Of a stretch of DNA of 24,134 nucleotides, positions 1 through 24,134 are shown one piece after another; the first letter of the stretch is position 1, and the number at the start of each line of letters is the position of its first letter. Under the pieces are notes generated by a model. The model did no database searches and was not told the DNA's origin. It worked only from the letters and a program-made list of their open reading frames with translations. The position numbers were made by a program, and so were the translations under genes. Source of the DNA: a virus. Lineage: Duplodnaviria; Caudoviricetes. The DNA lies in IMG/VR virus record IMGVR_UViG_3300015370_000050, positions 1 through 24,134 of that record. One strand, written 5' to 3'.

Positions 1-2
1 AG

Positions 3-47
3 GCGTCGAAGCACTTCGCCGACCAGATCCGCAACAGCACGAAGTAG
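3..47 (+). CDS. 3' end of an upstream gene (partial, ...ASKHFADQIRNSTK*); by position possibly the small terminase subunit
   Basis: Open frame from the window edge with GC3-rich codons, ending in TAG at 45-47, 3 nt before the terminase GTG. Identity is a positional guess only. Confidence 0.45.
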   Translation, partial: ASKHFADQIRNSTK

Positions 48-50
48 CCC

Positions 51-2117
51 GTGCACTTCCCTCGCCGATTCCAGCCACCCATGGTCGAAGAGACCATCGC
101 TGCGCAAGAGCACTTCGCTGTACTGCCGTCGATGCTCATCAACCAGCTCGTGATGATCCCGGCGAGCGGTAAGAAGATCCCGTTGTCGTACGAAGGAAAC
201 CCGTATCTTAGACAACAGATAGATGCGTTTCCATCACACCCAAAACAGATGTTTATGTACGGACGTCAGACTTACAAATGTCTTGAGGAAAATCAACGGG
301 TTAGGATGGCCGACGGCGGTTTCAAGCCGATCAAGGACGTCTACGTCGGCGACGAAGTCCTGTCGTTTGATGAGAGCACAAACCAGCTCGTAACCGGCGT
401 CGTCTCCTGGAAGTCCCCACGGTACAAGAAGCGCTGCATCTGTGTTCGAACGTGGCGTGGTGAGCAGGTGATCTTCGGTGAGACCCATCCGCTGCGCGAG
501 GAGCGCTCATGGACTCCGGTAAAGGACCTCCACATCGGGTCGAACGTCGCCCACGTCGTCGGAGACAAGGTAGACTGGGGCTTCATCCGTGTGATGGACG
601 ACGTCGGAGAGCAGTGGTGCTACGACCTCGCCGTTGATGGCACGTCGAGCTTCATTGTCGATGGCCTCGTCACCCACAACAGCACGTCGATCTCAGCGCA
701 GATACATGCGTACATCAACACCCTCGGGATCACGTGGCAGTACGTGTCAGCGACGATGGAGCAGGCGCGCGAGTTCTCGCAGTGGAAGCTGGACGGCGCC
801 ATCCGCGACTCCGACATCCTCTCCGGGTTCTTCGACCAGTCCGGCAACCGTCGCCCCTACAACGTGAAGCGGAAAGAGTCCTTCGCCGGCGGCCGTGTGT
901 TGATCGGCACCGCCTACGGCGACGCCGCTCGAATCCGTGGTAACCCCGCCGACGCGCTTTCCATCGACGAGATCGCCCTCGTCGACCTCGACGCCATCGG
1001 AGTGCTCCGGGAGTGCCTGTCTGCGTCCACGTACGGCTGGGAGCTCCACGCAGGTACGCCGCTGTCGACGGACAACCCGCAGTGGATCATCTGGTCGGAG
1101 CGTTCGAAGCAGCACGAGTGGGCCGTACCGTGCGACCGCCACTCTCCTCGGGTGTGGAACATCCTCGGCGTCAAGAACCTCACGCCCTATGGAATCATCT
1201 GTGAGCGCTGCGGCGAGCCCATCGACACGCGCAACGGGCGTTGGATCATTACGGCGGAGCCCAACCTGTACACCTACGACTCGTACAGGTTGCCGCAGAT
1301 CGCCAGCCCGACAGCGAAGTTCGACGAGATCGTTCGCAGGCTCATCGACGAGCCGGTGATCACGATGCGCGAGTCTTTTGCGTACTCCGTCGAGCAGGCC
1401 TCGGAGGTCTTCAGTGACCACTTCCTCACGCAGATCTCAGAAGACAACCTGCGCATCTCACCAGAGAACTTCGTGCGCTTGTCCACGACGCGCCCGATGG
1501 TCGCAGGCATCGACTGGGCGCAGCCGGACCCGAAGGACCCGCAGGCAGCGGGTGCGGCGACGACGCTCACGTTGGGCTGCTACACCGGTCCGGAGAAGTT
1601 CACGTGGATTGCAGCGTTCCGCTTCCGTGGAGATCCAGACCGCGACCTCGACGAGATCTGTCGCATCATCGACTCAGTCCATGCACACCGCATCGTCGCA
1701 GACCACGGCGCCGGGTACAGTCGAAACATTCGGATGATGCAGCGATACAAGTTCCCGCGGTTCATGGCGTGCAAGTACAACCGTCAGGACGAGCCGATCA
1801 ACATCAATCCGAAGAGCTTCAGGCTCTCGGTGGACCGAAACACCTGCCTCGACGCGCTGGCGACCAACATCCGGATGCACCCGAATAAGTACAGCGTCCC
1901 GTGCCGTCGAGACATGGAGCGAGCGCACTGGTGGCAGGACCTACGCGCCGTCCTCGTCGAGTACGACAGCCTCGGACGCACGTTGTTCGTGAAACGCTCC
2001 GGTAAGACCGACGACCACTGGCACTCGATGTTCTATTGTTTCCTCGCCGCCCACACGATCCATCCCCGTCTCGACGTCTTGGCTCCCATCGTGACGAAGA
2101 CAATGGACGACGACTAG
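51..2117 (+). CDS. terL: Large terminase subunit, intein-containing (about 554 aa after splicing)
   Basis: Walker A GRQTYK|ST split by the intein, Walker B LSIDEI preceded by IRG, coupling motif AGTP, Cys pairs (PCDRH...CERC), RuvC-like nuclease motifs AGIDWA, IVADHG and DDHWHS. Start is GTG 51 or ATG 81. Confidence 0.92.
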   Translation: MHFPRRFQPPMVEETIAAQEHFAVLPSMLINQLVMIPASGKKIPLSYEGNPYLRQQIDAFPSHPKQMFMYGRQTYKCLEENQRVRMADGGFKPIKDVYVGDEVLSFDESTNQLVTGVVSWKSPRYKKRCICVRTWRGEQVIFGETHPLREERSWTPVKDLHIGSNVAHVVGDKVDWGFIRVMDDVGEQWCYDLAVDGTSSFIVDGLVTHNSTSISAQIHAYINTLGITWQYVSATMEQAREFSQWKLDGAIRDSDILSGFFDQSGNRRPYNVKRKESFAGGRVLIGTAYGDAARIRGNPADALSIDEIALVDLDAIGVLRECLSASTYGWELHAGTPLSTDNPQWIIWSERSKQHEWAVPCDRHSPRVWNILGVKNLTPYGIICERCGEPIDTRNGRWIITAEPNLYTYDSYRLPQIASPTAKFDEIVRRLIDEPVITMRESFAYSVEQASEVFSDHFLTQISEDNLRISPENFVRLSTTRPMVAGIDWAQPDPKDPQAAGAATTLTLGCYTGPEKFTWIAAFRFRGDPDRDLDEICRIIDSVHAHRIVADHGAGYSRNIRMMQRYKFPRFMACKYNRQDEPININPKSFRLSVDRNTCLDALATNIRMHPNKYSVPCRRDMERAHWWQDLRAVLVEYDSLGRTLFVKRSGKTDDHWHSMFYCFLAAHTIHPRLDVLAPIVTKTMDDD
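279..680 (+). mobile_element. Mini-intein (134 aa, Hint domain only) in the terminase Walker A motif
   Basis: Starts CLEENQRVRMADG (block A), has a block B-like GETHPL and block F CYDLAV, and ends LVTHN followed by Ser as the +1 nucleophile. Removal restores GRQTYKST. Too short for a homing endonuclease. Confidence 0.93.
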
Positions 2118-2118
2118 C

Positions 2119-2147
2119 TTGAAGGGCATGAGATACTGTAGTATCGT
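2119..2147 (+). promoter_or_regulatory. Possible sigma70-like promoter for the head cluster
   Basis: TTGAAG (2119-2124), 17 nt, TATCGT (2142-2147) in an AT-richer intergenic gap, followed by SD TAGGAGG (2161-2167) and ATG 2173. Confidence 0.4.
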
Positions 2148-2172
2148 GTCGTAGAGAACTTAGGAGGCTTCC

Positions 2173-3093
2173 ATGGCCGAATTTCAGCCTTCCGATTACA
2201 CCGAGATGGCCGTCAAGGCCAAGAACGCGCTGATCGACACTGGCGTGCCGCTCAACGCCGCGATCGCCAAGATCGCCGAGGCGGAGAAGCTGGACACGAA
2301 GCAGACGCGGCTCGTCGTGAACCTCGCGAACCGTTTCGCCAGGAACGCGATCGCCAAGCACGCGACCTTCGTCGAGTTCGACGTCGCCGATCCAGAGGCT
2401 GTCGACAAGATCGTCGCAGCGGGTCGTGTGGCACGCGTCCTCGAGAAGAAGGCGGAGATGCCGTCGCAGGGGTTCAACATGCAGCCCACAGGGCCCGTGC
2501 AGGTCAACCCGCCGGATCCGGAGTGGGGCGCGCCCATGCCGGCGCAGGACTTCACCACGCTGACACAGAAGATCCAGGAAGCGAAGGTGAAGCTGGCGAT
2601 GTCGCTGCAGAACCTCGACGCTCAGATCGACGGGCTTCTGAAGATGGCAAGCTGCGAGATCACCCAGGGCGAGATGCTCATGGCCGCCGCTGTCGTCGAC
2701 GGCATGGACGCACCGTTCTGCACGCACTACTGCCACAAGAAGCTCGACCCGGACGCCTGCAGCGACGTGGCGAAGTACGCTGGGATGGAAGTCGACGAGA
2801 ACGACGAGCTCGTGAAGGCCTTCGTTCTCTTGAAGGAGGCGTCGCACGAGTACGTCACGCTGCTTCCCGAGCTGGAGAAGGAGGCGATCCTTGGCGGGAT
2901 CGCCAAATTTCTGATGAAGAACCCGATGGGCAAGCTCGGTGCGTTGCTGTTCGGGTCCGCGCTGCTCGGCGGAGCCAAGTCAGGCACGTCTATGGCGAAG
3001 AAGGGAATGAGTGTCGGTGCCGGCGTGCCTGGAGAGATCACCTCCATGCGCTCGAAGCTCGGAATGCCTGCGCTCACACCGATGGGGGTGTAA
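2173..3093 (+). CDS. Putative head-associated protein; acidic N-terminal part, ELEKEA site, basic Gly-rich C-terminal peptide
   Basis: Strong SD and GC3-rich codons. Lies between terminase and protease. Carries several K-x-A motifs (LEKKA, LLKMA, LKEA, ELEKEA). Confidence 0.75.
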   Translation: MAEFQPSDYTEMAVKAKNALIDTGVPLNAAIAKIAEAEKLDTKQTRLVVNLANRFARNAIAKHATFVEFDVADPEAVDKIVAAGRVARVLEKKAEMPSQGFNMQPTGPVQVNPPDPEWGAPMPAQDFTTLTQKIQEAKVKLAMSLQNLDAQIDGLLKMASCEITQGEMLMAAAVVDGMDAPFCTHYCHKKLDPDACSDVAKYAGMEVDENDELVKAFVLLKEASHEYVTLLPELEKEAILGGIAKFLMKNPMGKLGALLFGSALLGGAKSGTSMAKKGMSVGAGVPGEITSMRSKLGMPALTPMGV

Positions 3094-3095
3094 CG

Positions 3096-3587
3096 ATGAA
3101 GGTACCCACGCACTCGTTCCCGTCGCCGTTCGCTCTCAAGTCAGGCAGCGGCATCGGGCAGTCGATCATGCGCGCGCTCAAGGTCGGTGGGAAGATCACC
3201 GCGCTGGGTGCGCTCGCGCCGATCACGTCGCTGGCGCTCCTCGGGCTCCTCGAGCGCAAGGACAGGGCGTCTGAGCGCATGTCCCGTGGACACGACTTTC
3301 GGAAGGTGCTCGAAGAGGCCCCGTCGCTGGCGAAGGATCGGGCGATGGCGGAGAAGCACTTCCGCACCTTGCGTCGGGTGGCTCCGGACATCTCCAGGGA
3401 CCCGGTTCTCGCTGCAGGTCTCGTGAAGAAGCTCAACGCCTACGCCGACCGCGAAGACGGTGGCGTCGATCCGTCGGTCATCCAGAACCTTCTGATGCGC
3501 CCGGACACGTCGCCCATGAAGAAGTGGGACGTCGCTTCGCGGACGCTTCCGCAGACGAAGGTCGACATCGCAAGCTGGGAGCTGTAA
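3096..3587 (+). CDS. Hypothetical virion protein (163 aa) with an N-terminal hydrophobic segment
   Basis: True start is probably ATG 3096, just after the TAA at 3091-3093 with GGGGG upstream; the ORF track extends the frame to 2523. Hydrophobic stretch ITALGALAPITSLALLGLL. Confidence 0.75.
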   Translation: MKVPTHSFPSPFALKSGSGIGQSIMRALKVGGKITALGALAPITSLALLGLLERKDRASERMSRGHDFRKVLEEAPSLAKDRAMAEKHFRTLRRVAPDISRDPVLAAGLVKKLNAYADREDGGVDPSVIQNLLMRPDTSPMKKWDVASRTLPQTKVDIASWEL

Positions 3588-3920
3588 ATGAAGATTGGAA
3601 AAGAGCTCCAGAAGATGGCCGGCGACTACACGAAGCGGATGATGGCATTGAACGCCGGTGGACTCGAGCGCTCCGCCGAAGCGGCGAACAAGCGCGAGGC
3701 GCTCGTTGGCAAGCTGCACGCGAAGCTCACGAGCCCAGCACTGAAGACACCGGGAAAGCCCGAGTCCCCTCTCGCCAAGGCACTCATGACCACGTCGGTC
3801 AAGCGTGGGAACGAGGCGCTCACAGCTACAGAAAAGGCAGAGGACGCCAAGCGTGTGCTGCGCGGGTTCAAGTCTCCCGACGCTGTCACGCGTGCGTCTC
3901 TCAGGAAGAAGGGGGGCTAA
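3588..3920 (+). CDS. Small basic protein with N-terminal ELQKMA motif (putative internal head protein)
   Basis: TAAATG coupling to the upstream gene, GGGAG SD, Lys/Arg/Ala-rich sequence. Confidence 0.75.
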   Translation: MKIGKELQKMAGDYTKRMMALNAGGLERSAEAANKREALVGKLHAKLTSPALKTPGKPESPLAKALMTTSVKRGNEALTATEKAEDAKRVLRGFKSPDAVTRASLRKKGG

Positions 3921-3923
3921 TCG

Positions 3924-5669
3924 TTGGCGACCCCAAAGAACAACGTCGTTCCGATCGACTTCACCCAGGGTATCGAGAAGCACTGGGAGGTTCCGGAGAC
4001 GACTGTTCTCGGAACACGGTCGATGATATCGCTCGAGTTGCAGAAGCATGCGTCGATGGGGCTCACCAACGACGAGGCGCGCCACCTCACACCCGAGCTC
4101 GCGAAGTTCGTCAATTCGCTCAAGAGCGACGCCAACTCCACCTATCAGATTGTCGTGCCCATCGGGATTGGGGACATCTGGGGCGTCAACTTCCGCGGTG
4201 ACCTCGTCTACAGAGACCAGATGGTCCCGGACGTGGACTCCGAAGCGTACCGTGCACGCCCGTACGGTTACCCGACGTTCAACACGGCGCACTTCTTCGC
4301 GCACCACAAGAACAAGCCTGCGCAGGGCCACCCCATCCTCGGGGACGTGCCCTTCGCGACGCTCAATCCGAAGATGAATTGGATCGAGATGGTCGTCAGG
4401 TCGCACCTCCCGTCCGTCGAGGAGAGTCATCCGGAGCTGCTGTCGGCGATCATCAGCGGGGAGTTCCCGGTGAGCATGGGCTTGCTCGCCATCGCCGACG
4501 TCTGCCTGAAGTGCGGCAACGTGCGCAAGGGACCGGCAGCACGGCCCTGCGTGCACATCCTCCCGCCCAGCCAGGGCGGTGAGCTCGGGCGCATCTACGC
4601 CGACGCCTCCGTCGCCGGGATGAGTAACATCCAGCCGCGGTTCTTCGACATCTCCTACGTGAATCGCGGCGCCGACTCCATCGGGTTCGCGTTGAAGAAG
4701 GTCGCCAAGGCGGACTTCGAGCAGACGCGTGAGACCATTGTGATCCGCGACGCCATCGCTCAGATGAAGCAGAAGGGTCTCCTGGATAAGGTCAAGAAGA
4801 TCCCGAAGAAGGGCGACACCGGTGAGCTCGAGAAGTACTCGAAGCTCAAGAAGGCTGTCAGCGCTCTCTCCGCAGAGGAGCCTGACATCGAGCCCGTCGC
4901 GTTGAAGAAGATGGCCGAGGCTGGTGGCCTCGGTCTGCTCGACGCCATGGCGCTGTCTGGGATGCTGCTTCGACCACACGAGTTCCAGACCGCCTACCTC
5001 GGTGCCGTGCACCCCGCGCGCGCGGGTGAGCTGATGCTGGCGAAGCGGACCTTCCCGATGTCCCCGACGGATCTCGTCGGGATGCCGTCGATGAGCGACC
5101 TCCCGTTCCGTGTGGCACCGTCGGGCGTGAAGATATGGGTCGGGCAGAACTTGAGCCCGTGGAAGTCCTGGGACGCTCAGATGCTCATCCACCGGATGCT
5201 CGCGCCGCAGCCGGTGATCCAGTCGGTGACCCCGCAGCAAGCGTGGACTCCGAACGTCAACGACATGACGATGAAGATGCAGTACCTGCAGTACCTCGCG
5301 AAGGCGTTGTCTGCGGTCATGGAGAAGGCGGCCTCCTATACCGGACCGAACGGGATGGAGCTCGTATACGACTCCGACGCGCTCGAAGTGCAGAAGGAAG
5401 CCTCGCTCGGTGCACTCGCTGCGGTTCTTCCGGCGCTGTACTTTGCGAAGCTTCTTGGCGCTGACGTCGCCGCCGGAGCGTTCCCGGGCATCGGCGCGTC
5501 GCAGGATCTCACCGGAAGCGGAAGCAGCGTCGAGCGCTCGTTGCTCCAGAAGCTCATCATGTTCAACCCGTTCCTGGCGACCAGCTTCGCCGGGATCGCC
5601 GGGAAGGGCGGCAGCGCTATGGTGAACAAACTCGACGACCTGTTGTTGCGGAGGTTGATGAAGAAATGA
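3924..5669 (+). CDS. Prohead (capsid maturation) serine protease with Zn-finger insertion and long C-terminal extension
   Basis: Motif order VNFRGD, AHHKNK (candidate catalytic His), VSMG (candidate catalytic Ser, 4473), CLKC...PCVH, FFDISYVNRGAD fits HK97/assemblin-fold phage prohead proteases. Upstream of the capsid gene. TTG start with a G-rich SD. Confidence 0.82.
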   Translation: MATPKNNVVPIDFTQGIEKHWEVPETTVLGTRSMISLELQKHASMGLTNDEARHLTPELAKFVNSLKSDANSTYQIVVPIGIGDIWGVNFRGDLVYRDQMVPDVDSEAYRARPYGYPTFNTAHFFAHHKNKPAQGHPILGDVPFATLNPKMNWIEMVVRSHLPSVEESHPELLSAIISGEFPVSMGLLAIADVCLKCGNVRKGPAARPCVHILPPSQGGELGRIYADASVAGMSNIQPRFFDISYVNRGADSIGFALKKVAKADFEQTRETIVIRDAIAQMKQKGLLDKVKKIPKKGDTGELEKYSKLKKAVSALSAEEPDIEPVALKKMAEAGGLGLLDAMALSGMLLRPHEFQTAYLGAVHPARAGELMLAKRTFPMSPTDLVGMPSMSDLPFRVAPSGVKIWVGQNLSPWKSWDAQMLIHRMLAPQPVIQSVTPQQAWTPNVNDMTMKMQYLQYLAKALSAVMEKAASYTGPNGMELVYDSDALEVQKEASLGALAAVLPALYFAKLLGADVAAGAFPGIGASQDLTGSGSSVERSLLQKLIMFNPFLATSFAGIAGKGGSAMVNKLDDLLLRRLMKK

Positions 5670-5929
5670 GCCAGTACGCATCTAGCTACGGACCATACGC
5701 GCAGGAATCTTTCATTGCGCAGCTGTCACCATTGAAGAAGGCACTGCTGCTCGGTGCCGGCGCGCTCCTCGCGCACCGCGCAGGGATCGGCATCAAGCGG
5801 GCCCTGATCACGACGAAGATGCGCACCGGCGCGATGAAGGCGCTCCCGCGAGAAGCGAAGATGCGCATGCTGAAGGAGATGGGGTTGAGCAAACCCTACG
5901 AGAACTGGGCAAAGAAGAAGATGTCATGA
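5666..5929 (+). CDS. Small basic protein with a hydrophobic segment
   Basis: ATGA overlap with the protease stop, GGAGG upstream, segment ALLLGAGALLA and a Lys-rich tail. Confidence 0.72.
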   Translation: MSQYASSYGPYAQESFIAQLSPLKKALLLGAGALLAHRAGIGIKRALITTKMRTGAMKALPREAKMRMLKEMGLSKPYENWAKKKMS

Positions 5930-6036
5930 GCGTCAAGGGTAAGCTGTTGAAGTTCGCCGTGCGCCATGGGATCATTTCGAAGCCGAAGGCGGTAAAGATG
6001 ATCCTGAAGCACTATCGCAAGCGGCTCGGTCTGTAG
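5926..6036 (+). CDS. 36-aa cationic peptide MSVKGKLLKFAVRHGIISKPKAVKMILKHYRKRLGL (below the ORF-track cut-off)
   Basis: ATGA overlap with the upstream stop. Fills the gap to the next gene's SD exactly. GC3-rich codons. Confidence 0.68.
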   Translation: MSVKGKLLKFAVRHGIISKPKAVKMILKHYRKRLGL

Positions 6037-6045
6037 GGGGCGACT

Positions 6046-7446
6046 GTGGACAAGAACATCGGACAGGCCGTAGAGGCGCTCATCGAGAAGAACGCAGGCG
6101 GGCTACAGAGCACTCTTCGTGCGCTAACCAAGCTCCGTGGGTTGAAGGCGGCCGGAACGGCGTCTGCTCAGCAGCTTGCGCGTCTTGCAGGCCTCGAAGC
6201 AAAGGCTGCTGGCCGTGTCGGTCGCTCTGGGATGAGCGCGCTAAAGGGTGTTAGCTCTCCGTCGCAGGTAGGGCAAGCGTTCGGAGGCAGAGTCGCAGGT
6301 GGGCTCGGTACTACCAATGCTGCTCGTGCTGCTTCGCATAAAGCCGGACTGATCTCCAATCTCGGCTCCGGAAATAAAAGAGCGTTCGAAATACAGGAAG
6401 GCTTGCGCAAGGGCACTGCGTCAAAGCTGAAGTTCGCTAAGGGTTCACAAGTAGGAGGATCCTACTCAGTCAGTGCAAACGTACGGCCGATTGGGGACAG
6501 AGGCTTCCTGCGCAACAAGTTCGGCATAGGTGCCCCTGAGACTGTGGGCAGCAAGCTGCGCACGATGGAAGCTCTTTCGGCGCAGCAGGCGGCGCAAGCT
6601 CGAGCCAAGCAGCAGGCGTCTTCGATGCTTGGCGGTGCTGAGCGCATGAGCGCTGGCGGCATGCCGCCGCGTGGACCCGTACCACCTACTCCGAAGCCGC
6701 AGCCGAAAGCTCCGGTACAGACTCCTCCGGTGACCCCGACTCCCACGCCTACGGTACAGCCGCAGGCGCCGCCCGTCCAGACGCTGGTACCGGATCCTAC
6801 GCTCGGACGCACGGTCGGCGCGCAGGCCGAGCAGCTCGCCAGTAACGTGCAGCGTCCTGGATTTTGGCAGCGTACTCGCTTGAACCCAGTGAACTGGGGG
6901 GCTGAGGGTGCGCATCAGCGGCAACTGCACGGTCAAGCGAAGGCGTTCGCCAAGACGCAGGTGGTCAATCGTCGTGCACTCGAGAGTGCCGGGCAGATGC
7001 AGACGGCGCGGACCGCCGACAAGGCGTGGGTCGAGCAGATGCGCGGTACAGGCATGAGCGACGACGCCATTCGTGTGAAGCTCCAGCAGCGAGGCGGCGG
7101 TCAGCACCAGCTCGGGAATCCCGGTTCGTACGCCGACGAGGTGATGGGTATACCGGGAGCGAAGACCCCGGCGAAGGTTCCCGGCGGTGGCGACAAGGTC
7201 GTGCGGGACAGCACCGGGAAAATCGTCAGCGAGGGCGGCGGCGGTTCGCTCGGGCAGACCCCGGTCGGCGAGAGCGCGAAGAAGCTCTCGCAGATGTCGC
7301 CGGCGCAGTACATGGAGTGGATCAAGGCGAACCCCGGCAAGGCCGCCCTCGGCGGGCTCGGCGTCGTCGGCGGGATGCACGTGGCAGGCAATGTTCTGGG
7401 TGGTGGCAGCCGTCGTCGTGGCGGCGGCGCCATCGCTACATACTAG
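6046..7446 (+). CDS. Basic Gly/Ala-rich putative internal virion or ejection protein with a Pro/Thr linker
   Basis: GTG start with AGGGGG SD, N-terminal LIEKNA motif, central Pro/Thr-rich linker, C-terminal KANPGKAALGGLGVVGG segment. Confidence 0.75.
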   Translation: MDKNIGQAVEALIEKNAGGLQSTLRALTKLRGLKAAGTASAQQLARLAGLEAKAAGRVGRSGMSALKGVSSPSQVGQAFGGRVAGGLGTTNAARAASHKAGLISNLGSGNKRAFEIQEGLRKGTASKLKFAKGSQVGGSYSVSANVRPIGDRGFLRNKFGIGAPETVGSKLRTMEALSAQQAAQARAKQQASSMLGGAERMSAGGMPPRGPVPPTPKPQPKAPVQTPPVTPTPTPTVQPQAPPVQTLVPDPTLGRTVGAQAEQLASNVQRPGFWQRTRLNPVNWGAEGAHQRQLHGQAKAFAKTQVVNRRALESAGQMQTARTADKAWVEQMRGTGMSDDAIRVKLQQRGGGQHQLGNPGSYADEVMGIPGAKTPAKVPGGGDKVVRDSTGKIVSEGGGGSLGQTPVGESAKKLSQMSPAQYMEWIKANPGKAALGGLGVVGGMHVAGNVLGGGSRRRGGGAIATY

Positions 7447-7455
7447 GAGGCCAAG

Positions 7456-7971
7456 ATGGCGCGCGACTACGACGACCTGGATTTCCTCGAGGAGCTGGAG
7501 AAGGACGCCGGTGTCCTCGGACTGCCCGGTGTCGCCGCTCTCAGCCGGCGCGCGATGCTGAAGCGCATCTCCGCCACCATCGGCCCGCACGCAGAGCAGG
7601 CGCTGCGTGGAAGCCCGATCGAGATGCGCGCGGTACACAAGATGCTGCGCAACATCCCGAAGGGCGGCACCACCGGCACCGCCGACCTCTCGCAGGTGGC
7701 GCCTGGGTTCCACCAGTACATCCTGAAGGGCAAGAAGCTCGAGGGCGAGATGCTGAACCGGCTCGTATCCCCGGACAAGCGCTCCGCTCTGGTGCGCCCG
7801 GCGACGCCGGATTCCATCCACGGGATCCTCGGTCAGCAGATGAAGCGCAACCCGCTCGCCACGCTCATCGCCGGCGGCGGTCTCGGTCTCGCCGCGAAGC
7901 GTCTCTATGAAGGCAAGGGCAAGGACAGCGATCGTGATCGCTCCGGGTCCCGCGCCATCGTCCTCTCCTGA
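7456..7971 (+). CDS. Putative internal virion protein: acidic 18-aa leader ending ELEKDA, then a basic domain
   Basis: SD TAGGAGG. Leader MARDYDDLDFLEELEKDA, C-terminal KRNPLATLIAGGGLGLAA. Confidence 0.78.
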   Translation: MARDYDDLDFLEELEKDAGVLGLPGVAALSRRAMLKRISATIGPHAEQALRGSPIEMRAVHKMLRNIPKGGTTGTADLSQVAPGFHQYILKGKKLEGEMLNRLVSPDKRSALVRPATPDSIHGILGQQMKRNPLATLIAGGGLGLAAKRLYEGKGKDSDRDRSGSRAIVLS

Positions 7972-8024
7972 TCCTAGATACCTCCTTTTTTAGTATCGAG
8001 TACTCACGTTCCGCGTTTTTCGTA

Positions 8025-8054
8025 TTGACAGGTCTGTTTTCATAACGGTACCAT
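8025..8054 (+). promoter_or_regulatory. Sigma70-like promoter upstream of the scaffold/capsid genes
   Basis: Perfect TTGACA (8025-8030), 18 nt, TACCAT (8049-8054) in the largest AT-rich intergenic gap (7972-8130), with T-tracts upstream. Confidence 0.7.
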
Positions 8055-8130
8055 GGTGCTGTCATCGAGAGAGCGCTTCCGAGCGCGAAGACCTCAATCC
8101 CACACAAAAGGTTCAAACGAGGAGGAATCC

Positions 8131-8745
8131 ATGAGCGGAAAGACTTGGGACGACGCACTGGCAGCGCTCTCCACGACCCAGGAGGAGCGAGACGGTCAGA
8201 TGCTGAAGAAGATCGCTGACATCGGCGATGCGCTGGAATCGCGTGGGACGAACTGGGGCGAGCTGGAGAACCAGCAGGCCGCAGCCATCCTGGAAGAGGC
8301 CGGAATCGGACCCGACGACTTCGCGCGGCTCGTGGAGTCGCAGCCCGAGGGTGCCGGAGCCGACGAGTCCAAGCTCGACGCCGAAGGCAAGCCCATCGTC
8401 GAGACCGCCGAGGGTGGCGTCCCCGAGGGCGAGGTCGAGTTCACCGACGAGGTCAAGGCAGACTTCAAGGCGAAGGCTCAGAGCATGACGGAAGAGGGGT
8501 GGCTCTCCTTCGTGAACGAGCTCACCGACGCGCAGGCCGAGAACGTCATGAAGCTCCTCGACGCAGACCCCGAGAAGGTGGCGGCGTGGGTGGAAGCCGA
8601 AGAGGCCTCCTACTACGGCACCATGCGCGCGTTCGCGGACATCGAGAAGGCGGCCAACGCGGTCCCCGAGGTCACCGCAGCGGATGCGGCCACCGCGGAG
8701 ATCAACACGCTCCTGGACAAGCACCTGCCAGCCGGCGACAAGTAG
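8131..8745 (+). CDS. Highly acidic putative scaffolding or prohead core protein (204 aa)
   Basis: ATG 8131 with SD GAGGAGG; the 8053 start overlaps the promoter. E/D/A-rich helical composition. Motifs LKKIA, PEKVA, IEKAA. Confidence 0.68.
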   Translation: MSGKTWDDALAALSTTQEERDGQMLKKIADIGDALESRGTNWGELENQQAAAILEEAGIGPDDFARLVESQPEGAGADESKLDAEGKPIVETAEGGVPEGEVEFTDEVKADFKAKAQSMTEEGWLSFVNELTDAQAENVMKLLDADPEKVAAWVEAEEASYYGTMRAFADIEKAANAVPEVTAADAATAEINTLLDKHLPAGDK

Positions 8746-8763
8746 TCGCCAAGGAGACGGGCT

Positions 8764-9129
8764 ATGACGCGCACCATCGCAGAAATCACCGCAGGCAAGT
8801 CGATCGACGCTCTCGTCGACGATTACCTCGGCGGCGACGCGTCCTCACCCAAGGCAGGTTCGGATGGAACGGAGCACGTGGCTTCGGCTGCAGACATGGA
8901 GGACGACTTCTCGAACGTGGCGCCCGGGTTTCCCGGTCACCTCGAGAAGCTCGCCGACTGGTGTGACGGTCTCGTGGACCAGCTCGAAGAGCTGCCCAAG
9001 ACGGCTGCGCTCACAGGTGATCTGCGGTACGAGTTCGCCGACGAGCTGCACGCACCGCCCGCTGTGGGCAAGGACCCGACCATCGAGTCCATGCTCGACC
9101 GCGTGCTGCGCGCAGGGAGGAAGTCATGA
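8764..9129 (+). CDS. Acidic hypothetical protein, putative prohead core component
   Basis: AGGAG SD, motifs LEKLA and LPKTA, position in the head operon. Confidence 0.7.
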   Translation: MTRTIAEITAGKSIDALVDDYLGGDASSPKAGSDGTEHVASAADMEDDFSNVAPGFPGHLEKLADWCDGLVDQLEELPKTAALTGDLRYEFADELHAPPAVGKDPTIESMLDRVLRAGRKS

Positions 9130-9488
9130 GCATGACCGCAGGTGATCTCGCGACGGCCCTTCGCTCCATGTCGGAGAACCTCCGATACGCCGCGGGAAGA
9201 ATCCAGACGCTGGAGAAGCAGGCTGCGGAGAGGGAGGTCTCCATCAAGGAGTCCAGTCTTGCCCAGACGCTGATCCAGTCCGGGTTCGCAAAGGACGAAG
9301 ATGACGCTCGGGACAAGCTTCGGAAGCTGGCCAGCAAGAGCCCGGTGGAGGTCGCAGCAGACATGCTGTCCGGCCCCATGGACTTGTTCGTCAGCGACGG
9401 GGACGCCCCGGGCACGAATGACATCGGAACCGATCGGATCCTGACCCCGGATGGCGCGTTGGCGTATTTCCGCGGCAGCTCCGACTGA
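9126..9488 (+). CDS. Coiled-coil-like putative scaffolding protein
   Basis: ATGA overlap and GGGAGG SD, heptad-like N-terminal half, LEKQA motif, two genes upstream of the capsid gene. Confidence 0.65.
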   Translation: MSMTAGDLATALRSMSENLRYAAGRIQTLEKQAAEREVSIKESSLAQTLIQSGFAKDEDDARDKLRKLASKSPVEVAADMLSGPMDLFVSDGDAPGTNDIGTDRILTPDGALAYFRGSSD

Positions 9489-9504
9489 ATCAAAGGAGAC
9501 CATC

Positions 9505-10023
9505 ATGGCCACAGCTGCACTGCCGACACAGAGTGCGCAGAAGCCGAACATCCGGATCCTGAACCGGGTGAAGCTAGGCGAGTACGTCACCAAGGTCACC
9601 CCGCCCGACACGAACCTGCTCGAGGGCGAGTGGCTCATCACGGCGACCACCGCAGGGTGGACCCGCGCCCTCAGCGCCTATTCCGCCCTCGCCATCAAGG
9701 CGTGCTTCCCCGTCATCGGGAAGCTGAGCGAGCACATGAACAAAGCGCTCCGGACGAGTGCCCGCGGTCCCCAGGGCGCCGTTCCGCTCTACCTGGGTGC
9801 GCTCCCGCTCGTCATCGAGACCAAGGTCTACGACACCTACGACAGCTTCGCGGTGGGAGCCATCGCGTACATCGGCGACATCGTCGTGGACGACCTGGGG
9901 GTCTACAACGGCCTTACCATTTCGGGGTTCATCGACGCCAACACCGGTATCGCCGCCGGTCGCGTGCTGAAGGCTCCTGCGAACAACGGTGGCTGGCTGC
10001 GCGTCCTCGTGACGTTCTGCTGA
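9505..10023 (+). CDS. Putative capsid decoration or minor capsid protein (172 aa)
   Basis: ATG 9505 with AAGGAG SD. Beta-rich composition and strongly biased codons. Lies immediately upstream of the major capsid gene, the usual position of decoration proteins. Confidence 0.6.
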   Translation: MATAALPTQSAQKPNIRILNRVKLGEYVTKVTPPDTNLLEGEWLITATTAGWTRALSAYSALAIKACFPVIGKLSEHMNKALRTSARGPQGAVPLYLGALPLVIETKVYDTYDSFAVGAIAYIGDIVVDDLGVYNGLTISGFIDANTGIAAGRVLKAPANNGGWLRVLVTFC

Positions 10024-10041
10024 GCAAGAAGGAGAAACACA

Positions 10042-11193
10042 ATGAACGCACGTGACGCACTGGAACTGAACCGCCGTTGGGCGCAGAACTGGAACACCGG
10101 TGAGGGCATCGAGAAGAACGCCGCCTTCAACCGCCGGTGGATCCGGGACCACGCCGACGAGGCCTCCTTCTTCGAGAAGGTCATCAAGGCCGACACCGTC
10201 AACCCCGAGGAGTGCGACCGCAGCGTCGACTCCAAGACCCCCGTCATGATCGAGGAGATCCGCGAGGGTTCCTGGGCGATGCCGATCACCTTCGACGGCG
10301 AGACCGCCGCCGAGGTGCGCATGGGCTCGCGCTACCTCATCACCTTCCAGAAGCTGCAGACCGCGGAGCACCGCTACCGCCTCGAGGAGCTCTGGACCTC
10401 CCGCCGCCCCGTCGTGGAGCAGCTGAAGGAAGACGTCGCGGCGGCCTACGTCGACGCGAAGGACCGCGTCTTCGTGGTCTACACCGACGTCGCCTGCTGG
10501 TACTCCTTCCAGGCCGCGTACGCCGGTATCAAGCTGGCCCTCTCCACTCTCGAGGCCGGCACCGCCACCGAGATGGGCGTGTACAAGTCCACCGCGGCGA
10601 AGCTGGCGACCAACGCCGTTGGAGACCCCGACGACAACTTCACGATCCAGCCGCTCCGGAAAGAGGATGGCACCATCCTCCTGCGCGCCTTCAACACCCA
10701 GCAGGGTGAGCAGCTGAAGGCCAACACCATGCTCATCACGGAGTACGACTACGTCGGCGTGACCGACTGGGACCTCTCCGAGGTGGGTGATGCGAAGGTG
10801 TCCACGAGCATCAACTCGGTCAACGGGTACAACGACCTCAAGGACATCCGGATCGTCCGGACCATCAAGCAGCGCTGGCTGCGCCCCGGCAACATCTACG
10901 CGTGGGCCGACTGGGACTACGTGGGAAGCCACTACCGGATCGGCAAGGTCGACACCTACCAGGAGAAGCGCGGCACCGAGGTCATGTTCTTCAGCTGGGG
11001 CGTCGAGGCCTTCGGCTACGGCAACATCGCGGGCGTCCGGAAGCTGGAGCTCTTCTCCGCCTCCGCCAACCCCGAGAGCGACGCCACCGAGGACATCGGA
11101 GTCGACGCCGTGCAGCCCTTCGCCGAGGACCACATGATCCTCAACAACAGCGCCAGCGATGGCGGCTGGGTCCCGACGGTCGAGCTCGCGTAG
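10042..11193 (+). CDS. Major capsid protein (HK97-like fold expected)
   Basis: 383 aa, very strong C/G-ending codon bias suggesting high expression, AAGGAG SD, position between protease/scaffold and neck genes, N-terminal GIEKNA motif consistent with a cleaved leader. Confidence 0.82.
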   Translation: MNARDALELNRRWAQNWNTGEGIEKNAAFNRRWIRDHADEASFFEKVIKADTVNPEECDRSVDSKTPVMIEEIREGSWAMPITFDGETAAEVRMGSRYLITFQKLQTAEHRYRLEELWTSRRPVVEQLKEDVAAAYVDAKDRVFVVYTDVACWYSFQAAYAGIKLALSTLEAGTATEMGVYKSTAAKLATNAVGDPDDNFTIQPLRKEDGTILLRAFNTQQGEQLKANTMLITEYDYVGVTDWDLSEVGDAKVSTSINSVNGYNDLKDIRIVRTIKQRWLRPGNIYAWADWDYVGSHYRIGKVDTYQEKRGTEVMFFSWGVEAFGYGNIAGVRKLELFSASANPESDATEDIGVDAVQPFAEDHMILNNSASDGGWVPTVELA

Positions 11194-11225
11194 CTCGACT
11201 TTACTTGCCGCAGGAGGCCTACCTG

Positions 11226-12158
11226 ATGTATCGCATCAAGACCATCCAGCGGGGGAAGCGCCCGATCAGTTCGAGATCGACGTGGATGCGGAAGCTCTCG
11301 GGTTTCCGCTACCCGTCGATCCCGATGATCGGCAACCAGCGCTTCACGCCCGCGCAAGAAGTTTCAGTGACCGCAGCCTTCCTCAAGCGGCACCAGAGAA
11401 TAATCCTCGCGCTAGTCGAGGCGGGGATCGTCAAGGTGTTCGCTCGCGACAAGGAGGTCCGGCTCCCGGTACTCAAGGACCTCGTAGCGAAGGTCGTAGA
11501 GGTCGTCGAAGAGGTCGATGAGCGCGATCAGCCGAACGAGTACGAAATCGTGCACGACGGTGTGCTCTACACGGTTACCGAGGACGACCTGCTCCTCAAA
11601 GGTGGTGTGCCTGGGTTCTGGGTCGACCGGGATCCAATCGACGGCGGGCCAATCAGGGTGTTCGTATCACCTGATCCGAGCAATACCGTAAGCATCGACG
11701 GCAAGCCAGGACCGGCTGCCAGCTTGCGCCCACCTGACTCTCTCGCAGATCTTCAGGCTCGCGAAGACGACGGCACGTTCGTCGGAGACGACCCGGAGAC
11801 TCCGGACGTCAACGAGGCCTGGAAAGACGGTGAAGCACCTATCGTGGTGCCTACGCACGAGCCGGGTGAGGTCGCTGACCACGCGGCCTACGACGCAGCG
11901 CTGGAAGACGGCACGCTCACCGAGGTGACCGCTCTGGAGCCGGAACCCGAGCCCGAGCCTGAGCCGGAACCAGAGCCCGCCCCCGAGGACATCGACGAAG
12001 CGGCCCCGGAGTTCCCGGGTCCGATGTCCACGTACACCAAGATGAACAAGGTCCGTCTGGTCGAGCTGCTGTCAGAGCACTTCGACGGCATCTCAGAAGA
12101 GATGACCAAGAAGGCGCTCCTGGCGGAGGTCGCCAAGTACCTCGTCGAGGAGGACTGA
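11226..12158 (+). CDS. Acidic low-complexity protein with (EP)7 linker and C-terminal Rho-N/HeH-like helical motif (310 aa)
   Basis: ATG 11226 with AGGAGG SD; the ORF track start at 10902 overlaps the capsid gene. C-terminus YTKMNKVRLVELL...MTKKALLAEV. Confidence 0.72.
   Translation: MYRIKTIQRGKRPISSRSTWMRKLSGFRYPSIPMIGNQRFTPAQEVSVTAAFLKRHQRIILALVEAGIVKVFARDKEVRLPVLKDLVAKVVEVVEEVDERDQPNEYEIVHDGVLYTVTEDDLLLKGGVPGFWVDRDPIDGGPIRVFVSPDPSNTVSIDGKPGPAASLRPPDSLADLQAREDDGTFVGDDPETPDVNEAWKDGEAPIVVPTHEPGEVADHAAYDAALEDGTLTEVTALEPEPEPEPEPEPEPAPEDIDEAAPEFPGPMSTYTKMNKVRLVELLSEHFDGISEEMTKKALLAEVAKYLVEED
11937..11978 (+). repeat. Coding hexanucleotide repeat GARCCN x7 encoding (Glu-Pro)7
   Basis: GAGCCG GAACCC GAGCCC GAGCCT GAGCCG GAACCA GAGCCC read directly from the sequence. 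Confidence 0.85.
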
Positions 12159-12161
12159 GCC

Positions 12162-12548
12162 ATGGTGCGCGTCTGGAACGTCAGTCACAGGGTCGGGAAG
12201 CGAAGCACGGTGATCGTCAACAAGACGTCGCTGCGTCCGGCAGAGTCTGTGCTCGTCGACGACGCGCTCTGGGAGCGCCTCAAGAAGAACCCGCACCTCA
12301 CAGACGTCAAGCCAGTGCCGACACCGGCGCCGGCACCTGCGCCCGTGCCGAAACCCGCGCCCAAGCCGAAGCCCATCGTGAAGGTGGAGGAGCCGCCTGC
12401 TCCCGAATCTGAGCTGACACCGGCGCCGATTGTCAATCTCGACGAGATGACGAAGGCGGAGCTGTTGTGGGTAGCCGTAGACAGCGGCATCGACGCGAAG
12501 TCTTCGATGACGAAGGCCGAGATCCGGGCGCTTCTCGAGGGGGAGTAA
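12162..12548 (+). CDS. Pro-rich protein with C-terminal Rho-N/HeH-like motif
   Basis: PA/PK linker followed by NLDEMTKAELLWVAVDSGIDAKSSMTKAEIRALL; GAGGAGG upstream. Confidence 0.72.
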   Translation: MVRVWNVSHRVGKRSTVIVNKTSLRPAESVLVDDALWERLKKNPHLTDVKPVPTPAPAPAPVPKPAPKPKPIVKVEEPPAPESELTPAPIVNLDEMTKAELLWVAVDSGIDAKSSMTKAEIRALLEGE

Positions 12549-12552
12549 CCCC

Positions 12553-13026
12553 ATGGCCGGTCCGCAGCCTACGTCGTCGGACTTCAACGGTCGCGTCAAC
12601 CAAGCCGTGCGGCAGTTCATGCGAGACTTGCCAGAGTTCCGCAAGCGGTTCGAAGGAAAGTTCGTCTTCGAGGACGACGAGATCGACTTCCACGTCGAGA
12701 TGGCCCTTGACCGAATCAACTCGCTCGTGCCGGTGACGACGTGGTCGGCGAGTACCGTCCCGTACAGGTCGTGGATCATCCGTGCTGTGGCAATCAGTCT
12801 CGCAGAGTCCAGGTTTCAGCAGCTCGAAGGCGAAGAGGTCACCGCGCAGGACCCCGGTGGAGTCACGGCGACGTTCCCGGAGTTCCAGAGCCTCGGGCAG
12901 CGTCTCGGCAGAGCGTGGGTCGGACTCGCAACAGAGGTCGTCCAGGGCAAGCAGGCGATCAACCTCAAGGGATATCTGAGCAACGCCGACGGCATCTCGA
13001 GTGTCTATGGCGGAAGGGAGTTCTGA
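12553..13026 (+). CDS. Putative head-tail adaptor (connector) protein
   Basis: 157 aa, helical N-terminus with FEDDEI...ALDRIN, position after the capsid genes. Function inferred from size, position and motif feel. Confidence 0.55.
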   Translation: MAGPQPTSSDFNGRVNQAVRQFMRDLPEFRKRFEGKFVFEDDEIDFHVEMALDRINSLVPVTTWSASTVPYRSWIIRAVAISLAESRFQQLEGEEVTAQDPGGVTATFPEFQSLGQRLGRAWVGLATEVVQGKQAINLKGYLSNADGISSVYGGREF

Positions 13027-13027
13027 G

Positions 13028-13405
13028 ATGGAAAGGCTCGTCACAACCACGTTCGAGGACATCAAGGTCCTGAGCGATTTCGTGCGCGGCCGCCGCATCG
13101 GAGCGCGCGGTGCAATGACCGCCGGTTCTGGTATCGTTACAGTTGAGGATACCGAGGTCAACTTCACGACGCTAGGCGTAGTCGCCGGCTTCTTCGTCTA
13201 CGACATCACTACGTCGGAGGTGGCGGAGATCTCGGTAGTCACTGCTACCAAGCTCACCGTACCCGCTGGGGCGTGGGCCAACACGAACGTGTACGAAGTC
13301 CGATCGCCTCCGATTCCGATCAATAAGATCGTGCACATCGGGCAGAGCACTGACGGTCAGTGGGTCCTCTGCTACTTCAAGGACGACGGCTTCACGCTGA
13401 AGTAG
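13028..13405 (+). CDS. Beta-rich hypothetical structural protein (125 aa)
   Basis: ATG 13028 with GGGAG SD just after the upstream stop; Thr/Val-rich. Confidence 0.68.
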   Translation: MERLVTTTFEDIKVLSDFVRGRRIGARGAMTAGSGIVTVEDTEVNFTTLGVVAGFFVYDITTSEVAEISVVTATKLTVPAGAWANTNVYEVRSPPIPINKIVHIGQSTDGQWVLCYFKDDGFTLK

Positions 13406-13417
13406 AAGGTAGCAGGA

Positions 13418-14197
13418 ATGCTCAACTTTGAGGTCACGATCGCCGGGGACGACGCCTACAGGGTATCCTGGAGGTTGTCGGGTACCGAGTTCGCGGCCGA
13501 TACGCAAGTTGAGATCCTTCGCAGCCCGAGCTTTACCGGGCCCTACGAGACCATCCTCCCTCCATCGCGTGACATCACAGACTTCGTCGACACGATGGTG
13601 CATCACCGCGTGCGCCCGTTCTACCAGATCCGCATCCATCGTCAGGGCAGCGACCCGGTCACGTACCCGTCGGTCAGCGGAGTCACCGTGGCTCCGGAGC
13701 AGGACGGTGACATCCGAGCAGTGATCCGAGAGCGCATTCGAGCGATCCGACACGGCGGGGGGCGGAAGATCCTCTACTACCCGGTGAAGACCTCCGGTCC
13801 GAAGTGCCACTGCTGGGACAAGGTCAGCCGCAAGGCCGAGGTGCACAACTGCAGGTCGTGCTTCGGGTCGCACTTCCACGGCGGCTTCTACAACCCGATC
13901 TTGCTGCACGCTGCCATCGGGAGCCCGAACACGCAGTTCTCCGAGCGCTTCCGCGTCGACGGGCAGGTCTCCTCTGCGATCCTCCCGAACCTGCCGCTCA
14001 TCCGACAGGGCGACGTGATCATCGAGAAGGAGAACAAGCGCTGGCGTGTCCTGGGCAACGACCCGGGCGAGTACAAGCGTAACATCGTTCGTCAGACCGT
14101 GTATCTCGCTCCCATCAGCGTCGACGACATCCTCTTCGAGCTCCCGGCGGACTTCACGCTGCTCGGCTCCGACGCTGCTGCGGTGGATGGACCATGA
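13418..14197 (+). CDS. Putative neck or head-closure protein with FN3-like N-terminus and Zn-binding motif
   Basis: N-terminal YRVSW...VEILRS...FVD...FYQI pattern, CHC...CRSCFGSHFHGGF motif, C-terminal GDVIIE..NKRWRV resembling head-closure beta-barrels. Confidence 0.6.
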   Translation: MLNFEVTIAGDDAYRVSWRLSGTEFAADTQVEILRSPSFTGPYETILPPSRDITDFVDTMVHHRVRPFYQIRIHRQGSDPVTYPSVSGVTVAPEQDGDIRAVIRERIRAIRHGGGRKILYYPVKTSGPKCHCWDKVSRKAEVHNCRSCFGSHFHGGFYNPILLHAAIGSPNTQFSERFRVDGQVSSAILPNLPLIRQGDVIIEKENKRWRVLGNDPGEYKRNIVRQTVYLAPISVDDILFELPADFTLLGSDAAAVDGP

Positions 14198-14991
14198 GCA
14201 CGAACCGCGACCCGGCGTCCAGGCTGCAGCTCCCGATCAAGAACCCGTGTCAGCGTGCGACTCGAGGCTTCGTGTCCATGCTTCAGGGACTCTTCGAAGG
14301 TGGCGAGCCGGGCTTCCGCTGGTCCGACGATGACGATAGCACGGACATCTGGATCGCCGAGGGCAAGCTGAAGGACGTCGCGTTGCTTCCGAAGTTGCCT
14401 GCGATCCTCGTGTCATGGTCCGGGGCCCGGTGGGTACTACCGTGTCAGCCCGCCAGGACCATGCGCGAGGGCGATCACACCGCCACCACGAATCAGATGG
14501 CTTTCAACATCACAGCAGCGTTCATCAGCGACGACGACGATATCGTCGAGAGCCTCGCCTGGGTCGGGTTCGGTCTCGTGCCGCAGTTCATCGACCTGCT
14601 CGAGCAGAACACTGGCGTGAGCATCTACAACCAGCCGACGATGCAACCCGCTGAGGTCAAGGGGAAGGACGATATCGTCTACCCGGCCGTCATCGTACAG
14701 ATGAATGCGACCGTGTTCGTGAGTATCTCGAGAGATTGGGTACCGCGCGACGGAGTCTTTGACAATGCCGTCAGACGGGCTACAATGGTCCTAGAATCAG
14801 ACGCACCGGGGCAGAGAGAAGCTCAGGTCGTCATGGGAAACCGGCTTGACAAGCGGCACCATCCGCAGTCCCTGACTGACCTAGTCCTCGAGAGAGGGCC
14901 AGGAGGTCAGACCAGGGTTCTGCCACCATCCTACCAACCGCCAGAAGAAGTCCCACGAGTCGAAGACATAGATCTTCCTGAAGGAGATTGA
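14194..14991 (+). CDS. Putative tail terminator or neck protein
   Basis: ATGA overlap, LPAILVSW motif, position directly before the sheath gene. Confidence 0.55.
   Translation: MSTNRDPASRLQLPIKNPCQRATRGFVSMLQGLFEGGEPGFRWSDDDDSTDIWIAEGKLKDVALLPKLPAILVSWSGARWVLPCQPARTMREGDHTATTNQMAFNITAAFISDDDDIVESLAWVGFGLVPQFIDLLEQNTGVSIYNQPTMQPAEVKGKDDIVYPAVIVQMNATVFVSISRDWVPRDGVFDNAVRRATMVLESDAPGQREAQVVMGNRLDKRHHPQSLTDLVLERGPGGQTRVLPPSYQPPEEVPRVEDIDLPEGD
14759..14786 (+). promoter_or_regulatory. Intragenic sigma70-like promoter about 200 nt upstream of the sheath gene
   Basis: TTGACA (14759-14764), 16 nt, TACAAT (14781-14786): an 11/12 consensus match inside a GC-rich coding region. Confidence 0.62.
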
Positions 14992-14992
14992 T

Positions 14993-17900
14993 ATGACGAT
15001 TGCACGGCTGAGCCACTTCGGACCGGAGATTCACTTCGACATCAAGCCGGTGACGGTCCCCACCAAGGTCAGCCGGAGACCGCTGATGCTCATGGGGGTC
15101 GCGAAGTACATCGTCGACATCCTTGACTCGGACGGGGACCTCGTGTCCGACGCAATGCTGACCGGTCCCGCGACGGTGACGTCCGGGGCGCAGGCCACGG
15201 CAGCGTGGGTCGCCTGTGTGACGCCGACGCCGAAGGCCATTTCGATTACGCTGAATGGGATTCCGAAGGTGCTCTCGCCCGCTGGTACGCCCACCACGGC
15301 GGCGCAGGTGGCGACGATCCTGACAACGGCGTTCGCACCGGACGCGGCAACCGGGTTCGAGGGCGTAACCTTCAGCATCATCGGAACCGGAGCGAGCCTC
15401 TACCTCGTGGCGACGTCGATCCCGGTCGGCGACGCCGTGGACATGATCATCGAAACCGAGACGCACGACGCCTACTTCTTCGCTGCCGCCGGCGGCTCCC
15501 AGATGGAAGGGCGCTACGTCTACGGCTTCGGGAACTACCTGGGCTACGACGTCACCGTGCCCTTCGCTTCCGTTCCGGACCCAGACGGCATCCTCGACAT
15601 GTGCGTGCTCGACTCCACCTTCGCAGCGACCCTCGCCGTCTCGGTGGATCGTGGCGACCGGGTCGTGAGCATGTCCAGGACCGCTGCCTGGGAGCGTAAT
15701 GCGCACCAGCGCGAGCCGGTGATCTGGGCCGTGGCCGGTAAAGGTGCCCCTGCGTCCTTCACCGACCTCGCTAACCACGTGAACCTGTCCACCTACGCGC
15801 CATTCACGCACATCGCGGCGGACGCCACGCGCGGAGCGCCGCCGATCCTGCACCCGTGGACTCCGGTGGGCGGAACCACCAGCCGCTTCTGGGCCCCCGG
15901 AGAGGACGCCTCCGTCATCATCCCTGGAGCCACCTCGGCTGGGTACGTTACGCTCACGGTCACCAAGAACCTCGACCCGGCGAAGCTTGCTCTTGTGCCT
16001 AGTGGGTCTTCCGAGCTCAACGACTGCCACGGTGCCCTCGGGCACATCTACGTCGTGGTCGTCGGCGGGCAGCTCGGAGAGACCGTCGTGTGGAACGACG
16101 TGGCACGATCGCTCACCATCAATCTCGTTCCTATAGCGCCGACGTGCGCCAACGTGGCTGCTGCCGTCACCACGGCTGCAGCGGACAGCGCGCACGCCAT
16201 CTACGGGATGTTCACCGCCGTCGCAACGGTCGGAGCTACTCTGGTGGACCTCACACCCGGGCCGATAGGAGCACTCGCTGCCAACACCTTCCTCTGGGGA
16301 GGCATGGAGCCGATCCAGTTCGACGACACGAAGGGGACCTGCGTCCTCGCCGGAAACAAGCTCTTCGCGAGCACCGCGGTGGTGCTCGCAGGCGCCGTGC
16401 AGTTGCAGATCTCAGTCGACGGCAGCGCGGTGGAGGAGTTCGAGTGGCCGCTCGGAACTGCCATCTCCGCCATCATCAGCGCGTTCAACACGCGCTTCGG
16501 TTCCGCCGCCGTGATGTCGGCCCTGAACGTAGGGTACGGGGGCGTAGCACCCATCGTCGTCAAGATCACCGGCGTGGCGAAGGGCCGCTCCGGAACGATC
16601 TACATCCCGTATGCGGTCGGGCTCGAGCACCTGATGGTCACCGAGAGCTTCACCGTTCCCACGGCGCAGTTCGTGGTCGATCTCAACGAGGAGCACGCGC
16701 TGTACACGCCGGCGGCGTCATCGCACGTCGGGCTGATCTTCCCGGGTGGGTCCGTCGTGAGCGACATCGGCACACACACCATCCGCTTCCTGCGTGATGT
16801 CGCCGTCGGCGCCTTCTCGGTCCATTTCGACACGCCCGCGGCTGTCGCTGCTGCCGTAACCTACACGATCAACACCGGCGTGTTCGCGACAGACTACGTC
16901 GGGATCAAGCACTACGGTATCCCGTACCCGGAACTCGCCTCCGATGAGCTTTGGATGGGGGACGCCTATCAGGCGACGATCACGGGCTACCAGGGCATCG
17001 TCAGCGATGGCGGCGTCGACTTCGGAAACCGCGGGCTGACGTTCTCGGCGAACTTCAGTACCTCCGATACCTTCGAGGCCTTCTACACGCGGATCAAGAA
17101 CATCACCTCGACACTGATCGGGGACACGAAGCCTACGCCGGACCTGATCGTGTCCACTGCCGACGACACGATGTACATCCGGAACGAAGCCGTGATGAAC
17201 GACACCGGCCAGTCCTACACCGGGATCTCGCTCCCGATGTACTGCGGCTTCGAGGCCGTCCGTCTCGACATCACCGCCGACTACCTGTCCCGCGGGCTGA
17301 CCTTCACTACCGTGGACGACATCCTCGAGTACGGGCCCATCGACCCACGCAACGAGCTCATCTTCGGTGCGTGGATGGCCTACCAGGGCATGCAGCTCGC
17401 GACTTCGTATATTCCGTTCAAGGTCATCGGCATCGGCGGAGACACACTGACGGACTGGTCTGCGGCGACGAAGATCCTCGAGAAGGACGTCTTCTGGATG
17501 CCCATCGCCCTCACGGACGACCGTGCAATCAACACGTGGCTCGCCAACTACATCATCGCCTCCGAGGCCCCGACGAGGAAGAAAGACTGGCGGACCATCA
17601 TCTACACGGACACCCCCGACGAGGAGTTCCCGACGACCATCGGGACCGGGCTCACCGCGGCCACCAACGTCACAGGTGCGCAGCGCACGATCGTCATCAT
17701 GCTGAGCAAGCTCAACGTGGCCGCCGCGCTCATCACAGCCGGGTACGTACCGTCCGCGGTCACTGATGCCGACGGGCTCTACGTCATGCTCTCCGGAGGC
17801 GGGGCCACCGAGACCCAGGCCACCTACAAGTGGCTCATCCAGAGCGTCAATTCCGCCACCAACACCGTGGTCGTCGTCGACACTCCGACGGACACCTTCT

Positions 17901-18640
17901 ACGAGAGCGACGATCCGCCCGAGATCACCAACGCCAACATCACCATCTACGTGCGCGGTGATGCGATCACCACGGCCGACGACAAGGGCACCGCCCTGCA
18001 GGCCTTCGGAGGCATCTTCGCGAACGCTCGTGTCTGCGTCTGCCCCAACGGCGGCGTGGACGCCCCGGACTACAACGGCACCCTGACGCGGCTCGCAGGC
18101 TACTTCGGCCTCGCGACCCTCGCCGGGTACATCCAGACCCACAAGATCGAGAACCCCGTCAGCGGCTGGACGATCCCGCACCTGACGCACGTCTACGAGA
18201 CCGACGAGCTCTACGACGAGATCGACTCGATCATGGGGCTCTTCTTCTTCGTGAACGATCACGACGCCGGTACCGTCGAAGTGGGCATGGACTTCACAAC
18301 GGACTCCTCCGCTGTGAAGCTCCACCGGTTCACCGTCGGCTGCCAGCTCGACGCGCTCGCCATCCGCATCCGGGACTCTGTGTCGTCCTGGAAGAAGATG
18401 AGCATCAGCCAGCGGACCCTGAACACGCTGTACGCGCAGGTTCACTCTGCCGGCGATGCCGCGATGCAGGAGCGGGAGATCTCCCGCTTCGATCTGGACA
18501 CCATCGAGCTCGGCGCTCCCGACTTCAGCGAAGGCGGGGACCCGAACCAGACCGTCACGGACATCGAGGCTGTCACCATCTACGGGTCGGCCGAGACGTT
18601 CATCCCGGTCGGAAAGCTCTTCATCTACATCACGGTCTAG
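14993..18640 (+). CDS. Contractile tail sheath protein with large inserted domains (1215 aa)
   Basis: AAGGAG SD. N-terminal GPEIHF...PLMLMG resembles sheath starts and the C-terminus (ARVCVCP...GYFGLATLAG...FIPVGKLFIYITV) is sheath-like. Followed by a tube-like gene. Confidence 0.75.
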   Translation: MTIARLSHFGPEIHFDIKPVTVPTKVSRRPLMLMGVAKYIVDILDSDGDLVSDAMLTGPATVTSGAQATAAWVACVTPTPKAISITLNGIPKVLSPAGTPTTAAQVATILTTAFAPDAATGFEGVTFSIIGTGASLYLVATSIPVGDAVDMIIETETHDAYFFAAAGGSQMEGRYVYGFGNYLGYDVTVPFASVPDPDGILDMCVLDSTFAATLAVSVDRGDRVVSMSRTAAWERNAHQREPVIWAVAGKGAPASFTDLANHVNLSTYAPFTHIAADATRGAPPILHPWTPVGGTTSRFWAPGEDASVIIPGATSAGYVTLTVTKNLDPAKLALVPSGSSELNDCHGALGHIYVVVVGGQLGETVVWNDVARSLTINLVPIAPTCANVAAAVTTAAADSAHAIYGMFTAVATVGATLVDLTPGPIGALAANTFLWGGMEPIQFDDTKGTCVLAGNKLFASTAVVLAGAVQLQISVDGSAVEEFEWPLGTAISAIISAFNTRFGSAAVMSALNVGYGGVAPIVVKITGVAKGRSGTIYIPYAVGLEHLMVTESFTVPTAQFVVDLNEEHALYTPAASSHVGLIFPGGSVVSDIGTHTIRFLRDVAVGAFSVHFDTPAAVAAAVTYTINTGVFATDYVGIKHYGIPYPELASDELWMGDAYQATITGYQGIVSDGGVDFGNRGLTFSANFSTSDTFEAFYTRIKNITSTLIGDTKPTPDLIVSTADDTMYIRNEAVMNDTGQSYTGISLPMYCGFEAVRLDITADYLSRGLTFTTVDDILEYGPIDPRNELIFGAWMAYQGMQLATSYIPFKVIGIGGDTLTDWSAATKILEKDVFWMPIALTDDRAINTWLANYIIASEAPTRKKDWRTIIYTDTPDEEFPTTIGTGLTAATNVTGAQRTIVIMLSKLNVAAALITAGYVPSAVTDADGLYVMLSGGGATETQATYKWLIQSVNSATNTVVVVDTPTDTFYESDDPPEITNANITIYVRGDAITTADDKGTALQAFGGIFANARVCVCPNGGVDAPDYNGTLTRLAGYFGLATLAGYIQTHKIENPVSGWTIPHLTHVYETDELYDEIDSIMGLFFFVNDHDAGTVEVGMDFTTDSSAVKLHRFTVGCQLDALAIRIRDSVSSWKKMSISQRTLNTLYAQVHSAGDAAMQEREISRFDLDTIELGAPDFSEGGDPNQTVTDIEAVTIYGSAETFIPVGKLFIYITV

Positions 18641-18652
18641 TAGGAGGCGACG

Positions 18653-19345
18653 ATGTCGAAGGTAACATCCTGGGATCCCTGGAACTGGCCTGTGCAAGGT
18701 GGTATGCGTGAAGGCGAGCATGCGTCCTCCACGCACACCCTCCTGGCCTCGGGTCCCCCGCACCTCGCGGAGCTCAGCGCTGGGAACGTCGCGTCGCAGG
18801 TCTTCCCGATGGGGTTGTGCCAGGACTTCACCTGGGGCCAGACCCTCGGTGTCGCCCGGTTCTACGAGATCGGGTCGAAGCGCTCCTACGTGGTCACCGG
18901 CCACGCGGCGGGTGGGCTGACGCTCAGCGACATCTACTACTCGGGTCCGTCGCTCCTGCGGAAGCTCTACTCGGTGTGGCCGGACTACGAGGGCAAGGCG
19001 CTCAACCCGGACGGAGCGACCGTGGCGGTGTCCGGAGGTGAACTCGGTCAGGCTCCGGACTGGGGTCTGCCGCACATCCCGCCGGGCTACGAGAACTTCC
19101 TCTGGAACATGCAGAGCGACTTCTTCTCGCGTCCGTTCGGGCTCATGCTGATCGTGCACACCAACCTGAACAACACCGTCATGGTGTCGTACTTCGAGGA
19201 GTGCATCGTCCCGGGCTACAACACCGCGTTCTCGGCCCAGGCCGTGATCATGCAGGAGTCGTCCACCATCGACTACGAGCGCGCCGTTCCCGTCAAGGCA
19301 AACTACGCCCCGCTCGTCCAGGGCCCATCCGACCTTCCTTTCTAG
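18653..19345 (+). CDS. Putative tail tube protein
   Basis: TAGGAGG SD, position directly after the sheath, motifs MGLCQDF...FYEIGS...G and YFEEC...IMQESSTIDYE typical of myophage tubes. Confidence 0.68.
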   Translation: MSKVTSWDPWNWPVQGGMREGEHASSTHTLLASGPPHLAELSAGNVASQVFPMGLCQDFTWGQTLGVARFYEIGSKRSYVVTGHAAGGLTLSDIYYSGPSLLRKLYSVWPDYEGKALNPDGATVAVSGGELGQAPDWGLPHIPPGYENFLWNMQSDFFSRPFGLMLIVHTNLNNTVMVSYFEECIVPGYNTAFSAQAVIMQESSTIDYERAVPVKANYAPLVQGPSDLPF

Positions 19346-19857
19346 CCGATACGGGACTGCACCCAGGACCGTGATGTCACAACGCTTCGGATGACTGCGA
19401 CCACGTAGTCTTTGTGCGCGGCGTAGGCAACGAACGGCGCACTCGAGCTGATGACGTGCATGTTCGTGATGTTGCTCGTGCCGGTAGCGATGATCTTGTG
19501 CACGATCGTGCTCGGTCCACGAGGCTTCACGTCTATCTGCCTTGGGAGGTATACGATCGCGCCGTAGTATCTCCCGGGGAGGTCGGGAACGTCGTCGACC
19601 AAGTTCGGGGCCCAGTCCGGGTAGCGCTCTGCAAAGAAGTTCGTCGCTACCACGCGGTCCTGTTCTTCTATCCACTGTACGAAGATACCCCTGACAACGG
19701 CGGGGTCGATCTCGCGTACGCGTTCTGCGAAGCCGACGATATCGGCTGGGCGCACGTACCCATAGGCTAGAAGGAACTCGTACAGTGCTTGCGGCAGCTC
19801 GGAGATACGGACGGTCGTCAAGACGGAGACCGCCCGGATGACGTCCTCGTAGTTCAC
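19342..19857 (-). CDS. Hypothetical protein, last gene of the chaperonin operon
   Basis: GTG start overlaps the groEL stop (GTGA). Its stop overlaps the tube gene stop on the other strand (CTAG 19342-19345). Confidence 0.65.
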   Translation of the reverse strand: MNYEDVIRAVSVLTTVRISELPQALYEFLLAYGYVRPADIVGFAERVREIDPAVVRGIFVQWIEEQDRVVATNFFAERYPDWAPNLVDDVPDLPGRYYGAIVYLPRQIDVKPRGPSTIVHKIIATGTSNITNMHVISSSAPFVAYAAHKDYVVAVIRSVVTSRSWVQSRIG

Positions 19858-21473
19858 TTCTTGTCGCGCGGCTTCGTCAGCGCAGCGGCGGTGGTGCCGA
19901 GGACGCTTCCGCAGCCGTAGCTCGTGCGCAGCGCCTCGATGGACAGGATGGTGGGCTCGACGAGCTTGGTCTTCTTGAAGTCGGCAAACTTGTCGGTGAG
20001 GATGTTGTAGCCCACGTTGACCCCGCGGTTGAGCATCTCCCCGATGATCTGGTAGGTCGCCGTCTTCGGTGTCCCGGACTCCAGTGCGTTCGAGATGAGC
20101 TGCTCCAGCGGCGCCTGCACGACGGCCAGGAAGATGTCCTTGGCGGTCTGCCCGTCCACGTCGGTGGGCTCGTACTCACGGCCGACCTGGATGGCCCACT
20201 TGTACGCCACGCCGCCGGCGGGGATCACGCCCTGGCGAAGTGCCGCGAAGCACGCGTGGATGCCGTCCTCGACGAGGAACATGTTGGACTTGATCTCGGC
20301 GTCGTTGCGCCCGCCGACGAAGATGGTACCGACGCCACCGGCGAGTCGAGCGAGCCGCTCCTCGGTGTGCATGCGCTCCATCTCGTCGCAGTGCGGGAGC
20401 TCGTCGCGGATCTTGTTCATGCGCGCAGCGATCTCTTCCTCGTCTCCGGCGCCTCCGACGATGACGGTCTTCGCCGCAGATACGATGACGCGGCTGGCGG
20501 TGCCGAGGATGCCCTCACTGACGAGCTTCGATGGTTCGACCCGCGCGATGTCCCCGTGCGCTCCCTCGTTGTAGACGCGACCGTCGGTGACCAGTGCGAT
20601 GTCCTGCAGCACGTCCGTGCGCCGGGCACCGAATTTCGGGGCCTTGACGGCGACGATGCGCACCTTGCCGCGGGAGTTGTTCACGACGCAGGTGGCGAGG
20701 GCTTCGCCCACGACGTCGGCGGCGATGATCAAGAGGTTCTTCTTGCCCGCCATCGCCGCGTTGATCGCCGGGGCCACGGAGCGGCCGTCGGACAGGTTGC
20801 CGTCGAACACCAGGACGAAGCAGTCTGCGAAGTCCCAGCTGTCGGCGCCGATGCCCTCCACGAAGAACGGGCTCAGGAAGCCCCGGTCGAAGTGGAAGCC
20901 GGTGGTGATGTCCTTGTCGTGGTACCCGCTCCTGGACTGCTGGAAGGTCGCTACGCCGTCCACGCCGACGGCGGCGACGGTCTCGGCCACGAGGTCAGCG
21001 AGCTCCTCACGGTGGTTGCACGCGAGCGTAGCAACCTGCAGGAGGCTCTTCTTCGTGGATGTGATCTCCTCGCTGCGGCTCCCGATGACCCTACAGGACT
21101 CCGCGTACAAGCCTTCGAGGCGATCGAGGACGCTACGCTTGCGCCCGGCTGGCAGCATCAGGATGTGCTTCGCCAGCTCGGCTGCCAGGATCACCACGGA
21201 GGTCGTGCCGTCGCCGACCTTGGAGTTCATCTCGAGCGACGCCATGATGATGGTCTTCGCTGCGGAGTCAGCGACGTCGTCGTCGTGGCAGAAGCCCCGG
21301 GCGACAGTGACGCCGTCCTTCGTGTGCGTTGGGTTTCCGCCGTACTCGGGGTCGATCAGTACGTTCTGGCCCTTCGGTCCGAGGGTGACGCCCACGGCCT
21401 TGCGGAGAGCGTCGATTCCGAGGATCATCTGTTCGGCTGGATTGAGATTGACGTCTCGACGCTGCTGGCTCAT
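19854..21473 (-). CDS. groEL: Phage-encoded group I chaperonin GroEL (divergent)
   Basis: VTLGPKGQNV, TKDGVTVA, GDGTTS, FDRGFLSPFF, AVKAPKFGARR, ERLARLAGGV, VEDGIHA and GVIPAGG motifs. No C-terminal GGM tail. SD GAGGT at 21482-21486. Confidence 0.96.
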   Translation of the reverse strand: MSQQRRDVNLNPAEQMILGIDALRKAVGVTLGPKGQNVLIDPEYGGNPTHTKDGVTVARGFCHDDDVADSAAKTIIMASLEMNSKVGDGTTSVVILAAELAKHILMLPAGRKRSVLDRLEGLYAESCRVIGSRSEEITSTKKSLLQVATLACNHREELADLVAETVAAVGVDGVATFQQSRSGYHDKDITTGFHFDRGFLSPFFVEGIGADSWDFADCFVLVFDGNLSDGRSVAPAINAAMAGKKNLLIIAADVVGEALATCVVNNSRGKVRIVAVKAPKFGARRTDVLQDIALVTDGRVYNEGAHGDIARVEPSKLVSEGILGTASRVIVSAAKTVIVGGAGDEEEIAARMNKIRDELPHCDEMERMHTEERLARLAGGVGTIFVGGRNDAEIKSNMFLVEDGIHACFAALRQGVIPAGGVAYKWAIQVGREYEPTDVDGQTAKDIFLAVVQAPLEQLISNALESGTPKTATYQIIGEMLNRGVNVGYNILTDKFADFKKTKLVEPTILSIEALRTSYGCGSVLGTTAAALTKPRDKK

Positions 21474-21474
21474 C

Positions 21475-22936
21475 AGTGAATACCTCTTATGTTACGTGGT
21501 CGTACGTGTAGGCGATACCATTCGGTCGCCACAGCACGCGTGCTTTGTTGTACGAAACCGGAAAGTTGTCGTCCCCGACAATGCGAAGAGCTAAACAAGC
21601 AGTGCGAAGACTACGCACCGTGCCCACCACGACTCCACGAGTCCTGTGCGCAGCGCGCACTAAGTCCCAATGTCTAAATCCTTTGTACTCGTCGCGCTTC
21701 TTGGTGGGGTTGGCGTCCCACACTTTTGTTCGCCTGGGTGTAATCGAGAACCTTCCCGACGGCATCGTCGGGGTGTACGTCCGGCACACCATAGCTACAG
21801 CGTCGAGATCATGAGCCTTGTCGAGGCCGAGAGCTCGCCTCCAACACGTGGTCATCCAGCCACAGCAAGATGACACAACCAGTCCGAGACGGCGTAGCTC
21901 CTCACGCAGGTAGTGTTTTCCAGCCTGCAGATGTGCTGGGTACACGAAGCGACGAGGCCGCTTCGTCAGCGTCCACAATCCGTCGTGCAGCTCGGCGTGG
22001 CACTTCTCGCACAGGGTTATCCCGTTGCTTGGCGAGTTACCGCCACTGTTGCTGCGATACTGGATGTGGTGCGCTCGGAGCTCGTCTGGCGAGCTGCAGC
22101 GCTGACACTTGTACCGATCTCTCCAGAGTACCTTCGCTCGGAAATTCTGGCCCTCGTACTCTGCCTGCTGGAACTCCGCGCCGTACAGCTGCCTACCCGC
22201 AGCCATGCTGCTGATGTCGAATTGACCTTCCTCGACGACGACCTTGGTGATGCGAAGCACCCGTCCGAGGTCTTTGACTACGCGAAGAACGCTGTCTTTC
22301 TTCTGTCGGATCGTAGGTGGGATCCAACCCTTGCTACCGCGGTTGAGGAAGCGCGCTGGGCGATGCCGCAGCTTCCGACTCCTGCGCGCACGACGGTACG
22401 TCGCGCGTTGAGTCATCTTGCATTTCACGTCCTGACGAAGCCGTACGACCCCACGGAAGACGACCTCTTCGGTGTGCTCGTTCACGACGGCGATTCCGAC
22501 GTGCTTCGCACCGTCGTCGATACCGACGGTGAACTCACCGGCGGGGTTGTCGACGACACGGGTCAGTTGAATCGTGAACGGTACCACCTGGAACACCTTG
22601 GCTCTGCCTTCGCGCAACAGCTTCCTGGAGCGCGCAGGATGTGTGGGAAGTAACTGCTTCCCGGCAGCGTCGATGACGAAGACCTTCTGTGTCGCTGGTT
22701 TGGTCATCTAAGACCACCTCTCCCAAAGGGAAATTGTTGCTCTCGACAAACTGCGCCCCGTCTCTTTACGTGGGGTAGAACATTCTCCCCCACCCGCAGA
22801 GCTCCCGACTGAGCACATCTGGAGGTGCTTACCGGGGACAGATAGCCGGACGAACTCACCGCTGAAGATCGGCTTACAACCGGCTTAGTCTCGACGCTCA
22901 TTTATGACTCCTCATGGTCATCCTTCAGGGAGCGTC
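21475..22936 (-). mobile_element. Non-autonomous IS200/IS605-derived IscB cassette (about 1.46 kb) at the groES/groEL junction
   Basis: omegaRNA plus iscB with codon usage unlike the flanking genes. No tnpA in the window. Boundaries inferred from the first omegaRNA stem and from the reconstructed empty site (about 2 nt uncertainty). Confidence 0.65.
21487..22707 (-). CDS. iscB: IscB RNA-guided endonuclease (IS200/IS605 OMEGA; RuvC + HNH)
   Basis: PLMP-like N-terminus (VFVIDAAGKQLLPTHPARSRKLL...PFTIQL), RuvC-I GIDDG, Arg-rich bridge helix RRARRSRKLRHRPARFLNR, GWIPP, RuvC-II VVEEGQFD, HNH with CQRC/AHHI/NGITLCEKCH, RuvC-III KAHDLDA. 406 aa. Confidence 0.95.
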   Translation of the reverse strand: MTKPATQKVFVIDAAGKQLLPTHPARSRKLLREGRAKVFQVVPFTIQLTRVVDNPAGEFTVGIDDGAKHVGIAVVNEHTEEVVFRGVVRLRQDVKCKMTQRATYRRARRSRKLRHRPARFLNRGSKGWIPPTIRQKKDSVLRVVKDLGRVLRITKVVVEEGQFDISSMAAGRQLYGAEFQQAEYEGQNFRAKVLWRDRYKCQRCSSPDELRAHHIQYRSNSGGNSPSNGITLCEKCHAELHDGLWTLTKRPRRFVYPAHLQAGKHYLREELRRLGLVVSSCCGWMTTCWRRALGLDKAHDLDAVAMVCRTYTPTMPSGRFSITPRRTKVWDANPTKKRDEYKGFRHWDLVRAAHRTRGVVVGTVRSLRTACLALRIVGDDNFPVSYNKARVLWRPNGIAYTYDHVT

Positions 22937-22956
22937 TGGCAATGATGTTGTAGCGC
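22715..22956 (-). ncRNA. omegaRNA (HEARO-like) of IscB: scaffold about 22936 to 22715, predicted 5' guide about 22956-22937
   Basis: On the - strand: first stem GACGCTC/GAGCGTC, then AGACTAAG, stem AGCCGG/CCGGCT, CTGTCCCCG/CGGGGCGCAG, hairpin CTCCAGA-TGTGCTCAG-TCGGGAG followed by CTCTGCG, GTGGGG/CCCCAC hairpin, TTGTCGA then GAGCA (pseudoknot with loop TGCTC), and a 3' TCCC/GGGA hairpin. Directly upstream of iscB. Exact ends are inferred. Confidence 0.82.
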
Positions 22957-23195
22957 GGGACCGCCATGAAGAAGCGGTCTCCGATGCGGACTTCGACTTT
23001 GACGGATGCGTTGACTTCGAGCTCGTCGTCGGGCTTGTACACGCCGTCTTCGGTGGGCATGATGACCACGCAGTTCACTGAGTTCTGTGTCTTCTCGAGC
23101 GACGCAGAGGCGAGCAGGGCGACGTCCTTCGGGGGCGGCGGCTCATCGACGACGACCCACTCACCCACTGACGCCCAACCTGTCGTGTCTTGCAT
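22902..23195 (-). CDS. groES: Divergent GroES-like co-chaperonin
   Basis: 97 aa. VGEWVVVD (cf. PLGDRVVV), hydrophobic mobile-loop-like VALLASA, YKPDDEL (cf. VKVGDKV), EVRIGDRFFMAVPRYNIIA (cf. EVKIDGEEYLILRESDILA). First gene of the operon containing groEL. Confidence 0.78.
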   Translation of the reverse strand: MQDTTGWASVGEWVVVDEPPPPKDVALLASASLEKTQNSVNCVVIMPTEDGVYKPDDELEVNASVKVEVRIGDRFFMAVPRYNIIARRSLKDDHEES

Positions 23196-23218
23196 GTCAG
23201 TTCCCCCTGGTCTATGCT

Positions 23219-23248
23219 AGAGTAAGTTGCTGGCGTGCCGAGTGTCAA
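23219..23248 (-). promoter_or_regulatory. Sigma70-like promoter of the groES-iscB-groEL operon
   Basis: On the - strand TTGACA (23248-23243), 18 nt, TACTCT (23224-23219), then GGGGGA SD and the groES ATG at 23195. Confidence 0.68.
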
Positions 23249-23276
23249 GTATTTTGTTATACAAACCGAGGCGCCT

Positions 23277-24104
23277 ATGGCCGAACGCAAAGACTCCTCG
23301 ATGTTCCCGACGAAAGCTGTGCTTGCTGCCGGTGCGCTGAAGACGATGGCGGACGTGCCGAAGTTCATGGCGAGCGGGGAGCTGGAGAAGGCGATCCGCC
23401 AGAAGCTCAAGGTCGCAACGCCCGGAGCGCCGAGGGCGTTCACCAAGGCATCGTTCAAGCAGAGCGCCAAGTTCGCTCGCCGCGCAGCGAGCGGGTCGAT
23501 CCCAGGCATGCTGACCTTCCCGATTCTGGCGTCCGGTATCAAGGACGTGAGCTCCGACGACAAGGGCGACAAGGCGAAGGGGCTCGCGAAGATCCTCGGC
23601 GCTGGAGCGTCGTACTCGGCGATCAAGGGCGCTGCGGAGCACGGTGCACGACACAAGATGCTCACCGAGGAAGCCGCAGCGCTCAGCGGCAAGGACCTCC
23701 TGAAGAAGATGCCGCGCGCGAAGCTGCTCGCAGGTGCGAAGCCTTATATCGCCGGAGCCATCGCGAAGGGGCTTCCCGGAACCGCCGCTGCGATGATCCC
23801 TGCGATGGCGATCGCGTCCGGGCTCAAGAAGAAGGACGAGAAGTCGTCGAAGTCGATGATCCGCGCCGGCATCGCCGGCGGCGTCGCTACCGCCGCACGC
23901 GGCGGCATCGAGCGGGCGCTCTTCTTCAAGCGCATGGGCACGAAGATGTCGCCGAAGGTCACGCGCGAGATCCTCGCCACCATGGGATCCAAGGGCGCCG
24001 CCGGCGTCTTGGGCGGCCTCATCCTCGATCGCGCCGTGCGCTTCGCCATGAAGGGCAAGAAGGTCAAGCCGAAGCCCATGCAGCACGAGCTCGAAGGGCA
24101 GTAG
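23277..24104 (+). CDS. Very basic Ala/Gly/Lys-rich protein with hydrophobic Gly-rich segments (275 aa), putative internal virion protein
   Basis: ATG 23277 with GAGG SD; the 23235 start lies in the AT-rich promoter region. Composition resembles the basic head-cluster proteins. Confidence 0.72.
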   Translation: MAERKDSSMFPTKAVLAAGALKTMADVPKFMASGELEKAIRQKLKVATPGAPRAFTKASFKQSAKFARRAASGSIPGMLTFPILASGIKDVSSDDKGDKAKGLAKILGAGASYSAIKGAAEHGARHKMLTEEAAALSGKDLLKKMPRAKLLAGAKPYIAGAIAKGLPGTAAAMIPAMAIASGLKKKDEKSSKSMIRAGIAGGVATAARGGIERALFFKRMGTKMSPKVTREILATMGSKGAAGVLGGLILDRAVRFAMKGKKVKPKPMQHELEGQ

Positions 24105-24134
24105 GCCTCGAGGCTAAAAAAATCGATGGTAAAG

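Follow-up and report, generated by a model that had tools for sequence, protein, structure and literature searches.

The closest described counterparts of the locus reported here are IscB elements of the IS200/IS605 family such as ISGst5, with its nuclease GstIscB, in which the omegaRNA lies upstream of iscB, the guide is taken from the upstream, co-oriented host gene, the TAM lies in the far flank and the target is the empty junction. In the portions of the sources drawn on here, the bases read by IscB are those directly after the guide match (10.1101/2023.03.14.532601, PMC9640706), the GstIscB motif is TTCAT, with reverse complement ATGAA, cleavage of the donor joint by IscB is established, and most iscB elements are without tnpA (10.1101/2023.03.14.532601). 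According to a review, the IS200/IS605 target motif is AT-rich and abuts the left end (PMC13565253). The TAM of OgeuIscB is NNRR, with pyrimidines excluded at positions 3 and 4, and mismatches at guide positions 1-14 abolish its cleavage (PMC9640706). Two further groups offer comparisons. IS607 elements with TnpB (CboIStron and RAGATH-18-associated TnpB) have G-rich targets and a short core at both junctions, with GG required at each (PMC6188088); the CboIStron-type TAM is TGGG (10.1101/2023.11.20.567912), and other IS607 TnpB TAMs are given as AGGAG or GAGGG, both resembling a Shine-Dalgarno (SD) sequence (PMC13565253). Free-standing phage homing endonucleases, such as Seg and Mob of T4, are nuclease genes between conserved phage genes that spread to empty alleles in co-infection (PMC13565253).

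The window, by which we mean the whole 24,134-nucleotide stretch analysed, is a phage fragment from a virus record. On its minus strand, an omegaRNA-iscB element sits between a groES-like gene and groEL, in an arrangement shared with ISGst5 as to gene order, guide source and orientation, and with the T4 enzymes as to its place between conserved genes. The features are as follows.

19854..21473, minus strand: groEL, 539 aa (Pfam Cpn60_TCP1, 110 bits; relatives)
21470..21475, minus strand: two in-frame groES TGA codons overlapping the groEL ATG (21473), from the sequence
21474..21486, minus strand: 13 host bases with the natural groES end, from a gap-free alignment to the empty ortholog L106
21482..21487, minus strand: SD of groEL, AGAGGT, 8 nt before the ATG, from the sequence
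21487..22707, minus strand: iscB, open over 406 aa, with motifs of RuvC and HNH
21487..22936, minus strand: inserted element (omegaRNA plus iscB), 1450 bp, absent from L106, delimited by spacing comparison; each end may slide within a 3-nt AGA repeat
22731..22936, minus strand: HEARO-like omegaRNA scaffold, full-length RF02033 match (37.8 bits, below the Rfam gathering score of 83; E 1.8e-5)
22893..22936, minus strand: first helix of the scaffold, 22936-22930 paired with 22899-22893, from covariation and fold; it fixes the scaffold 5' end
22937..22952, minus strand: predicted 16-nt guide, the last host groES codons, placed from the scaffold start
22902..23195, minus strand: groES-like gene, 97 aa, of which 10-11 codons run into the omegaRNA before the stop

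The call of the upstream gene as groES-like rests on synteny with groEL and on the Atlas comparisons, by which its product is Cpn10-like (features 0.94, TM 0.70); searches of Pfam and PDB sequences returned no match, and hhalign gave a probability of 1.8%. The chaperonin pair (19854-23195) is divergent as a whole: GroES is unseen by Pfam, and GroEL is about 35% like cellular GroEL and 37-81% like its eight nearest relatives, with P0122 at 81%. The ATGA couplings that the sequence-only reading listed at 5666, 5926, 9126 and 14194 are real, and all five such sites in the window, including the one at 21473, continue as ATGAGC (Met-Ser). Elsewhere in the window, the terminase large subunit (51-2117) has, close to its N-terminus, a Hint region resembling that of inteins. 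A sigma-70 promoter scan passed no candidate.

By size and domains, the nuclease is an IscB (OMEGA) protein, with RRXRR/RuvC and HNH domains in a chain of the usual length of about 400-500 aa. Pfam detects RRXRR at 182 bits and HNH at 39.5 bits, and the nearest solved relatives are HfmIscB (PDB 9K2Z, E 1e-52), on which a literature search found no paper, and OgeuIscB (7XHT and 7UTN, E 2e-25). Compared with its nearest relative, P0002, the window protein is 100% alike over the first 80 aa and 62% over the last 80, which suggests, on these alignments, a chimera whose TAM-reading end has been exchanged; with so divergent a C terminus, the TAM of the window IscB may differ. Two other relatives (L096 and L097) have 309-aa frames without query residues 169-259, the HNH region, an IsrB-like loss within the same clade.

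The left boundary of the element lies at 22937/22936, as had been proposed from the sequence, and the left junction at 22937 holds. The HEARO match begins at 22936, DNA similarity to the empty ortholog ends at 22936, and the first helix of the scaffold starts there. The window scaffold can be aligned with those of six relatives, and across the seven, 31 of 32 cells of this helix are paired (28-50% in slid controls), with both-sided changes in two of five pairs. Flanks differ among element copies, the guide coming from outside the element; the guide length of 16 nt was taken from PMC9640706. An exact 11-nt repeat links groEL codons 4-7 (21453-21463) to the scaffold first helix (22888-22898), which by estimate is near chance for 1.5 kb. 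Runs X1 and X2 both contain, at similar depth, another IscB-omegaRNA copy related to this one (window 21979-22940, loose end 22907); its first helix and loop are different, and it is perhaps at another site in the same phage. X2 also contains a groEL variant, at roughly one quarter of the depth.

For the right boundary, a metagenome scan yielded the window's own record and one syntenic locus, L106, with a 77%-identical GroEL and no element; it is distant, with a GroES only about 60% like that of the window. Its GroES has 91 aa, the groEL SD lies within the last groES codons, and the genes overlap as GTGA. The earlier placement of the element in a coupled groES/groEL junction, with its guide from the groES 3' end, stands. 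In L106, 17 nt separate the last shared groES Ala codon from the groEL start. Each of the 57 possible right junctions between 21474 and 21530 was given a score against L106. Joining at 21486, the first base past the iscB stop, gives the same 17 nt and a 90-aa GroES, keeps the SD, and makes the groES stop share one base with the groEL ATG; its score of 65 ranks second of 57 and is the best among joins giving a normal GroES end, since at 21487 (score 69, the highest) GroES reads through. Because every third junction yields a proper stop, the choice was made by spacing alone. GroES relatives are 90-91 aa long, and three carry 3-5 residues past the Ala position; the join at 21486 has four such residues and the join at 21474 has one. 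A 3-nt direct repeat (AGA) marks the 21486 junction. MAFFT places the 13 host bases on L106 without gaps, although only 5 of 13 are identical, and the groEL SD corresponds in position to the SD inside L106 groES.

The sequence-only reading had instead joined 22937 to 21474, and its description of that join is accurate: GroES (87 aa) ends IIAR, its stop overlaps the groEL start as ATGA, and both junctions begin with GA. On that reading, the element would end at 21475 and bring an SD of its own, the two genes would be coupled by ATGA in the empty site, and (G)ATGA would be the TAM; the clean overlap does resemble the four others in the window. TAMs of this kind are known from GstIscB (10.1101/2023.03.14.532601) and, as NTGA, from DtIsrB (PMC9581776), and a weak hairpin lies 17-19 nt from the ATGA, as in IS605 left ends. 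This join, however, ranks 31st of 57 against L106, with a score of 49, shortens the spacing from the 17 nt of L106 to 5 and removes the SD; it requires an unrelated loss of 12 nt from groES replaced by exactly 12 element bases; the 2-nt GA match is weak; and the 3' end folds no better than shuffled sequences (z -0.16). We give it very little credence, and from the spacing, 21474 is probably off by 12 nt as the right junction. The ATGA at 21473-21470 is real and homologous to the coupling in L106, most likely lying 13 nt into the flank; the second TGA falls where L106 has the stop of its GTGA.

The element and its absence from L106 are directly visible in the DNA, while the exact junction in the window phage is the most likely one given the comparison, no near-identical empty allele of this phage having been seen in the scans. 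On this basis we consider it probable that the element inserted at the front of the groEL SD, at 21487/21486, with the purine run of the SD as its likely TAM.

To see this junction in a wider context, we turned to relatives of the window IscB, scans for which gave 18 viral and 6 genomic loci; a further search counted 379 close homologs of the protein. Empty-site evidence is available for five loci, the window and L083, L084, L088 and L092. For L092, two alleles that are 96% identical (L155 and L156) lack exactly the element; the right flank starts again with AGGAG, 11 nt ahead of the ATG, and the empty allele matches the 16-nt guide of L092 perfectly. In L088, joining at the SD gives a protein of 116 aa ending HNGG, like its cluster mate P0252, and in L083 it gives 126 aa, like P0264, with an 11-nt repeat at both ends; P0252 and P0264 are known as proteins only and are taken to be empty alleles. 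In L150, the ortholog of L084, a stop and an SD precede the same next gene, the gap being 10 nt against 9 reconstructed. If the join is placed a single base ahead of the start codon, L083, L084 and L088 read through, and none of the four relatives with empty-site evidence joins at the ATG, which contradicts the ATGA-coupled junction in 4/4 cases, the L155/L156 pair included.

At all five validated loci, the right flank opens on an SD-like purine run (GAGGT, GGAGG, GGAGG, GTAGG and AGGAG), and the junction lies 13, 12, 10, 14 and 11 nt from the start codon. Such clustering has a chance of about 0.001-0.003 under a uniform null with 31-41 tolerated positions, the window size being assumed, and L083, L084 and L088 are probably from one large phage (a common 528-kb contig) and not fully independent. 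In a broader count, 9 of 16 loci have both an SD and a start no more than 65 nt from the end of iscB, compared with 940 of 4800 random positions (19.6%; p 0.0013); the match at L082 is an earlier overlapping start, and the count omits duplicates (L085, L087, L089, L098), cut loci (L099-L102) and the distant L104. The other seven lack an SD plus start by that rule, and the flank of L096 begins GCAAA. At L082, L086, L090, L096 and L097, the right junction was set by SD or homology and was not counted as junction evidence. Empty alleles of L086 and L095 were looked for and not found, and L151 was dropped as an empty ortholog on account of a different downstream gene.

An SD position might also be what survives when insertions elsewhere are purged, the TAM then being a loose, NNRR-like purine motif. 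NNRR is the motif of OgeuIscB (PMC9640706), the five validated flanks fit it, as many other sites would, iscB elements are biased to co-oriented, transcribed sites (10.1101/2023.03.14.532601), and the L096 flank is not an SD. Survival alone, however, allows some 30-40 nt before the start, whereas all five junctions fall in a 5-nt band at the first bases of the SD, and many of the elements themselves begin with SD-like GGAG. We therefore judge purging an unlikely account of the pattern, and the evidence favours insertion at the SD itself: an IscB group of large phages that likely inserts at the SD front, with variable short direct repeats. In the passages of the literature covered, there is no report of IscB elements inserting at an SD; G-rich IscB TAMs may be listed in supplements or figures.

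Several observations concern where such elements occur. The neighbours of L082, L083, L084 and L088 share one 528-kb contig, so that one very large phage probably carries at least four copies; two unrelated omegaRNA types serve the IscBs of these loci, which are 66-75% like that of the window. In L083 (2709-2790), about 50 extra bases follow the usual 38-nt end, beginning with an SD-like run and closing with an 11-nt copy of the guide 3' end, and look like old flank carried over. Close IscBs were found in 2/151, 1/401 and 1/55 cellular genomes, too few for mapping ends from multiple copies, and annotated phages and plasmids held distant IscBs only, all below 60%. Scans of viral contigs for GroEL found no close ortholog. 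Among the contigs of eight runs, none joined the two sides of the element; since rare variants are lost in contigs, this does not count as evidence.

From the junction, the TAM of the window element is likely to be the bases 21486-21482, GAGGT, or AGAGG if the register slips within AGA. AwaIscB reportedly has the TAM ATGA, the motif that had been proposed for the window. ATGA is an unlikely TAM here because it most likely lies 13 nt into the flank, and the right flank is SD-like at 5/5 loci. The broader idea of a TAM set on a translation signal survives, the signal now being the SD and not the start codon; judging from the flanks, ribosome-binding sequences are likely what this group recognises in order to cut. 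The NNRR of OgeuIscB fits all five validated flanks, the TAM of the window protein being a prediction, and does not fit the occupied window junction, GACGC. The earlier suggestion that the occupied allele is immune thus appears sound, as GACGC follows the guide match with a pyrimidine at position 3, against the NNRR given for OgeuIscB (PMC9640706). A rule fitted afterwards (NNRR-not-C) accepts all 10 modelled targets and rejects 9 of the 10 occupied junctions, L090 being the exception, but it also accepts 17% of random sites and is a lead only. The earlier suggestion that targets cannot easily escape by mutation is unsupported: L106 differs from the window guide at -5 (synonymous) and -10, and mismatches within positions 1-14 cost OgeuIscB its cleavage (PMC9640706).

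The element most likely works as described for ISGst5 (10.1101/2023.03.14.532601), by analogy with which cleavage and homing in the window phage can be pictured. Transcription through groES would yield a guide from the last 16 nt of the host gene, the nuclease would act on co-infecting phage, cutting their groES-groEL junctions where the element is absent, and the element would be copied into the cut junction by recombination, the occupied allele being spared by the GACGC after its guide match. Landing just before the SD would leave groEL its ribosome-binding site and cost GroES only its last three residues, so that insertion is likely near-neutral for the host genes. The T4 enzymes differ from this scheme in that IscB is RNA-guided and retargeted at each site, with several sites per genome (three copies in G001).

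How such elements move is a separate question. Y1 TnpA (PF01797) and serine-recombinase TnpA (PF00239) were each found in 0/5 viral records (one complete, four fragments), and a host TnpA may act in trans. Unlike ISGst5, the group has a far flank that is G-rich and SD-like rather than ATGAA, the validated flanks are not the AT-rich targets of IS200/IS605, 3' ends vary in length and sequence, and the direct repeats of the five validated loci measure 3, 4, 6, 11 and 1 nt, which could be microhomology. The 3' ends differ between subfamilies, with subterminal hairpins clear in some relatives and none in L086, L096 and L097, and many related scaffolds open on GGAG, resembling the SD at which they insert. 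IS607 differs in that the window nuclease is an IscB with a 3' TAM, and iscB is reported to be unlinked to IS607 resolvases (10.1101/2023.03.14.532601). We rejected a strict IS607 reading, as a GG core is present in only two of five validated loci and the window has GA; arrays of short direct repeats of the IS607 type were not evident in the ends of the three elements examined. Short-core exchange, or microhomology repair after an IscB cut, would suit both the repeats and the GGAG starts. More tentatively, and with confidence well below even, a compact large-phage IscB clade may use the SD as insertion core and TAM alike, without a Y1 transposase, its copies landing harmlessly between coupled genes and gaining a transcribed guide; the elements would then move either through microhomology recombination set off by the nuclease or through an exchange of the IS607 kind at a GGAG core.

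On a further reading, the insertion would be old and fixed, with decayed ends, a nuclease now irrelevant and flanks barely informative on the TAM. The window 3' end is indeed unlike the 38-nt end common to L082-L084, the HEARO score is weak, and the five viral records hold no transposase of the kinds searched for. Against this, the 406-aa frame is open with its catalytic motifs, the first helix is compensated, and occupied and empty alleles coexist for relatives, which together make decay very unlikely.

In the literature covered, characterised IscB elements abut AT-rich motifs set by the transposase. A group that lands on SD sequences, if true, would explain how such elements are packed into dense phage operons without damage, and would make it possible to test directly how iscB elements without a transposase move. 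Occupied and empty alleles are already paired in nature in L092 and L155/L156. Such a group would also predict nucleases of 400 aa with G-rich TAMs, which are sought by editing work (PMC11666462).

Follow-up and report, generated by a model that had tools for sequence, protein, structure and literature searches.

A transposase-less IscB-omegaRNA element of ISC2 type, inserted at the groEL ribosome-binding site within the last codons of a groES-like gene and with a guide predicted to consist of groES coding sequence, is the reading that we favor for the right end of this phage record, with a probability of roughly 0.68. The analyzed sequence (the window, all 24,134 nt of the stretch) is a 24-kb virus record in which the groES-like ORF, iscB, and groEL lie at the right end, all on the minus strand. 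The main features are as follows.

22902..23195, minus strand: groES-like co-chaperonin gene, 97 codons, with the element providing codons 87-97 and the stop (ORF call, ESM Atlas, hhalign, homolog ends)
22937..22956, minus strand: guide predicted from known IscB anatomy, adjoining the scaffold start on its 5′ side and spanning groES codons ~80-86
22708..22936, minus strand: omegaRNA (HEARO-type) scaffold (Rfam match; 93% identical to the sibling element L003 over the first 300 nt; first stem in 13 elements)
21487..22707, minus strand: iscB, 406 aa, RuvC and HNH residues intact, PLMP motif reading QLLP
21487..22936, minus strand: proposed whole element, 1450 nt, no transposase, far end inferred
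19854..21473, minus strand: phage groEL, 539 aa, Cpn60 family match, relatives at 81-42% identity, among which P0133 has 81% and P0134 77%

Elsewhere in the window, the terminase large subunit (51-2117, plus strand) carries a Hint/intein-like insertion at residues ~73-210. The head region (2173-9129 and 23235-24104) holds many Lys/Ala/Gly-rich ORFs with no family match, and the scan of its two large ORFs (3924-5669 and 23235-24104) against family models gave no matches. By sequence, this run of genes looks like a head-tail region.

The IscB protein and its omegaRNA

The IscB protein scored 284 bits against NCBIfam NF040563 (cut-off, 175), which places it in that family, and contained the Pfam RRXRR and HNH domains (PF14239 and PF01844, both above cut-off). 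In the alignment, D64, E159, D302, H214, N228, and H241 matched all 119 homologs; H213 was kept in 118, H237 in 117, and H299 in 114. The gene had no frameshift or stop, and all catalytic and zinc-binding residues were kept. The family match, the alignment, and the coordinates agree with the initial annotation, which had placed an iscB with intact RuvC and HNH residues between groES and groEL. The proline of the PLMP motif, replaced in the QLLP of the window, was present in 105 of 119 homologs. Nucleotide identity to L003 was 93-99% in the front part of the element and dropped to 63-66% over the last 370 nt. This low identity at the iscB end (21736-21514) suggests that the TAM-reading region was exchanged by recombination. 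By its sequence and its RNA the protein is an IscB-family member, for which RNA-guided, TAM-dependent cleavage is predicted.

A search with HEARO/omegaRNA models, proposed in the initial annotation as a check, returned Rfam RF02033: the full length of the model aligned to 22936-22731 (E 1e-5), and the 37.8 bits fell short of the gathering score of 83. At the gathering level, Rfam gave no match in the window. The first stem (22936-22930/22899-22893) paired at seven of seven positions, and the two stem differences of the window were compensated on the opposite arm. This stem formed five to seven of seven pairs in 13 of the 16 elements scored, the three others giving no anchor motif. It was absent from the RNAalifold consensus of three close sequences, and the minimum free energy of the whole region was not unusual (z = -0.89). 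In L003, whose IscB is 84% identical in protein sequence, a DNA polymerase A gene and a small ORF precede the element, and the DNA that L003 shares with the window begins only at ~22936. Element starts were compared among 19 examples: 12 had a GG-led motif, L003 had AG, the window had GA, and five had no motif; L118 was apparently truncated. In the available part of supplement file 8 of PMC13180657 (row 386), the published AceIscB-2 scaffold begins at the same GGAGC motif and runs to the base before the iscB ATG. An omegaRNA start at 22936 is supported by these sequence comparisons.

Because this start lies inside groES, groES codons 87-97 are scaffold and the ~20 nt upstream are the predicted guide. 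The complete pairing, the HEARO match from 22936, and the identity to the sibling thus uphold the earlier proposals that the first omegaRNA stem begins inside groES and that the last 11 groES codons and the stop are scaffold, with the stop supplied by the element; the guide made of groES codons is borne out as a prediction from the scaffold start. The 3′ end of the guide is uncertain by 1 nt, since AGA is common to both junctions. Its 12-nt seed occurred once in the window, and among 226 loci the predicted guide was found in one, the record of the window itself. According to the accessible portion of the Geobacillus study (10.1101/2023.03.14.532601), IscB guides come from the flank, and the target is the empty site. 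The atypical codons of the groES tail, to which the initial annotation had also pointed, were weak evidence, as 8% of 5498 11-codon windows and 2 of 13 native gene ends scored as low.

A further putative reading frame crosses the scaffold.

22704..22901, minus strand: putative 65-codon open frame, beginning immediately past the groES stop and overlapping the iscB start as ATGA

It is preceded by GAGGAG, and the same ATG and frame were open in L003 (2810-3004) and L117, although not clade-wide. This scaffold frame was open for at least 37 codons in 12 of 18 elements, vs. 2 of 18 for the third frame, in sequences that are related and not independent. Such a frame could relay ribosomes across the insertion. 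All 18 elements scored had an in-frame stop directly before the iscB ATG (CTTAA or CTTAG), and in the elements scored a Shine-Dalgarno sequence inside the last scaffold hairpin preceded that stop and the ATG.

The groES-like gene and the far boundary

The 97-aa ORF upstream of the element had no match in Pfam, NCBIfam, or PHROG. In ESM Atlas, its features scored 0.93 against viral clusters in which 12-15% of the members have Cpn10, its fold had a TM of 0.66 against a Cpn10 cluster, and hhalign gave a weak colinear match to a profile of nine Pfam-confirmed GroES proteins (E 0.0033, probability 9.7%). Our own single-sequence structure model was too poor for use (pLDDT 49). From these sequence and model comparisons, the ORF before groEL is probably a divergent GroES. 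Its GroES-like homologs are 90-91 aa long, and the closest one found was 61% identical in protein sequence. Three GroES-like relatives stop three to five residues past YN(I/V)I(A/G/M). The tail attributed to the element was not a shared one: SLKDDHEES occurred in none of the three, and only RR stood at the corresponding tail position of P0122, a 91-aa protein ending in RREQS. Phage GroES and GroEL form a divergent family here (window 19854-23195; P0122-P0138) in which Pfam misses the GroES-like partner. No INPHARED entry exceeded about 35% identity to the GroEL of the window, and groES/groEL relatives exist only in metagenomes, as protein records.

The operon promoter predicted by the initial annotation had a mixed outcome: a sigma-70 consensus scan of 21300-23400 returned no promoter sites, and a weak candidate could be read by eye.

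23219..23248, minus strand: possible weak sigma-70-type operon promoter, with TTGACA (23248-23243), an 18-nt spacer, and a -10 hexamer matching at 3/6 positions (by eye)

The far end of the element was sought by removing the element in silico with 64 alternative cut points between 21530 and 21467. A cut at 21487 left AGA at both junctions and produced a GroES of 90 aa, with a stop that shares 1 nt with the groEL ATG. The other cuts with 3-nt cores, 21528 and 21502, produced longer GroES proteins (99 and 95 aa). A far end inside the iscB tail, by which groES would take over the last iscB codons, was dropped, since the product would have 92 aa and stop 13 nt short of the groEL start and since sibling elements continue far beyond this end. 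The best-fitting far end is probably 21487, which defines two further features.

21473..21487, minus strand: probable native groES tail, reading Arg-Gly-Ile-His-stop in the frame continued from groES, with the groEL Shine-Dalgarno sequence GAGGT (21486-21482) and the predicted TAM; its TGA overlaps the groEL ATG by 1 nt, and its length is in line with P0122
21493..21504, minus strand: subterminal hairpin of 4 bp (DNA fold), 6 nt before the proposed far junction

With this end, the groEL Shine-Dalgarno sequence GAGGT and the TGA would be native, and the earlier claim that the element supplies a new Shine-Dalgarno sequence for groEL is probably wrong. If the stop of P0122 overlaps its groEL as ATGA, the groEL start would lie at the same offset. 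Clear subterminal hairpins were present in L117, L118, L121, and L105 and were absent or weak in the others; those of L117, L118, and L121 are stronger than the 4-bp hairpin of the window and stand at about the same distance from the far junction. The GA at the junction of the window is unlike the GG of the clade. Empty groES-groEL alleles of related phages, which the initial annotation had suggested looking for, were not recovered: IMG/VR, GTDB, INPHARED, and four further virus records yielded no element-free groES-groEL DNA, so that the far end and the target are reconstructions.

Related elements at ribosome-binding sites

The same element was found at unrelated sites with sharp ends (L003, L116, L117, L119, L121, and bacterial copies, with differing flanks). 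The arrangement is therefore not specific to groES, as had been implied; siblings show the same anatomy at unrelated genes. Related elements open with GGAGC, and their far end lies at the GG within the ribosome-binding site that serves the next gene. Of 24 far junctions, 21 had a start codon opening at least 50 codons 6-16 nt downstream, a partly circular count in that 13 of these junctions were chosen by eye. The other 11, from two bacterial genomes and a subgroup with ~59-61% protein identity, were placed where a common end gives way to unrelated sequence. Among these independently defined junctions, 9 of 11 had a start codon 6-16 nt downstream, vs. 17% of 13,076 background GG sites.

The junction survey covered 13 elements with both ends modeled (L162 being off by one base). 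In the window, L119, L121, and L101, the final codons of a long upstream frame (242 codons in L119, 134 in L121, and 101 in L101) contained the junction, and the element replaces the tail of the upstream gene. The 5′ junction lay on a stop codon in L117 and 20 nt past a stop in L116; upstream frames were shorter or unresolved in L096, L098, and L105, and there was none in L003, L097, L162, and L212. Several phage-type copies are followed by GGAG, and only GG was constant in the records G002 and G003. An empty ortholog of the bacterial copy L162 was sought in 31 genomes, where both flanks occurred only on separate contigs.

By sequence, the lineage tends to sit at ribosome-binding sites, by targeting or by selection. 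In packed operons these sites lie in the last codons of the previous gene, from which a guide of coding sequence follows. The groES-derived guide is thus likely a by-product of the landing preference of the lineage and not a weapon evolved against groES. The system itself is known; its preference for ribosome-binding sites is apparently undescribed. Literature on IscB, serine recombinases, Shine-Dalgarno sequences, TAMs, and large phages, covered in part, contained no IscB lineage targeting ribosome-binding sites, and Altae-Tran et al. 2021 may include one.

Several other properties of the lineage were observed. One 126-kb virus record (G007) holds three IscB copies (L116, L118, and L122), of which L118 has no first stem. 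Among the copies (those of G007; L117/L123), scaffold subtypes and halves of the protein seem to be mixed. A 528-kb contig is the recorded source of P0006, the L116 protein. Gene-less copies of ~490 nt, with only the omegaRNA and the far end, occur in G002 and G003 (L162 at 1039-1525, L212, L215, and L216); two gene-less copies have both ends and sit before gene starts.

A transposase with matching ends was found at none of 20 resolvase loci and none of 9 Y1 loci. The window contains no serine recombinase, and G002, G007, and G009 (incomplete records) had no resolvase match; G002 had seven Y1 matches. Most clade members had GG at the two junctions; the window had GA at each, and L003 an ambiguous AG/GG. 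The mover may be a Y1 transposase or a serine recombinase: by analogy, the GG ends recall IS607, and the terminal hairpins and target-like start motif recall IS605.

Predicted action, alternatives, and known systems

IscB-bound RNA is trimmed to a short guide. In the window, read-through transcription from the groES promoter would run into the scaffold, and the 5′ end of the bound RNA would be trimmed to about 20 nt of groES, the guide. IscB would then cut DNA in which the guide sequence precedes the purine-rich native Shine-Dalgarno sequence, that is, the element-free allele, and would spare the occupied allele, where pyrimidines follow the guide sequence. After excision, repair templated by an occupied copy would retain the element, and the same repair could transfer it to a co-infecting phage of nearly identical sequence. 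Tolerance of the insertion is likely, since groES acquires a new stop and a tail longer by seven residues and groEL retains its own Shine-Dalgarno sequence.

The best match among solved structures was HfmIscB (9K2Z; E 1e-52, residues 9-398). The TAM listed for HfmIscB-2 in the available part of the supplement of PMC13180657 (row 132) is RNRRRD. The predicted empty site fits RNRRRD at 6/6 or 5/6 positions, depending on register, and the occupied site at 4/6 in both, with the qualification that this is the TAM of a distant relative whose transfer to the IscB of the window is not certain. A fit of only 4/6 at the occupied junction would give self-protection. An ATGA TAM as the main reading was dropped, since only GG is constant across the clade. 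Within the portions of the sources at hand, cutting of empty sites by IscB has been shown for Geobacillus elements (10.1101/2023.03.14.532601), and homing of OMEGA elements into co-infecting phages is described as theoretically possible (PMC13565253). By analogy with this known IscB biology, cutting of empty alleles and homing in co-infection would follow.

A related view, the stronger form of the reading in the initial annotation, is that the phage keeps the cassette as an RNA-guided competition nuclease against the groES-groEL operon of related phages, comparable to the free-standing homing endonucleases of T4-like phages. The intact nuclease residues, a guide within a gene that relatives also carry, the presence of several copies in large phages (three in G007), and the theoretical treatment of OMEGA homing in PMC13565253, as far as its text was available, all fit this view; we nevertheless consider it very improbable. 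Siblings and bacterial genomes show the same anatomy at unrelated genes, and no observation tells whether the phage or the element benefits. In addition, with the closest GroES relative only 61% identical, a 20-nt guide would reach only near-identical phages. The element may alternatively be a tolerated inactive passenger whose RNA is not matured or whose protein does not cut, a possibility that we rate as unlikely but as the less improbable of the two. AceIscB-2, the closest assayed homolog, has no listed TAM and the same QLLP variant, ribosomes finishing groES must pass through the first stem, and identity to L003 drops toward the iscB end as described. The blank TAM is weak evidence of inactivity, since many other rows in the available part of that table are also blank, and the lack of a frameshift or stop, the retained catalytic and zinc-binding residues, and a first stem kept perfect by compensated changes speak against a decayed element.

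A different far end would change which sequences are native. An element extending to the groEL start codon (far end 21475-21474, N|ATGA-type) and supplying GAGGT itself would share GA at both junctions and leave a stop overlapping the groEL ATG by 4 nt, and N|ATGA targets are documented in the accessible part of PMC4810608. It would also bring the tail nearer to sibling length; with 21487, the tail of the window is ~17 nt shorter than those of L003, L116, and L117, which counts against 21487, and the motifs CACGT and GGTATT shared by the window and L003 tails would favor a later end. However, the resulting GroES would have 87 aa, shorter than all three homologs, with no Shine-Dalgarno sequence left for groEL, and removal exactly up to the groEL ATG leaves no stop nearby. 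An N|ATGA-type end is further contradicted by an element start other than GTCA and by clade members being followed, at varying distances, by ATGC, ATGG, and ATGT as well as ATGA, with GG constant. We regard this end as improbable, slightly more so than an inactive passenger and less so than a competition nuclease, and retain insertion at the groEL ribosome-binding site with a far end at 21487.

The locus itself is an expected outcome of IscB biology. It sets up a direct conflict between translation of groES and folding of the guide RNA from the same transcript. A purine-rich, Shine-Dalgarno-like target, if true, would explain the persistence of the element in gene-dense phage genomes and would give testable G-rich TAM predictions for compact (~400 aa) IscB nucleases. 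The lineage would also be a natural system in which to test RNA-guided homing from one phage to another, a process treated as theoretical in the available text of PMC13565253. A wider proposal, which we put forward tentatively and consider unlikely to hold in full, is that of a distinct IscB transposon lineage, common in very large phages, that uses the Shine-Dalgarno GG as landing site and TAM, is possibly moved by a serine recombinase, which the literature covered does not report for IscB, repairs the operon with a new stop and a ribosome relay through the guide RNA, and spreads by RNA-guided homing in co-infection.

Among known systems, AceIscB-2 (Kannan et al. 2025; PMC13180657, row 386) is close: over the part shown, its protein matches P0006/L116, which is 75% identical to the IscB of the window, and it shares the QLLP variant. 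It differs in its longer scaffold subtype (279 nt vs. 229 nt in the window), and its TAM column in the available part of supplement file 8 reads '-', which we take to mean that no activity was found. HfmIscB-2 resembles the system described here in a scaffold that starts with purines (AGGAC) and, as listed in the part of the source available, in a TAM, RNRRRD, that fits Shine-Dalgarno-like sites, but it is a distant relative from a gut metagenome.

ISC2 (Kapitonov, Makarova, Koonin 2016; PMC4810608) and GstIscB/ISGst (Meers et al.; 10.1101/2023.03.14.532601), according to the accessible portions of both reports, are likewise non-autonomous elements of ~1.4-1.6 kb that encode only IscB, with the RNA at the 5′ end, a flank-derived guide, and the empty site as target. 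Their ends are of GTCA type and their targets N|ATGA, GT|GA, or GT|GG, whereas the lineage of the window starts with GGAGC and has GG after its end. The available text of PMC4810608 also lists an unverified 'AA|GG ?' target for the ISC2-1_HH family.

IS607 elements with TnpB (ISFba1, TAM AGGAG, PMC11061315; CboIStron, GG core, 10.1101/2023.11.20.567912), as far as these sources were available, share with most clade members the GG junctions and the Shine-Dalgarno-like target. Unlike the elements described here, they have a TnpB nuclease with the TAM 5′ of the target and carry a serine recombinase, none of which was found here with matching ends; in the available parts of PMC10691335 and PMC9956272, serine recombinases are reported with TnpB and not with IscB. 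The free-standing homing endonucleases SegF and SegB of T4, as presented in the accessible part of PMC13565253, are also encoded between conserved phage genes and could cut the nuclease-free allele in co-infection. Their recognition is by protein only, whereas the target in the window would be set by an RNA that changes with each insertion.
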